DNA from: a virus
Taxonomy: Duplodnaviria; Caudoviricetes
DNA length: 64,000 nt
IMG/VR virus record: IMGVR_UViG_2531839014_000003
Location: 1 to 64,000 of that record
Direction: 5' to 3' (one strand)
The notes under the pieces were generated by a model that made no database searches, was not told the origin of the DNA, and worked only from the letters and a program-made list of their open reading frames with translations. Position numbers and translations under genes: made by a program. Shown here in pieces: positions 1-64,000 of the stretch (the stretch's first letter is position 1; each line of letters begins with the position of its first letter).

Positions 1-990
1 TTGAAAGACATCCGTCTTTTTACCTCTCAGCCTGTTGCCAAATTTTATGACTCGTTATTCCTCCGGCTTGATTTATCTTTTGTTCAGGAGCCATCCCTGG
101 AAGCGGGCCTGGATGAGGAAATTGCCTATACGAAGGAATTGCTTTCCGTCCTGGAGGAAGGGATTGCCGCCTGCGGGGACAAAAAGATACAGGACCTGGC
201 GGAAAGGATACGGGGATTATTAGATACGGATAAGATCCGGGAAATCAGATCAAAAGATGACGAAGATGCCCGGTTTGGGCACAAGACACCCACGAGTACA
301 TTTTATGGGTACAAGAACCATCTGGCAATGGCGGAGGAAAGGCTGATCGCGGGGATAAGCATAACGCCGGGAGGGGAACCTGACGGCCAGCAGTTGCCCG
401 GATTAATTGAAAAGGCCCAGAAAAACGGGATTGAAGTAACGGAAGTGATCGGGGACATGGCGTATGTCAGTGAGGACAACGTGGATGCTTGCGGGGAAAA
501 AATCACTTTAATAGCGAAAATAAATCCTGCGGCCGCGGCTGCTGCGGAAGCGAAACTTGAGGAAGGATTCAGTTTTAACAAAGATGCAAAGATGCTGCAA
601 TGTCCGGCAGGTGAACTGGCCATGCGGGTTGAGAAGCGGGAGGCAAAGAACGGGAACCAGTACCGGAATTACGTATTCAGCAAGAAAAAATGCGAAAAGT
701 GCCCTCTAAAAGGACAGTGTAAAGTAGGGAAGTGGAAAACCCACAGCTATAGTATTACCCAAGCAAGAGAAAAGAACCGGAGCAGGCTGGAATTTGAAGC
801 AAGCGAAGAATTTCAAGAACGCCTGAAGATACGGCACCGGATTGAAGAAAAGAATGGGGAATTAAAGGAAGCCCACGGATTAGGCAGAGCAGATTCAGTG
901 GGATTGTTTGCTATGGAATTGCAAATGAATTTTACGGCATTCGTAGCAAATATTAAGAGAATAACGAAGTTGATTGCACTGGCCGGATGA
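1..990 (+). CDS. IS1182-family DDE transposase, N-terminally incomplete or chimeric
   Basis: D-DARFGHK, FYGYKNHL, GDMAY, CPAG..C..CP..C zinc ribbon, RHRIEEKNGELK..HGL motifs. Confidence 0.85.
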   Translation: MKDIRLFTSQPVAKFYDSLFLRLDLSFVQEPSLEAGLDEEIAYTKELLSVLEEGIAACGDKKIQDLAERIRGLLDTDKIREIRSKDDEDARFGHKTPTSTFYGYKNHLAMAEERLIAGISITPGGEPDGQQLPGLIEKAQKNGIEVTEVIGDMAYVSEDNVDACGEKITLIAKINPAAAAAAEAKLEEGFSFNKDAKMLQCPAGELAMRVEKREAKNGNQYRNYVFSKKKCEKCPLKGQCKVGKWKTHSYSITQAREKNRSRLEFEASEEFQERLKIRHRIEEKNGELKEAHGLGRADSVGLFAMELQMNFTAFVANIKRITKLIALAG

Positions 991-1088
991 TAAAACAGCC
1001 CATATTTTTTAGTGAATCATAATCTCTGACACCATATTATAGAAGAAAGAAAAACTCCCACAAAAAACGGGAGTTTTTCAGTGCCCTC
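1..1088 (+). mobile_element. IS1182-family insertion sequence (right part); right end near 1088
   Basis: Transposase ORF 1..990 followed by hairpin AAAAACTCCC..GGGAGTTTTT and terminal TTTTTCAGTGCCCTC; GC content higher than the phage DNA. Confidence 0.75.
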
Positions 1089-1144
1089 ATAAAATAAGGA
1101 TTTCTCGACTCTCCTCGGGTTGGGCTATTCGTTAAAATAGTCAG

Positions 1145-1193
1145 CAGGGGAAGAGGGGCTCGAACCCCCATCTACGGTTTTGGAGACCGCTGC
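1145..1193 (-). pseudogene. 3' half of tRNA-Trp(CCA); prophage att core
   Basis: Minus strand GCAGCGGT-CTCCAAA-ACCGT-AGATG-GGGGTTCGAGCCCCTC-TTCCCCTG: anticodon arm, T arm and acceptor 3' strand, with no D arm or 5' strand. Confidence 0.85.
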
Positions 1194-1236
1194 AAAAGTC
1201 CAGATTATCCTTATTTTACTTACTTTTAGAAAAAGT

Positions 1237-1260
1237 GGGAACACTTTTGGGAACACTTTT
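1237..1260 (+). repeat. Tandem 12-bp direct repeat GGGAACACTTTT x2, probable integrase arm-type site
   Basis: Exact repeat about 45 bp inside the att core. Confidence 0.6.
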
Positions 1261-1448
1261 TATATTTTAAATTCCTTGTAAATATATGTATTTTCCCATT
1301 TCTTAAATGCATCAATCGGAATATAGTACTGTTTACCAATTTTTATTTTGGGAAATGACTTCTTCTTTATTATAGCATATGCCTTCTTCTCACTGCAATC
1401 TAATATTTTCTGTATGTCTTTCACTTTTAAGTATTTATCTACATTCAT
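1260..1448 (-). CDS. Excisionase / HTH_17 DNA-binding protein
   Basis: YLKVKDIQKILDCS..AYAII...FPKIKIGKQYYIP; GGAGGT SD before ATG at 1448; adjacent to att. Confidence 0.8.
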   Translation of the reverse strand: MNVDKYLKVKDIQKILDCSEKKAYAIIKKKSFPKIKIGKQYYIPIDAFKKWENTYIYKEFKI

Positions 1449-1515
1449 ACAATACCTCCAATACAATAGGGCCGGATTATATACCAGCCCAAAATAACCT
1501 CTTATATACACTCTT

Positions 1516-2151
1516 TCATCTTTTAATATAAACATCAGCCCAGTACACCCCCATCTCCAAAGCCTCCTGGTGTGTCTCTACAGCCATATCAATCTTGTGG
1601 CCCTTAATCATTCCCCCTGTGTCTTCTGCCTGGTACTCAACGCCATCTATAACAACCGTGCTGCCAAGAGGTATGACGCTTGGATCAACACTGATTAGTC
1701 CAGGATATACAGGTATTCCTGTCCGGGTAAGCCCTTTTCCATCGCCGCATATATGCTTATATGGTTCACAGCAATAGTGACTAATTTTAAATTGTCCAAT
1801 ATATTCAAGGGAAGTTTCTGTATCAGAAAGATACTCAGATTTGATATAGGCATAACCATCTTCTGTGGTAATCATGGACCATCCATCATATTCGCCAAAC
1901 ACTTCAAATGATGTATTCAGAAAGGTCTGACCAAGAACTATTGATTCAATATCAGGCTTCTCCCAGATGTTAACTCCATCTTTATTTGCATACATTGTCT
2001 TAGGTTCTAACGCCCCAATAAATGCTTCTTTCATTGTTTCTATCTGTGCCGTCATTGTAACGGTTTCTTTGTTTTCTTCTGCCCATGTCGCCATGGGCGT
2101 GACTAAGGATAGGAATAATACACTGATCCACATTATAGATAATTTCCTCAT
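1516..2151 (-). CDS. Secreted SH3 + 3D-domain cell-wall protein
   Basis: Signal peptide, SH3b-like segment, 3D motifs ISVDPSVIPLGS, AEDTGG.IKG.KIDM. Confidence 0.85.
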   Translation of the reverse strand: MRKLSIMWISVLFLSLVTPMATWAEENKETVTMTAQIETMKEAFIGALEPKTMYANKDGVNIWEKPDIESIVLGQTFLNTSFEVFGEYDGWSMITTEDGYAYIKSEYLSDTETSLEYIGQFKISHYCCEPYKHICGDGKGLTRTGIPVYPGLISVDPSVIPLGSTVVIDGVEYQAEDTGGMIKGHKIDMAVETHQEALEMGVYWADVYIKR

Positions 2152-2176
2152 ATGTTTCTCCTATTTTTATTAAATA

Positions 2177-2578
2177 TCAGTTTTGCGGATAAAGCAAATC
2201 CGGATTGTCAAAAATGTTGCCAACAACATCAGCATTTGCAAACATTTCAAGCGTATACTGTTGATAGCTATCGTCTATATCATCCACAGCAAATCCTATA
2301 TAATCTTCCGTATACCACATTACTTTTCCGACTGCCTTAATTGCATCATGGTAGATAATATCATTCTCCCAAATTTCTCTACCGTTCTTATCGGTTATTC
2401 CGGCATACTGACAGACGGTTTTAGGGTCTATTTCAATCCATTCCGCATAACGTTCGTCATATCCATGGTCATCATCATATACCGGCAAGATATAGTGATG
2501 TCCTCTGCATTTTACATAATAGCCTTTCTCCCACTCGGCATTGTCCAATCTCTTTGCCTTACATAAATATCTGTCCAT
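2177..2578 (-). CDS. YopX family phage protein
   Basis: TVCQYAGITDKNGREIWENDII and VVGNIFDNPDLL. Confidence 0.85.
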   Translation of the reverse strand: MDRYLCKAKRLDNAEWEKGYYVKCRGHHYILPVYDDDHGYDERYAEWIEIDPKTVCQYAGITDKNGREIWENDIIYHDAIKAVGKVMWYTEDYIGFAVDDIDDSYQQYTLEMFANADVVGNIFDNPDLLYPQN

Positions 2579-2597
2579 TTTGTTCCTCCGTTAAATA

Positions 2598-2783
2598 TTA
2601 ATTTATTGTATCCATCCACCTGCGAATATCGTCCGCCAGGGCTACATTATCTGTGGCATCCGCATAGGCCAATAAAGCCGCCTTTGCCGCCGGGTCCCTG
2701 TCCGGTCGAAGCACAAAACACTCATCCACGATGCTGTTATCCGATACTTTATACACATTGTATTTAACTTTCAATCCGTCCAT
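2598..2783 (-). CDS. Hypothetical phage protein
   Basis: 61-aa ORF with SD, co-oriented. Confidence 0.6.
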   Translation of the reverse strand: MDGLKVKYNVYKVSDNSIVDECFVLRPDRDPAAKAALLAYADATDNVALADDIRRWMDTIN

Positions 2784-2828
2784 AATGTCCTTCCCTCCGG
2801 TTCTCCCGGAAAATGTCAGTTTTGTAAA

Positions 2829-3128
2829 CTAAAGCTTTTGACCGCAGTATGGACAATACTCGTAATCCTCATCTATTGGCACATCACTATTACATTTTCC
2901 ACATTGGATACTATCCTCTGGGTCAGTTTCTGACGGTAAGCTGTTAGGTTTTAAGCGCGCTTCTAACTCGGCAATCCAATAATCCTTATCACACTCGCTA
3001 CACCGCTCATGGACGGTTCCAGTTGATACACTCCGACTACTGAACCGGCTGTATGTAAGTCCCTTTTTATACTTTTTGCAGTTATGCCGACTTGTTAAAT
3101 ATTCACAATCTCCATTACAATATCCCAT
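2829..3128 (-). CDS. Zinc-ribbon phage protein
   Basis: CGKC..YCPYCGQKL C-terminus. Confidence 0.6.
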   Translation of the reverse strand: MGYCNGDCEYLTSRHNCKKYKKGLTYSRFSSRSVSTGTVHERCSECDKDYWIAELEARLKPNSLPSETDPEDSIQCGKCNSDVPIDEDYEYCPYCGQKL

Positions 3129-3331
3129 CTATATTCCTTCCTCCGTCAATCTCGGAAATTCTTTGTCCGTCATATGTTTCCAGCAGATACAAAGTTCATG
3201 ATATTCTCTACTAAGTTTTTTTCTGCTTTATAATCCCAAATTTGCATATCACACCACTTATCTACATTCTTTTGCAAAACATTCATGTGTTTTTACATAT
3301 ACGCTTTTATACATAATTTTCTAACCTCATT

Positions 3332-3895
3332 CTAAATATAATATTCTGGTTTATCAGTTGACCCGAAACCACCATTTCGTACCGTGTTACACTCATCATC
3401 TACTGTAATTCCAAATGGTAAGAAGATACCTTGTGCCATCCCTTGCCATGTTGGTATATCTACTGTTTTACAGATGCACGAATCATTGATTAACTTTACA
3501 AAAATATGTCCTTCATTATTAGACAAAAAATAATCGCTATCAATTATTCCAAAAGTATTACTTAGGCGCACCCCATACTTAAATCCATGTCCGGAACGAG
3601 GTAATATACCTAAAAACCAACCAGGTTCAATCCTACATCTAATACCAGTGGGAATCTTAATTGTCATCCCTGGCTCAAGTATAATATGTACTGGTGTAAA
3701 AATATCATATCCGGCTGAACCCATTGTGGCTCTTTGCGGCAACTTGATTCTCTCGTAGATTTCTGAAAGTAATCCATCTCCCGGAACTCCATATTTCACT
3801 CCAAAGGAGTCAATCATATCTTTGAAAAACTGTTCTCTTGATACCTTTTCAAATTTTGCTATTCTTGTTTCCATCATCATCATCACCTTCCACAT
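3332..3895 (-). CDS. dut: dUTPase (true start probably one of the Met codons at 3874-3883)
   Basis: SAGYD, PRSG, GIIDSDY, RNGGFGST motifs. Confidence 0.95.
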   Translation of the reverse strand: MWKVMMMMETRIAKFEKVSREQFFKDMIDSFGVKYGVPGDGLLSEIYERIKLPQRATMGSAGYDIFTPVHIILEPGMTIKIPTGIRCRIEPGWFLGILPRSGHGFKYGVRLSNTFGIIDSDYFLSNNEGHIFVKLINDSCICKTVDIPTWQGMAQGIFLPFGITVDDECNTVRNGGFGSTDKPEYYI

Positions 3896-4211
3896 ACAAT
3901 ACTTCTCTTTTATCTAGCTCGTTTATCACTTCGCAAAATGTTTTGTATACCATATCCCTAACCAAATCCTTGCATGTGTTTGGTGTAAAATAGAATGTGT
4001 TGTAACTCATTCCGGTATTGTTATCAATTACATACCATTCAATCTGTTCATCGGGTTCCTTCGATAAGTCAATTCTGATTGATAATGAAATTGTATCTTT
4101 GTAAAGTCTCTCCCTCTTTCTAAATAGGCTCTTGTTCTCTGACTGTTGTTTAAATCCTGCCTTGATTAATTTCTCTGGTGTTACGTTGCAATGCAATTTT
4201 AATTTTATCAT
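3849..4211 (-). CDS. Hypothetical protein
   Basis: 120-aa ORF with SD. Confidence 0.55.
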   Translation of the reverse strand: MIKLKLHCNVTPEKLIKAGFKQQSENKSLFRKRERLYKDTISLSIRIDLSKEPDEQIEWYVIDNNTGMSYNTFYFTPNTCKDLVRDMVYKTFCEVINELDKREVLYVEGDDDDGNKNSKI

Positions 4212-4359
4212 TCTTCACGCTCCTTCAATAAATCAATGATATACCGGAACATAAGTAGTTTCCTACTTATATATTCTCTGTACTCTTTACTCAAAACTCC
4301 ATCTAACATTATCTTGTATTGGCGTACCTCCTCTTGGAAATACACCAAACACTTCTGAT

Positions 4360-4932
4360 TCATGCTGTCCATAAAACTAGTTCTCCATTAAGAAACGATT
4401 TTTGAACATCAATAACTCTTTGATTCTTACTGCCACGCCATTTAAGGGTTAAATCTCGCTTGTCCTCCATATATTTTCCATCTACAAGCACATCACATAA
4501 TTTAATGGTATTTTGTCTACATGTTTTAATTAAATCTGCTCTGCGTTCTAAAAGATTTTCACTAAATCTTAAGTCTGCTTTTTCTTGCCAGTTGTAATTA
4601 AATAATTCTTCCCATGTATAGCCTGTATATAGCCAAATGATTTTATCTCGAAAAGTATGTCGGATTTCATTTAGTAACATACAAATTTCATCTACATTTT
4701 CATCAGCCAATGGTTCACCACCAAGAATACTGACCCTTTTAACAAATGGTTTGCTAATAAGGTCTAAAAACTGTAATTTTGTTTCTTGGGTCCATTCGAG
4801 TCCACCTTGAAAGTCCCATGTTTCAGAGTTAAAACAATTGTAACAATGAAAATGACAGCCTTGGACGAAGAGGGCAACACCTATACCCTCTCCGTTGCTG
4901 ATGTCCATGTTGCGTATCTGAGCAAAGCGCAA
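4360..4932 (-). CDS. nrdG: Anaerobic ribonucleotide reductase activating protein
   Basis: DISNGEG, CxxxCxxC, LGGEP, WRGSKNQR. Confidence 0.95.
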   Translation of the reverse strand: MRFAQIRNMDISNGEGIGVALFVQGCHFHCYNCFNSETWDFQGGLEWTQETKLQFLDLISKPFVKRVSILGGEPLADENVDEICMLLNEIRHTFRDKIIWLYTGYTWEELFNYNWQEKADLRFSENLLERRADLIKTCRQNTIKLCDVLVDGKYMEDKRDLTLKWRGSKNQRVIDVQKSFLNGELVLWTA

Positions 4933-4944
4933 TGTAGTCTCCTC

Positions 4945-7197
4945 CTAATTCTCTATTGCATGGTCATCTACATGAACATATCTATTCTGAAATTCATCCA
5001 ATCGTCCTTGATTCCAGCCATTTGTTGCAGTTCCAATATATCCACATGTTCGTCTTGCAACGTTCATTTTATTAGTATCCTCATTACCACAATTTGGGCA
5101 TCTCCAGCCAAGTTTTCCATCGATATCTAATAACTGGATTTCACCATCATATCCACATACTTGACAATAATCACTCTTTGTATTTAATTCAGCATACATA
5201 ATGTTGTTATAGATAAACTTAAGAATCTCCAACACAGCAGGAATATTATCTTGCATATTGCATGTTTCAATATATGAAATAGCACCTCCAGGACTTAACT
5301 TCTGAAATTTTGACTCAAGTCGTAATTTCTCAAACGGATCGATTTCTTCAAATACTGGAATATGATAAGAATTAGTGACATAATCTCTATCTGTAATTCC
5401 TTCTATTACACCAAAACGCTCCTGAAGTTTTTGCGCAAATTTATATGTAGTAGATTCCAATGGAGTTCCATAAACACTATAATCAATATTTTCATTCTCT
5501 TTCCAGTGGTTACATTTATCGTTTAGAGCTTGCATTACCGCAAGTCCGAAAGCTTCTCCTTCACCTTCATCACTATGACTCTTCCCAGTCATATACTTTA
5601 CACATTCATATAATCCGGCATATCCTAAGGAAATAGTTGAATAACCATTATATAAAAGATTATCTATAGTTTCACCTTTGTCTAATCGTGCTAATGCACC
5701 GTATCTCCAAAGAATAGGAGCAACATCTGAAGGTGTTCCTTTTAAGTGTTCGTGTCTAATACGAAGTGCTTTATGGCAAAGTTCTGTTCTTTCATCAAAT
5801 AGTTCCCAGAATTTATTGAAATCACCACTTGATGATAATGCTATGTCTGGTAGATTAATAGTTACTACCCCACAATTAAATCTACCATAATACTTATGCT
5901 TTCCTTCTTCATAGTTCTTCGCTTTTGCGATATTTCCAACACCTTTTTCTGTGAAACGGTCTGGAGTAAGAAAACTGCGACACCCCATTGGGGTATAAAT
6001 ATCCCCCTTTAATTCAAACATTACTTTTTCAGAAACATAATCTGGAACCATACGTTTAGCTGTGCATTTTGCAGCCAATTCAGTCAAATACCAATACTTA
6101 CTATCTTTCGAAATATTATCTTCCTCTAACACATAAATCAATTTAGGAAATGCAGGAGTAATCCATACACCTTGCTCATTTTTAACGCCTTGATAACGTT
6201 GCTTTAATGTTTCTTCGATCAACATCGCCAAGTCAGCTTTTTCCTGCTCATTCTTAGCTTCATTAAGGTACAAGAAAACAGTAAGAAATGGTGCCTGTCC
6301 ATTAGTTGTCATCAGTGTAACAACTTGATATTGAATAGTCTGAATTCCTTTCTTTATTTCATCTATCAAGCGTTCATTCGTAACCTTTTCTACATAATCT
6401 GAATAATTAATATAACTGCCAACTGCATTAGACTTAAGTAAGGTATCGATCTCTTGCTTTACTTTTTTTCTAATTTTCTGTCTACTAATATCAACAAATG
6501 GTGCTAAGTGTGCCAAAGAAATACTTTGGCCTCCATATTGTGACGAAGCAACCTGGGCAATAATCTGAGTGGCAATATTACATGCCGTGGAAAAGCTACG
6601 CGGTTTCTCAATTAATGTTTCACTGATGACTGTGCCATTCTGAAGCATATCTTCAAGATTGATGAGATCGCAATTATGAGTTTTCATAGCAAAATAATCC
6701 ATATCATGGAAATGCAAGATTGCATCTTCATGAGCCTGAACAAGCTCTGGCGGAAGTAAAAATCTCCTAGATATATCTTTACTTGCAATTCCTGCCATAT
6801 AGTCACGCTGCGTTGTAACCAATCTTGGATTCTTATTAGAATTCTCACTATTCCAATAGTCGTTAATGCCACCTAATAGTTCTTGAATTTCTTCATCGGT
6901 TGTATTAGACATTTCTCTCTGAAATTCTCTGGTCTTACGGTATCCTTCATACGCTTGGGCTGTAAGTACAGCATCTTTTTCGATTAGCTTCTGAAAAACT
7001 ATATTTTCAATATCATAAATACTAATCGTTTCTTCGTTACAGCAAGATTTCTCAATTTCATCTGCTATGGTATCTGCAATCTTCGGTTGGATTACACCAC
7101 CATTTTTCATTGCTTTCATGATTGCTCTTGATATTTTAGCTTTATCAAAATCCACCTCTGAACAATCTCTTTTTAAAACTTTTACCATTTTATCCAC
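4945..7197 (-). CDS. nrdD: Anaerobic (class III) ribonucleoside-triphosphate reductase
   Basis: N-terminal ATP cone, MGCRSFL, RRTCGY glycyl-radical motif, zinc CxxC pairs. Confidence 0.97.
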   Translation of the reverse strand: MDKMVKVLKRDCSEVDFDKAKISRAIMKAMKNGGVIQPKIADTIADEIEKSCCNEETISIYDIENIVFQKLIEKDAVLTAQAYEGYRKTREFQREMSNTTDEEIQELLGGINDYWNSENSNKNPRLVTTQRDYMAGIASKDISRRFLLPPELVQAHEDAILHFHDMDYFAMKTHNCDLINLEDMLQNGTVISETLIEKPRSFSTACNIATQIIAQVASSQYGGQSISLAHLAPFVDISRQKIRKKVKQEIDTLLKSNAVGSYINYSDYVEKVTNERLIDEIKKGIQTIQYQVVTLMTTNGQAPFLTVFLYLNEAKNEQEKADLAMLIEETLKQRYQGVKNEQGVWITPAFPKLIYVLEEDNISKDSKYWYLTELAAKCTAKRMVPDYVSEKVMFELKGDIYTPMGCRSFLTPDRFTEKGVGNIAKAKNYEEGKHKYYGRFNCGVVTINLPDIALSSSGDFNKFWELFDERTELCHKALRIRHEHLKGTPSDVAPILWRYGALARLDKGETIDNLLYNGYSTISLGYAGLYECVKYMTGKSHSDEGEGEAFGLAVMQALNDKCNHWKENENIDYSVYGTPLESTTYKFAQKLQERFGVIEGITDRDYVTNSYHIPVFEEIDPFEKLRLESKFQKLSPGGAISYIETCNMQDNIPAVLEILKFIYNNIMYAELNTKSDYCQVCGYDGEIQLLDIDGKLGWRCPNCGNEDTNKMNVARRTCGYIGTATNGWNQGRLDEFQNRYVHVDDHAIEN

Positions 7198-7335
7198 CTC
7201 ACATATCTTTAATCCTAACCTTCAGTTCCTCCAGGTGCCTATACCTATCCGACTCATATTTTGTATGGTCCTTCACTATCATCTTTGTTTGTTCGTTACA
7301 TATCAGCTCTATAAGCAGTTTCTTATCTTCTTTAA

Positions 7336-7524
7336 TCATCTTCGAATGTATCCCTCTCCGCCATCCCTGATATCAAGACATCTATGTGATGTAGGCCCAT
7401 CTACACAATCCGGTACTCTACTAATGCTTTCAATAATATATTCTCTTCCACTTAATCTGACAGTTATAAAGTCATCTTCCTCTTTCAGCAATTCTCTTGC
7501 TAACATTCCGCCAGTTGTAATCAA
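7336..7524 (-). CDS. Hypothetical protein
   Basis: Short ORF in operon with SD. Confidence 0.45.
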   Translation of the reverse strand: MITTGGMLARELLKEEDDFITVRLSGREYIIESISRVPDCVDGPTSHRCLDIRDGGEGYIRR

Positions 7525-7536
7525 AATACTATTTCC

Positions 7537-8004
7537 TCACCTCGATTCTCCGTAATAGTCTTTAATATAAATCATTGCCTTTTTCATAGCGTTTTCGCCT
7601 GTTTCTATTCTGTCTATTTGGTTTCTAATCCACGTATGTAACTCAATACCTTCTGTACTGTTTTCTGTATCAAAAAAACCAATAACAGGAATGTTATTTT
7701 TCCATGCATCAAAAACTTCATCAATTGTTCCTGGGGATTTTTCAATATCTTTAAGATTAACAAGAATAACATCGGCAGACTCAACTTTACGTAAATCAAA
7801 CATCATAACTTCTTTTTCTGACTTGTGATAATCCCTACCGTATTCATAATAGCGGGTTGGGTCAATACAGTAAAAATCATAATCGTATGCATAGCCAGAA
7901 TATATTTCAAACCATTCGGATGCCATCTTGCGCCATAGTTTTGGATATTCAGCTCCTACACCATAACAGCCAATGGCTCCTGCTAAGTAAATTCTTACTT
8001 TCAA
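7537..8004 (-). CDS. Nucleoside 2-deoxyribosyltransferase-like protein
   Basis: IYLAG, FDL..V..ADVILV, SPGT..E motifs. Confidence 0.7.
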   Translation of the reverse strand: MKVRIYLAGAIGCYGVGAEYPKLWRKMASEWFEIYSGYAYDYDFYCIDPTRYYEYGRDYHKSEKEVMMFDLRKVESADVILVNLKDIEKSPGTIDEVFDAWKNNIPVIGFFDTENSTEGIELHTWIRNQIDRIETGENAMKKAMIYIKDYYGESR

Positions 8005-8555
8005 CTATTCTCCTCCAAATAGCTCCGCAGTTTATCTACTACATCACTAAACTCATCATTCTCGTTATTGTAAACAATTCTATCAGCCAGATTTTCAACA
8101 CCTTTAAAATCCTGGTAATCCTGTTTTATTCGGCGCTCGGCTTCTTCTTTTTTGTCTCCACGTTTCATCAGTCGATTTTTAATGGTCTGATTATTGGCAT
8201 AGATATAGACCAATCGGTACTCCAAGCTGGGATACTCTTTAACCACATCTCTATAACCTTCTGGCGTAAGTATGATAATATCCTTTTCGCCAGCACTCTC
8301 AATATCTTCTCTAGCTGACCCGTAATACCATATTCCTAATTCTGTTTTATAAACCTTATATTCAGCAAAGTAATTCTGATCAATTTTTTCTAAAAATTCT
8401 TCTTCGGATACAAAGTGATAATCGACGTTCTGTATTTCTTTCTCCCTCTTAGGTCTAGTTGTTGTGGTCAAAATCAAATGAAAGCCGTATTTCTTCAGTT
8501 CCTTTACTATAGTTGACTTACCAGAGCAAGTACGCCCCATGATTATAGTTAACAT
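8001..8555 (-). CDS. gmk: Guanylate kinase
   Basis: GRTCSGKS P-loop, TTTRPKRE.E...DYHFVS, YYG. Confidence 0.9.
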   Translation of the reverse strand: MLTIIMGRTCSGKSTIVKELKKYGFHLILTTTTRPKREKEIQNVDYHFVSEEEFLEKIDQNYFAEYKVYKTELGIWYYGSAREDIESAGEKDIIILTPEGYRDVVKEYPSLEYRLVYIYANNQTIKNRLMKRGDKKEEAERRIKQDYQDFKGVENLADRIVYNNENDEFSDVVDKLRSYLEENS

Positions 8556-9176
8556 TTATTCACCAGCCTTTATATTATAAAAATATTCATTATATAGATC
8601 ATATCGTTCCTGTATCGTCATATCACCTATAGGTATTTCTCTTTTCTCATAACACCAATCATAGAATTTATCATAAAAACCACATGACTTAAATTCTGGA
8701 CACCCCAAACGATATATACAATTCGGAACCAAAACGCCAGCTTCCAATGGATGAGTTTTATGTAGTTCATATTTAAAATCTTCAGCGAGTTCTCTTGCTT
8801 CTCTTGTTGCCTGAAAACATAATCGTTTTCTCCATGCATCAATAAGATTTTGCATGTTTGCATATCCATCAAAATTAACGAGGGCATCCTGTGTCTTTTT
8901 GTCTCTTGGTGTTTCGTCCTTCAAACGGTCATCTCTCTGACTACTTATAAACTTTTCAAATTTGTGGCGTGACCACTCCGTTGACACCCAATACTTTATA
9001 CTTTTCCAGGACCAATCAAATTCAAGAAGCCGAATTGGAGAATGTTCTGAAATCAGTAGCTTTTTCTTAAATATGTCACTTGCACTATTTTCCGTGAAAT
9101 CTTTATTGTCAGTAGTCCTACAGTGATTCTTTACCCTTTTCCAATCATCGAGAATTGTATTAAATACTGTTTTCAT
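8556..9176 (-). CDS. thyX: FAD-dependent thymidylate synthase
   Basis: EHSPIR, EWSRH...SQR, RLC..A. Confidence 0.85.
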   Translation of the reverse strand: MKTVFNTILDDWKRVKNHCRTTDNKDFTENSASDIFKKKLLISEHSPIRLLEFDWSWKSIKYWVSTEWSRHKFEKFISSQRDDRLKDETPRDKKTQDALVNFDGYANMQNLIDAWRKRLCFQATREARELAEDFKYELHKTHPLEAGVLVPNCIYRLGCPEFKSCGFYDKFYDWCYEKREIPIGDMTIQERYDLYNEYFYNIKAGE

Positions 9177-9414
9177 TATGTACCTCGTATACTTTGGTTT
9201 CTTTCATAAAATTTACAATCTCATCCTTATCGACTCCAAGCATCTCAACCTCGATTTCTTTACCCGCCTGGATTCCAAATACTCCTATGACAGATTTTGC
9301 ATCTACAACCACGCTACCGTCATATAGGTTAATGTCATTATTGTATTTCGCACAAAGATTAATAAAGTCAGTCACCTGTTCAGGCGACTCCAATTTGATT
9401 TTTGTTTTATTCAA
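9160..9414 (-). CDS. HPr-family phosphocarrier-like protein
   Basis: VVDAKSVIG (Ser46 motif); no His at the His15 position. Confidence 0.8.
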   Translation of the reverse strand: MNKTKIKLESPEQVTDFINLCAKYNNDINLYDGSVVVDAKSVIGVFGIQAGKEIEVEMLGVDKDEIVNFMKETKVYEVHNENSI

Positions 9415-9861
9415 CTACTATTCCTCCTGACTACCTTCTATGATTGATATTTTATAATTTTATATTGGACAGATTTCTCCTAATAAATATAAAATATCCT
9501 TCTCTTTTCATAATTTTATATTGGATATATTGTTGCAATATTCTTCTTTGATTTTAATATACATTGGACAGAATCAACTGTTTAGAACGAGTATCGTTCT
9601 GATTATCTTATTATCCTTATATTCATATTCCAACTGTCCAAAATTAAAGTTACGGATAATATGGAAATCTCTGACAAATATGATAGAGGGAGAATAAAGT
9701 ATTTAGCCCTCCCATTGAACCATACATATGAGTATCGTATATAGTTCTACAACTCATATTCCAACTTTAACTAAGTAATAAGGATAAAAGATTGAGCAGA
9801 CCAACTCCATCCATTATCCTATCCAATCTTTATAATGGAAGCGATCCTCTTTATCAATAAG

Positions 9862-10043
9862 TTAACTCGGCTTATGTAATGCTTCCGGCTTTTCGAAATA
9901 CTCATCAAGGCATTTATCTAAGAATCTTTCGACTGCTACTATCCTAGTCTGACCAGATTCTTCACAGAAACATTCGAGTTTTCATTAATCGCCGACTCCA
10001 ACTTAATATTTAAGATCTCAGCGTCTTTCTTTTTTCTTGACAT
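9862..10043 (-). pseudogene. Frameshifted small ribbon-helix-helix-like protein
   Basis: Adding one A near 9980 gives MSRKKKDAEILNIKLESAINEKLECFCEESGQTRIVAVERFLDKCLDEYF. Confidence 0.5.
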
Positions 10044-10044
10044 A

Positions 10045-11047
10045 TCAATCGTCTTCCTTGCCGGAAAGCGCAGGGAACAACTCTGCCAGCTTATCTTTCA
10101 AAGTACCATTTTTCGCATATTCCAGTGTATCGCATAATCTGATATTATGTCTTTCAATTGCTGTCTCATTACTAAATCCTAGGATATATGCCAGACAAAT
10201 CCGGTAAATGATTTCTGTAGGTGCACAGCCATATACCTGTTTCGCAAAGATATGATTGAGTCTTTGTGCTTCATCGGGATAAAGCTGCTTCATATGCTCG
10301 CTCTGGTAAAGCCGTGTTACGATTTCCGTAATATACATTCCGGATTTCATATACAAATCGGCAAATGTCTTGTCCGGGTCATCAAAGCAGCCTGGATTTT
10401 CCTGCTCCAGACGGTTTACCATATCCTTTACTACCCATTTGGGGGTAAATATCTGGTTTGTCTTCTGCGGAGGGATATAATCGAAAATATCTTCCAGGTT
10501 TTTCTCATCAAAATAATCAGCCAGGGCAACCTTTTTTGCAAGAAACTCCCTGATAGAATCATTAAAGACCACCGGATCGAATAAATGCCCGTAATAATCT
10601 TCCATCATTCCGGTTTCCGGATTCAGAACCTGTCCGCCATCCCGAAGGAGCCGGAATTGTTTCAGGGAAATACTGGTTACTTCCTGGAAAACCACATCCG
10701 GAATAATCTGATCAAATGTTTCCAGTGTGGTAGTTTCATCCCCGTAAGCCATGAGGAAGGAAGGGATTGTTCTTGAAAATCCGCGAAGATGATCCTTGAT
10801 TCCATCTTCGATGGTTCTCTTTTTCTGTTCCCTCTTTTCTGTTTCTACAGTTTCCACAACTGTCTGTCCTGCCGTATCAATAAAATCCGTTACAGATTCT
10901 TTGATTGTCTGCTGCAGTGTTTCAACTGCCTGTTTCTTTTGTTCCTCAATATGCTGATTAACTGCCTGCATTTCCTCCCTGGTCTTTGCATCCGCCAATT
11001 TTTCTTCTCTTTCTTTTTCAAGAATTCGCTGCTGAATCTGAAAATCT
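10045..11047 (-). pseudogene. 3' fragment of a large restriction-modification/helicase fusion gene
   Basis: DHLRGFSRTIPSFLMAYG, DIFDYIPPQKTNQIFTP, DLYMKSG; frame is open to about 11047 without a credible start; higher GC. Confidence 0.7.
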
Positions 11048-11186
11048 CCTAAAATTCGGTAGAAACTCCTATTTATACTGTTTTGTTAGATTAATGAGCA
11101 AAGTTGTCCAATATATATTATAAAATTATTTTGTTTTATCGAACCTCTTATCCACTATTAAATTATTATATCCAATCTAAAATTAT

Positions 11187-13136
11187 TTATTTAGATAAAA
11201 TTTTCAATAATTCTTCCTCATTTATAATTGGAATTCCTAATAACTTTGCTTTTTGGTTTTTACTGGATGTGCTCTTCAAATCATTGTTCACAAGATATGT
11301 TGTCTTTGCTGACACTGAACCTGATACCTTTCCACCCAAAGATTCTATTCTCTCTTTTGCTTCATCGCGATTAGAAAAATGTAAAAGCGAACCTGTAATA
11401 ACAAAAGTCTTACCAGATAAATCTACTAAGTTTGAACTTCGCAATGGAATTTTAAACCTGAATTCTTTAGCCAGTTTATATACATCGTTTTTATTCGTAT
11501 TCCACCATGTTATTAAAGATTTATTCATCTCTTTACCGAATCCTTCAAGACCTACAAAGGCATATTCGGCTTCTGAGTCTACTATTAGCCTAAATGAGTC
11601 CAAAGAATAATTGCTCGCTTTAGCTATATCCTTGCTTGTACTTTTACCAATTAGCGGAATAGATAATGCATATAAGAATCTATCCAGTGTTATATTTCTG
11701 CTTTTTTCAATTGCTTCCAAAAGATTATCTGTTGAACGTTCACCAAAACCATTAAGAATTGAAATCCTATCTGCATAATCTTTAAGATGATAAATATCCT
11801 GTATAGATGTTAACCAACCAAGATTAACGAATTTCTCAAGCGTTGCTTCTGATAATCCATCAATATTAAGAGCATTCCTGGATACAGCATGGACAAGTTT
11901 GCCTAGCAACTTTGCCTGACAACTGTTATTACAGCAATGTAGTGTTTTACTACCGTTTTCATTGTGTACCGCTACAATTCCTCCACAAGTAGGGCATTTT
12001 TCTGGAAGTTTCCAGGTATTACTTTTTGTAAGATTGATATGAACTTTTGGGATTACCATATTGGCCCGATAGACCTGAATTGTATCTCCGACGCCTAACT
12101 GAAGATCTTCGATATAAGAGATATTATGTAACGTAGCTTTTGTCGTAATAGCTCCGCCTAAGTCAACTGGTTCAAATATTGCTACAGGGTTTATTAGCCC
12201 CGTTCTTGATGTTTGCCATTCAATGTTGGTTAGCGTAGTCTCATATAAATCATCAGCCCATTTTAATGCAATCCGGCAGCACTCATGGTGAGAGGTTTTT
12301 CCCAACGATTCAGACAAGCTCTTACTATTTAGTTCAAAGATAATTCCATCTACAGGATATTTGTAATCAGTAGGACTCAGATATTTAATACATTCCTCCA
12401 CTGAGCGCCAGTACCTATCTACTGTCTCAAATCCTAAATAATCTAGGTAGGCCAAATCATCCCATTTGGAATCCTTATCTTCATACTTGTCAGTTTGGTT
12501 AAGTTTAGTTACTGATTCAAACACTACAAATGATAGTTTTCTATCTCTTACAATGTTCATGTCTAAATTTCGCAATGTACCAGCTGCCAGATTTCTTGGA
12601 TGACTATAAGGTTCATCTAATTCAGAATTAATTCTTTCAAATTCTTCCCAAGAGATGACGCACTCTCCTCTTAACTCCAAATATCCTTTGTAGGAAATTT
12701 TCATAGGAAGATTTGAAACATACTTACATGCCTCTGTGACATCCTCTCCAAAAATGCCATCACCTCTTGTAATTCCCTGTATAAATTCACCGTTGTTAAA
12801 TCGTACAACTGTAGTCAATCCATCAAGCTTAAAAGAGCCGTAGAAATCATTTGTCCCAATGATCCTCTTAATTTCATCGATAGATTTAGTTTTATCTGCA
12901 CTTAACATAGGTTTACTATGTTTTACTTTCTTCAATCCATCAATAACATAACCCTGTACTTTTTTAGTTGGTGACAAAGCCAACACAAAACCTGTCTCTT
13001 TCTCAAGTGATTCAAGTTCATCATATAAATCATCATACTGTTTATCACTCATAATTGGACTATCTTCTTTATAGTACGCAACGGATGCAGCATGAAGTAT
13101 TTTTGTTAATTCTTTGATTCTGTGTATTTTGTTCAA
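11187..13136 (-). CDS. ligA: NAD-dependent DNA ligase
   Basis: KLDG adenylation motif, TRGDG, OB fold, zinc finger, HhH, BRCT (FVITG..GGKVSGSVS). Confidence 0.96.
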   Translation of the reverse strand: MNKIHRIKELTKILHAASVAYYKEDSPIMSDKQYDDLYDELESLEKETGFVLALSPTKKVQGYVIDGLKKVKHSKPMLSADKTKSIDEIKRIIGTNDFYGSFKLDGLTTVVRFNNGEFIQGITRGDGIFGEDVTEACKYVSNLPMKISYKGYLELRGECVISWEEFERINSELDEPYSHPRNLAAGTLRNLDMNIVRDRKLSFVVFESVTKLNQTDKYEDKDSKWDDLAYLDYLGFETVDRYWRSVEECIKYLSPTDYKYPVDGIIFELNSKSLSESLGKTSHHECCRIALKWADDLYETTLTNIEWQTSRTGLINPVAIFEPVDLGGAITTKATLHNISYIEDLQLGVGDTIQVYRANMVIPKVHINLTKSNTWKLPEKCPTCGGIVAVHNENGSKTLHCCNNSCQAKLLGKLVHAVSRNALNIDGLSEATLEKFVNLGWLTSIQDIYHLKDYADRISILNGFGERSTDNLLEAIEKSRNITLDRFLYALSIPLIGKSTSKDIAKASNYSLDSFRLIVDSEAEYAFVGLEGFGKEMNKSLITWWNTNKNDVYKLAKEFRFKIPLRSSNLVDLSGKTFVITGSLLHFSNRDEAKERIESLGGKVSGSVSAKTTYLVNNDLKSTSSKNQKAKLLGIPIINEEELLKILSK

Positions 13137-13146
13137 TCATACCCTC

Positions 13147-13341
13147 CTACTCTTTCTCACAATATCTCTTGGCTAACTCTATTACCTGGTAATTCTCTTT
13201 TGACCGTAAAAAATCATCAAACATAATATTGATTTTCTCCTCAGCAGATAATTCCAAAATCATTTTTTCTCTGGCGGCATTAGCTTCTTGCGTTTTATCA
13301 TACCTACCATAATACTTTTCCCATTCATCTTCGTAATGCAA
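13147..13341 (-). CDS. Hypothetical protein
   Basis: AGGAGG SD, 64 aa. Confidence 0.5.
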   Translation of the reverse strand: MHYEDEWEKYYGRYDKTQEANAAREKMILELSAEEKINIMFDDFLRSKENYQVIELAKRYCEKE

Positions 13342-13385
13342 CTATTAAACCTCCTAAAAATGTGTTATAATATCCTCATCAATGT

Positions 13386-13721
13386 ATGAGGAGTGGTATA
13401 GATATGGATTCTAGCTTTAAGTTTGGTATTGACGTAAAAATATGGTGCTCACTATGTATTTTAGCTAACCTGTGCTCTATTTTTCTTTCCCAACATTCTG
13501 TGATCGGAATACTAACAACAATACTTTTTATCCTACTTTTAATTACCAAAAGAAAAATAACTTTTTATCTATTGAGCATCATGTACATAGTTCTACCACT
13601 GCTCACTGGAATCATAGTAAGATATCCGATTCCATTATTAATTGTATCGTTAATCAAAGATTCGATTACTCCTGCAATAACTTTTATCATTTTGAAAAAG
13701 TATTGGCGCTACATGAGATAA
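13386..13721 (+). CDS. Small multi-pass membrane protein, moron-like
   Basis: Hydrophobic helices; extended -10 TGTTATAAT upstream; terminator downstream; opposite strand to neighbours. Confidence 0.6.
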   Translation: MRSGIDMDSSFKFGIDVKIWCSLCILANLCSIFLSQHSVIGILTTILFILLLITKRKITFYLLSIMYIVLPLLTGIIVRYPIPLLIVSLIKDSITPAITFIILKKYWRYMR

Positions 13722-13734
13722 ATCGTCAATCGTC

Positions 13735-13767
13735 ATACCTGACTGAGTTTAAGTCAGGTATTTTTTT
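13735..13767 (+). terminator. Intrinsic terminator
   Basis: ATACCTGACT-loop-AGTCAGGTAT followed by T run. Confidence 0.8.
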
Positions 13768-13846
13768 ACGTCTAATCAATATATCGAACATATTTGTTCG
13801 TATAATCTTGTGGTATGCTAATACCAGAGTGGCAGAAAGGACCTTT

Positions 13847-14044
13847 ATGATCAATCAAGATCCAAAAGTAATAAACCTATTCAAAATGCAATCCAATAGA
13901 ACCATTCCATCTATCAAACTCGAAGGAACTTATCTTTATGAAACAAACTTTTTCCCTGGGAGATTATTAGCGGCTGAAGTCTATGAAGACCAGATTATTA
14001 TAAGACCTGTCTTTGAAAATGAACCTATGAGATTTAAAATATAA
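13847..14044 (+). CDS. SymE-family toxin-like protein
   Basis: IPSIKLEGTYL...F.PG......VYEDQIIIRP resembles SymE; GAAAGGA SD. Confidence 0.6.
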   Translation: MINQDPKVINLFKMQSNRTIPSIKLEGTYLYETNFFPGRLLAAEVYEDQIIIRPVFENEPMRFKI

Positions 14045-14082
14045 AAATACTATGTGCCACTCTAATGCCAAAAAATACTCGT

Positions 14083-14349
14083 TTAATATCTTGTAACTTC
14101 AAATACTCTATCTTTATCTTTTTTTAATTCCTCATTAGCTTCTAAAAAAGCTTCTTTGATTTTATTCTTTGTATCCTTATTTGCATCAAATAATATCATT
14201 GCAAATCCAGTACAATAACCGATAACCGTAATAATATCGCACACCCATTCAGTTACTGTCATTGGACGAATGTTGAACATTTTTCCATCAGGATGCCATA
14301 CCAGTAAGCTACTTACTAAGTTAAACATTAACGCGGTTCCAATAACCAC
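14083..14349 (-). CDS. Hypothetical membrane protein
   Basis: Two hydrophobic segments. Confidence 0.45.
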   Translation of the reverse strand: MVIGTALMFNLVSSLLVWHPDGKMFNIRPMTVTEWVCDIITVIGYCTGFAMILFDANKDTKNKIKEAFLEANEELKKDKDRVFEVTRY

Positions 14350-14429
14350 AACACATCTATATTTTTTTAGAACTTATTTTATCATTCTCTTTTTCCTTTC
14401 TGATGACTTAAAACCACTGTTTCTTCCGC

Positions 14430-15047
14430 TTATTCAACAATCAATTTATAGTGATATTCACTGCAACAGCGATTATATCCATCTCGTTTAACTTCATTTA
14501 CCATGGGGAATGTTAAATCTACACAGCGTATTAATTCTGTCAATTTCTTATTCCCTTTTAAAACATCAATATTATATGTTCCACGATATGTATTTATATT
14601 CAATATATTCTCTTTTATTTTATTATCTGGCCATTCCGCATTAACGTAAACAAAACAATGCCCTTCCGATATGTCATCGTGAGATCTGTAATAATCCTTC
14701 AATGTTACTTTTCGTTTTCCTAGGTAGATGTAAATTTGCCCATTATTGCACTCATAAATTCCACCCACTTGTAATTTACTCAATGGAATAGTAACCATCA
14801 ATTCTTTTTCTTTGCGCTTACTTTCTATTTCTAGTAATGATTTTTCAATCTCTTCTTTAATATCCAATTCTTCCTCGGAAGGATTGGCGACCAGAAATAC
14901 GTCACCCATAGAGCGTTTACCGCCACCTCTAAAGGCAATGGATTTACCGCTCCATACACCAACATCCATACCTACAACATATCTTCCAGTACCCTTACCT
15001 ACACAAATATCACCATCATGTAATTCTCTGCCTAATATGTCTTTGAT
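14430..15047 (-). CDS. Hypothetical protein with probable ATC start
   Basis: Frame open upstream of 14969 to ATC at 15047 behind AAAGGAG. Confidence 0.55.
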   Translation of the reverse strand: MKDILGRELHDGDICVGKGTGRYVVGMDVGVWSGKSIAFRGGGKRSMGDVFLVANPSEEELDIKEEIEKSLLEIESKRKEKELMVTIPLSKLQVGGIYECNNGQIYIYLGKRKVTLKDYYRSHDDISEGHCFVYVNAEWPDNKIKENILNINTYRGTYNIDVLKGNKKLTELIRCVDLTFPMVNEVKRDGYNRCCSEYHYKLIVE

Positions 15048-15110
15048 AAAATCTCACACTCCTTTACTAAAACACTTTATCCTGACATGAAGCTACTCTT
15101 TCATTGTGTT

Positions 15111-15395
15111 TTACCACAACTTATTATGTAGCCCCTTATTAATAACAGTTTCTTTCAGTCTGTAATATCGTGGGTTGTCTTTCTCAAGATGCTCTAAAAC
15201 TGTGTCCATGCAATGTTTGAGTTTTTTCTGGTTAGTGAACATATCTGATGTCTCAATTGAATAACTAATGCCTTTAATGGAAAGACATCTATAAATTCTA
15301 AAATACCAGTGATATTTACCAAACTCATCTTCACAGTCTTTTTCAAAATCATATATCTTTTTCTTATAAAATATTTTTGCCATACATACCTCCAC
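15111..15395 (-). CDS. Hypothetical protein
   Basis: ORF with SD between two junction sites. Confidence 0.5.
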   Translation of the reverse strand: MEVCMAKIFYKKKIYDFEKDCEDEFGKYHWYFRIYRCLSIKGISYSIETSDMFTNQKKLKHCMDTVLEHLEKDNPRYYRLKETVINKGLHNKLW

Positions 15396-15424
15396 CTATT
15401 TTTTAATCGGGATAAAAGAAAGGT

Positions 15425-15767
15425 TTACTCTGCTTTCTTCATCCTATCATAATGTTCTCTCAATGAATCCGTCATAGTGGCTGCAACAATATTTGTCCCA
15501 AGATATGCTTTTAATGCATCACCAATAATCACGCTTGCTTCATCCAATAGTACATTATCAGGAAGTCTTCTCCCCCCTTACTGAATCACTTTTGAAATCT
15601 TCTATACATAACGGCTCCGGAATTAAACATCCCATATCTCTCGCCATATTTTTTATGTAGTTAATCGATATTCTATTAAACGTAACAATAGGATATTGTG
15701 TCGCCTCGCTCGTATAAATAAGCCCTGTTGTTTTTCCACTTGCTCTATCTTTAATTAGTAAATTCAA
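15425..15767 (-). pseudogene. Small P-loop-like protein frameshifted in a G6 tract
   Basis: RASGKTT in the first frame; VLLDE in the second frame after CCCCCC at 15572-15577. Confidence 0.55.
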
Positions 15768-16311
15768 TATCTGTCCTCCTCATTTTCACCATTATATATT
15801 TCTTTACAAGTTTCAATCATCTTACAACCACCATTAAATTTTTTGCAAATATAGTCATCATTATAATTACATATAAAACACGCAGCATGGTCATTACTTT
15901 CATTATATTTCTTTGAAATCGTTTTACACTTTTGAAAGAAAGGCTTTAATTCAATCTGCAATTCATCACATCTTTTGCGAATAAAAGACATATTGAGTAT
16001 CTTTCGGCACTGCCTATTCCACTCATCAAATTTTTCTACAGTAATAGTCATTAAGTCCTCCACAATTTTACAATACGGGTATTGTTCATCGAGCATGATA
16101 ATTTCACCCATACCTTCCGATACCAAGGCAGCTTTACACCAGTAATAAATTCTATATATCTATCTGGGTTACGCTGCCAATATTGGATTTGTTCTGACAT
16201 TTTTGCAATTTGTTCCTGTGCTCTTTGAGACCGTTTGATTTCTGATGCATCACCAATACTCTCTATTTGGGAGCCATTTTTAAATTTAATCTTCATATAC
16301 ACCTCGGAATC

Positions 16312-16770
16312 TTAGCAAGGCGTATCTGTCTTTTTAAACAGTTCAATCTTTAGAGTAGTATCATCCCACGCAGCGACTTTGATAACATAATAAATCCACG
16401 TGTTATGCCATTCGTGAATCACAATACAACTGTCACACGATGCCAACTCTTCAATATTTCTCCTATTAAATGTTCCATTTTTCTTTCTTGGAAAAGTAGA
16501 TATTATTTTCTTCAAGGCATCTTCTGTGACATGTGATAGAAAGGCATTCATAAATTTGTCTATATTAGCATCAAACTCTTCCTTACTTACATATTTAAAA
16601 TCCGATTCACCAAATTCCGGACTGGTTCCATACCATACATATTGTTCGTCTTCATAATCATTTCTCATATTTTCTATGTAGCTTTTGATTCCGTCTATAT
16701 CTACAGAAATCTTTAAATTTCGCTTACCTTCCGAGATAACTACTTCCATTTTTATTAATCTCCTTTTCAA
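16312..16770 (-). CDS. Hypothetical protein
   Basis: 152-aa ORF; SD-supported ATG a few codons in. Confidence 0.55.
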   Translation of the reverse strand: MKRRLIKMEVVISEGKRNLKISVDIDGIKSYIENMRNDYEDEQYVWYGTSPEFGESDFKYVSKEEFDANIDKFMNAFLSHVTEDALKKIISTFPRKKNGTFNRRNIEELASCDSCIVIHEWHNTWIYYVIKVAAWDDTTLKIELFKKTDTPC

Positions 16771-17006
16771 ATTTAAGCAGGAAACATACGTTTCATTTGT
16801 TTTCTACATTTTTCAGCACATGAAATGTTTTCCACCCTGTATCTAATTTGTCATCATCTACTACCACAAACCCTTTGTTTTCAAGGGTTTCAATAACCTC
16901 TTTTGTTGATTTATCCGAATATCCCTTAATTTCCGCAAATTTCTCTAATTTTGTCATTTTTACCTTTTTTCTGCCCCGATGAAAGTCCTATTTCATTGCC
17001 ATTTTA

Positions 17007-17054
17007 TGTCTATATATAGTGGTTTTATTTTTAATTTACCGCTATATATAGACT
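17007..17054. promoter_or_regulatory. Tandem NrdR boxes
   Basis: CTATATATAG at 17010 and 17042, 32 bp apart. Confidence 0.7.
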
Positions 17055-17063
17055 ATTTTTCTG

Positions 17064-19319
17064 CTAAAATACCAATTTGGGATGCGCTGTATCATATAGA
17101 CACTGCTGCAGATGAGTTTGTTTCTTACTCACCCCCTCTTTACTAATTGCCATTCTCAATGCACCAATCTGTGCAACCATATCACACATTCTCTTTGCTC
17201 TTGTAATTCCTGTATATAATAATTCTCTTGTTAATAGTGAATACGAACCAAAATCAATACCAAATATGACATGATCAAATTGAGATCCTTGTGACTTATG
17301 AACAGTGATTGCATATCCAAGTTCAATACTGTTTACCAGAGTTCCCTCAACATATACTTCTCCAATTCCCATAAATGAAATAATCAATGCTTTATCTTCC
17401 GGAAAAACATCTTTGATAATGCCTAAATTACCATTGAAAATTGGTGGATTAGTTTTGTATGTGTTCTGTGTATTAATTACCTTGTCCCCTTGACGAAGAA
17501 TGGTAACTTTTCCTTGTGATACTACCTCAATCTGTGGTTTACTATCATCACTTGGATTATATAAATCCTGAATAGTATTATTGATATTGTAGGTACAAGC
17601 ATCACCATTATTCTTTACTGGCACTAATATCTGAGTCTCCATTATATTGAAATCTTCTATATTCATTGCTTCTGAAAATTTCTGCATAACCTTGTAAAAT
17701 GTATTGCTTTTATCTGAATAACAATCCAAAGACAAATCTTTTAATTCTCCACGAATATCTGTACCAACCCAATCCTTTTCTACAATCTGTATTCCTTGTC
17801 TGATCCGTCTTGCTTCTGTAACAATTGCTGAAGAAGCTGCTTGTCTATGTACTTGGCTAAGATATACTGTTGGGATTTCAGGCGAATGAATCATATCAAA
17901 TGCAATATTTCCACAACCAATAGACTCTAACTGTCCCATATCACCCAAACAAATCAACTTAGCTCCTGATGGAATTGCTCTAAGCAGATAATAAAACAGA
18001 TAAGCATCGACCATTGAAATCTCATCAACAATCACAATATCTACATCTAATGGGTTTTCGTCATGATAAGTAAAACCGTTCTTACCACCTTCGCCTTGAC
18101 ATGGATACTTTAGTAACCTGTGAATGGTATAACCTTCTTCTCCTGTAATCTCTGCCATTCTTGAACTCGCTCTACCAGATAATGCACATTGTACATATAC
18201 ATAATTCTTTAATGCTTCAAGAAAAGCTGATACAGATGAACTTTTACCGGTTCCTGCTTCTCCATGAATAACCACCACATTATTTTCAAGTGCTTCTTTT
18301 ACACCCAATTTCTGTTCTTCTGTAAATTGCCAACCATTCTTATGTTCAACATGCTTAATTGTATCTTCCCAATCTCCATAAGTAATTTCTGATTTTGCAT
18401 CTCGGATTCTGATTAGTTCTTTTGCAATTTTATCTTCTACATTAAAATACTTTCTAAGTCCAATTTGTGTTTTTTCGTCATTCCACCATAAATCTTCTTC
18501 CATTGCATGAATTGCTTCCGTAATATTGGCATCAGGGACTTCCTCACCTAACATTTCGATAATTGCACCCATTAATTCATCTGGTGTAACCCATGAACAA
18601 CCATTTTGTCCTGAATCGTCCAAATATTTATACATATAAGCACTAATACGCTCTATGCTATATTCTCCCATACCCCCTTCAAGAGCAATTTTATCAGCCG
18701 TTTTCCAACCAATACCTTTCACTTCATTACACAAAACATATGGATTATTTTTAACTTTTTCTATCACAAGATCGGGAGAATTATATTTTTCCATCAATCT
18801 TTGCACCATATTATTTGTCAAATTAAACTCTTCTAATTCGGAAAAAATCTTTGCCAAATGAATATTACGATTAAATCTGTCTATCCACCTTGCAGCCGTA
18901 TCTAGTCCACAACCTCTGACTTGAACCAAATCCTCTGCTCTATTATTCTTCAAAGACTCAAAAGGATTATCTAAAGCAGCATACATATTCTCAATCTGTA
19001 ATGGTGTAAACAAAGTGGACAAAAACTTTTTCTGTCCCACTTTGTCTTCATCACTAAAAGTAATGGCACTATAGATTGAAATAATATTATACTGACCTCC
19101 CCATTTGGGATCTTCTACATAATCAGCTACCAACATATAAGGATTACCCTCAACTAATTGAGGCATTGTTCCCTTAATAATTATCTGATTGTACTTATCT
19201 GTTTTAGGTTTTCCTTCTTTTACTTTATCTACAGAAACAACAGCAATACCAAATTCATTTTTGTAAAACCTGATTGTTTCTACGCTACAAATAACTTTAA
19301 TTCTATCTTCCAGTGCCAT
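17064..19319 (-). CDS. recD2: RecD2-like SF1 helicase
   Basis: HhH region, GEAGTGKS, IVDEISM, YAITVHKSQGS, LLYTGITRAK. Confidence 0.92.
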   Translation of the reverse strand: MALEDRIKVICSVETIRFYKNEFGIAVVSVDKVKEGKPKTDKYNQIIIKGTMPQLVEGNPYMLVADYVEDPKWGGQYNIISIYSAITFSDEDKVGQKKFLSTLFTPLQIENMYAALDNPFESLKNNRAEDLVQVRGCGLDTAARWIDRFNRNIHLAKIFSELEEFNLTNNMVQRLMEKYNSPDLVIEKVKNNPYVLCNEVKGIGWKTADKIALEGGMGEYSIERISAYMYKYLDDSGQNGCSWVTPDELMGAIIEMLGEEVPDANITEAIHAMEEDLWWNDEKTQIGLRKYFNVEDKIAKELIRIRDAKSEITYGDWEDTIKHVEHKNGWQFTEEQKLGVKEALENNVVVIHGEAGTGKSSSVSAFLEALKNYVYVQCALSGRASSRMAEITGEEGYTIHRLLKYPCQGEGGKNGFTYHDENPLDVDIVIVDEISMVDAYLFYYLLRAIPSGAKLICLGDMGQLESIGCGNIAFDMIHSPEIPTVYLSQVHRQAASSAIVTEARRIRQGIQIVEKDWVGTDIRGELKDLSLDCYSDKSNTFYKVMQKFSEAMNIEDFNIMETQILVPVKNNGDACTYNINNTIQDLYNPSDDSKPQIEVVSQGKVTILRQGDKVINTQNTYKTNPPIFNGNLGIIKDVFPEDKALIISFMGIGEVYVEGTLVNSIELGYAITVHKSQGSQFDHVIFGIDFGSYSLLTRELLYTGITRAKRMCDMVAQIGALRMAISKEGVSKKQTHLQQCLYDTAHPKLVF

Positions 19320-19334
19320 TATTCCTCTCTTTCT

Positions 19335-22300
19335 TTATTCCACCTTTGTCCTTTCAGATTGTAACAACAAAGTACCATCATCATATATTTCTTGGATTCT
19401 ATTAACTGTGTGTTGGTAAATTGTGTCTTTATATATCATTGGTCTAAAACTGTCTTCTCTCCTGATTCCTGCTATAACGATTTTAGACCCACGACTCAAC
19501 CAACTTTTTTCAAGAACTGTCTTTTTATCACTGTTTGGATCAAGTTTTGCCGAAATCTGTTTATTGTAAAAAGCATAATGTCCTTTATTAAATTTCACTT
19601 GTACAGCACCATATTTAGTCAAAAGGGTTACCATGCAATGCAAATTATCAGCATTTATCACTGTTCCAGCAATTCTTGAAATCTTAAATTTAGGAATTTG
19701 TTTAGGTGAACCATCTATATATCGAGTATAATAGTCATATGGTTCTGGCTCTTCTGGTAATTCAAAGAAATTAACTACACCATATAATTCTTCATTTATA
19801 TGCTCTAATTCATGTTCTCCGTCATAGAAACTTAGTGCTTGCATAGACCACGAAGGCAAAGTACCACTTGCATGTTTTTCCCAAATCGTGTTATATAAAG
19901 CATTGTTATAAAGTTCCAAAGTATCAGCATTATCAAACCAATCCTTTAATGGTTGAATTTTACTATCTACTTCTTTTGTAAATAACTTCTCCGAAACTAT
20001 GTAATAATCTCCTTTTATATCCACAACCGAATCTTCTGTAAAATGTTCTTTGAAGAATGGTTGAGAATTATTGTCTAAAATATAGTAGCCATCGTGATAA
20101 CCTCGTTTTGGTATCTTTTTACCTTCTTCAATATGCTTTTCATATAAACCTTCATCGTCTAATACATATTTCTTGAAATTCACCATTCTTACAGCTAAAT
20201 CCAATGAATCAGGAATAATCTTTAGTTCTCTTAATTTATCAAACTGTTGCATTGTAATCTTTTCGCTAGGTGTAAAAACATATTTTTTTAAGAACCAATG
20301 CATTGTGTCTCTTCTATCCTGTGAATGCAAATCAGTAAAACAACCGGCTTTTATTAACTGAACCATTTTAGAAGTGGTAATTAGCTTTGTATCTAACATC
20401 TTTTCAGCAAAATTTTCAATAGAATCAAATGCTCTATTCTGTACAATATTTTGTACAATCTCATCACCAATACCATTGATACCCTTTAAACCGAAAATAA
20501 TACGGTTATGATCCACATCAGGTTTAAAACCAAATTCGGCTGTGTTGATAAGTGGTAACTCTACTTTTACATTCTCTTTTTGTACGGATGCTATCGCTAC
20601 TGCCATCTTGCCATAATTGGTAGAATCACCAGCATTTTCATCAACGGCTCCTGAATCAACAATCAAATTCGCTGTCTGCCAATAAATAGGATTGTATTTA
20701 TAGCACAAATTCAATTCTTGTAAGCCAATAATTGAATAAGCAAGCGTATGTGATTTATTAAAACCGTATCCTCTCTGTGTGCAAATCAGTACATTCCAAA
20801 CATAGTTGGTTAAATTCTTTGATAAATTCTTCTCTTTTGCATTTGCAAAAAACTCTTCTTGTAACTGTAAAAACTCTTTAGGTTTTTTCTTTGCTACTGC
20901 TTTTCTTAATCTATCTCCCCAAGCCAGCGAAAAACCACCAATTTTAGGATGTTGTGTCAACAACACTAAATACTCTTGTGCTTCACAAATACCAAAAGAT
21001 ACACCAATAATGTCTTTTAAGATGTTCTGTTCTTCTTGTGTAAGACCATATTCAGCCATTTCATCATACCAACACTGGATATTTTCTCTGAATCTCGCAT
21101 ATTTTTGTAATGGCGACTCAGCCCCTTTTTCCTGTGCCATTAGTCGCAACACAGAGTTGATAGTTGCCAATTCATCAACAGAAGCAGGTTTTGCCAAAGC
21201 AACAGCCTGTACACCGCTTTCTTTCTCCATCTGGAAGAATGACATTACCTTATGATTCCATAACATCTCCCACATTTCTTTGGCTTCACGTTCAAGTGTA
21301 TATACACCAATATATTTTTCGTAAGTAGATTTCAAAGAGCCTTGCCACTCAATCAAATTGTTCTCCAATAGCAATTCTAATTCTGCTTGCATTTTATCTA
21401 ATGCATCAATACACAGCAGATCCACTTTAATCAAGGAGCAGTCCTCACACATATGTAAGTCAAACTGCGTAATAATATCACCAGAATTTGTTTTCATCAG
21501 TGCTGTAGTATCAGTAAATGGTTTATCTACAAGAATAACGCCTCCTGCATGTGAGCCGACACCATTAACCAATCCTTCTATCTTTTGTGCAGCTTCCCAT
21601 AATTCAGGGTATCTATCCATTTCTGTAACAAATTCTCTTACTGGTGGATTATCATCGTCCCCATAGTACATTTGAGACAATGTTCTTAATTGTCCTCTAT
21701 CAGCTACAATCAAAGAACTGATATATTGTGCAATATCATTATCAATTTTCAAGCCACGAGCTGCTGTTAGGATAGCACTTCTACTCTTTTCAGTAGATAA
21801 AGTCATAACTTTACTAACTCTATCTTCTCCATAAATGTCTTTCATTGCTTGAATAACTGTTTCTCGCTTTGAACCACATATATCTATATCTATATCCAAT
21901 ACAGAAGCACGTTCTGGGTTCAAAAATCTCCAAGGATATGTTTTTGTCTTCTCCCTTAAAGGATTGATCTGTGTAATTCCAAGTATGTTTAACAGACAAA
22001 AGCCAACACCTGAACCACGACCTGCTCCTACCAACGTTCCAGCATTCCAGGCAATCTCTACATCAATCGCAATCTGTAAAAGATATTTAGACCAACGTAC
22101 TTCCATTTTTTCGGAAGAATCTTTAATATAATGTAAACACTCATTGATTTTTTCATATGCTTCTTCTGTACGGTAGTATTCATCTGTATCAATTTCTTCT
22201 ATAATTTCCCTTACTAAATGTCTGTCGCAATCATGTTCTGACTCATAAAATGCCTTTAATAAAGGGATATTATTTTTATATTTTTCATATAGTGCTTTAT

Positions 22301-23273
22301 CAGGTTCATTTGTATTTAAAGGAATATATGGTATATCCAAATCTTTTGTTAATTTGTAATATTCTGCTTTTTCATATATAAGCATTGTATTATCTAAACT
22401 CTTTTGCACTTCTTCATGTCCATAATATTCATCCATATATTCGTGAATCTCTTCTTCGCTCATAATGTATGTAGTTGAATAAAAATCATCGACTTCCCTA
22501 TCGCCCTCTTGTGATTCAAGAAAAATTTTATGAATCTCTCTATCTTCTTTCTTCAAATAATGGGCATCAGTTGTTATGATATAAGGTGTGTTTGTTTCTT
22601 TCGATAACTGTATAAGTTTATGATTAACATATATCTGTTCTGCCATATGAGAAGGCTGTAATTCTAAAAAGAAATAACCTTCACCAAATATCTCGTTCAT
22701 ATAGGCAATCCAATCTTTACAAGATTGCCAAATTTCAGCATATTGTTTTGGATTGTTTCGCTCTAAATCTTGAAACTGCAATAATCTATGTGGTAACGCC
22801 CCTCCAAGACAAGCACTGCTTCCTACAATATCTCCTTTATAGTTCGTCATTATTTCTTCGAGATCACTATAATATGTAGGAACTCGCATCATAACATGCA
22901 TAAAAGAGTTTTGAATCCATGCCTTTGTACTTAATTCTCTTATACCCTTATGACCGTTTGCATTAAGTGCTACCAAAATAAAATGAGGATAACGATTATT
23001 AAATTTATTCTCAGCCGTTACATCTTCTGTGCATAAATAAATCTCGTTACCAAGTACAACCTTAAAACCTTTCCATTCTTCTAAATCTTTTTTACTGTCA
23101 TAGTATTTTAGTGCGTCTAATGAGGAAGTAATAGATTCATGCTCTGTAAAGCAAATACCAGAATGCCCCAATGAGTGAGCATATTCAATCATTTCTGGTA
23201 TTTTATTGATAGAATCTCTTAATCTTAGATTACTTCCCTCCGCACTATGGTTGTGTACTCCAAAAAAACTCAC
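19335..23273 (-). CDS. dnaE: DNA polymerase III alpha subunit
   Basis: PHP domain HNHS/TEH/DAHY, GRGSG, DIDID, GSHAGG, YGFNKSH. Confidence 0.95.
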   Translation of the reverse strand: MSFFGVHNHSAEGSNLRLRDSINKIPEMIEYAHSLGHSGICFTEHESITSSLDALKYYDSKKDLEEWKGFKVVLGNEIYLCTEDVTAENKFNNRYPHFILVALNANGHKGIRELSTKAWIQNSFMHVMMRVPTYYSDLEEIMTNYKGDIVGSSACLGGALPHRLLQFQDLERNNPKQYAEIWQSCKDWIAYMNEIFGEGYFFLELQPSHMAEQIYVNHKLIQLSKETNTPYIITTDAHYLKKEDREIHKIFLESQEGDREVDDFYSTTYIMSEEEIHEYMDEYYGHEEVQKSLDNTMLIYEKAEYYKLTKDLDIPYIPLNTNEPDKALYEKYKNNIPLLKAFYESEHDCDRHLVREIIEEIDTDEYYRTEEAYEKINECLHYIKDSSEKMEVRWSKYLLQIAIDVEIAWNAGTLVGAGRGSGVGFCLLNILGITQINPLREKTKTYPWRFLNPERASVLDIDIDICGSKRETVIQAMKDIYGEDRVSKVMTLSTEKSRSAILTAARGLKIDNDIAQYISSLIVADRGQLRTLSQMYYGDDDNPPVREFVTEMDRYPELWEAAQKIEGLVNGVGSHAGGVILVDKPFTDTTALMKTNSGDIITQFDLHMCEDCSLIKVDLLCIDALDKMQAELELLLENNLIEWQGSLKSTYEKYIGVYTLEREAKEMWEMLWNHKVMSFFQMEKESGVQAVALAKPASVDELATINSVLRLMAQEKGAESPLQKYARFRENIQCWYDEMAEYGLTQEEQNILKDIIGVSFGICEAQEYLVLLTQHPKIGGFSLAWGDRLRKAVAKKKPKEFLQLQEEFFANAKEKNLSKNLTNYVWNVLICTQRGYGFNKSHTLAYSIIGLQELNLCYKYNPIYWQTANLIVDSGAVDENAGDSTNYGKMAVAIASVQKENVKVELPLINTAEFGFKPDVDHNRIIFGLKGINGIGDEIVQNIVQNRAFDSIENFAEKMLDTKLITTSKMVQLIKAGCFTDLHSQDRRDTMHWFLKKYVFTPSEKITMQQFDKLRELKIIPDSLDLAVRMVNFKKYVLDDEGLYEKHIEEGKKIPKRGYHDGYYILDNNSQPFFKEHFTEDSVVDIKGDYYIVSEKLFTKEVDSKIQPLKDWFDNADTLELYNNALYNTIWEKHASGTLPSWSMQALSFYDGEHELEHINEELYGVVNFFELPEEPEPYDYYTRYIDGSPKQIPKFKISRIAGTVINADNLHCMVTLLTKYGAVQVKFNKGHYAFYNKQISAKLDPNSDKKTVLEKSWLSRGSKIVIAGIRREDSFRPMIYKDTIYQHTVNRIQEIYDDGTLLLQSERTKVE

Positions 23274-23291
23274 TCATTTCCTCCTTGTTTC

Positions 23292-24041
23292 TCATAATTG
23301 TTTTAATAAACTTCTAAGTGGTTCTCTACCATAATTCTCTTTTAGCCAGTCGATATATCCCCTATCTTCAGATGCAACTTCTACCAATCGCTTATCTTTA
23401 TACTTGCCGAAATTTAAAATAAAGGTATCTATTGGTGGTAATTCTGGCTTTTTCCAATCATCAAATTCCATCTCTAAAGGTTTTCTGGAAGCAAGATAAT
23501 CAGCTAAATGTACTATCTCTTGATATTTGTCATTTGGTTTTGGTAAAATAATTCCTTTATCTTTTACCTTATTTGAAGTGTTCCATTGTCCCATGTGACT
23601 TTCAATACTATGAGCTATAATCTCTATTTCTTCATCTGAAATAATATTGTTTCCCTTATATGCCCTAACTGCATCAGCCATTAATAATGGATGATCAAAA
23701 ACAGTAAACACTTCTTTTACATCATCACTTGCACCTGATTTCCTACCATCGTGAACTAAACCGGCGCATCTTAATAAATCTCGCTCTCTGTCTGTATAAT
23801 ATTTTTGATACTGTTCTAAATCGAAAAACCAATTTAAAAACCGTACAACTGATATACTGTGTCTCATCAAACCACCTTCACCCAATGCATATGATGGATG
23901 ATACTTGCCTGTTGAAGATGCAGGTACTTCCCACCAATACAAAGGAAGATTTTCAATCAATACTTGACAAAATTCTTTTATATCTGCATTTTCAAAACTA
24001 TCAAGAATAGGTTCTATCATTTTCATTTGTTCTTCTGTCAT
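23292..24041 (-). CDS. HD-domain protein
   Basis: PASSTGKYHP..GGLMRH, VHD, SHMG, HLADYLASR. Confidence 0.8.
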   Translation of the reverse strand: MTEEQMKMIEPILDSFENADIKEFCQVLIENLPLYWWEVPASSTGKYHPSYALGEGGLMRHSISVVRFLNWFFDLEQYQKYYTDRERDLLRCAGLVHDGRKSGASDDVKEVFTVFDHPLLMADAVRAYKGNNIISDEEIEIIAHSIESHMGQWNTSNKVKDKGIILPKPNDKYQEIVHLADYLASRKPLEMEFDDWKKPELPPIDTFILNFGKYKDKRLVEVASEDRGYIDWLKENYGREPLRSLLKQL

Positions 24042-25012
24042 TAAAACACCAACTTTCTTTTAGGAGTTGATCCTATATTCTCTAAAGCATTCCACTTTTT
24101 ATTTACCTCAAATGTCTTCTGTGTCGGAGTCCATTTAGAGAAAAATTCACACTCATTTCTATAAATCGTTGCTTCTGGATTAGTTTGGCAGAAATTACAC
24201 CAATGACATAAAGGAGATGGTTTTGGAATAAAAATTTCTTTCTTTTCACTTACTTCTATTTCTCCAAATACTTTGTCTAATGCTTTTATTAAACGCTTCT
24301 CCCATCCTTTTGTAAGAGCATATTGCTCATCATCAATAAGGATAAACCTATATATTGATTCAATAGGCAATACTCCAAACTCACTTAAAATTGCCAAAGC
24401 ATAAATACCAAACTGTAAAGATGTAGCCAATTTACTTTGCTCATAAATCTTTTTTGATGTTTTATAATCTACAGTTCTATATTGATCGCCTTTTACATCT
24501 ATTCGATCTATAAAACCCTTCAAAATCACTTTATCGTCCCAAACAAATTCAAAAGGCTTCTCAAAATATGTAGGCTTCCATTCAGTATCTTCCATTTCTT
24601 CATGTAATACCTGATTAAATAACCTGACTTTTTCATCATATGAAGCACCACTAGCATTATCAGCTTCGTGCCATACTTCAAAATATTTTTTCTTTAGTTG
24701 ATATACACCTAACAGTTTTTCTTTTGTTTTTTCATCTGTTTCGGTTGTGCCATTCATCAAAATATCATTCAGCTTATCGTAGTTCACAGCTTGCCCATCG
24801 GCAACCATTCTCCCTTTTTGTTCCAAAACATAATGGCATAAACTACCAAGTTCTAATGCAATTGAAGTGTCCTGCGAATACTTCTTTTCAATATATTTGT
24901 ATCTATATTGCAACGGACAATTTTTAAAAACTTCTATTTTACTATATGAAAATACTGAAAGTTCTTTATCATTCTCCGTTACAGGTCTGATTCTATTTAA
25001 TAATTCTTGCAA
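24041..25012 (-). CDS. PD-(D/E)xK RecB/AddB-like nuclease
   Basis: SYS..F..CP, GFIDRID, DYKTS, Q..IY, C.WC.F...C. Confidence 0.88.
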   Translation of the reverse strand: MQELLNRIRPVTENDKELSVFSYSKIEVFKNCPLQYRYKYIEKKYSQDTSIALELGSLCHYVLEQKGRMVADGQAVNYDKLNDILMNGTTETDEKTKEKLLGVYQLKKKYFEVWHEADNASGASYDEKVRLFNQVLHEEMEDTEWKPTYFEKPFEFVWDDKVILKGFIDRIDVKGDQYRTVDYKTSKKIYEQSKLATSLQFGIYALAILSEFGVLPIESIYRFILIDDEQYALTKGWEKRLIKALDKVFGEIEVSEKKEIFIPKPSPLCHWCNFCQTNPEATIYRNECEFFSKWTPTQKTFEVNKKWNALENIGSTPKRKLVF

Positions 25013-26179
25013 TTATTTCTCCTTCTTCATTTCTTTTAATACTCTGTTGACTTCATCCATTGTAATAACAATCTTTTCATCAAGTAGTTCTAATAAAACA
25101 TCTTTCCCCATATCTGTCGGACTTGCTTTATACGGTAATCTATTTTCACTATCCAAAAGAAGACATACCTTGCAATACGGAACAATATTTGCTACCTTTT
25201 TTACCAATTTGTTATAGTAAATCTCAGCCTCAAAAGAATGTGGATCATGATATTCTCTATCAAAAGCCAAAATAATTTCTTCACATTTTAAATAATGAAG
25301 TAGCAATTTCTGTTGAGTTAAAGTAATATTGCTGCCACAAGTTGCCAAGGTAAATGAATCATCTCCAAAATAAGAATAATTCTGCATACAACCTTTCTCG
25401 GACTCTAGTATCATTGCTTTTCTAATACTTTTAATTTTGTCTTGTGTTACATTAATGCCATATAAATTAGACCCTAATTGATGACTTAAAAATCTACCAT
25501 TGATTTGTAAAGGAACATATTTGCCAACTCTTTCAATATCACTTTCATCAAGATATCTACCCCTTATGCCAATTAAACGATTATCTTTATCTCGATGAGG
25601 TATCACAATCTGATTTGTCAATCCATAGTAACCAATTTCATATCTGCTTAATGCCTCACGAGAAATATTGTCATTTAACCAATCTTCATGAGGAGCATAA
25701 TAAAAAGTATCTAGCACATTTTCATTTATTTCTGATAATGTAGGTACTTCTTTTTTATTCTTTTTAACCGACTTCAAACGATTTATCCATTCAAAATCAT
25801 TGATACGCTTCTTTTCTTTTTCTATCTCTTCTGCACTGGTAACTGTCAATTTATTTGTCAATTGACCAATATATTTCAGTGCCTTATACCAAGTAATTGT
25901 TTTTCCTTTTACTCGATTTGCTCTAATAACTAACTCAACAATATTAAAACTATCTGAACATCTGGAATAACAATGAAAAGTTCTGCCCTTATATTCCTTT
26001 TCTATATTTGGTTCGTGATAGTAATATAATTTCCACGAATCTGATCCGTGACACACTGATTGAAAAATCAAATCACCATTACTATCTGCTTTTGGATAAG
26101 CTGATCCAAGATTTATAACAATTTTTATAATATCTTCTTTGGTAAGTGAGTTAAGAATTGCATCTTTATCTAAATACAT
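25013..26179 (-). CDS. Phage DNA primase
   Basis: CH..HCY..C zinc finger, IPH, GIRGR, ESEK, AFD TOPRIM motifs. Confidence 0.85.
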   Translation of the reverse strand: MYLDKDAILNSLTKEDIIKIVINLGSAYPKADSNGDLIFQSVCHGSDSWKLYYYHEPNIEKEYKGRTFHCYSRCSDSFNIVELVIRANRVKGKTITWYKALKYIGQLTNKLTVTSAEEIEKEKKRINDFEWINRLKSVKKNKKEVPTLSEINENVLDTFYYAPHEDWLNDNISREALSRYEIGYYGLTNQIVIPHRDKDNRLIGIRGRYLDESDIERVGKYVPLQINGRFLSHQLGSNLYGINVTQDKIKSIRKAMILESEKGCMQNYSYFGDDSFTLATCGSNITLTQQKLLLHYLKCEEIILAFDREYHDPHSFEAEIYYNKLVKKVANIVPYCKVCLLLDSENRLPYKASPTDMGKDVLLELLDEKIVITMDEVNRVLKEMKKEK

Positions 26180-26192
26180 ATCATCACCTCAC

Positions 26193-27821
26193 TTACCAAT
26201 TTCCCCAACTTTTCTTATCAGTTGGTTCTTCCTCTGTTTCTTCACCCGTTGGACTATCTGGCACTTGTGATAACAATACAGAATGTTCTTTTATTTTTTC
26301 TTCTACCTGTTCAATCTTGGTAAAATCCATGTCAATCAATTCAAAATCATAATTTGTAACAAACAGACATTGTTCTGTCATTGTTCCCAAATCAATTTTT
26401 GTCCATATAATAATTCGTGTTAATCTCCCTCGCCTGACCTTATATACCCAATGACACATATTTGGAACTGGCATATTAACCATCTTATGTAATACTGCTT
26501 CAATCTTTTTTCTTTCAGCCTTTGTTGGAGCCATTGAAATAACACCCATATCCAGTTTATTTGCCAATGCTTTAGAACCAGCCAGCAAATTTTGGTCTTT
26601 ATATAAAGCGTTTTGTGCTTCTCCATTCAACTGTGAAGCCGTGTAAATAAATATGTCTAATTGCTGTGCTATTGTTTTTAATTCTGTTGCAAATACCAAC
26701 AATAATTGATGTTCCTTTAGTCCCATTCCAGATTTACCATTAACTTCTGCCATCAATCTTAATGAAGTATGAATGTAATCAAAGAAAAAATATCTGACTG
26801 AAAACTCTCTATTGTACTTCTTTATCTGGTTTTTAATATCCTCAATAGAAAAATCTGGAATATGAACTATGTATAATGGACTGGATTCTATGTAAGAAAT
26901 GGCTTGTTCTACTCTTTCAAGTTCTCCTTTTTCATAATCACCATATAAAATATGCTCTTCATTTACTTTACTAACAGCAGCAATAAGCAATGTTTGGATC
27001 TCATCTACTGGCATTTCTGTTGAAAAAATAGTAGTCGGTTCACAATTGCCTGTATAAATATATTGTTTTTTAACCACATCATAAACGTATGGGACTGCTA
27101 TTTTACTAGCATCTCCTGCCGCCATTCTTGTTTTACCTCCACCTTGGGGACAGGAACGCATAAACAAACATCCTAATCTTGCTCCTCTTGATACCGTATT
27201 AAGACCATCATTATTCAGAGCCATGCCAACATCAGGAACTTCCATCAATTCATTTACTAAATCTGTCATGCCTTCACCAGCTTGTACATCGGTACTTAGG
27301 GTGTTAGTACAATATTTCATATTAGGATTAATAACGAAAGTAGTTTCAACCATTTCAATGATGTCTTGCTCTGTATAATTATCAAACTTAATTTGCTCTG
27401 CTTCCATTTTTGAAGTGTCAGCAATGGTACTATCAAAAATAAATCTGGTATCTAAACCTTGTTTCTCGTAGTATCTAAGCAAAGAATACTTTCTCAATCT
27501 GTGATAGTAATATTCATAATTTTCAAGTGTTGCCATTTCTCTAGCATTAGATAAATATTCAATGCCTTGATTCTCTTGAAAAATAGAATATTGCTCTTTA
27601 TAATTGCTTAAATAAGAATCTATGCTAAACTCATCAATCGTGCTGCAACCTTGCATATGCAGATTGTAAACAGCAACAAAAAGCAGTTCATAAAAGTTTT
27701 CTGTATTGAAATCTGTTCTGTCTAATGGTCGGTCTATATCGTCTATCAATGATGAATCTTGTAACAAACACCCTATTGTATTCAAATATGCTCTTTTGTC
27801 TACAAGCCCTTCATGAGCCAT
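26193..27821 (-). CDS. DnaB-like replicative helicase
   Basis: GGGKTR, STEM, FDYI, SQLN, KVRRG. Confidence 0.88.
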   Translation of the reverse strand: MAHEGLVDKRAYLNTIGCLLQDSSLIDDIDRPLDRTDFNTENFYELLFVAVYNLHMQGCSTIDEFSIDSYLSNYKEQYSIFQENQGIEYLSNAREMATLENYEYYYHRLRKYSLLRYYEKQGLDTRFIFDSTIADTSKMEAEQIKFDNYTEQDIIEMVETTFVINPNMKYCTNTLSTDVQAGEGMTDLVNELMEVPDVGMALNNDGLNTVSRGARLGCLFMRSCPQGGGKTRMAAGDASKIAVPYVYDVVKKQYIYTGNCEPTTIFSTEMPVDEIQTLLIAAVSKVNEEHILYGDYEKGELERVEQAISYIESSPLYIVHIPDFSIEDIKNQIKKYNREFSVRYFFFDYIHTSLRLMAEVNGKSGMGLKEHQLLLVFATELKTIAQQLDIFIYTASQLNGEAQNALYKDQNLLAGSKALANKLDMGVISMAPTKAERKKIEAVLHKMVNMPVPNMCHWVYKVRRGRLTRIIIWTKIDLGTMTEQCLFVTNYDFELIDMDFTKIEQVEEKIKEHSVLLSQVPDSPTGEETEEEPTDKKSWGNW

Positions 27822-28411
27822 TAATCCACCCCTTTCTTAATTGATTCAATATCAATCTGTTTTACTTTTCTCTTTTTGGGTTGGACTCTAATCGTCTTTT
27901 CTTTGTACATGTTTGAAACATCTACACCCTCATTCAGTTCCAGTACCTTATTTATAGAGTCATAATATTGCATCGCTTCGCTGTAATAATATGGAATGAT
28001 CCCTACAATATCGCCAGTTAAATCTTTTTCAATAATCTCATGTAAATAAACCAATGTCTGATACATGGTTTCATAAGTAAAACTGTAACGCTTAATATAG
28101 TCTTCTGTTAACGCATATACCTTTGCACTTAACTCTTGTTCTTCAACAATACTTCTTAAATACTTATAATATTGTTGTTTCTTTTCATATTCTTCTTCTG
28201 ATAATGCTTCTTTTAATTCGGCTTGAGGTTTTGGTTTTCTGCCACGTTTCTTTTTTTCAGCAACCTTGTCTATCTGTTTACTTTTATCTTTCTGTAATGT
28301 TTTAATCGCAATATTAAAACACTTTTGATGAGCATAGCGTCCTTTATATGGAACGCTTTGCTCATCTGTAATTAGTTCATTGCATATACAACATTTATTT
28401 AGTTGAGTCAT
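27821..28411 (-). CDS. Conserved phage replication-operon protein (possible helicase loader)
   Basis: CxxC..HxxC N-terminus; directly upstream of helicase. Confidence 0.5.
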   Translation of the reverse strand: MTQLNKCCICNELITDEQSVPYKGRYAHQKCFNIAIKTLQKDKSKQIDKVAEKKKRGRKPKPQAELKEALSEEEYEKKQQYYKYLRSIVEEQELSAKVYALTEDYIKRYSFTYETMYQTLVYLHEIIEKDLTGDIVGIIPYYYSEAMQYYDSINKVLELNEGVDVSNMYKEKTIRVQPKKRKVKQIDIESIKKGVD

Positions 28412-28423
28412 TCACAATTAACC

Positions 28424-29410
28424 TTATAAATTATTTTCTTCAATAAAACTTTCAATGTCATAGATGATAGATTCGATAAGCTGTTCCTGACCCTTTTTTA
28501 GATCACTTGCTTTCTTGCCCTCGCCTAACTGATTAGCCACAATTGACTGTAAATCTTCAAGATAACCATTATCAGCTAACTTCTCACCTAATGACTGTAA
28601 CTGATCCATCAAATCATCATATGTCTTTACAGCAACCGTTCTCTGTGCCTTCTGCTCTGCAAAAGTTACAGCCGTAATTCCTTCTTCTCTCTCCTGAATC
28701 TCAATCGCCTTAACAATCACATCTTCAAGAGCTTCTGCTGTAAACTCTTCAATATAAGTTGTAGGAAGATAATCGAAACGAGAACGAGCAAAAAACTCAT
28801 CAGTCTGTGCCAAATAACCGGAAGACTTTACAACCTTACCATCCTTATCAACACCATTAGAACGCACATATACGCATAAATCTGTATTATTGATAATAGG
28901 TGACAATGCTCTCTTATCTGCTTTAGGAGAAATAAAACCTTCCTTTTCCTGTGCATGAGCTATAAAATAACAACAATATCCAGCACCTACCAACTTATTA
29001 ATCTGCTTCCAAAACTCAGTCTCATACTCTTTCCAAAGACCATATCCACCATTTCCTTCTCCAATAGAAGGTGCCTTATACTTCTGACAAATGAACTCCT
29101 GACAGTAATTAGCAGCCGCCTCAATCTCATCAAAGATGATTGTAGAATACATCTCTCTAGCTTTTTCTACTGTTGCAGGATCGGTCAACTGCTTATTAAT
29201 CTTGATAAAATCAGACCACTTAGTAATAGGGCAGAATGGAACACCAGGGATGGCATTAAGTCCTGCTTCAAACGGAAGATAAAACGGCTTCTTCATGCGT
29301 GTAGCCTGTTTCGTCTTTCCCAAGTTATTGCCACCATACACCAAAATTACCTTTCCCTCTAAACCTTTTGCAACTGTACTGACCTGTGGATTAAAAATAT
29401 CTAATTCCAT
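28424..29410 (-). CDS. AAA ATPase, Sak4-like single-strand annealing protein
   Basis: YGGNNLGKT, FEAG, IIFDE, FIAH. Confidence 0.75.
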   Translation of the reverse strand: MELDIFNPQVSTVAKGLEGKVILVYGGNNLGKTKQATRMKKPFYLPFEAGLNAIPGVPFCPITKWSDFIKINKQLTDPATVEKAREMYSTIIFDEIEAAANYCQEFICQKYKAPSIGEGNGGYGLWKEYETEFWKQINKLVGAGYCCYFIAHAQEKEGFISPKADKRALSPIINNTDLCVYVRSNGVDKDGKVVKSSGYLAQTDEFFARSRFDYLPTTYIEEFTAEALEDVIVKAIEIQEREEGITAVTFAEQKAQRTVAVKTYDDLMDQLQSLGEKLADNGYLEDLQSIVANQLGEGKKASDLKKGQEQLIESIIYDIESFIEENNL

Positions 29411-29502
29411 TAAAATGTTTTCCTCCTGATTTTTATGTATTTACTGTAATCAAAATGGTACATATTTTCATACTGTTTCATTTGTACCTACTGTCCGTTT
29501 CC

Positions 29503-30384
29503 TTAAAATCCTAAACTTCTACCATGTGCTGCCCCACTAGGCTTTGCGGTTCCATTGGGCTTTGCGCCACTCTGGGCTTTCGCTTTTGCTTCTTCAAGCT
29601 TATTCTTTCTTTCCTGAATAGCGGCTTCAATTGTTTCGGCTACATAAGGAAGCTCCGGTGTAATACCCTCTTCATAAGCTTCAGAAGCACCTGTAATAAT
29701 AAGATCACTCTTAAACTCTACAGAAACTTTCTTTCTCGGTTTGCCAATCTTTACAGGAATTTCAGTAACCGTTTCAATTCTGTTATTGATAATATCCCCA
29801 TAAAACTCTACAGTCTGTCCAGGTTCAAACCCAGAATCAACAGCCTGTGCAACTTCACCTTCAGCTACCAAATCAATCGGTTCAATTCCGTTATATGTAG
29901 GCATCCAACCACTAACAACTGTTCTTCCAGTTTCTATACCCTCTGTATCAAGTTCAGGATTGATACCAGAAATGAACATTTCTACTGAAAACTCTGCCTT
30001 TGGCTCAAGTTCCTCATCAACCTTTAATCTGTTAAAGAAATTGCTTCTGTAAGAAACAATCTTCTCACCATTCTTACCAGTAAACGGACTAAGATCACCA
30101 CTCACCTTAACCCTAGTAGCTTCTTCTTCTCCAACTTCTGCAATAGACTTGTACTCATTCATTACCGTCTGAATACCTGCGTAGGTCTTGTTGTCAGTAC
30201 CAGCATTTGTCTTTTCATTAACATTCACATTAAACTTAACAAAATTAACATCAGAAGTTTTTACTGTCAGACTACCTGTAATCTTTGTTTTTCCTTCCTC
30301 TGTTACAACCTTCAAATCCTTCTCGCTAACTACTCCGTGTACAAATGCCTTTGCGTTTGCCTGTCTTAAATTTGTTTCTGTCAT
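29503..30384 (-). CDS. Putative single-stranded DNA-binding protein
   Basis: Two OB-fold-like halves and low-complexity tail ending in Phe; first gene of the replication operon. Confidence 0.55.
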   Translation of the reverse strand: MTETNLRQANAKAFVHGVVSEKDLKVVTEEGKTKITGSLTVKTSDVNFVKFNVNVNEKTNAGTDNKTYAGIQTVMNEYKSIAEVGEEEATRVKVSGDLSPFTGKNGEKIVSYRSNFFNRLKVDEELEPKAEFSVEMFISGINPELDTEGIETGRTVVSGWMPTYNGIEPIDLVAEGEVAQAVDSGFEPGQTVEFYGDIINNRIETVTEIPVKIGKPRKKVSVEFKSDLIITGASEAYEEGITPELPYVAETIEAAIQERKNKLEEAKAKAQSGAKPNGTAKPSGAAHGRSLGF

Positions 30385-30533
30385 TAAAATAATCTCCTCC
30401 TAAATAAAAATTTGTAAAATAAATTAATAACTAACAAAACTAAAAATATGATAAACAGCCCTTTCAGACTGGAACATAGAAAGTCACTCTATATGAACAT
30501 CTATGATGAAACAGCTCTTTCATTGTGATTCAA

Positions 30534-30580
30534 TGACTATATATAGTATGCGCAAGCGCTCATCCATCTATATATAGTAA
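30534..30580. promoter_or_regulatory. Tandem NrdR boxes upstream of replication operon
   Basis: CTATATATAG at 30537 and 30568, 31 bp apart. Confidence 0.7.
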
Positions 30581-30693
30581 TATAGACACACCATAGGCAG
30601 GCTGTATCTTGCCTAAACAAATATTCTATGCTTAGTTATTTTTATTTGTGGGAATTTGGTCTGAAATGACCATTGAATAAGAAATTAGTCAAA

Positions 30694-31035
30694 CTATTCT
30701 GGTATTGGCATCCATGCAATAGGTTTCATACCAGTTCTCGAACTTCCTCTAGCCGTTAGACAATGATATTCAATCTTCTTTTCTCCACTGGGGTGAATAT
30801 ATGTATATTTATGTCCTACATACTTTCGCCCGTTGAGCTTTGCTTTGAATAAAACGTCTACACCGTCATCTGGTAGACTATCTTTACACAAAATCCAACT
30901 TTCACTAGTACCATTAAGCAACTTCTTAAATCCTTCAATAGTATCTTCTCTATTTTCATAATTCACTAAACTTTTAAAATTTACATTGTGCGGATTATCG
31001 ATTTGATACTGTATAAAATCTTTTGCTAAGTCCAT
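30694..31035 (-). CDS. DUF551-like phage protein
   Basis: WILCKDSLP...DVL and IAWMPIPE. Confidence 0.65.
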   Translation of the reverse strand: MDLAKDFIQYQIDNPHNVNFKSLVNYENREDTIEGFKKLLNGTSESWILCKDSLPDDGVDVLFKAKLNGRKYVGHKYTYIHPSGEKKIEYHCLTARGSSRTGMKPIAWMPIPE

Positions 31036-31043
31036 ATGGCACC

Positions 31044-32018
31044 TTACTTTCCGGAATTCTCCCTATCAAGAATCTTCACACCGCCATTACATTTAACAGT
31101 ATCTGTGGCAAGTTCTCTCATCTGTGCATAAGCAGAATCCAGTTTTTCCTGTAGCGTAGCGATAGTATCCTTAGCTTCCGTTAAATCTGTCTCTAAGCGC
31201 TTAATCTTATCATTTAGCGCTTTCTGCTCATATTCATTCTTCTGCTCGATAGCCCGCTTTTCAAACCCCCAAGACTTACTAGCATCGGACTTTCCCTTCT
31301 CATAACCATCAGTTGTTGCAGATTCAATCAACGAAGGAATTTCAGCTACCTTCTGTTCAAGGTCACTAATATGGTTCTCCTGTGCAATAACAGATAATTC
31401 TCTTTCTTCAATAGAATTATTCCACGCTTCCAGCTCTTTGCGCTTCACAACCTCTTCATCTGCCCATTTATCTTCGGCAATCTTTCTTGCTCTATCACGA
31501 TTATATGTATATTCCTCTTCTTCACGCTGCCGCTCCTGTTTTAACTGTGCTTTTAAATCTGCGGCTTCTTTTCTAATTGTGTCCAGTGCTTCAGCCTTTT
31601 CTTTGTTGAGAGCATCAATCTCATCTTTAATAGCAGCCTTTGTGTCCTGAAGATTTTTCTCTGCTTCAACTTTAACCAGCTTATACTGTTCATCCAACTC
31701 ATGAGCCTTGTCTTTATGTGCGTTTACCAGGGCAACAAGTGTGTTTAACTCTGTTTCAATATCATATAATTCGCATAATTCTGCCTTTTTAATATCAACT
31801 GCCTCACAGATGTCATTGTACTGCTTAACAATTGAATCATTCAGAATACCCGCGCCTGCAATCTCCGCTGCCGAATCAAGAGTCAACTTCTGCTTTTTTA
31901 ATTTCTCCTGGGCAACCGGATCGTCCTTTGCTGCCATCAACTTATCAAGTTGCTTCTTCTGGGTCATATATGCCTCCATGATTTCTGCCTTTGTGCTCTT
32001 TGCGTTAATGTCTGTCAT
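31044..32018 (-). CDS. Coiled-coil protein
   Basis: 324 aa of heptad-rich E/K/A sequence. Confidence 0.65.
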   Translation of the reverse strand: MTDINAKSTKAEIMEAYMTQKKQLDKLMAAKDDPVAQEKLKKQKLTLDSAAEIAGAGILNDSIVKQYNDICEAVDIKKAELCELYDIETELNTLVALVNAHKDKAHELDEQYKLVKVEAEKNLQDTKAAIKDEIDALNKEKAEALDTIRKEAADLKAQLKQERQREEEEYTYNRDRARKIAEDKWADEEVVKRKELEAWNNSIEERELSVIAQENHISDLEQKVAEIPSLIESATTDGYEKGKSDASKSWGFEKRAIEQKNEYEQKALNDKIKRLETDLTEAKDTIATLQEKLDSAYAQMRELATDTVKCNGGVKILDRENSGK

Positions 32019-32228
32019 ATAATTATCTCCTTTTTTTAATTTATATTTTGTACAGCTATTGCTGTATTTTTTATTTTGATAGAATTAGACTGCTCCCAAT
32101 TCTTTTGTTCTCTTGCGTTCATTCTTTACCTTTTTCTCTATCTTCTCCTCTGCTAACTTATTCTCCATTTTTCTCATTACGCTTGCGAAATTGCCAATCG
32201 GCTTACAAGTTAATCCCAAATTTTTACC

Positions 32229-32588
32229 TCACTCTTTCCTCAAATATTTCCCCGATTTACTAACACTCTCCATCCGACCATTATGTAAATCATCATAAAA
32301 CGCCTGATTAGGATTTAGAATTGTATATGCCAGTCTTTCTCCAAAAAACACTCCACACCTGCCAGTACAGTTATCAACTATGACCGTTGTATAGGCAGAC
32401 GTCATAGCCTGACCACCAATGCCGCCGAAGCCTAATGATGTATCTCCCCATACTTGAGGAAACGTATAGAATTCAAACTCTGGCCAACAACAATTACCTC
32501 TCCCATATTCTTCTTTATTTTTTACCTTATTCCAAAATCTCTCTTGGATAAGTGGTAAACATGGTAGTTCTGTTCTTATTTTGCTCAC
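32229..32588 (-). CDS. Hypothetical phage protein
   Basis: FPQVWGDTSLGFGGIGGQAMTSAYT conserved-looking block. Confidence 0.6.
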   Translation of the reverse strand: MSKIRTELPCLPLIQERFWNKVKNKEEYGRGNCCWPEFEFYTFPQVWGDTSLGFGGIGGQAMTSAYTTVIVDNCTGRCGVFFGERLAYTILNPNQAFYDDLHNGRMESVSKSGKYLRKE

Positions 32589-32800
32589 CCTCTCTCAATT
32601 AATATTCCCAACATCCATATACAAAGTGCCCTAAATACTTATCACACTTTGCGCAGTGTAAATCATACTCCACTTCTCCAATCTCATCGTAATAAGGATT
32701 TTTATGTATTGTACTTTCGGAGCCACAGTCACACGTTAGCGGTAAATCTTCCATGGTTTTCACCTCACATAATCACATAAAATAGGAATTTCATTTTGAA

Positions 32801-33133
32801 TTATAAAGACTGTGCTTTCTTAATAGACTTGCTATTATTAGATGAGATTTGCTTAAGATTCTTTAGAAGCTGAATATTGTCATTAATCATAAGTGCTAAC
32901 GCCTGGTCACCAGTAAATCCAACCTCCACATATGCATCATAGAGATTCTTCTTGGTCTTTGCAATTATGGCAGGATGCTCTGTATTATTTGAGTAGTCCT
33001 TATAAATCTCCACAACTTCCTGGGCCAGTTCATAAACCATAGGTTTATACTTTTCAATATACTCCCTTACAACAGGCATAATTAACTCCGGGTTGCTTGC
33101 TAATAATTCTAAAATCTTCTCCATACTATTCAT
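32801..33133 (-). CDS. Hypothetical protein
   Basis: SD-supported ORF between junction sites. Confidence 0.55.
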   Translation of the reverse strand: MNSMEKILELLASNPELIMPVVREYIEKYKPMVYELAQEVVEIYKDYSNNTEHPAIIAKTKKNLYDAYVEVGFTGDQALALMINDNIQLLKNLKQISSNNSKSIKKAQSL

Positions 33134-33181
33134 TCTCCTTTTATATATATTTTTTTTATTTATCGCTTTGAAATAAGATTT

Positions 33182-33913
33182 TCATTTCCAATTCAATTTA
33201 CAGTTTTCAATAATTTCTTTTTCCTCAAACGGTAAAGACTCCTTCAAAACATCCATTAATTTTCTTTGAATTTTTAATAGTCTTACACCATTATTATATT
33301 CGAATTCAAACAAACACAATTTAAACCTTTTGTCCCTTACATACTTCACTATATTTTTTCGGAGATATATACGTTCCTTATTTTCTCTTCTTGCAAAATC
33401 TCCATACTTATTAACCATGAACGGATATCGTTCACCGTCAATAACAACTGGATACCATTTATACTGAAGTTTGGACCACTCTTCTATTTCATAATACTCA
33501 TATTCTTTTTCTCTTGAGTAGTAATCATCTAACATTTTCTGGAAAGTTGCTTTATTGATATTGTACCCACTATATACATAACATCGTTGTAGACTCTCAA
33601 GAGTTCCACCACCTATATCAATAAATTCTCCATGTTTCTTATAGTATCCCCAATCATACCAATAATTTTTAATTTTTTGAGTAGTTCCATCTTTCATATG
33701 TAAAGTTAATTCTCTGCCAGCAAATGCCTTTCCCCAAGAATCATATCCTAAATAATCGCTAAAAATTATATTACCATCCTGATCCGTTGCGGAGCCTACA
33801 TAATTGCATCCAATTTTTTCATATGTAATCTCTGGAATCTCGTCAAACATACAGTAATAATGCGGTTCACTCCAGTTTCTATTAACATACATTTTAACTA
33901 TTTTTATATTCAA
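33182..33913 (-). CDS. Hypothetical protein
   Basis: 243 aa; stop codon lies inside a junction site. Confidence 0.6.
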   Translation of the reverse strand: MNIKIVKMYVNRNWSEPHYYCMFDEIPEITYEKIGCNYVGSATDQDGNIIFSDYLGYDSWGKAFAGRELTLHMKDGTTQKIKNYWYDWGYYKKHGEFIDIGGGTLESLQRCYVYSGYNINKATFQKMLDDYYSREKEYEYYEIEEWSKLQYKWYPVVIDGERYPFMVNKYGDFARRENKERIYLRKNIVKYVRDKRFKLCLFEFEYNNGVRLLKIQRKLMDVLKESLPFEEKEIIENCKLNWK

Positions 33914-34150
33914 TCACCTCCTCGATCGAAACTTGGTTTTCATGGTCTATAAAACAACCACGTCTCCCCATTTTGTATGTTTAATTTCAATGTCAGATTC
34001 ACATAAATCTTCTGTTCCTTCGTAGCATCCTCCACTGTCTCTATATTGAATCTCTACATCAAAATCTTTAGCGTTATTTTTTATTGCCCACTCATATAAT
34101 TCCTGAATTGTCACATTTATCACCTCCAATGAAACGTGGGTTTATTCCTA

Positions 34151-34483
34151 TTACGTAATATCATCATCATTGTGACATTCCATATAAGTTATTAATTTTC
34201 CTTGAGATTTTGCATACTCAATTTCTGATCTAGTAGAAGTTCCAATATATCCATCACTATTAATCACATAAATCCCATCCGCCATATCAATTTTTCTCTT
34301 GTGCATATCATCTAACATTTCCTTAGTTCCTTCTGACCATACCTCATCATCGCCAGAATGACCAAATAAACCTACAGAAATCACAATGTCCCCCTGAAGC
34401 GTTAATATCTTTTGCATTCGTATAAAATCATCTTTAAATCTCGTGCTACCGCATAGCGTAATAACTCTGTATTTCCCTACCAT
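34151..34483 (-). CDS. Hypothetical protein, deoxyribosyltransferase-like fold
   Basis: ITLCGSTRF, HKRKIDMAD, GYIG.ST..EIEYA. Confidence 0.6.
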   Translation of the reverse strand: MVGKYRVITLCGSTRFKDDFIRMQKILTLQGDIVISVGLFGHSGDDEVWSEGTKEMLDDMHKRKIDMADGIYVINSDGYIGTSTRSEIEYAKSQGKLITYMECHNDDDIT

Positions 34484-34687
34484 ACATTCTCCTCTCTGCA
34501 ATCCCAAGGAAAGCAAACTTTATATGGAATCTTTGACGGTTTTACATCCACCTTACCATGCGGATGAGTTTTGTCCTACCCAGGTTACTTTGAGACGCGT
34601 CACTTCACAAAGACAATCAGATGGAGTCGAGCCACCACCCCGTCGCACCATGCCCTCAACTACCGAGACGGAATTGAACCGTCCTTA

Positions 34688-34761
34688 TGGATTCTCTGGG
34701 ACTCGGACACAGAATCTTTCGGTTATGATCCGAATGCTGTAACCAACTCAGCTAAGAATCC
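34688..34761 (-). tRNA. tRNA with CAT anticodon (Met or Ile2), degenerate
   Basis: Full cloverleaf, but T-loop TCCGAGT, a T-stem mismatch and A at position 32; no encoded CCA. Confidence 0.7.
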
Positions 34762-34765
34762 TAAA

Positions 34766-34837
34766 CTGGGCATGTTGGATTTGAACCAACGAATGCAGGA
34801 GTCAAAGTCCTGTGCCTTACCATTTCACCAATGCCCA
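34766..34837 (-). tRNA. tRNA-Gln(TTG)
   Basis: TGGGCAT/ATGCCCA acceptor, CAGGA-CTTTGAC-TCCTG, GTTGG-TTCAAAT-CCAAC; weak D stem; no encoded CCA. Confidence 0.85.
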
Positions 34838-35536
34838 TTATCATGTAAGGTCATTACCGGCTTACCCTTACATATTTTATTTATACTCGGAAAACCTGCT
34901 TCAACCGAGTTGTTGGCTCATAGAACTTCATGTGTGAACAGTATTCCCTGGCATTCTGTTTCAGCTCAGCACAGTCAGAGTTTAATTTCTATGATTTAAT
35001 TGCCACCAATCAGTCTGACAAACCAATATTATGTCACATTAAATAGATGCTTAATTTTTAAATCTTCAAGTTCTCTCAAAACAATTCTATCGCCCACTGG
35101 CCAGAACCCTATACCATTTATTTCTCTAGTTTCGATGTTACAAAATATATCTAATGCTCCAACACTTATTTTGTAATCATAATTCATTTTAACAAAACCA
35201 AAGTTAGCAAGCTGTTCTATTTTTACCTCATCTTTTAATTTAACCATCCTTACCTTTCTTCGCAGGAAATCGAAGTTTCAACTTAAATTGAAATATACTC
35301 TACTTCATCATATCCTTCCTTTGCCAGCTCAATCCCATATCTTACCGCTCTAAGATAATCGTCTGCATCAAATAAATCTCTATTAATGGTTGCATCTTCT
35401 GGATATTCAGTTAAGTCGTATACACTAAAAAGCTCATCATCTGTTTCTGGATCGTAAACTGACTGTTCACGCATTCCCCAATCACTTTGTTTGTCTGCAA
35501 TTTCTAAAATTTTCTTCTTCATTCACATATTCTCCT

Positions 35537-36307
35537 TTACTCTAACCACTTATTATCAATATAGTAGAATCCAAACACACAACCGCCCGTCAATACAATC
35601 CATAATATCCAAAATATAATTACTACACCGCCAGATTCAAGGTTCTCAACTGTTTCTTCTATATTTTTGCCATTATAAAATTCTGTGTTATTGATTGTTT
35701 TATCTTTTAAACTTGTGAAAATCGTTCCGGTATATTCTGTGTCGCTACCATAATAAACATATCTTATATGAGACGATTCTTTTTGAGTATCAATATGGTG
35801 CTCACTCGGCTTATAAATCTGTCCATAGTCAAACTCAATACCTAAGAAAGTCACTTTATTACAATGCTCTGACCATCTATCAACAACATCCCATGTCCAA
35901 TATACTTCTGTTTCTGTATATGTCTGAGATTTACCATTTACAGTTCTTGTTTTCGTAACGGTTCTTGTATGTCTGGTATACCTTTCTTTTACTTTTTCTA
36001 CAGACATATATTCTCCGCCAATTTCGGGATATGCAACAGTATCGACTGCTTTTAAATCGCCATATACAAAGGCGTTACCTACGTTAGTGTCCATACCATA
36101 TTGAAATAATTCTTGATTATCTATCTTGACAGCCTTATTGTATATCTCATTCTTATCCATCTGGTGTTCTGAAATCTTTGCGGAAATCAAAACACCGATA
36201 AGCAGCATAACAGCTATAATAGAGATACTTGCTAGAATTTCACGTTTAGTAATTTCAAAATCACCAAAATCAAATCCTTTTCTATTTCTTTTACAATAAC
36301 CACTCAT
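35537..36307 (-). CDS. Two-TM membrane protein paired with LemA
   Basis: N- and C-terminal hydrophobic helices; directly downstream of the LemA gene. Confidence 0.65.
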   Translation of the reverse strand: MSGYCKRNRKGFDFGDFEITKREILASISIIAVMLLIGVLISAKISEHQMDKNEIYNKAVKIDNQELFQYGMDTNVGNAFVYGDLKAVDTVAYPEIGGEYMSVEKVKERYTRHTRTVTKTRTVNGKSQTYTETEVYWTWDVVDRWSEHCNKVTFLGIEFDYGQIYKPSEHHIDTQKESSHIRYVYYGSDTEYTGTIFTSLKDKTINNTEFYNGKNIEETVENLESGGVVIIFWILWIVLTGGCVFGFYYIDNKWLE

Positions 36308-36312
36308 ATACT

Positions 36313-36864
36313 CTATTCTCCAAAGAGATTCTGAGGAGCGTCCACAGGAGCATTATAGTCAAGGTATGTATATTCCTGCATTTCATACCCAAGCATGTCT
36401 AAAAACATTCTTGTTGGAAACTTACGGACATATCTGTTGTATTCCTTTATCTGCTTATTGTAATTGCTACGATATTCAGCAATAAGATTCTCCGTCATTG
36501 ATAATTCGGTCATAAGCTGCTTATAATTTTCATTCGACTTTAACTCCGGATATGCCTCACTTACCGCCGCAATGGCAGTTGTAACATTTTCAATATCTCC
36601 AGTAGAACCACGTCCATCTACGATAGCTTTCAGTGTATCCGCTTCATGTTTGTCATACTGTTTTACGCAATCAGCCAGATTATATACAAGATCTACTCGA
36701 CGCTTTTCTTGTACTTTGATATCTGAAGAGGCCGTGTTCACCTGCTCCTCAAAAGCGATTGCCTTATTCTGTGAACTCTGTATTCCAAAGACACAGAGTA
36801 AAATTACAGCAATTACACCCGCTCCAATAATTAATAGTAACTTCCAATTTGTTTTCTTGTTCAT
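36313..36864 (-). CDS. lemA: LemA family protein
   Basis: N-terminal TM, Q.KRR.DLV.NL, EAYPELKS, YN...R.FP. Confidence 0.85.
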   Translation of the reverse strand: MNKKTNWKLLLIIGAGVIAVILLCVFGIQSSQNKAIAFEEQVNTASSDIKVQEKRRVDLVYNLADCVKQYDKHEADTLKAIVDGRGSTGDIENVTTAIAAVSEAYPELKSNENYKQLMTELSMTENLIAEYRSNYNKQIKEYNRYVRKFPTRMFLDMLGYEMQEYTYLDYNAPVDAPQNLFGE

Positions 36865-36880
36865 ACTTTTAATCTCCTTT

Positions 36881-37261
36881 TTATAACACAATCATGTATA
36901 ACCACGTCCATAAAATCTGTAGCATATGAATACTCTGATCTTGTATTAAATTTATTCTCTTTTTATTTGCCTTCAAATCATCCACAAACATATGAATCAT
37001 AACGTTTCCAGCAAATAGCAATGGATACCATGTCCCACCAAACAACACCACACGTACTGTCGGCACCAGCATAACCATGAACGTCCAACTGAAACTGTGC
37101 ATAAACAGTGCTGCTATATAATCATATTTAAATAATTTCTCTGGTGCATTTTGTTCCCACCATGATTTCTGTTTTGCTGATGCTAACCAACCTTGTAAAT
37201 AGTAATCATCTACTATATGACAGAAAATCATTGATATGAGAATTATAAACTTTATTGCCAT
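36881..37261 (-). CDS. DUF3307-family membrane protein
   Basis: H..DDYYLQ..LA..K, H..VD..K, DQSIH. Confidence 0.8.
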   Translation of the reverse strand: MAIKFIILISMIFCHIVDDYYLQGWLASAKQKSWWEQNAPEKLFKYDYIAALFMHSFSWTFMVMLVPTVRVVLFGGTWYPLLFAGNVMIHMFVDDLKANKKRINLIQDQSIHMLQILWTWLYMIVL

Positions 37262-37863
37262 CTATGTATTCTCCTTAAGCATGAAAGGTTTATAATATTT
37301 TCGTATCTCCTCAAAAACCATATAGTATAACTGATTACATAACGCATAAAATTTTATACAATGACAATTCAAATCATCTCCAAGCAAATTTTCTACTACA
37401 TGCCTCAACACAAACGAAATGATTGAATACCTGTTTAGTGGAATATTGTGATTAACATGTGCTTGAATTAAATATATTAGTTCATCTTCTGTTTCTTCTA
37501 GTTCATGCTTATACACATGTTTAATTAATTCTCCATTCTCGTCTCTGGAGTCTCCAATAAGCATTTCAAACATAAAATTTTGAAAATCATATGAACGAAA
37601 ATGTTCTCTAATCTTATTTTCTGTTATTTTATCTAACAGCAACTAATTCTCTCCTTTCCAGATGAAACCGATTTTTCTTCTGCCTATTAAAATTTAATCC
37701 ATCCGTCAGTAATACCAGTCATCCAATAAATATGCTCGTATCTATCGTTTGAAAGACAACCTCTGCTTATTTTATCCATTATTATTTTTCCCAATAATGA
37801 ATGGCAACGTGGTCAGACTTTAGTCTCATTGTTTTATTTATATCTTCTGTAGTAATTGCAAGT

Positions 37864-38271
37864 TTAATGAATTTTCGTCTTTTCATGCTTAATCGCTTCT
37901 TCCTCAGTCAAGAATACTGTTTTACCAATACTGCTTTTTACAAAATTTCCAATGTAAAAGCCGTCTCCGCGTACAGTAAATGTATATTTCTTTTTGATTG
38001 TTTTCCTATGCACATAACACTTTTTGATTACCTTTGAGAATTTCTGTGTATCAAAGTCATATTCTCCATCTGTAATCACCCACACAGTTTGTCCTATTTC
38101 AACATCCGGAACTACTGTCGCAACAAATTTTTCTACCTCTTTTCTCAAGCTTTCTTCAAAAGCGTCTCTATAGTAATCGTCACCAATATACACTTCGGTC
38201 TTATATAAGAGAAAATCAAGCATCTCATCTACATCCACCATCCTCTTTTTTACTAATCTTTCTTTCACCAT
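37864..38271 (-). CDS. Hypothetical phage protein
   Basis: IGKTVFLTEEEA C-terminal phage motif. Confidence 0.6.
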   Translation of the reverse strand: MVKERLVKKRMVDVDEMLDFLLYKTEVYIGDDYYRDAFEESLRKEVEKFVATVVPDVEIGQTVWVITDGEYDFDTQKFSKVIKKCYVHRKTIKKKYTFTVRGDGFYIGNFVKSSIGKTVFLTEEEAIKHEKTKIH

Positions 38272-38417
38272 ATCACCTCATCTCTGCCAGTATCCATAAG
38301 CCCAATGTCCAAGGATCTAATAAGGGTTGTATCTTTTCTTAAACCTGTAAATTCTGTATCAAAAAATATCTTAATATTGTTCACTCTTCCTTTCACACGT
38401 AAACTAGATTTAATCCA

Positions 38418-39233
38418 TTATCCCTCTCCCACATAAACCAGCCTGTCAATATATTCTCTACCTTCATCTTTAAAAATCGGAATATTCATATCAATAATCC
38501 ACTCATTCTCAGATTTAGACGAATCACGTAACTGACATAATTCCGTAGAACCATTTGACTTAACTACAATTTTATTTTTTACAACACAATTCCCACGTTT
38601 CTGATATGTAGGTAGAGCGTTCCAGTTGATGCCTTTCTGTACCATAAGCATATCCTGAATCTCATTACATGATTTATTCTGTAATTCTTTATGAGAGAAA
38701 TTAGCCTGACCGACCATTTGAATTGAATTGCGACTAGCATCTAATTGCCGCCAATACAGGCAATTCGTAACTTCTTCTTTGGGAACGTTAAAGCAGCGCG
38801 CATCGAACATCGCCTTATCAAACTTTTTCATATATACTTCTGCATCTGAATCATATTCATATACGTTCTCTTTAAATATTTTATTAAAAGCCATCGTCGC
38901 TATACTCGCTGCTATGCTACACATTTTCTGCACTTCATAATCAAACCATGCTGAAGAAGTAAGTTTTTTATAATCCACAAGCACTAAAGTAATTTCATCA
39001 GACTGAGTATAGCCGAGTACACACCCCTGAATATTTTCACATAGATACTTTGTTGTATCCTGCATTGTTCTAATTAGAATCTCATCAAAAGGTCTTTTAA
39101 AACCTCTTGTAAAGGTATGAAAGCTGCGCCCATCTAACCTCACCAGTACAGGGCAACGTCTCATAAGTTTTGTTTTGGGAATCTGTTCGTAAAATGTTTT
39201 CATACGAACGCCTAAATCGTCTTTTACTGACAT
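38418..39233 (-). CDS. tRNA(His) guanylyltransferase Thg1-like protein
   Basis: RLDGRSFH.FT, YTQSDEI, FDAR, WRQ.DA.RN. Confidence 0.92.
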   Translation of the reverse strand: MSVKDDLGVRMKTFYEQIPKTKLMRRCPVLVRLDGRSFHTFTRGFKRPFDEILIRTMQDTTKYLCENIQGCVLGYTQSDEITLVLVDYKKLTSSAWFDYEVQKMCSIAASIATMAFNKIFKENVYEYDSDAEVYMKKFDKAMFDARCFNVPKEEVTNCLYWRQLDASRNSIQMVGQANFSHKELQNKSCNEIQDMLMVQKGINWNALPTYQKRGNCVVKNKIVVKSNGSTELCQLRDSSKSENEWIIDMNIPIFKDEGREYIDRLVYVGEG

Positions 39234-40428
39234 ATGTATATATCCTTTCCTATTTTAATTTTATCTCCGAAATTTAGTCCATATAGCCCATGACTCCATT
39301 CAACCCACGGCCTTTTACAATCTGCTTTGCAACTGACACTGGAATGTAATTTTCAAAACCCTCTCCCTCGCAGCGGAGCAATCCTTTGTATTTTCCGTAA
39401 TCCTCAAGTTGCTCCAAAACCATGTCAATATTATATGCACTTGAAGCAATCTGACGCTCAGCCAACCTTATCTGGTCTTTATTCAGCCAGGTAATCCACT
39501 TACCGCAATCACCGCAATACAATCCTGTGTTACTATCAGATTTCTCAATAAAAATGTCCTTACTATGACATTTACTACATTCAAATTCTTTCATCTATTT
39601 ATCATGCCTCCCTTGAAATTCCAAAGCTATCCCTATATACTTTTCCATTTTTATATCAATATTAGATGGATACTGTTTAATATCTCCAACTAATTCTGTT
39701 GAAAAAGATATTTTAGTTATTATGTTATTATTGTCCACTTCAATATTTCCAGTAGTTCTTCCAGGAACACGAATTGCTAAGGTTTTATCCCATAAATCTC
39801 TTGCATCGTAAATGTAATGCTTATATCTGGGATTACTAACCGTATAACCACACACATCATCAAGTTTTCTTGTAAGATCGCAATAATATTCTTTATTATT
39901 CTTATTATATTTTTTCTCTAACTTCATTTTAAATACTCCGAAAGTCGCATTTTATCTGTTACCATATTCCATATTGAATTTTCATCCATAACCCATTGTC
40001 TACAGTAATTTCATAGGGCTTATAGTCATTCTCTTTAAATTCAAATTGATAACCATATTTTAGGATCTCAATACAATTCGCAATTTGTCTGTGTTTTTCT
40101 TCCTCAGTGTATGTATTACTACTAAAAGTTAACCACTCATACTTATCAATCTCTTTCTGTATATCCGTTTTATTTCCACAGAATTTTCCCTTTTCTCCTA
40201 ATACTGTTGAGAATTCTAATGTAAATATATTAGATGATGAAAAATCATGTTCACCCTCTTCTACAGTTGCCCAATAGCCACAAGAGAAACATTGAATTTT
40301 AATTATTGTTTTATTTGTTGAGATATTATGCCCTTCAAAGCGTTTCATATAATCTCTTCTGCAATTAGGACACCTTATTTTGCTCAATCTACCTCACCCT
40401 CCTATTCCCTTGAAATTCACGTTTCCTA

Positions 40429-40908
40429 TTAAAACCTTGTAATTAAATCCTCTATCATACCAGAATAAGCAAATGGACTATCAATAACTCTCTTTGAGTA
40501 TTCAAACCTCTTTAGAAACTGCGCCACTTCTCTTATATCTGAATGATTTAATGGCACGAATTTTATAAAATCCATTTTTCCATGAATACATACAACTGCC
40601 CAACTATGATATTTATCCCTGGCAACATCAACACCAACATCGCATATATCATTCATTAGTTTTCTGCAATCGTCAGCAAGTTTTACTGTATTCTCTGCTA
40701 CACTTTCTGCCTTTAAATAATTACCATATGCTTTATGTAATAAGTCTTCTGCTCTTGCTACAGAATCTTTTAACTCATTATATTTACTTTCAATATCTTG
40801 AATCTTCAGTAATTCATCAGCAAGCAGCCATTTTTTCAACTTGTCCTTTATCTTAATAATTTCACTTCCCTTCACACGAAAGATTTGTTTCCTCATTTCC
40901 ATAATCAA
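40429..40908 (-). CDS. Hypothetical protein
   Basis: 159-aa ORF. Confidence 0.5.
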   Translation of the reverse strand: MIMEMRKQIFRVKGSEIIKIKDKLKKWLLADELLKIQDIESKYNELKDSVARAEDLLHKAYGNYLKAESVAENTVKLADDCRKLMNDICDVGVDVARDKYHSWAVVCIHGKMDFIKFVPLNHSDIREVAQFLKRFEYSKRVIDSPFAYSGMIEDLITRF

Positions 40909-41906
40909 AAATACTTTACACTAATATATCTGAGTACTCTAGCCATTCCTAATCCACCATACCTCACAGGTTTCATACAATAGAGCCAAAGTCTTGGGTG
41001 AGTCTTAAGTAGTCGCTGAAATCGGTTAACACCTTTCTCTAAATTACAACCATAGGCGCAAAATACACATCCCGTTCTAGTGTATCCTGTGCAATAATAC
41101 TTACCATCCTCATCAATACATATTTCTCCATACACTGATGGATATGGTACATCAAAACGATATAGATATTCCAGGACATCATTTTCGGTCCAAAAGCTAA
41201 TCGGCTGGCTGCTAGATTCCCCTTTATCAAAAGCATTGCAACCATTGTGTAACCACTCCGTTTTACGTTGTTTGCTCTCACAGGCCATGGTGCCAATTAT
41301 AGGTATTCTCCTACTACTCTTGTTAAATCTTTTGGCCGGATTCTTCTTCATAATCTGACAGCACTTATTGGAAATATTAAATGGAGCATTGATAAGATAC
41401 TTCCATTTCTGCATATTATAAACGCCTGTTTCACTGCCATTGAAACATCCGTAAGCCCAACAATCTTTACCAAGCTTCTTGACATCGTGAACCTGGCGGC
41501 TGACAGTTTTAGAGATAAGCGGATATCCTTCAGTCAACACCACATCTCTAAATGATATACGCTTACCAGATTTATCTCTCGGATAATCTACCATCACTTC
41601 AACTTCAATACCATATCTGTTTCTTAAATAAGTTGGAAACTCTTTGACATGTTTTTTGACTTCTGGAAATTCAAGACCTGTATCCGAGAACCATAGAACC
41701 AATTTACAGTTTAGTACTTTACATACCCTGGCTGTCAAATCAGCCAATACGCTACTATCCTTGCCTCCACTAAAGGAGACGTAACACATATTCTTATATA
41801 TTTTATATGCTTCTAATATCCTGGTCTGGCTTACCTGAATTTTTCTTTCCAGACTCCAGGACTGCATAATCTTTAAATCTGTTGCTGTATATTTGCTTTC
41901 TACCAA
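40905..41906 (-). CDS. PAPS reductase-family protein
   Basis: SFSGGKDS PP-loop, DTGLEFPE, CC..MKK.P, RTGCVFC; probable TTG start at 41906. Confidence 0.85.
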   Translation of the reverse strand: MVESKYTATDLKIMQSWSLERKIQVSQTRILEAYKIYKNMCYVSFSGGKDSSVLADLTARVCKVLNCKLVLWFSDTGLEFPEVKKHVKEFPTYLRNRYGIEVEVMVDYPRDKSGKRISFRDVVLTEGYPLISKTVSRQVHDVKKLGKDCWAYGCFNGSETGVYNMQKWKYLINAPFNISNKCCQIMKKNPAKRFNKSSRRIPIIGTMACESKQRKTEWLHNGCNAFDKGESSSQPISFWTENDVLEYLYRFDVPYPSVYGEICIDEDGKYYCTGYTRTGCVFCAYGCNLEKGVNRFQRLLKTHPRLWLYCMKPVRYGGLGMARVLRYISVKYF

Positions 41907-42880
41907 TATGTACTTTGCCTCACGCAATTTATTACGCTTGCATGAGGCAAAGCCATACTTAGCGGGTGTCTTTTTATGTCACTACCGCATATCTTTTTCG
42001 ATTATTTATCTCAGCGTTCCAGCTTCATAATCTCGTGACAACCTTTATCTACTAAAGGCGTTAAATACATCTGGTGAAGACCTACCCAATTGGTAGCACA
42101 GCGTCACAAACGAATTCAATATTTTTAATCATATAATCTAGCATCGGATTCTTTGGATTAGCCGAGTTATAGGAATCACATTCCATTTGCACATTTGATT
42201 CAACATAGAAATTAAATGAGTCTGATGATTCTAGATGTGAGTTGTCTAAAACAATATACTTTTCCGTATGGCGAAGATTACCTTTTATTGTGCTATATGA
42301 AATTGTAATCTTAAAAACCGGAAGCGTAACCCGTGTTTTAATAAAATTCAACGGATGTACATTTTTAAGTTGCTCCTTAACATAAGGGTCGTATTGTTCA
42401 AACACATCCATGTGAGTCCTACAACCTACCTCCTCAAAGAATTTGCTCGGATGCACTATTTTTCACCACCTTTCCATTATAAATGGGATTTGTTTTATTT
42501 TCTTGTATATTCTGAAATCCATAATCCAATTACCAATTTTTACAGTCGGAAGTTTGTAGGAGTATAATTGAATCATTTGTAGAGCACAATCAATTCGTAT
42601 CATTATACACCTCCTTGACATACGCTGAATCTAACCACTCAATACAATCTTCAATAGCTTCTTGCTGTCCATGTCCAACATAGTCCTGAAAATAGTTACC
42701 ACTTGGAGAGTACCAAAATGTCACATAATATGGAATCGGATTCTCATTTCAATCATAATCACCTATATCTTCTTCTGTTGAATGAACGAGCAACGGTGCC
42801 AGTTCTTCTAACGACATCTGTCTGATTTTATCTATATTTCTCATAATCATTCATTCTCCAATGAAACGATGGTTTATTCC

Positions 42881-43308
42881 CTATAACAAATACCGTAAAC
42901 CACTCAAATACTTTTCTTTAAGTTTATCCGTCAAAGTATCTGTTAGATTCAAATGGTCCTTAATATCAGCCAACTTCACCCAATATGCACATATTTTCCA
43001 ACTTGTATTTTTTGTGTCACGAAGTCTATTACAATAGCATTCGTATGATATGTTAATTGGTTTTGTCAAGGATTTAAGTGCTAGTTTAAAATTGTCAGGC
43101 AAACCACCCCATCATAGCGTGTGTCCTCCAACAAATCATGCATAATGGCAAGTGCTATGCATTCGTCTTTATAAGCAATTGGCATTGTATCATTTTCAGA
43201 TATATATCCAGCCACTCGCATCGCGTGATTAAATGTATCATCATCATAGTATTTTTTAGCTATTCTTATAGCGTCACTGATTTTTACTGGTTCTTTGTCT
43301 AAGGTCAT
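42881..43308 (-). pseudogene. Frameshifted HD-domain (RelA/SpoT hydrolase-like) gene
   Basis: MHDLLEDT in 43081..43308 and VKLADIKDHL in 42881..43102. Confidence 0.7.
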
Positions 43309-43984
43309 TATGTATATCTCCTCTCCGTTTAGCTCAAATCCAATTCATGATGCCATTCCAATGTTATAATCAATATATCAATATCATCATCGTTTAATAG
43401 TTCAAGCTTATTTTCACCACATTTCCCTACGTATGTACCATACTTGTGACGCAAACATTCTAATAAATATTTTTTTACTTCAGGTAATTCTTGTTTCTTC
43501 ATGGCGGCCTCCTATTACACAACCTGAAACCAAGATTTTCTCCTATTTTTGTGGCATGTCATATATTCTTTATAAATTCATAATCATTACAATTCCAAAA
43601 ACTATTATTCCAACGCAGTATACAACTGCCTCAGGCCAACTCATTTATATAATCACCTCACTCCACTTCTATATCTAACGGTACCCCTCGTCTCCAGCTC
43701 AGTTTAATCTCACCGCTTTGTAATTTCTTCAATTGTTCCTGACATTGTTCGTCAGTATCATAGCCAGAGCAAAATACCCTATCATCTGGCGCTCTCCATT
43801 TATCTTTTAAATCAATGATGAAATACAAAACAGTGTGCTTAAGGTTAAACGGCTTCGTACAAATTATGTATCTATTGTCTCTGGCCTTGACCGTATATGG
43901 CCGTTTGTCTGTAGGAATATAAATTTTGTCTTCTACTTCAACTCTCATTTTTAACACCTCACGAATCCAAAGTTTCCTTCCAGC

Positions 43985-44380
43985 TTAGTAATTGACCACA
44001 TACACATCTAACCCATATCTCTTAGCTAAATCAATCATATGTTTAGTTCCTCGACTCTTACCATCCCAGAACGCAATCAGAATACCAATGTTCCCCTCTT
44101 CAGAAGCAAACTTTGCCATATCGGCATTTCTCCTGTAACCAGCACTCTTTCCATAGATATCCCATGCAGCGGGAAATCTTGACACATCATAATGTGCTAT
44201 CTGTGCATATTGTTCACCCAGTTTGTCAGCTCCTCTTGCACTCCCACTAACAATCCGTATTTTATCTATAGTATTATCTTCTTTTGTTACTGTTGCAATA
44301 ATTCCAATGCACTTATTCATTAGTAATGGGAAATCATTAAAATCTCTCCCACCAGCCACAATAATCCTTAACTCTTTCAT
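43985..44380 (-). CDS. DUF2493 / SLOG-family protein
   Basis: IIVAGGRDF, SGSARGAD, AGYRRN..M, AFWDGKSRGT. Confidence 0.8.
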   Translation of the reverse strand: MKELRIIVAGGRDFNDFPLLMNKCIGIIATVTKEDNTIDKIRIVSGSARGADKLGEQYAQIAHYDVSRFPAAWDIYGKSAGYRRNADMAKFASEEGNIGILIAFWDGKSRGTKHMIDLAKRYGLDVYVVNY

Positions 44381-44423
44381 TACTCCTCCCATCATCGCTG
44401 AAAACTCGACTTTCATCTTTTTA

Positions 44424-44537
44424 TGTGGGCGGCAGGACTCGAACCTGCTCTTACTCTGTGTCGGCTACTCCCGATTTACAAGACTTGCACTTGATTGGTT
44501 CTATCGAACTAACGCCAGCTTATGCAAATGCACCCAC
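44424..44537 (-). ncRNA. tRNA-like RNA with canonical acceptor stem and T arm but non-tRNA interior
   Basis: GTGGGTG/CGCCCAC-A, GCAGG-TTCGAGT-CCTGC; 114 nt. Confidence 0.6.
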
Positions 44538-44996
44538 GTTTACACAATTCTTACGAAACCGAAATTTCAGCCTATATCAGAATTCTAACTGTACTAAAAT
44601 CCGAATCTTTAAAGGTTTTATTCCTATACTGAGCCAAACACATCCTATTACTATATAACCCGACAGTAAAAGTTTGTTCATCTTTTAACTTTGAAACGAT
44701 GTTAATATATAAATTTGGATAGAAAGGTTTATCATTTTCTTTGCACCATGCCAATACCTCATATACATTTTCGTCTTCTAAAAACTCGTCTGCTACCACG
44801 TCACCATTGGCGTCTTCACCCTCAACGATTTCAAAATACCTTTCAAATTCATCGTATGACATACACCCTAAATGAACACCCTCACCAAATTTAAAACTAA
44901 TAATGCCATCTTCTGAAATGTCAACTATATCGCACACCTCACCAACATTTGTGAATGCTCCCATAGGTTTTACTAATTTAATTTTATCTTCCTTAG

Positions 44997-46130
44997 TCAT
45001 GTTGCTACCTCTTCTTTCTTGTTTGAAAATTTCTTGTTCCAATTATCAATCACCTTTTGTTCTTCATCCGTCACATCGTCATTAAATCTTCGTTTTGCTT
45101 GCACAATTCTATCGTTTCTAATTTCTATCGTTACAAGGCTTTCATCTGGAGCGGATTTCTTTCTTAAAAACATAATATGACATTTTCCATCAATAACCTT
45201 ATCGATGTACGATGATACGCAATTATTTTGCTGTACAGATTCATCCTTAATATCCTGTATATTTTCTGGATAAATGAATTGATAATCCCCAAAAGTACAT
45301 TCGTACTTTTTCATAATTCTCTTTTTAAAAAGATCTTCTGAAAATTCTTTTTTCATTCTGTTGTAATTTCTACAAGCAATCTTATGAGTCGTAAGAAAAT
45401 GACGAGGATATTTATCAAATTTATCGCTGATAGTGTTCATCATTTTTGCGTAATCATATAATTCTTTGATAAGATACCCCATATCCTCCATAGCTTCATA
45501 AGTTTTAAGTTGATCAGCATATAAGAACAATGCTTTCGCAGTATATCCAAAATTATTTATAAGTAAATCAAAATATGTATAACAATCATAACTTAATGTT
45601 TCTCTATTATATTCCGACTCATCTCTTGTCCATAATTTATAAATATCTCTATCATCTAAGCTCATATATTCAAGATGGTATCCTAAAATAATAGCATTTG
45701 GATTTTTCTTATAATATTCCAAGATACTATTTGACAACTGGATTGCATGCGTTCTACATAATTTAATTAACGCTTTAGGAATATCATTTATTTTATACTT
45801 AAAATTTCTTCCGCTACACAAAATATCATCAATCCCAGCAGAAAATAACTGTTCGTAATTTTCATATCGTTGGACTCTATCAAGAATTGTTCCTATATTT
45901 TCTATAGGATAAGGCTCTTGTCTCTGAACAAAAGCTAAGAATTTAGCATATTTTTGATCATCACAACAAGCAAATAAATTCTCGATTGATAGTCCTCTTA
46001 ATTGTCCACACAGTTTCCCTACTGGCTTACCCTTAATTCCAATTGCAGTTTTAGTAGCAAAATCATATTTTGCAGTTCTTCCATCTTCAAAGTCAAAGAT
46101 GAGATATTGTTTCTCTTTATAAACCCTCGT
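44997..46130 (-). CDS. PcfJ-like domain protein with probable ACG start
   Basis: DYAKM, E...Q.NCV.SY, I.FLR, TIEI...IVQ; frame open to ACG at 46130 behind AAGGAGGT. Confidence 0.75.
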   Translation of the reverse strand, partial: TRVYKEKQYLIFDFEDGRTAKYDFATKTAIGIKGKPVGKLCGQLRGLSIENLFACCDDQKYAKFLAFVQRQEPYPIENIGTILDRVQRYENYEQLFSAGIDDILCSGRNFKYKINDIPKALIKLCRTHAIQLSNSILEYYKKNPNAIILGYHLEYMSLDDRDIYKLWTRDESEYNRETLSYDCYTYFDLLINNFGYTAKALFLYADQLKTYEAMEDMGYLIKELYDYAKMMNTISDKFDKYPRHFLTTHKIACRNYNRMKKEFSEDLFKKRIMKKYECTFGDYQFIYPENIQDIKDESVQQNNCVSSYIDKVIDGKCHIMFLRKKSAPDESLVTIEIRNDRIVQAKRRFNDDVTDEEQKVIDNWNKKFSNKKEEVAT

Positions 46131-47300
46131 TGGTAACGACCTCCTTCTGAATATTTTTTGAAATACTACATGCGGTTGTGAAGCCGCACGTAGCCCATTA
46201 CTTTTTTATTCAGTGATACTTATAATAGGAGTAGAGCCACCCTGAACCTTTGGAACCTTACCATCTCTGCCTCCCTCTATACTTTATTCTCTTAAAACTC
46301 AGTCTAAATGTTTGTTTTAACTGCTCTCTTCATTTTTACTATCTTGTTCGTACCAAGCATCCAGAACTGTCAGATACATATCCCCTAATTTGGTCAACCA
46401 ACATCCTCCGATTCCACTTCCATGCTCTAAAATATCTTTTGAATCTAACATGTATAAAATGAACTGTAACACTCCATAATCCAGGTCATTTACTGTATCC
46501 AAGTTAAGATCGCTATAATATTTTTCTTGTACTGATTCAAATGCTACTTTTTTATTTTGCCAATCCTTCCTGATATGAAGAACCCTCCGGATCACCTCAT
46601 GAGTATCTTCAGGAACACCACAACCGCACATACCTACAATTTCGTATGAAAAGAAATCCATCAGTTCCTTAATGAGAGATTCTTCATACCATTCTTCTCT
46701 ACAGCCATTTATCACAACATTGTTACATGATATACAACTGCCTGGATATTTCTCTATTATCCATTCTGTTATTTCGCTTAATTTCATACTTCTCCCTTCT
46801 TTTCACGGAAGAAATGAAAATTTCATTGCTCAATAACTTTTAACATACTAATAGGAATTTTTCTAATCTCACCGCCAGCCAATTGAACAATTCCATATGT
46901 ACCCCAAAAATTACTCGTCGTATCAATCCACTCTCCTGTTTCGTTATTGCAGGCATGACACGGTGGCAGTTCATTACAATATACCGCCATGTCAAGACAC
47001 ATTCGACACTCACTACTTGATTTTTGAATCTCTACATTCTTCATTCACAATCTCCTTGAATCTCTTTCTATTTCCTGCAACACACATAGTGCATAAATCA
47101 TTTTTAGGTTTACATTTAGGCGGTTTGTTTTCAAACCATTCCATGTATGGACACATTATTTAACCCCTTTCCGATCTGCTTTTGTCTTCTTCCTTGCTTC
47201 CTTCTCGGCTTTTAACTGATTGTCCAGTTTTGCCATAATACTCGTCATCTTTGCAAATTCTGTTCTCGGTTTTCTTTTACTGTTGTTCTTTCCCATTGTT

Positions 47301-47984
47301 TTATTCTCCTTTATTAATCCACTCTTCTACTTTCTTATCGTTTAACTCATCATAGAAATACTTATACCCAAGCAACCTCGGATAATCGCAATTATCCATG
47401 CGTTCCCACATTAGATATTCACACCAGTTTGGTTCATTGAACTCTATTTCCGGATGATATTTCTCCAATTTCTTATTCAGTTTCCAGTTATTGTGATTTT
47501 CCGTCCTATACCATGAAGGATTTTCATGCATATTACCATAACAGTCATTATTATTACGAATGATTGTACTTTGCTCATAATCTTTGATTTCAACAAGTAC
47601 ATCTTCTACGGATATTCTTTTTGCCAAACGACATATCCACTTCTGGAACTGTTTATAAGTCTGTTCAAATTCTCTATCACGCAAAGAACCATCCACAACT
47701 AAAATGTATTCAGATTGAACCCGCAACCAACCTCGTTTCCGACTCCTATCGCCGGAACTATCTCTTAGATTGTTCGTTACTCGCCCAAACTCATCGCAAG
47801 AACATGAACTATCAGTTCCTTCTTTTTGAATCACATAAACATTCATATCTCGTTCCGATCCAGATACCACCGGAAGATGTTCTAAAACGGTATCAAGTAT
47901 ATACCTCTTTTCTGCTTGAGTCCTTCCCATTGGACTGACTACTATTGTCCCATGTACATATGTCCACCAACTCATATTTATCAA
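47301..47984 (-). CDS. Hypothetical phage protein
   Basis: 227-aa ORF with SD. Confidence 0.6.
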   Translation of the reverse strand: MINMSWWTYVHGTIVVSPMGRTQAEKRYILDTVLEHLPVVSGSERDMNVYVIQKEGTDSSCSCDEFGRVTNNLRDSSGDRSRKRGWLRVQSEYILVVDGSLRDREFEQTYKQFQKWICRLAKRISVEDVLVEIKDYEQSTIIRNNNDCYGNMHENPSWYRTENHNNWKLNKKLEKYHPEIEFNEPNWCEYLMWERMDNCDYPRLLGYKYFYDELNDKKVEEWINKGE

Positions 47985-48031
47985 CTCCTCTTTGATTATT
48001 TATTCTCCAAATAAAAGATTCATTTAATGCC

Positions 48032-49279
48032 TTAATATTCCCAATTTTCTTCTCTCAACTGAAATGCGTCACCACACTCAATTATGTCTGAATAATTCTT
48101 CAAAGCCACTTTCATTGCATAAGAATCAATTTCATATGCCTTGTATGTAATGTTTGTATATCCTAATTTCTCTAAACAATATCTGCCTGTTGCGATACCG
48201 TCATACATTGACAGAACTTCGATTGGATAATCTTTTGGAAAATCAATGTAAGATAAGATATGAATAATAACTTCTGCTGTCCAACCGTTACCGATACACT
48301 TATACCTCTGCGCATTAGAAATTCCATCTGTGTAGTTGTCAGGGAGAGTTTGTAGTCTTTCGCACTCAATCGGTGTCAATTTACGAATTGTATAATATCC
48401 ATCCAGAAGGTTTATTTTATATTTTTCATCCCTATAACAGATGTATCCGCCTTTGACGCAGTAAATTAACTTGCCACCTATCTCAATATTTCCACTTTCA
48501 TGTATTATTACATTTTCATACTCTGATAAATTAAAATCTGTCAACTCAGCAACCATAGTTCTTCTATATTTTTCAAGAGTTTGTTTTGGGTTAAAACCTT
48601 TATAATAATTTGCGTCTATACAGTGTGCTTTACCATTTGAATCAATACCAAATGGAAATACTGGAGCTGCATATAATCCTGTTTTTGCGCCTTGTCCACC
48701 ACCATTTGCAACAAGATTTACCGATTTACCGTATGGAGAATAAACTCTATGTGCCTGAGAATTACTACCTATATCTCCGATTCTTACTGGTTCTGCAACC
48801 ATTGTATGTCTATGACGTTTCAATGTATCAGAAATAATCGCACCAGAGCATATCGTAGTTAATGCATATGATTTTTCCAACCACGTTGCACCACTTTCCA
48901 GAATATCAATTAAATATATTTCTCTATCTTTCGGCTGTTCAACACCAGGAATGTTGTGTGCATAAAATCTCTGCCTATTCTGTGCAGAAACTAAAGCTGA
49001 ATTTATGTACTGTAAACCAACACCAAGTTCATGACTAATCTGGTCTTTAATTGCTTGTACTGCCGATTTATTATTTTCATATAAGAAAAAGTCTGGTTTA
49101 AACTTCTCTTTCGCAATGAGATAATTCTTAAACAGTTCCCATCCTAAACCTTCTGCTTCTGTCTCTCGGTTATTTTTTTGTGCGATAGACCAATATGTAC
49201 ATGGACTACCACCAATCAGTATCCGTAATGGTCTTCCATTTAGTCTATCTTTTAAACTATTTCTTTCCTCTGTATTCAT
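48032..49279 (-). CDS. C5-cytosine DNA methyltransferase, circularly permuted
   Basis: GGSPC (IV), ENN (VI), QNRQR (VIII), R.LTP.ECERLQ (IX), GNG (X), then LSMYDG and YEID (I-II) at the C-terminus. Confidence 0.9.
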   Translation of the reverse strand: MNTEERNSLKDRLNGRPLRILIGGSPCTYWSIAQKNNRETEAEGLGWELFKNYLIAKEKFKPDFFLYENNKSAVQAIKDQISHELGVGLQYINSALVSAQNRQRFYAHNIPGVEQPKDREIYLIDILESGATWLEKSYALTTICSGAIISDTLKRHRHTMVAEPVRIGDIGSNSQAHRVYSPYGKSVNLVANGGGQGAKTGLYAAPVFPFGIDSNGKAHCIDANYYKGFNPKQTLEKYRRTMVAELTDFNLSEYENVIIHESGNIEIGGKLIYCVKGGYICYRDEKYKINLLDGYYTIRKLTPIECERLQTLPDNYTDGISNAQRYKCIGNGWTAEVIIHILSYIDFPKDYPIEVLSMYDGIATGRYCLEKLGYTNITYKAYEIDSYAMKVALKNYSDIIECGDAFQLREENWEY

Positions 49280-50599
49280 TAAACCATTGAATTACAAGGA
49301 TATGCATATCACTTTAACCGGTGTTATTGTAAAAATTCCTTTCTTTTCATTTTGATTTACTATATAAAAATGTTTGCAACCATTGATATATAGCCACTTA
49401 GTTATTCTCTTTTACCTTATAAGATAAAAGAAATATTTATTATCTTTTATATATTCTCTTTGTTGTCTACGTATTCTTCTGTTAATCAATTCATTATGGA
49501 ATCTCTTTGAGTGGTCTGAGTCCATAATAGGTTCTAATGACCCGTCTTTTCTTAATTTGAAAACTGCGTAGCCATCCTTTATTGGATCACACTGTTTATA
49601 ACAAAATTTACCAACTTTCTGCTTTATATAAACAGAGGGGGTATGGTAAAATCCGAACTCTTTTCTGAATGAAATATATTCCCAGTATGGATGATTCATT
49701 TGTAGCAAATTCTCTCTTGCTGTTTTTCTTACTTCTTTTAATTTCAAAACTACCAACTCCATTTTCGACTTGAGTAACATTTCTTCTTATTTAACATCTA
49801 CTTCTCCGAAATCTAATTTATTGCATATGGCAATCGGAATCCCATAAAATTCATCAAATGTCCTTTCACTCCCTATCTCCTTACTAACATGTCCATCATT
49901 ACACTTGGTCATTAACGCACATCTAGTAGCTGAACTCATAACCAAATAAGAATCATCTTTTCTGTAATTTGTCATATTTGTATAGTCTACAATAGCAGCC
50001 ATCAATTTACTTACATCTATACTTCTTTTAATATCAACTCTCAATTTTTACCTCCGCTACGCCGTCTCTAACACGTTACAAACGCCCTCAATAATCTTGT
50101 CTCTCAAGTCCTTGCAAAATTCTTCAAGTAACACAACATCTTTTTCCCAATCATGAATCATCAGTTCATCCCACGAAAAAATTGTCCCTGATTTATTTAA
50201 ATTTTAATTCTCCTTCCTTCAAAATGGTTCAACCACCTTTTCAAAATCCTCATTACTAATTCCAAATGCTTCATAATCGTACATCCAATGAGAGATGTCA
50301 GCCCTCTTACCTCTGATAACAGGGTCGTTTTTAGTTGGTTTCAATATATCTATATGGCTACCATTTTTGAAGTTAATTACCGTCTTCCCAACTTCTGATA
50401 TTTCTCTTTTAACAATTTCATATTTATTAATAATTCTCTTAATTTCATCAAAATATTCTTTTGAATATTCCTCACATGAAAATGCTATTCCGATACAAGA
50501 TTCAGAATAAAGGATAGCTCTAAAAACTGCTTCTATTCCTTTAATATACATACAATCGCCATTTTCTTACTCAAAATGAAAGTCATATTTCATGACTAA

Positions 50600-51559
50600 C
50601 TATTCTATTTTTACTCCTATATATTCTAACACTTCTCTCATACCAAGGCCGCCATCTGATACAGGTTTCATGCAAAAATACCATAGTTCCGGATGAGTTT
50701 TCTTCAACATCTGAAATCTATTTGGCTCTTTTTCTAAATGGCAACCATAGCCACAGAAAATACAACCGGTTCTTTTATATCCTGTCGTATACCATTTACC
50801 AGTTTCATCCTGTTTAATTTCTCCATATACTGATGGATATGGTAAATGGTATGTAGCTATGTATTCTAATACATTTTGTTCAGTCCAAAATGACATTGGC
50901 TGACTTCTTTGTTCTTTTCCTTCAAAAGCATTGCACCCATATTTTATCCAATTTAATTTTCTATTAACGCTCTCTTCTGTCATTGTACCAAATATTGGTT
51001 TTAATCCTGTTCTTTTAGCAAAATTTTTGTTAGGAGTTTTCTTTAGTTTTGTACAACAATAGTCAGATATCTTAAAAGGTGCATCTACAAGAAACCACCA
51101 TTTACCATTTCCTCCAAACAAAGTATTTTCTATTTCCCCACTTAAATATTTTGCTCTTGTACACGTCTGATCATTTTTTGCGCTATTGACATATCCAGAT
51201 ATTCTCTTACTAATAATTGGATAACCGTAATTCAAAACAACATCTTTAAATAATATTCTTTTTCCTTTTCTGTCTCTTGGGTATTCTATTATTGTTTCAA
51301 CATCTAATCCTTCAAATTCTTTTTTCAAGAAATCACCATATGTCTTTACGTGTTCTCGTAATTCAGGAAATTCTAATCCTGTATCTGAAAACCACAATAC
51401 TAATTTACAATGGAACATGTCACAAACTTGTGCAGCTATATAAGCCAATACTGTACTATCTTTCCCACCACTGAATGATACATAACACTTTTTATCATTT
51501 CTCAAATACCACTCCATCAGTCTTGCTTGTGTGACTCCAACCTTTTCACCTAAGGTCAT
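50600..51559 (-). CDS. PAPS reductase-family protein (start may lie further upstream)
   Basis: SFSGGKDS, CC..LKK.P, RTGCIFC; paralog of 40905..41906. Confidence 0.85.
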   Translation of the reverse strand: MTLGEKVGVTQARLMEWYLRNDKKCYVSFSGGKDSTVLAYIAAQVCDMFHCKLVLWFSDTGLEFPELREHVKTYGDFLKKEFEGLDVETIIEYPRDRKGKRILFKDVVLNYGYPIISKRISGYVNSAKNDQTCTRAKYLSGEIENTLFGGNGKWWFLVDAPFKISDYCCTKLKKTPNKNFAKRTGLKPIFGTMTEESVNRKLNWIKYGCNAFEGKEQRSQPMSFWTEQNVLEYIATYHLPYPSVYGEIKQDETGKWYTTGYKRTGCIFCGYGCHLEKEPNRFQMLKKTHPELWYFCMKPVSDGGLGMREVLEYIGVKIE

Positions 51560-51762
51560 TGATTGAAGTGCTTTAAGTTGTTCAAGAGTGTGCTTATTAT
51601 CATATGAATTAAAATTTTCAACAGAGTTTTAGCGGTTGCAAACGCTGTAAATTCAATGATTATAAGGAAGGGAATACAAGTATTACCGGTAAAGATGAGA
51701 ATATTCTCCTTGTAAATTAAAGAGATTTGAATAGAGAAGAAGATAAAAATTTTATTTTCTAC

Positions 51763-52491
51763 CTACTTATTCTCTTTTTCTTCTCTAAATTTCTTTTCAA
51801 AATACTCAATGCCCTTGCCTTTATACGGAACCTGGCATGTATCTTCGTACCATTTCAGTTTATCCCAATATCCCGGCAGTTTCTCGTAAATATTACGAAG
51901 CTCTTTCTGATTCTTATTCCCACAACACCAACAAGAAACCCTATCCAAAAGCACATATAACTCATATCCATTTTCCTGCCAGCTCCATCCGTTTTCATAA
52001 CAATATTGCAAACAGTCTTTCTCCGACATATTTCATTCAGAAAGTGGATAAACTTTTATATTCTTGTCACGCTTAGTTCTATACTTCTCTATTCGCTGTG
52101 GTTCATCAGCAGCTACGCCAACATATTCTACAATTACTTCATTACCATAATTCTCTTTGTAGTGTTTTTTAATTGCAGATAATTTTCCAGAAGTTCCCCA
52201 TCTAGCCATTCCACCACACCAATTATACCCGCGTTTAATAAGTCCACTTCTGGCCTTTACTTCTTTTTCAAATGCACGATATGTAAAAGGAAGAACATCT
52301 TTTAACACTGTAAACTTAATTTTCTTTTCTTCTAAAATCTTAGATAGTTTATCTCTATTATTATAAATTGCCTGGAACTCCATTTCCGTGTCATAAAAGA
52401 TAACCTCATCTAACGGATATCCTTTTTCAATCAACAATAGAACCATTGCTAAACTATCTTTCCCAAAACTACAGCTTGCTATATACTTCAT
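51763..52491 (-). pseudogene. PAPS reductase-family gene interrupted by an in-frame TGA
   Basis: SCSFGKDS; PLSE*NMSEKDCL versus PLSEWNMSEKDCL in the neighbouring paralog; RVSCWCC. Confidence 0.8.
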
Positions 52492-52631
52492 ACCAGCCAC
52501 TTACCTTATGGTGCGTGGTAAACGATATACCCTCCCATGCCCACAATTAAGTGGGCGCTGCTATTATCGTCTTTATGTTGAGTTATGCAGTCTCACAACA
52601 ACCGGTTTCACCGTATAGGTATTACTCCTTC

Positions 52632-53348
52632 CTATTTTTTATTTTCATTTTCAACTTCTCTCTTAAACCTTTCTTCTAGTTCAAACACTGATTTACCTTC
52701 GCCTTTCATAGGCTCGTCAATCCTGCTTTGCAACCCTTTCAGCATCTTCCAATATTTAGGAAGATATAAATACATATTTTTAAGTTCTTTAAGATTTTTG
52801 TTTCTACACGACCAGCAACTTACACGGTCTAATATAGAATACAAATCAACTCCGTCCTCTTCCCAAGTGATATCGTGCTTGTAACAATAATCAAGACAAT
52901 CCTTTTCAGACATATTCCACTCTGATAAAGGAGCTATTTTGTTGTAATCTAACTTCTGAAGTCTCTTAGTTTCATCTGATGCTATACCAACGTACACAAT
53001 AGAATCTTTCGTATATTTGTTGCATATTGCTTGTTTTTTAAATGTATGCCATCTACAAGTTCCACCACAATATCCATCTCCATATACTATTTCTCCAGTT
53101 CTCTTTTTCTTTTCACGAATAAGCATGTCTATCCAAAACGGATTTTCGGGTTTTAATTCTGTATATTTAATGTTATTCTCTTCTAACACCGGAATAATTT
53201 TATCTCTCACATCATAAACTGCTTTAAACTCCATGCCAGTATCGTAAAATATCACTTCGTCAAGAGGATATTTTTTCTCAATTAACATCAATATCATAGC
53301 TGTGCTGTCTTTCCCCCAGCTACAACTTGCAATATATTTTTCTTTCAC
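52632..53348 (-). CDS. PAPS reductase-family protein
   Basis: SCSWGKDS, YDTGMEF, RVSCWSC; probable GTG start at 53348. Confidence 0.85.
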   Translation of the reverse strand: MKEKYIASCSWGKDSTAMILMLIEKKYPLDEVIFYDTGMEFKAVYDVRDKIIPVLEENNIKYTELKPENPFWIDMLIREKKKRTGEIVYGDGYCGGTCRWHTFKKQAICNKYTKDSIVYVGIASDETKRLQKLDYNKIAPLSEWNMSEKDCLDYCYKHDITWEEDGVDLYSILDRVSCWSCRNKNLKELKNMYLYLPKYWKMLKGLQSRIDEPMKGEGKSVFELEERFKREVENENKK

Positions 53349-53534
53349 ACCAACCACTAACCATATTCTAGTCAATGGTAATTATCTTCTGCTGACAAAT
53401 CGGCCAATTGTTATACTTTTACTATCACACACATTAATCTGAATTGTGATAAACCTAGTTTCACTAGGATAAGGTGTTACTCCTTTCTTTTCTTCTCATT
53501 GTCTTATTCCTACTTTCTTACTTTTCCAATTAAA

Positions 53535-54271
53535 TTGAATTTTCAAGCGATACCACTTAAAAAAATCAAAAACTATGTAATCTATTGTGATATCCCTTAT
53601 CGTGGAACTACTAAATACGCTACTAATTCGTTCTCATATGAAGAATTTTATGAATGGGTAAAAGTAGCGAGCATGAATAATACAGTTTTGATAAGTGAAT
53701 ATTCAATGCCTGATGATTTTACTTGCATTTGGCAAAAAGAAACCAAGACATTATTGGATAGTAACAAAAATAAGGATGATAAAAACAATATAAGGGTTGA
53801 AAAGTTATTTACGTATATTAGATAAAAATTCAAATTTATAAACTTTACATCTTTGATGTTTGGTATCTGTTTTTTTAAGTTTCTAATAGCACCAGCAGAC
53901 CATTTCCCGCTATTATCACCTTTAGAATCTCTTGCATAACCACCGAAATATTTTGCACCGAAACTTGCACAAAATCCTACAAGACCTAAGTACCAATCTG
54001 GATAATTTTCTTTGTTCTGCTGAACTTCCTTATATTCATTCTCTAAGATTCTTTCTGGCAATTCAGTTTCATGTTCCTGTGCATATTTTAATAATTCGAT
54101 CAACTGTTTATGTATGTCACAACCTATTCTTTTCTTATGCTTAATCTTATCAATCATGTTTGCACCACCAACAAAAGGCTCTAGATAACCATTTGTGTCA
54201 TCAGTTATATAAGACTGAATAATTGGCGCTAAATCCTTACTTAATTTGTTCTTACTTCCAACGTATCTTAT
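53535..54271 (-). pseudogene. Dam/D12-class N6-adenine methyltransferase split by an internal inversion
   Basis: YVGSK and EPFVGG on minus strand (54271-53825); YCDIPY, ISEY, EKLF on plus strand (53544-53825); re-inversion gives a 242-aa ORF. Confidence 0.88.
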
Positions 54272-54360
54272 TTTTTATTTCCCAGAAAGTGACATGTCCT
54301 TAGTAGCTACCTAACTTTTTCCTTTCTGATTTTCTTTTATAAAGACTTAAAATCAACCTT

Positions 54361-54906
54361 TTATCTAGTCATCAACGGTCTTTCATATGTAACCAATTTT
54401 TCTACAATGAGATCCTTTGGCAACAAATCTCTGCAAAAATATGCAGTCGCAAAAGGACTACCTTTTACCACACTATCCATATGATTTTTATCATGGTAAC
54501 AAACTCTTGCATCAAAACTAAGAATCTGGATACCTTGTTTGAAATATTTGTATCTCGTTTTGCCTTGTAATGAGTTCAATGGCAACAAGATAGCAAATGG
54601 TTTATTGAATGAATATAACCGTTCTAATACCTTGTCTTTAATTGAGAAAGGCGGATTACTAACAACAATATCCCACTCATCCGGTTCATATTCAAAGAAG
54701 TCTTCTCCTTCTTCTAATGAACTTCTTACTACTTTAAATCCTTCTTCTTTTAATCTCTGATAAAATGCTGACCATTCACAGTCCCAGGGACACCAAATTA
54801 TTTTATCTTTAGATAGGTATTTAATAATCGGATCTACCGCATAGGCAGGAGTAAATAAATCATCCTGCTTTTTATTCGAAGTCAAATACCCTATATTTAA
54901 TCCTAT
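54361..54906 (-). CDS. Amino (N6-adenine) DNA methyltransferase
   Basis: FTP, IWCPWD, DFF, SNPPFS; probable ATA start. Confidence 0.75.
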   Translation of the reverse strand: MGLNIGYLTSNKKQDDLFTPAYAVDPIIKYLSKDKIIWCPWDCEWSAFYQRLKEEGFKVVRSSLEEGEDFFEYEPDEWDIVVSNPPFSIKDKVLERLYSFNKPFAILLPLNSLQGKTRYKYFKQGIQILSFDARVCYHDKNHMDSVVKGSPFATAYFCRDLLPKDLIVEKLVTYERPLMTR

Positions 54907-55052
54907 AAATATCACTCCTTTGCTATTTAATTCTCTTTTATTGGAAATTACACACTAGATTAAGTATGTTTAGAATTGTATGATAACCTTAATCGTCGGA
55001 TTATCAGTCGTAATTAGGAGTAGATCAGACTATCTACTTTTTAATTCTCTGT

Positions 55053-55511
55053 TTAATATTCACTCAATGCATAGAACCATTCAATCTTTCCATCAAGTTC
55101 CTGCACCTGTTTTCTCAATTCATTTTCTTTCTTCTTACTATCTGTTCTCCGACATTTCTTCCACAAATCGTCTCTCTGTTTCTTCAGTTCAAGGTATTCT
55201 TCCGTCCTGTCTTCCTCACCAATCACAACAATCTCAATAGGTTCTCCACAATGAGGACAGAACTTAATCGGATAATAATATTCATTCTCCCATTCATCTT
55301 CCCAATCTTTAACTGTTTCAGAAAGCCAAGAAGCAAAATGAGGAAGTGTAATATTGTCATCGTCATAAGTGTCGTAGAAATCATACGTAGATGATTCTTC
55401 CGTAAATTCTATTGTTCTGTTTTTAGTAATTGCTTCACAGCAATATTTGAATGGTTTGTACTTATATGATACAGAGCCATCGAATTTTAGTTTAATCAAT
55501 TCAATTTTTAT
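55053..55511 (-). CDS. Hypothetical protein with FCPHCG zinc motif
   Basis: YCC..FCPHCG; probable ATA start behind GGAGGT. Confidence 0.55.
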   Translation of the reverse strand: MKIELIKLKFDGSVSYKYKPFKYCCEAITKNRTIEFTEESSTYDFYDTYDDDNITLPHFASWLSETVKDWEDEWENEYYYPIKFCPHCGEPIEIVVIGEEDRTEEYLELKKQRDDLWKKCRRTDSKKKENELRKQVQELDGKIEWFYALSEY

Positions 55512-56073
55512 CTTTCTCACCTCCAGTAAGTATCTCATCCAATGTTACAGGTTCATAATTCCATAGCATACACCCGACATTGTGAATTTGATTTGTAAAT
55601 CCTTTATCATTCAGTTCTTTTGCTATCCTCAATTCCTCATAATGCTCTTTCGTATTATGTGAATGACCATGAAGTAAAATGGAACCATAATAATGTGCGT
55701 TATAGAACGGCATAAAATAATGACTCAAGATACATCTCTTAACTTCTCCGTTTTGAAGAGTTACCTTAATGTCATCATAATCTTTAATTGCTTCAAACAA
55801 ATCCTTATACTTCCTACTTGCATTTCTAAAATCATGGTTTCCAAGAACTAATCTCTTATGTCCATTGAGTTTCTTTAAGAACTCAATATGTTCATCACCT
55901 TGTTTCCACGTATAATCACCTAGAATGTATACAGTATCATCTTTCGATACTTTACTATTCCAACGTTTTAACATTTCATTACACATGTCTTCCATTGTAT
56001 TCCACGGTCTATTATCAAAACGCAGCACATTATTATGAAAGAAATGAGTGTCACTAGTAAAAAGTACCGCCAT
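55501..56073 (-). CDS. Calcineurin-like metallophosphoesterase
   Basis: SDTHF.H, LGD, GNHD, HGHSH. Confidence 0.9.
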   Translation of the reverse strand: MAVLFTSDTHFFHNNVLRFDNRPWNTMEDMCNEMLKRWNSKVSKDDTVYILGDYTWKQGDEHIEFLKKLNGHKRLVLGNHDFRNASRKYKDLFEAIKDYDDIKVTLQNGEVKRCILSHYFMPFYNAHYYGSILLHGHSHNTKEHYEELRIAKELNDKGFTNQIHNVGCMLWNYEPVTLDEILTGGEKDKN

Positions 56074-56088
56074 CTAAACACCTTCTTT

Positions 56089-57450
56089 CTATTCCTCAAT
56101 CCAACCGTCTGTAATTCCAGTCATATAATAAATCAAATCTTCTTTTGTATTATTTAATTCTCCGTCTATGACTTTATTTAGAATTACGTTTAACCAATAA
56201 CCGATATCTTTTCCTTCTTTTATCATCATTGTTTTCTTGACATCATTACCATTAATGACTAAATCTTTCAATGAAAAACATGGTTTCTCTGATAATACTT
56301 CTTCTAATAATGCTTTAATATCAAATACTTTCTGTAATCTTCCATTCTCGTAATCAGGATTTTGACCTTTAATATCTGCTTTTCGTACTTGAAGAAGTCT
56401 TCTAAACTGCAATTCTCCTATCTTATTTAACCATCTCTTGATATACTTTTTGCCAACTTCAAAAGTAGCGTCATGATAATAAATCAGTTCTACAACAGAA
56501 TTTCTAGTATCATTGTCAAATCTCATACGTTTCATAATTTCATCTGTCATATCCGCACTAACTCTACCATGACCTTTGAAATGCCTTGTTCCATCTTCAT
56601 CGTCTTGATATGAATGTGGTTTACCAATATCGTGAAATAATACAGCTAATTTTATAATTAACTCTTCATCTTCACAGTTCTCAATCGCATGAATTGTATG
56701 TTCCCACACATTGTAATTATGATATGGATTGTTCTGTTTAAACTCAAACATATCTTTTAACTCTGGAATAAATAATGCAAATACTTCATTATATAAAACC
56801 ATCTGTACACAAAAACTATTTGAAGATACTATTTTGCAGAACTCGTTATTGATTCTTTCAATAGATATATTCTCTAAATTTTTATATTGTTTATGAATTT
56901 CCCAATCTGTATCAGGCATCATTACAAAATCAAGTTGAGAAGCAAATCGAATTGCTCTAAGTATTCTTAGAGCATCTTCCGAAAATCTATCTTTTGCAGA
57001 ACCAACACAATTTATCTTGTTATATTTAATATCTTCCATTCCACCAAAAGGGTCAATCAAACCAGCTTCGTCATTATAAGCCATTGCATTGATTGTAAAA
57101 TCCCTGCGCTTCAAATCTTCAATGAGATTATCTGTAAAAGTTACGATATCTGGTCTTCTATGATCAGAATAATCTCCATCCAGTCGATAGGTTGTAATTT
57201 CATATGGTTCGCCATTCGCAACAACTGTAATTGTTCCGTGTTGCAATCCAGTTTCAATTACCTTCTTATTTTTAAAAATGTCTAACATCTCCGAAGGAGT
57301 TGCTGACGTACAAATATCCCAATCACTAGGTGCTCTACCTAAAATACTATCTCTAACACAGCCTCCGACTACATATGCCTCATAGCCATGTTCTTGTAAA
57401 ATATGAATCAAATCATATGCATCTTGCGGTATGCTTATTTTAAAATTCAC
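56089..57450 (-). CDS. cca: CCA-adding tRNA nucleotidyltransferase with HD domain
   Basis: VGGCVRD, DWDI, RRDFTINA, EDALRILRA, ERI, HDIGK. Confidence 0.92.
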   Translation of the reverse strand: MNFKISIPQDAYDLIHILQEHGYEAYVVGGCVRDSILGRAPSDWDICTSATPSEMLDIFKNKKVIETGLQHGTITVVANGEPYEITTYRLDGDYSDHRRPDIVTFTDNLIEDLKRRDFTINAMAYNDEAGLIDPFGGMEDIKYNKINCVGSAKDRFSEDALRILRAIRFASQLDFVMMPDTDWEIHKQYKNLENISIERINNEFCKIVSSNSFCVQMVLYNEVFALFIPELKDMFEFKQNNPYHNYNVWEHTIHAIENCEDEELIIKLAVLFHDIGKPHSYQDDEDGTRHFKGHGRVSADMTDEIMKRMRFDNDTRNSVVELIYYHDATFEVGKKYIKRWLNKIGELQFRRLLQVRKADIKGQNPDYENGRLQKVFDIKALLEEVLSEKPCFSLKDLVINGNDVKKTMMIKEGKDIGYWLNVILNKVIDGELNNTKEDLIYYMTGITDGWIEE

Positions 57451-58468
57451 CTTTTACCACCCTTTCATTAACACTTGCAGTAAATTCCTTAATTCTATCA
57501 TAATCAGGATTGTCTGGTAAACTTGTATTCTCTTTTGCATATTCCAATTTCTTTTCAAAATCATCTACCATTTCATAGAATTCTGGAATAGGTTGGTTAT
57601 TGTCGTCAAGATATTTGCCATTACGAATATCCATAAGCACGTCATGATCTGCTTCTCTATATGTTATTATCTTCTCTTTTTCAAGAATATCTAAGCACAT
57701 AAGATATAAACGAATTAGATGCATCATATGCTTTCCGAGTTTACCATGTTCGATTGCGTTTTTATTTCTCTTTCCAATCTTGGAGTAATCATTAACAACA
57801 TTATTCATTTCAGACCACATGGCTTTGTAATCTCTCAATGGATAATGATGTAAATTCACATCCATAAAGATTTCAGAATCATATTCTTCCTGTTCTGACT
57901 TATCAATATACAATTTGATACTGTCTTCACTAAACGAAAAATACTTTTCTGGAAATGTATGATAAGCGTTCATAATACTGTTCAGTATATGTTTCTCTCT
58001 TTGTTCTTGATTTACAAGTCTTACTGCTTTGTTATCGAGTCTACGAAGCTGCGCTGTCGCATATCCTCCAAATGAATAAACCGCTCTCTTAGATAAGAAT
58101 AAATGTGCATTATCAAGTAATTCCTGACCTATATGAGATACATAGAAATAGTGTTCTGGCTTATTACCAAGCATCTCAATTGTATTAGGATTTACATTAC
58201 TCAATAATGCAACAAGTTTATTGAATGAATAAATCGTGGTATCAGTCGCTTCATTTACAAACTGCTCAAAATTCTCATTAGTAAGAATCTGCATTTTACT
58301 ATTCAAAGAACAACCACGAATATCCAAATCACTATTCTCATTGTTTGTTCCATAAGCATAACTGCCACCTAATGTAAGAAGTATGATGTTATTACCTAGA
58401 TTTCTGTCAGTTTTAAGGAATCCATACTCATCTGATCGTAATTTTTCTTTAATCTTTTCTAATGTCAT
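57440..58468 (-). CDS. Pol-beta-superfamily nucleotidyltransferase, RlaP-like
   Basis: GSYAYG.N...SDLDIRG, NPN.IE, K.MMHLIRL. Confidence 0.8.
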   Translation of the reverse strand: MTLEKIKEKLRSDEYGFLKTDRNLGNNIILLTLGGSYAYGTNNENSDLDIRGCSLNSKMQILTNENFEQFVNEATDTTIYSFNKLVALLSNVNPNTIEMLGNKPEHYFYVSHIGQELLDNAHLFLSKRAVYSFGGYATAQLRRLDNKAVRLVNQEQREKHILNSIMNAYHTFPEKYFSFSEDSIKLYIDKSEQEEYDSEIFMDVNLHHYPLRDYKAMWSEMNNVVNDYSKIGKRNKNAIEHGKLGKHMMHLIRLYLMCLDILEKEKIITYREADHDVLMDIRNGKYLDDNNQPIPEFYEMVDDFEKKLEYAKENTSLPDNPDYDRIKEFTASVNERVVKGEF

Positions 58469-58613
58469 ATTCTTTTCTCACTTTCTGCTTGTATTGTTAT
58501 CTATTTTACATTATAATTATCATTAATGGTAGTCACCTAGACATGCTTTACTTATTAGAAACGAGCCTCCCATTCAGCTTACAATGCTACTCATACAAAG
58601 GAGGTGATAAGAC

Positions 58614-58715
58614 ATGGGCAATGTACCTATGGCGCATGTCCGTGCGTACTGGCGGTTCCGCTGTTATCAGTGGGAATTCGTACATGAACACCTGCGTCAC
58701 TATCCAACCCGATAG
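58614..58715 (+). CDS. 33-aa basic/aromatic small protein with own promoter
   Basis: TTGTAT-17-TATAAT (58489-58517), AAAGGAGGT SD, MGNVPMAHVRAYWRFRCYQWEFVHEHLRHYPTR. Confidence 0.6.
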   Translation: MGNVPMAHVRAYWRFRCYQWEFVHEHLRHYPTR

Positions 58716-59009
58716 ATGATTGCAGTGGTGACTATCTATAACATGGTTCATTTCCCATATTACGAATCCATCTCAGGACTTAAAATGTGGCTTTTAAGGT
58801 ACTAATAGAAATCTAAGCGAATTAATAATGTTTACCACTAATGCCAATATGCAAACCACTAAACTATAAAGTGTTCCATCCATTATAGATTCTTTTTTAA
58901 TCTTTTTGTACACCGGATATCCAATGAGCCAAATTATATAAATCAATACACTAATCCAAAATATCACCTGCATTTTCTTTTCCTTTCAAATATATACAAA
59001 ATCGTTAAT

Positions 59010-60047
59010 TCATTCCTTTAACACCACCACAATATATTTGTCCATCTCATGTCCCAATTTCACACAATTTCCATGAGATATGTGATTTTTCCATGCGTTA
59101 TATGATTCATCAAACTTTTCTCTATTTAATTTTCCTTTTTTAACCAAATAAGCCATTCTCTTAAATCTCTTTTTAGCAACTCTTTTATTTTCGTTTTTCA
59201 ACTTTCGTATAACCTTACCATCAATTGTAACGTATGTATGAAATCCACAAAATTTAATACCATTCTTGAAAGGTATAATCTGTGTCTTTCCATTTAACTC
59301 AAGTCCGAGACTATGAGCAAATTCATATATTGTAGACAGACACCATTTCGCATATTCTTTTGATTCAACAATCAAGTAGAAATCGTCCATATACCTTCCA
59401 TAATATTTCACACCTAATTCTCCTGTGATAAAATGGTCAAGTCCCGATAAATATAAAAGTGCAAACACTTGACTTAATTGATTTCCCAATGGAAGACCGA
59501 ACCCCTTAGTGCTATCAATAAACTTCTCACATAACCAGTATACATCGTCATCCTTTAAAAAATATCGCACCATATCCTTCAATATGTCATGGTCAATACT
59601 GTAAAAGAATTTGCTAATATCAGCTTTTACAATCCAACAATCATATCCGTATTTATGATATGCTAGATACATTTGTGCTCTAAGCCAATCCAAACCAAAT
59701 AAAGTCCCCTTTCCCACTTGTCCAGCAAAGTTATTTGGTACAAATTCAGTTTTTAAACACGGCAAGAGTACGTTGTCACATAAACTATGTTGCACTATTT
59801 TATCTACAAATGAACCAGATTTTATTATTCTTTCTTTTGGTTCATAAACCGTAAACTCATTATACTTTCCAACTTCATATGTCTTTGTTTCCAATCTTCT
59901 CTTTATCTGATGAATTCCATCAAGTGCAGTAATTTGAAATCGTTGTCTACTTTTAGAAAATCCTTTACCCGATTTAGATTTTATATATGCTTGATACAAA
60001 TTGCCAAAATCAGTTATCTTCTCGAAATCAGTTTTACTTTCTATCAT
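59010..60047 (-). CDS. DGR reverse transcriptase
   Basis: KADISKFF, GLPLGNQLSQ, RYMDD, F.GF. Confidence 0.96.
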   Translation of the reverse strand: MIESKTDFEKITDFGNLYQAYIKSKSGKGFSKSRQRFQITALDGIHQIKRRLETKTYEVGKYNEFTVYEPKERIIKSGSFVDKIVQHSLCDNVLLPCLKTEFVPNNFAGQVGKGTLFGLDWLRAQMYLAYHKYGYDCWIVKADISKFFYSIDHDILKDMVRYFLKDDDVYWLCEKFIDSTKGFGLPLGNQLSQVFALLYLSGLDHFITGELGVKYYGRYMDDFYLIVESKEYAKWCLSTIYEFAHSLGLELNGKTQIIPFKNGIKFCGFHTYVTIDGKVIRKLKNENKRVAKKRFKRMAYLVKKGKLNREKFDESYNAWKNHISHGNCVKLGHEMDKYIVVVLKE

Positions 60048-60070
60048 AATATTGTATTCCTTTATATTTA

Positions 60071-60092
60071 TCCTGCCTCTTGCGAGACAGGA
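60071..60092 (-). other. GNRA-capped hairpin in the TR-RT spacer
   Basis: TCCTGTCTC-GCAA-GAGGCAGGA on the minus strand. Confidence 0.6.
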
Positions 60093-60166
60093 AGGGTTGT
60101 CTATTCTTTTGATGATGGGACTCTAATTTCGGTGTTTCTCCTACTTTCTTTCGTCTTCCATCCCAG

Positions 60167-60250
60167 AACGGGCGAACACCCCTATCGTTCCAACCACAGT
60201 CGTTGTAGTTCACGTTGCCGTTGGAGTTGACATACTGGATGTAAGAGGCC
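60167..60250 (-). repeat. DGR template repeat (TR)
   Basis: 84-bp AAC-rich copy of 60755-60838. Confidence 0.96.
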
Positions 60251-60273
60251 ATACAATAGACAACCCGCAAAGC

Positions 60274-60636
60274 TCATCTCTGTTTATCTTTCGAGCGCCA
60301 AGCTATGGTCATGTACTTTATATCATCAATTTGCTTTTGCCAATATGACACCGTGTCAGTTCCAATCAAATTCATGTTCATTGATAGTTCTACATAACAC
60401 GATAATTTGTCGCAGCAAGATATTGCTTTAGTCTGAAGCTCTAGTCGTTCTGATTTTGAGGTTTCTAATTTCAGTCTATTTGCATCAAGCAAGTATTCAT
60501 AAATATCCATACAACGATTTTGAATACGTTTTATTAAAATCGAGTGTTTGACTGGATATCTTTTTCTGTTTGATGTAATTGTCATAGTATATTCCATAAG
60601 TTTTATAGATTTTACAATGACATCAAGTTCTGCCAT
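60274..60636 (-). CDS. avd: DGR accessory variability determinant (four-helix bundle)
   Basis: 120 aa, YP..H..L..RI, AN, W motifs; lies between target and TR. Confidence 0.88.
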   Translation of the reverse strand: MAELDVIVKSIKLMEYTMTITSNRKRYPVKHSILIKRIQNRCMDIYEYLLDANRLKLETSKSERLELQTKAISCCDKLSCYVELSMNMNLIGTDTVSYWQKQIDDIKYMTIAWRSKDKQR

Positions 60637-60675
60637 GAATAAGTTCCTACCTCCATTTGTTATTGTCCAGCCACC

Positions 60676-60694
60676 GGCACGGCTTCGCCATGCC
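60676..60694 (-). promoter_or_regulatory. DGR target-recognition hairpin
   Basis: GGCATGGC-GAA-GCCGTGCC downstream of VR. Confidence 0.75.
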
Positions 60695-61500
60695 TAGTGC
60701 ACTTGCCTCCCGCTAGTTTTTTCAGATACAAAGATTGAAGATTTAATGATGCAAAACGGGCGAACACCCCCATCGTCCCAACCACAGTCGCCGAAGCCCA
60801 CGTCGCCGCCGGAGTCGACACACCGGACGTAAGAGGCCCCGGTGCCTGAAGGTGTACTGTCTGGTGTAGCAAGCCACCACCAGCTATCACTCTTAGGAAT
60901 ACTCTTCCTACATTCCCTATATAAATCCAGTGTTGGGATTGCAAGAATATCTCCCTCAACAATGCCATAATCATCTAACCCGTCAAGAGATAATAAATCT
61001 AAAGCAATTGGCACGAGTCTGTCTCCAAACTCTTTTCTTAAGTCTTTAGCTAGCTCACTATCCACAAGCTCATTGCGAATGTTGGATTCTGCATAATTGT
61101 TATTTTTTCCAAAAGTAGATTCCTCAAGAAAACCATCAAGCAAATAGTATGTACCTTTTTCATCGCTCTTAATTGGTGTCCACGCACGTCCACACATAAC
61201 AACAAATTTATCTTTAAGATACTCTTTTACTGCTACACGAAAGTCAGCCTCGTATCTTCCAGGATCATCGTCGTACCAATCCGGAGTAATATCCTGATCA
61301 ACGATATATTCCCATTTGCCAATATCGACTGCCTTGTTTCCATCAGGTGGTACAAGTTCCGCTCTAACAAATGTCTTCGAAGCGTTAAAATGAGTATCTT
61401 CAATTCCAAGACTTTCTAACAAATCTGAATGACTATCGTTTCCTTCTGGTGCTAAGACTACTCTGTTCTTTAAAATAATTCCTGATTTAAATTTACACAT
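60694..61500 (-). CDS. DGR target protein with C-terminal CLec-like (DUF6273-like) domain
   Basis: WWWLATP...VRCV..GVRP C-terminus encoded by VR. Confidence 0.9.
   Translation of the reverse strand: MCKFKSGIILKNRVVLAPEGNDSHSDLLESLGIEDTHFNASKTFVRAELVPPDGNKAVDIGKWEYIVDQDITPDWYDDDPGRYEADFRVAVKEYLKDKFVVMCGRAWTPIKSDEKGTYYLLDGFLEESTFGKNNNYAESNIRNELVDSELAKDLRKEFGDRLVPIALDLLSLDGLDDYGIVEGDILAIPTLDLYRECRKSIPKSDSWWWLATPDSTPSGTGASYVRCVDSGGDVGFGDCGWDDGGVRPFCIIKSSIFVSEKTSGRQVH
60755..60838 (-). repeat. DGR variable repeat (VR)
   Basis: 70/84 identical to TR; all 14 differences at TR adenines. Confidence 0.96.
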
Positions 61501-62263
61501 ATTATTTATCTCCTTCTTTTATTTTCTATTTATTTTATTCTCTCTTATGACGGACAAAAATCCTGATTTCTTCCTATTCGCTTTTAATTATAGTAGTTCC
61601 ATTTTTCAATCACTTTATCCCCTCTAATTCTTAATTCTTGCTACATATTTAGTGTCAATCAAAGCAACAAGATTTTCCGTTGATTTTCCATTCACATAAA
61701 TGCTTCTCATAATATTTAATGGAATTGATACACAATCTCCATTACTGAGAAACCAAATGTAAAACTTATCATTCAAAACCTTTATGGAATGAATTCTTTT
61801 ATAGAACTGTTTTAAATCTGATTCTAATTCTCTTTGCATCCAATGATAAAAATCATATCTGTCCATACTCAATTCGTTCATATTATATGCTCCTTTGCTC
61901 TTTTCATAATAATCACCCTGTTCTTTGTGATAATATTTTAGTTCATATAAAATATTCGTTTCTTCCGTTTTTAGGCATCAAGGGTATTTGGCGAAATCTT
62001 CATCACCTTCAAAAACATCCAGGAACACATTTTCAATAGCCTGTTCAATATGGCTCATACCAGTTTCAGTATCACATTGTTCCATTAACTGTTGTGCAAC
62101 GTACTCAGCAAATTCCTGTCTTTTTCCTTTCTTGACTTTAATGTAATTTTCTCCATCTTCACTATAATTTTCTGGGCTATTATTAAAAGCATTGATAAGA
62201 TTACTAATCGGAATTTCCCATCTTACAACCTTGTCCGTTACCGTTGCTGTAAATCCATTTTCT

Positions 62264-62950
62264 TCAAATTTTTTCATTGCATATCTCCTTATAACTTAAA
62301 ATTTTAATATTTAATGGAATATACTCATAGTCTTTGAAAAAATGTTCCTTGTCATTTGGTGTCACATGGAATACCCAACATGGGCAACTCCGTTTATGTT
62401 CTTCATATTCCAGCCACCATCCAACACAACATTCACCATCTTCACTCTGTTTTTTTCTTTCAACAGTAGACAGAATAATCACATAGTTCTTGTTTGGTTT
62501 AGTTAATAAATCTTTATGATACTCTAAAACTTGCTCATAATTATCACACACACCATAACAACCACCATTTAATAATTTTTCTTCACAGTTATTTTTAATA
62601 AACGCATCCCCATTGAAAATATATCCATCATGTCTATATACACCTTTGTCATATCTTTCAAAATATGATTTCTCGCTACTTAAATCTACACCGTTTATTT
62701 GTGCAATCATTCCACAAATATCATCTGGTTTTACTGTATAATACATTAAATCTTTTAACATCTTTACTTCCTCCTTTGAAATCGAACATTTATATGTTAT
62801 TGTCTTTTTCTCTTTTAACTTTCTCTTTCTCATTTCTTTTTCTTCACACATGTCGCAGCGAGACAAATAATGAGGGCACGGTTTATCATCAATTCCACAT
62901 ATTGGATAATCTAAATCAAGAGTCCAATCACCAGGCATTTTTACCTCCAA
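62264..62950 (-). CDS. Hypothetical protein
   Basis: 228-aa ORF. Confidence 0.5.
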   Translation of the reverse strand: MEVKMPGDWTLDLDYPICGIDDKPCPHYLSRCDMCEEKEMRKRKLKEKKTITYKCSISKEEVKMLKDLMYYTVKPDDICGMIAQINGVDLSSEKSYFERYDKGVYRHDGYIFNGDAFIKNNCEEKLLNGGCYGVCDNYEQVLEYHKDLLTKPNKNYVIILSTVERKKQSEDGECCVGWWLEYEEHKRSCPCWVFHVTPNDKEHFFKDYEYIPLNIKILSYKEICNEKI

Positions 62951-63025
62951 TCTACTATAAAAGTAAAGATTCTTTTTGTTAATTATCTAGTATTTTTTAA
63001 AGTAATCTACAGAGTAATAGCACTC

Positions 63026-64000
63026 TATAGTGGCTCAGTTGTCAAGACAAAAATCTAAGATTTTTATAATGAACTGATATGGTTGATATGTAACGAGGAA
63101 CATGGGGAGGATAATGGAACACTCCCCAGATCCATATATGCATTAAGCTACATAAGGCAGAAGCATTGCCGGGTAGTAGCACTCAGCAGGCGTTTTGTAA
63201 TCAAGGGCAGAATGGCATCTCTCAAAGTTGTAGGTGTGGACATAACGTCCAATAGCAGATCTGGCTTCCTTGATGTTGTTATACAGTGTCAGATAAGCTT
63301 CTTCATACTTGAAGCTGCGGAACCAACGCTCAATCATGATGTTGTCAGCCCAACGGCTTTTTCCATCCATACTCTGACGGATACCATTTTCTTTTACAAA
63401 GTCAACATATTGTTGACTTGTGAACTGACAACCCTGATCAGAGTTCAAAATCTGTGGTTTTGACACAGCAAATGCTTTTTTAAGAGCATTGATAACCATT
63501 CTGGTATCAAGTGTATCATCGACTTCCCAGCCTACGATACAGCGGCTGTACCAGTCGATTACAGCAGTCAGATACAGAAATCCGTGTCTGATTGGAATAT
63601 ATGTAATGTCAATAGACCACCCCTGATTTGGAGCGTCTATGGCAGCATTTCGCAGAAGATAAGGACATACCTTTGCCTGTTGCATCCGCTTGGAAAGATT
63701 CATCTTAGGATAGATTGGGTAAATATCCATTTCATTCATATAGCGATGTGCTTTACGCCGTCCGACATGATAACCTCTATTCTGGAGCTGTGCAGACATT
63801 TGTCTTGCTCCCCATGTTGGATTGTCCGTATGAAGATGGTCGATAATCTCTTTACAAGCTAGTTCTTCATCTGATACAGGTGAAGTCTTGTAATAGATGC
63901 TTGTACGGTTGATATCAAGCAGTTTTGCTCCTACGGATGCCGGGATTTCTTTAGTCGTCAAAAGGTTTTGGACTAAACTTACTCTCGTAGTCAGGTCCAC
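63026..64000 (-). mobile_element. IS3-family insertion sequence (runs off the window)
   Basis: orfB plus terminal TATAGTGGCTCAGTTGTCAAGACA. Confidence 0.85.
63143..64000 (-). CDS. IS3-family transposase OrfB
   Basis: WSIDITY, NSDQGCQFTS, SMDGK..DN..IERWFRSFKYE. Confidence 0.93.
   Translation of the reverse strand: MDLTTRVSLVQNLLTTKEIPASVGAKLLDINRTSIYYKTSPVSDEELACKEIIDHLHTDNPTWGARQMSAQLQNRGYHVGRRKAHRYMNEMDIYPIYPKMNLSKRMQQAKVCPYLLRNAAIDAPNQGWSIDITYIPIRHGFLYLTAVIDWYSRCIVGWEVDDTLDTRMVINALKKAFAVSKPQILNSDQGCQFTSQQYVDFVKENGIRQSMDGKSRWADNIMIERWFRSFKYEEAYLTLYNNIKEARSAIGRYVHTYNFERCHSALDYKTPAECYYPAMLLPYVA

Follow-up and report, generated by a model that had tools for sequence, protein, structure and literature searches.

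A complete and active diversity-generating retroelement with a single small lectin-like target in a 165-kb gut prophage

Diversity-generating retroelements (DGRs) are usually explained as tail-fibre tropism switches. The DGR of Bordetella phage BPP-1 has the order mtd-avd-TR-brt, with an IMH and a downstream hairpin, and its target is the tail-fibre tip. Small targets of the DUF6273 type have been described in the Faecalibacterium phages Lelie and CP11 (PMC11792537) and as nd4_tgt2 and nd12_tgt2 (PMC10743442). Each of these accompanies, as a second target, a larger tentaclin or Ig-repeat target and was discussed as a receptor-binding protein (PMC11792537, PMC10743442). Roseburia phage Shimadzu carries an experimentally active DGR with a second variable repeat, VR2, in the non-tail gene orf43, and selection on VR2 is apparently weaker than on the tail VR (bioRxiv 10.1101/575076).

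Here, we analyzed a DGR in a 64,000-nucleotide stretch of DNA (the window; positions 1 to 64,000 of IMG/VR record IMGVR_UViG_2531839014_000003) that belongs to a 165-kb Enterocloster/Lachnospiraceae gut prophage. The DGR is of the standard type, complete and currently active. It shares with BPP-1 the order target, avd, TR, reverse transcriptase (RT); a variable C-type-lectin domain at the C terminus of the target; changes at TR adenines in the first and second positions of codons, with AAC codons; a GC-rich VR 3' end that is one base off the TR; a GC-rich hairpin behind the target; and an RT with the motifs [I/L/V]GxxxSQ and YMDD. Unlike in BPP-1, the target is a 268-aa soluble, non-tail protein with an N domain that has no fold match, encoded among early and replication genes of a 165-kb phage, and the hairpin lies 57 nt beyond the VR and has a 3-nt loop. 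The targets of Lelie and CP11 and nd4_tgt2 and nd12_tgt2 are likewise small proteins of gut Firmicutes phages with the VR at the C-terminal end of a DUF6273/C-type-lectin domain, whereas the target described here is the sole target, adjoins avd-TR-RT and has a distinct 98-aa N domain. The Shimadzu DGR similarly diversifies a gene outside the tail module, but it also diversifies a tail gene beside its RT, and its VR2 is remote. A small, non-tail DGR target in an early region has partial published precedents. A naturally active DGR whose only target is small, soluble and from a family of early genes offers a clean system for studying what a phage gains from non-tail hypermutation.

Anatomy of the element and its RNA

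All elements lie on the minus strand in the order target, VR, hairpin, avd, TR, RT. A previous sequence-only reading had described the same elements in the same order, and open reading frames, repeats, folds and profile matches agree with it. Their positions in the window are as follows.

60694..61500, minus strand: target gene P0001, 268 aa; open reading frame, match to phrog_9958 (E 1e-30)
60752..60838, minus strand: VR, codons 221-249 of the target; 87-nt repeat of the TR with a GC-rich, IMH-like 3' end
60676..60694, minus strand: GC-rich hairpin with an 8-bp stem and a GAA loop (3 nt); DNA fold
60274..60636, minus strand: avd accessory gene P0002, 120 aa; match to phrog_3206, 'Avd protein of DGR' (E 1.6e-16)
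60255..60266, minus strand: 5' arm of the closing helix (12 bp) of the TR-spacer RNA; complementary to 60094-60105 as a perfect inverted repeat
60164..60250, minus strand: TR, with 20 adenines and six AAC codons; repeat pair with the VR
60106..60163, minus strand: spacer stem-loop of the DGR RNA, from the TR to the 3' arm of the closing helix; conserved helix
60094..60105, minus strand: 3' arm of the closing helix; inverted repeat, RNA fold and covariation
60071..60092, minus strand: hairpin immediately 5' of the RT ribosome-binding site; RNA fold
59010..60047, minus strand: RT gene P0003, 345 aa; matches to RVT_1 (E 7.7e-15) and phrog_1423 (E 2e-107)

The RT, encoded next to the TR, carries LGNQLSQ at residue 187 and YMDD at residue 219, which is the DGR type of these motifs ([I/L/V]GxxxSQ and YxDD). 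Models of group II, retron and DRT reverse transcriptases all scored far below their cut-offs. In addition to its PHROG match, the accessory protein matched the NCBIfam model NF033474 (DivGenRetAVD) with an E value of 2e-7 and 31 bits, which is below the cut-off of 80. The GC-rich hairpin starts on the final base of the target's stop codon; it is kept in relatives L003 to L006 and in L172 and is missing from L171. Together with the GC-rich, IMH-like VR 3' end, this hairpin provides the cis elements presumed to act in homing.

The TR-spacer RNA was predicted to fold with a z score of -2.56, and comparison with relatives supported its helices. Compensatory changes were found in 5 of the 12 pairs of the closing helix (13 relatives) and in 5 of the 7 pairs of the hairpin upstream of the RT. 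In the spacer stem-loop, each of the 10 pairs had at least one change that preserved pairing, with both sides changed in 8, and the loop was invariant. A search of Rfam returned no family for the DGR RNA region. By analogy with BPP-1, the avd-TR-spacer RNA would fold such that the conserved helix closes the TR, and an RT-Avd complex would copy the TR while misincorporating at adenines. The resulting cDNA would then replace the VR, guided by the GC-rich VR 3' end and the hairpin behind the target. A sigma-70 promoter scan returned 25 promoter-like sites against 17.5 expected, which is uninformative, and a terminator scan returned none.

Ongoing homing into a single variable repeat

Over their 87 nt, VR and TR differ at 15 positions, 14 of which are TR adenines, all in codon position 1 or 2; the remaining difference is one C>T change at the 3' end of the GC-rich stretch. 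We also compared the window with L007, a metagenome contig that is 99.9% identical. The two differ at 9 positions in 8081 nt, and all 9 are inside the VR, each templated by a TR adenine. Mutagenic homing is thus demonstrably ongoing in nature. Several natural VR alleles exist, as members of the protein cluster differ from the window protein almost exclusively at amino acids 221-249. One of these members is a protein of Enterocloster clostridioformis (WP_002588611.1 family), and since this species encodes the same protein, the host genus can be identified. The 20 TR adenines fall in 12 codons, and through them the surface of the C-type-lectin (DUF6273-like) domain is rewritten. Altogether, the locus combines the features by which DGRs are recognized: a TR/VR pair, a DGR-type RT, Avd, homing cis elements and ongoing homing.

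An adenine-tolerant scan of the 165-kb genome, a check that the sequence-only reading had proposed, revealed no second VR, and neither the N domain nor the variable domain of the target has a paralogue there. The DGR therefore has a single target.

The target protein and its place in the early arm

The target is a 30-kDa, acidic, soluble protein comprising an N domain (aa 1-98), a C-type-lectin/DUF6273-like variable domain (aa 99-256) and a short C-terminal tail. It has no transmembrane segment or signal peptide (maximum Kyte-Doolittle value over 19 residues, 1.04) and no internal repeats, in agreement with the earlier description of a protein lacking a signal peptide and fibre-like repeats, although a missing signal peptide does not discriminate between a virion and a non-virion role. 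Against the Pfam model of DUF6273 (PF19789) the protein scored 20.2 bits, under the gathering cut-off of 23.5; many close homologues have a precomputed PF19789 match. Searches with the target sequence found no match in the PDB and nothing in PADLOC or NCBIfam. The AlphaFold2 model (pLDDT 95.5) showed that residues 99-256 adopt a C-type-lectin fold, with matches to 9qa6_A (Z 14.5), TvpA (2y3c; Z 8.0) and many C-type-lectin domains at Z of about 7. The VR (aa 221-249) lies at the C-terminal end of this fold. The best match, 9qa6, is the Thomasclavelia ramosa IgA peptidase's N-terminal domain (rmsd 2.6 Å over 153 residues, 20% identity). This likeness points to a lectin-like binding module of Firmicutes, but 9qa6 is part of a secreted bacterial protease and not a DGR target, and a common fold does not mean a common ligand. 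For the N domain, the PDB offered no matching fold (best Z 4.7); its BFVD matches were uncharacterised homologues only, the ESM Atlas value of 0.77 was too low for a lead, and Pfam returned nothing for proteins that share this domain.

The target gene lies in the minus-strand arm for replication and nucleotide metabolism, some 38 kb away from the late arm, which is on the plus strand and begins near 99.7 kb. Replication genes surround the DGR, and no structural genes neighbour it, so the proposed position among early genes was borne out. A megablast search found no close phage record. Other prophages encode this N domain in fusion with beta-solenoid repeats; in L184/L185 and L188, the genes for these fusions adjoin helix-turn-helix (HTH) switch genes. 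N-domain genes lie in early operons of two unrelated prophage types, 2 to 5 genes from a cI/cro-type lysogeny switch. A related RT/target clade in phages of about 55 kb likewise lies in early (recombination/replication) modules; in L072, tandem phrog_9958 targets and a related RT are located between anti-repressor/SbcC and RecT/SSB genes. Because the N-domain family occurs in early operons and related DGRs occur in early modules, a non-virion role of the target is favoured, not proven. The sequence-only reading had called the target a non-structural, intracellular binding protein; the early context supports this, while a virion accessory protein would also be compatible with the gene's position.

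Overall, we consider it probable that the locus is an active DGR whose target is produced early and functions outside the virion, and that the DGR is a resident accessory module that does not move by itself. The target would then couple a diversified binder to a conserved N-terminal effector or adaptor, with the binder directed, for example, at variable host or competitor molecules. A more specific and tentative version is that the hypermutable lectin domain retargets an early intracellular effector, the conserved N domain, to molecules of the host or of rival phages, such as defence proteins. If true, the DGR would provide the phage with an 'adaptive' module for counter-defence or takeover. 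The N domain's tie to beta-solenoid proteins of early operons gives a testable handle.

The main competing explanation is that the target is a virion accessory adhesin with a receptor-binding, decoration or mucus-binding role, whose N domain docks on the particle, and that the DGR, as in BPP-1, acts in tropism for host or environment. Phage genes for decoration and fibre proteins can be located outside the main late cluster, and gene position alone may therefore fit such a protein. Receptor-binding proteins, moreover, classically combine a conserved N module with a swappable binding module at the C terminus, and the target has this architecture, with exchangeable C-terminal binding modules. 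Its variable domain shares the C-type-lectin fold with Mtd-type and TvpA-type targets and weakly matches a 'Hoc-like head decoration' PHROG, and the literature mostly treats DUF6273 targets as structural or receptor-binding proteins (PMC11792537, PMC10743442). What speaks against an adhesin is the location of the gene on the early strand, remote from the late arm and without adjoining structural genes; the proximity of N-domain genes to lysogeny switches in two unrelated prophage types; the position of the related DGR clade within recombination/replication modules; and the lack of fibre-like repeats. We regard the adhesin explanation as possible but rather unlikely.

Cassette borders and the intergenic motif

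The sequence-only reading had also proposed that two junction sites package the DGR and that it may move as a cassette. The two sites are 16-mers that resemble the palindromic motif TGAAA-N6-TTTCA.

61556..61571, no strand assigned: upstream junction-like site; 3 mismatches to TGAAA-N6-TTTCA, minus-strand core TCAGGA
58997..59012, no strand assigned: downstream junction-like site; 3 mismatches to TGAAA-N6-TTTCA, its TGA being the RT stop codon

The upstream site lies 56 to 71 nt 5' of the target ATG, between the stop codon of o85 and the Shine-Dalgarno sequence of the target. Both sites have an intergenic-type placement, at or just past a stop codon and ahead of the next Shine-Dalgarno sequence, but exceed the limit of one mismatch that we set for strong sites. 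The two are identical at 11 of 16 positions, a likeness that 49% of random window pairs also reach. Sites with 3 mismatches occur at the background level of 10.5 per kb, or about one every 95 nt, and 33 sites of this quality lie between 58.4 and 62.4 kb, mostly within DGR coding sequence. Judged from the window alone, the two copies are not distinguishable from chance and do not bear out the proposed packaging. The motif itself is enriched: 0.48 exact copies would be expected and 4 are present, and for copies with no more than 1 mismatch the observed and expected numbers are 22 and 9.6. Of the 37 strong sites, 26 are intergenic, often beginning at a stop codon. TGAAA-N6-TTTCA is thus a genuine intergenic element of this phage, of which the two copies flanking the DGR are weak representatives, and the question of junction sites bears more on the motif, a separate finding, than on the DGR.

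Relatives gave a mixed picture. Sites with 0 or 1 mismatch occur at both cassette borders, against backgrounds of 2% and 1.3%. Stronger upstream sites are found at -75 to -69 from the target ATG in L009, L010, L013, L038 and L039. At the other border, sites coincide with the RT stop or lie directly behind it; those at the same offset 0 as in the window are perfect in L020, have 1 mismatch in L023 and 2 mismatches in L021 and L029. However, the RT end lacks a site in L172, which is the closest full cassette. In L003 to L006 and L172, the TCAGGA core at the upstream position is identical, the upstream neighbours are of three different kinds, and homology starts at the site. Elsewhere, breakpoints fall at other places: the downstream flanks of L008 to L013 swap within the last RT codons, and the target also occurs without avd-TR-RT, with a breakpoint just past the VR hairpin, away from the junction sites. 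Target and avd-TR-RT can thus be separated. As a mark of homology breakpoints, the motif fits the upstream border in three contexts; at the RT end, the strong sites of the L020 to L029 lineage stand beside the lack of a site in L172 and the breakpoints within RT codons in L008 to L013.

The 2.5-kb block is a discrete conserved module whose flanks differ in all relatives. In most relatives it occupies a slot downstream of a MazF-like/sigma-factor/DUF262 block, 1.5 to 4.5 kb downstream of the sigma-factor/DUF262 homologues in most of L008 to L042, and in G004 the target directly follows this block. Because one syntenic slot is kept, the cassette does not appear to hop; it is a resident accessory module in a mosaic region and not self-mobile. 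Copies of the intergenic motif, degenerate at the DGR, border this module as they do many genes nearby. Among relatives sharing RlaP, 79 of 80 have no RT within 7 kb upstream, and this, with flanks variable in all relatives, clearly indicates that some module exchange happens. An RT search of G001 to G005 found none, which is informative only for G005 (complete, with terminal repeats), the others being incomplete. A search for an empty site with matching flanks was unsuccessful, the flanking open reading frames o85 and o59 having no relatives in IMG/VR. Movement as a cassette is weakly supported: the discrete module and variable flanks fit it, and the syntenic slot, degenerate sites and target-only copies do not.

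Two other accounts of the borders can be set against a resident module. That the whole DGR, from target to RT, is swapped between phages by site-specific recombination at terminal TGAAA-N6-TTTCA sites would fit the enrichment and intergenic placement of the motif, the strong border sites in relatives, the onset of homology at the TCAGGA-core site in three upstream contexts, and the lack of strong sites at the two internal cassette junctions. We nevertheless consider it improbable, given the background-level sites of the window, the missing RT-end site of L172, the breakpoints inside RT codons and behind the hairpin of lone targets, the syntenic slot, the failure to find an empty site, and the lack of a recombinase linked to the sites here. 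It is somewhat less doubtful, though still unlikely, that the two 16-mers are functionless chance matches in AT-rich intergenic DNA and the module borders merely gene ends. The similarity of random pairs and the density of 3-mismatch sites would favour chance, as would the TGA stop codon, which supplies three consensus positions free. Against chance, several independent lineages of relatives have strong sites at these very positions, 11 of the 16 bases of the RT-stop site recur in the L021 site amid unrelated surroundings, and in three contexts conservation begins with the upstream site, whose core is identical.

T4-type PeSL (promoter-early stem-loop) modules flank shuffled accessory genes. 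The motif described here is similarly a short repeated intergenic element found at many borders of accessory genes in a large phage and associated with mosaic gene content; any promoter role, or recombination at the DGR borders, would be putative, and the motif differs from PeSLs in being a 5+6+5 palindrome that often starts at a stop codon.

Anatomy and activity of the retroelement

The complete record comprises 165,423 bp, is classed in IMG/VR as a provirus with an estimated completeness of 91%, and contributes its first 64 kb to the window. Minus-strand genes run to ~99.5 kb, and this arm encodes a DNA polymerase, helicases, a primase, a ligase, NrdD, PAPS-reductase-like proteins and a methylase, together with a CCA-adding enzyme and an RlaP nucleotidyltransferase. 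Large ORFs occupy the plus strand from ~99.7 kb, a region that we take to be the late arm. Because genomes of Enterocloster clostridioformis carry a member of the target's exact-sequence clusters (WP_002588611.1, on a 5.68-Mb contig), this species is a likely host.

ORFs, profile matches, TR/VR alignment and RNA folds fully confirmed the anatomy of the diversity-generating retroelement (DGR) recognized earlier from the sequence alone.

Features of the DGR
61500..60694, minus strand: target ORF, 268 aa
60838..60752, minus strand: VR, an 87-nt repeat
60694..60676, minus strand: GC-rich hairpin (stem 8 bp, loop GAA), whose first base is the final base of the target stop codon
60636..60274, minus strand: avd (phrog_3206, E 1.6e-16)
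60250..60164, minus strand: TR, with 20 adenines in 12 codons (AAC six times)
60047..59010, minus strand: RT (RVT_1; phrog_1423, E 2e-107; motifs LGNQLSQ and YMDD)

TR and VR differ at 15 of the 87 nt, and 14 of these changes (13 A>G, 1 A>T) affect TR adenines, in every case in the first or second codon position. The remaining one is a C>T change at the 3′ end, behind a GC-rich identical stretch, the pattern expected of an IMH/IMH* pair. A perfect 12-bp helix (60266-60255 with 60105-60094) closes around the TR and a spacer stem-loop, and an additional hairpin sits ahead of the RT ribosome-binding site. When 13 relatives were aligned, 18 of 43 predicted pairs were preserved through two-sided changes, the covarying pairs comprising five in the closing helix and most of those in the spacer and terminal stems. 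The DGR RNA is structured and conserved, its compensatory covariation is clear, and it matched no family in Rfam 15. Across the avd-to-RT intergenic RNA (60045-60285, minus strand), the architecture is kept in relatives (alignment A4) and the spacer loop sequence is invariant.

Window positions 63080..55000 have a collinear counterpart in an ENA contig (L007), from which they differ at 9 of 8081 bases; all nine differences lie in the VR, each at a position templated by a TR adenine. Differences between the window protein and further exact-cluster members are nearly confined to residues 221-249. These comparisons show that the DGR is active in nature. The search for other VRs proposed in the sequence-only reading, carried out as a TR-adenine-tolerant scan of the whole 165-kb genome, recovered the TR and the VR at 60838..60752 and no other VR, and profile searches found no paralogue of either target domain. 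The DGR therefore has a single target.

Fold and possible role of the target

The target is an acidic protein of ~30 kDa (pI 4.6) with neither a hydrophobic segment (maximum KD over 19 residues, 1.04) nor internal repeats. In an AlphaFold2 model based on 81 sequences (mean pLDDT 95.5), residues 99-256 are predicted to adopt a C-type-lectin fold, matching the DGR variable protein TvpA (2y3c) with a Z of 8.0 and many CTLDs with a Z near 7. Pfam DUF6273 scored 20.2 bits, slightly under its cut-off of 23.5, and phrog_9958 matched with an E of 1e-30. Modelled alone, the N domain (residues 1-98) gave a confident fold (pLDDT 94.6) with no fold match in the PDB (best Z 4.7), and its matches in BFVD were limited to uncharacterised viral proteins. 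The target family is large (1444 matches in one search, 1653 representatives in another) and modular, the C domain being found with other N termini and the N domain with other C termini. The alternative C termini, found in other prophages, are long arrays of ~9-residue repeats (xxSxVxxMx; for example P0187, P0196, P0240 and P0269; loci L184, L185 and L188), for which the ESM Atlas provided a lead to YdcK-type beta-solenoid repeats. The N-domain early-protein family appears to be uncharacterised.

The sequence-only reading held that the target is non-structural. The target gene shares arm and strand with the early/replication genes, and the late arm is 38 kb away. Two unrelated types of temperate prophage carry N-domain/beta-solenoid genes in their early operons, one with the order serine recombinase, cI-like HTH, small cro-like ORFs, N-domain gene, HNH, RusA, DnaC-like and YopX (L184/L185), the other with tyrosine integrase, ImmA/HTH, DUF739 HTH, small ORFs, N-domain gene and SSB (L188). 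In a 41.7-kb contig from a ~55-kb group (L072), whose RT is 59% identical, two tandem phrog_9958 targets, avd and RT lie between anti-repressor/SbcC-like and RecT/SSB genes. These three independent contexts point to, but do not prove, a target that acts off the virion, the reading that we somewhat favour. That the target is a virion accessory protein is less probable, but receptor-binding proteins, too, combine a conserved N module with binding modules that can be exchanged. The absence of a signal peptide does not discriminate between these roles, because virion proteins likewise lack one.

Published work describes DUF6273 DGR targets of unknown function in gut phages (PMC11792537, PMC10743442). 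For Roseburia phage Shimadzu it reports a second VR that is active and situated in a gene of unknown function (10.1101/575076), and among viral DGR targets it distinguishes a non-structural class (PMC8144416). The main interest lies in the role of the early-gene N-domain family and in why a phage hypermutates a binder joined to this domain. In L184, L185 and L188, the N-domain/repeat genes sit a few genes away from a cI/cro-type switch.

Junction motif at the DGR borders

Both 16-mers proposed as junction sites are present, one at 58997-59012, including the RT stop codon, and the other at 61556-61571, upstream of the target. They agree at 11 of 16 positions, a score also reached by 49% of random 61-nt window pairs from this genome. 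The motif TGAAA-N6-TTTCA is enriched: exact copies number 4 (0.48 expected), and 22 copies (9.6 expected) depart from the consensus at no more than one position. Intergenic DNA makes up 16% of the minus arm yet holds 26 of its 37 strong copies, and many copies start on a stop codon or no more than 14 nt from it. From this enrichment and intergenic placement, we conclude that TGAAA-N6-TTTCA represents a real motif family. The two copies flanking the DGR do exist as strings and are plausibly placed, but they are weak, with 3 mismatches each; copies of this grade occur at 10.5 per kb (33 within 58.4-62.4 kb, mostly inside DGR coding sequence), and, judged by the window alone, the two are indistinguishable from chance. 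Better copies, with 2 mismatches, lie one gene farther out on each side, after a 59-aa ORF (58781-58796) and before an 85-aa ORF (61948-61963), and any exchangeable unit might therefore include both small ORFs.

Comparison of distinct flanks of homologous cassettes partly rescues the DGR-flanking sites. Upstream, two lineages (L009/L010/L013 and L038/L039) carry copies with 0-1 mismatch between −75 and −69 relative to the target ATG; the window's copy is at −71. The window's RT-end copy begins with the RT stop codon, as do a perfect copy in L020 and copies with 1 mismatch in L023 and 2 mismatches in L021 and L029, while in other lineages (L015/L016/L019; L034) copies lie 7-9 nt past the stop. 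The background rate at which windows of these sizes contain a copy with no more than one mismatch is 2% (upstream) and 1.3% (RT end). The 6-base core of the upstream copy, TCAGGA, is identical in the window, L003-L006 and L172. The upstream neighbours of these three contexts are unrelated to one another, and in each context the similarity to the window starts at the site. Strong sites occur at DGR borders in 2-3 of about 8 lineages, a rate not far above the roughly 15% for accessory-gene junctions of this phage generally (26 intergenic strong sites per 176 called genes), and the DGR is therefore bordered like any other accessory module.

Conservation and possible exchange of the cassette

The 2.5-kb DGR block is conserved as a discrete unit. 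Its DNA similarity to 35 large-phage relatives begins ~15-46 nt ahead of the target ATG, ends ~20-30 nt short of the RT stop and in no case reaches the flanks. No other shared repeat was found in the DGR flanks. Its position is conserved: in most relatives, as in this genome, homologues of MazF-like, sigma-factor and DUF262/GmrSD_N genes precede the cassette by 1.5-4.5 kb.

Upstream genes in this genome
66520-67950: DUF262/GmrSD_N gene
67971-68645: sigma-factor gene

States of the cassette in the window and its relatives
Full cassette: window, L007, L172, L008-L042
Target and hairpin without adjacent avd-TR-RT: L003-L006
Target without hairpin, and without avd-RT within 10 kb: L171
Two target homologues, no RT found: G004 (91%-complete record)
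Neither target nor RT: G005 (complete 172.9-kb relative with terminal repeats)

Together, these findings describe the DGR as a resident module in a mosaic region, with neighbours and sub-modules swapped among related phages. Its movement as a cassette, suggested by the sequence-only reading, gains weak support from the discrete 2.5-kb unit, against which stands the conserved position in most relatives. Exchange of the whole cassette at the junction sites is unlikely: the upstream site does mark the start of homology in three contexts, but the breakpoint in L003-L006 lies directly behind the hairpin, away from any motif copy; L172, the closest full cassette at 83% DNA identity, lacks a motif copy where the RT ends; and two alternative downstream flanks in the L008-L013 group are joined inside the last RT codons. 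A self-contained mobile DGR does not fit the conserved slot, the separable target, the breakpoints off motif copies and the L172 RT end.

The two targets of G004 share an identical VR 3′ part, and the first directly follows the DUF262 gene; they are either an orphaned pair or accompanied by an RT in the missing part of the record. In positions 50001-67000 of this 150.8-kb relative (L179), one target, followed by a GC hairpin, comes after the DUF262 gene. Directly after the L172 DGR lies an NAD salvage block (L172:12505-16040) with isochorismatase/nicotinamidase-like, phosphoribosyltransferase, NAMPT and NAD synthase genes; downstream neighbours therefore change freely.

At a distance of 1.6 kb, an IS3-family transposase gene (rve, rve_3, HTH_21; window 63143-64000 and, beyond it, to 64033 of the genome; L173:143-1033) lies upstream of the DGR. 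Contig L007, which is 99.9% identical, stops short of this gene at window position 63080, apparently because the assembly broke at a repeated insertion sequence. tRNA/RNA-repair-type genes adjoin the DGR (55501-58468 and 38418-39233), encoding the RlaP nucleotidyltransferase, the CCA-adding enzyme with an HD domain, a metallophosphoesterase and, farther off, a Thg1-like tRNA-His guanylyltransferase; in relatives (L004), an RNA ligase is added to this set.
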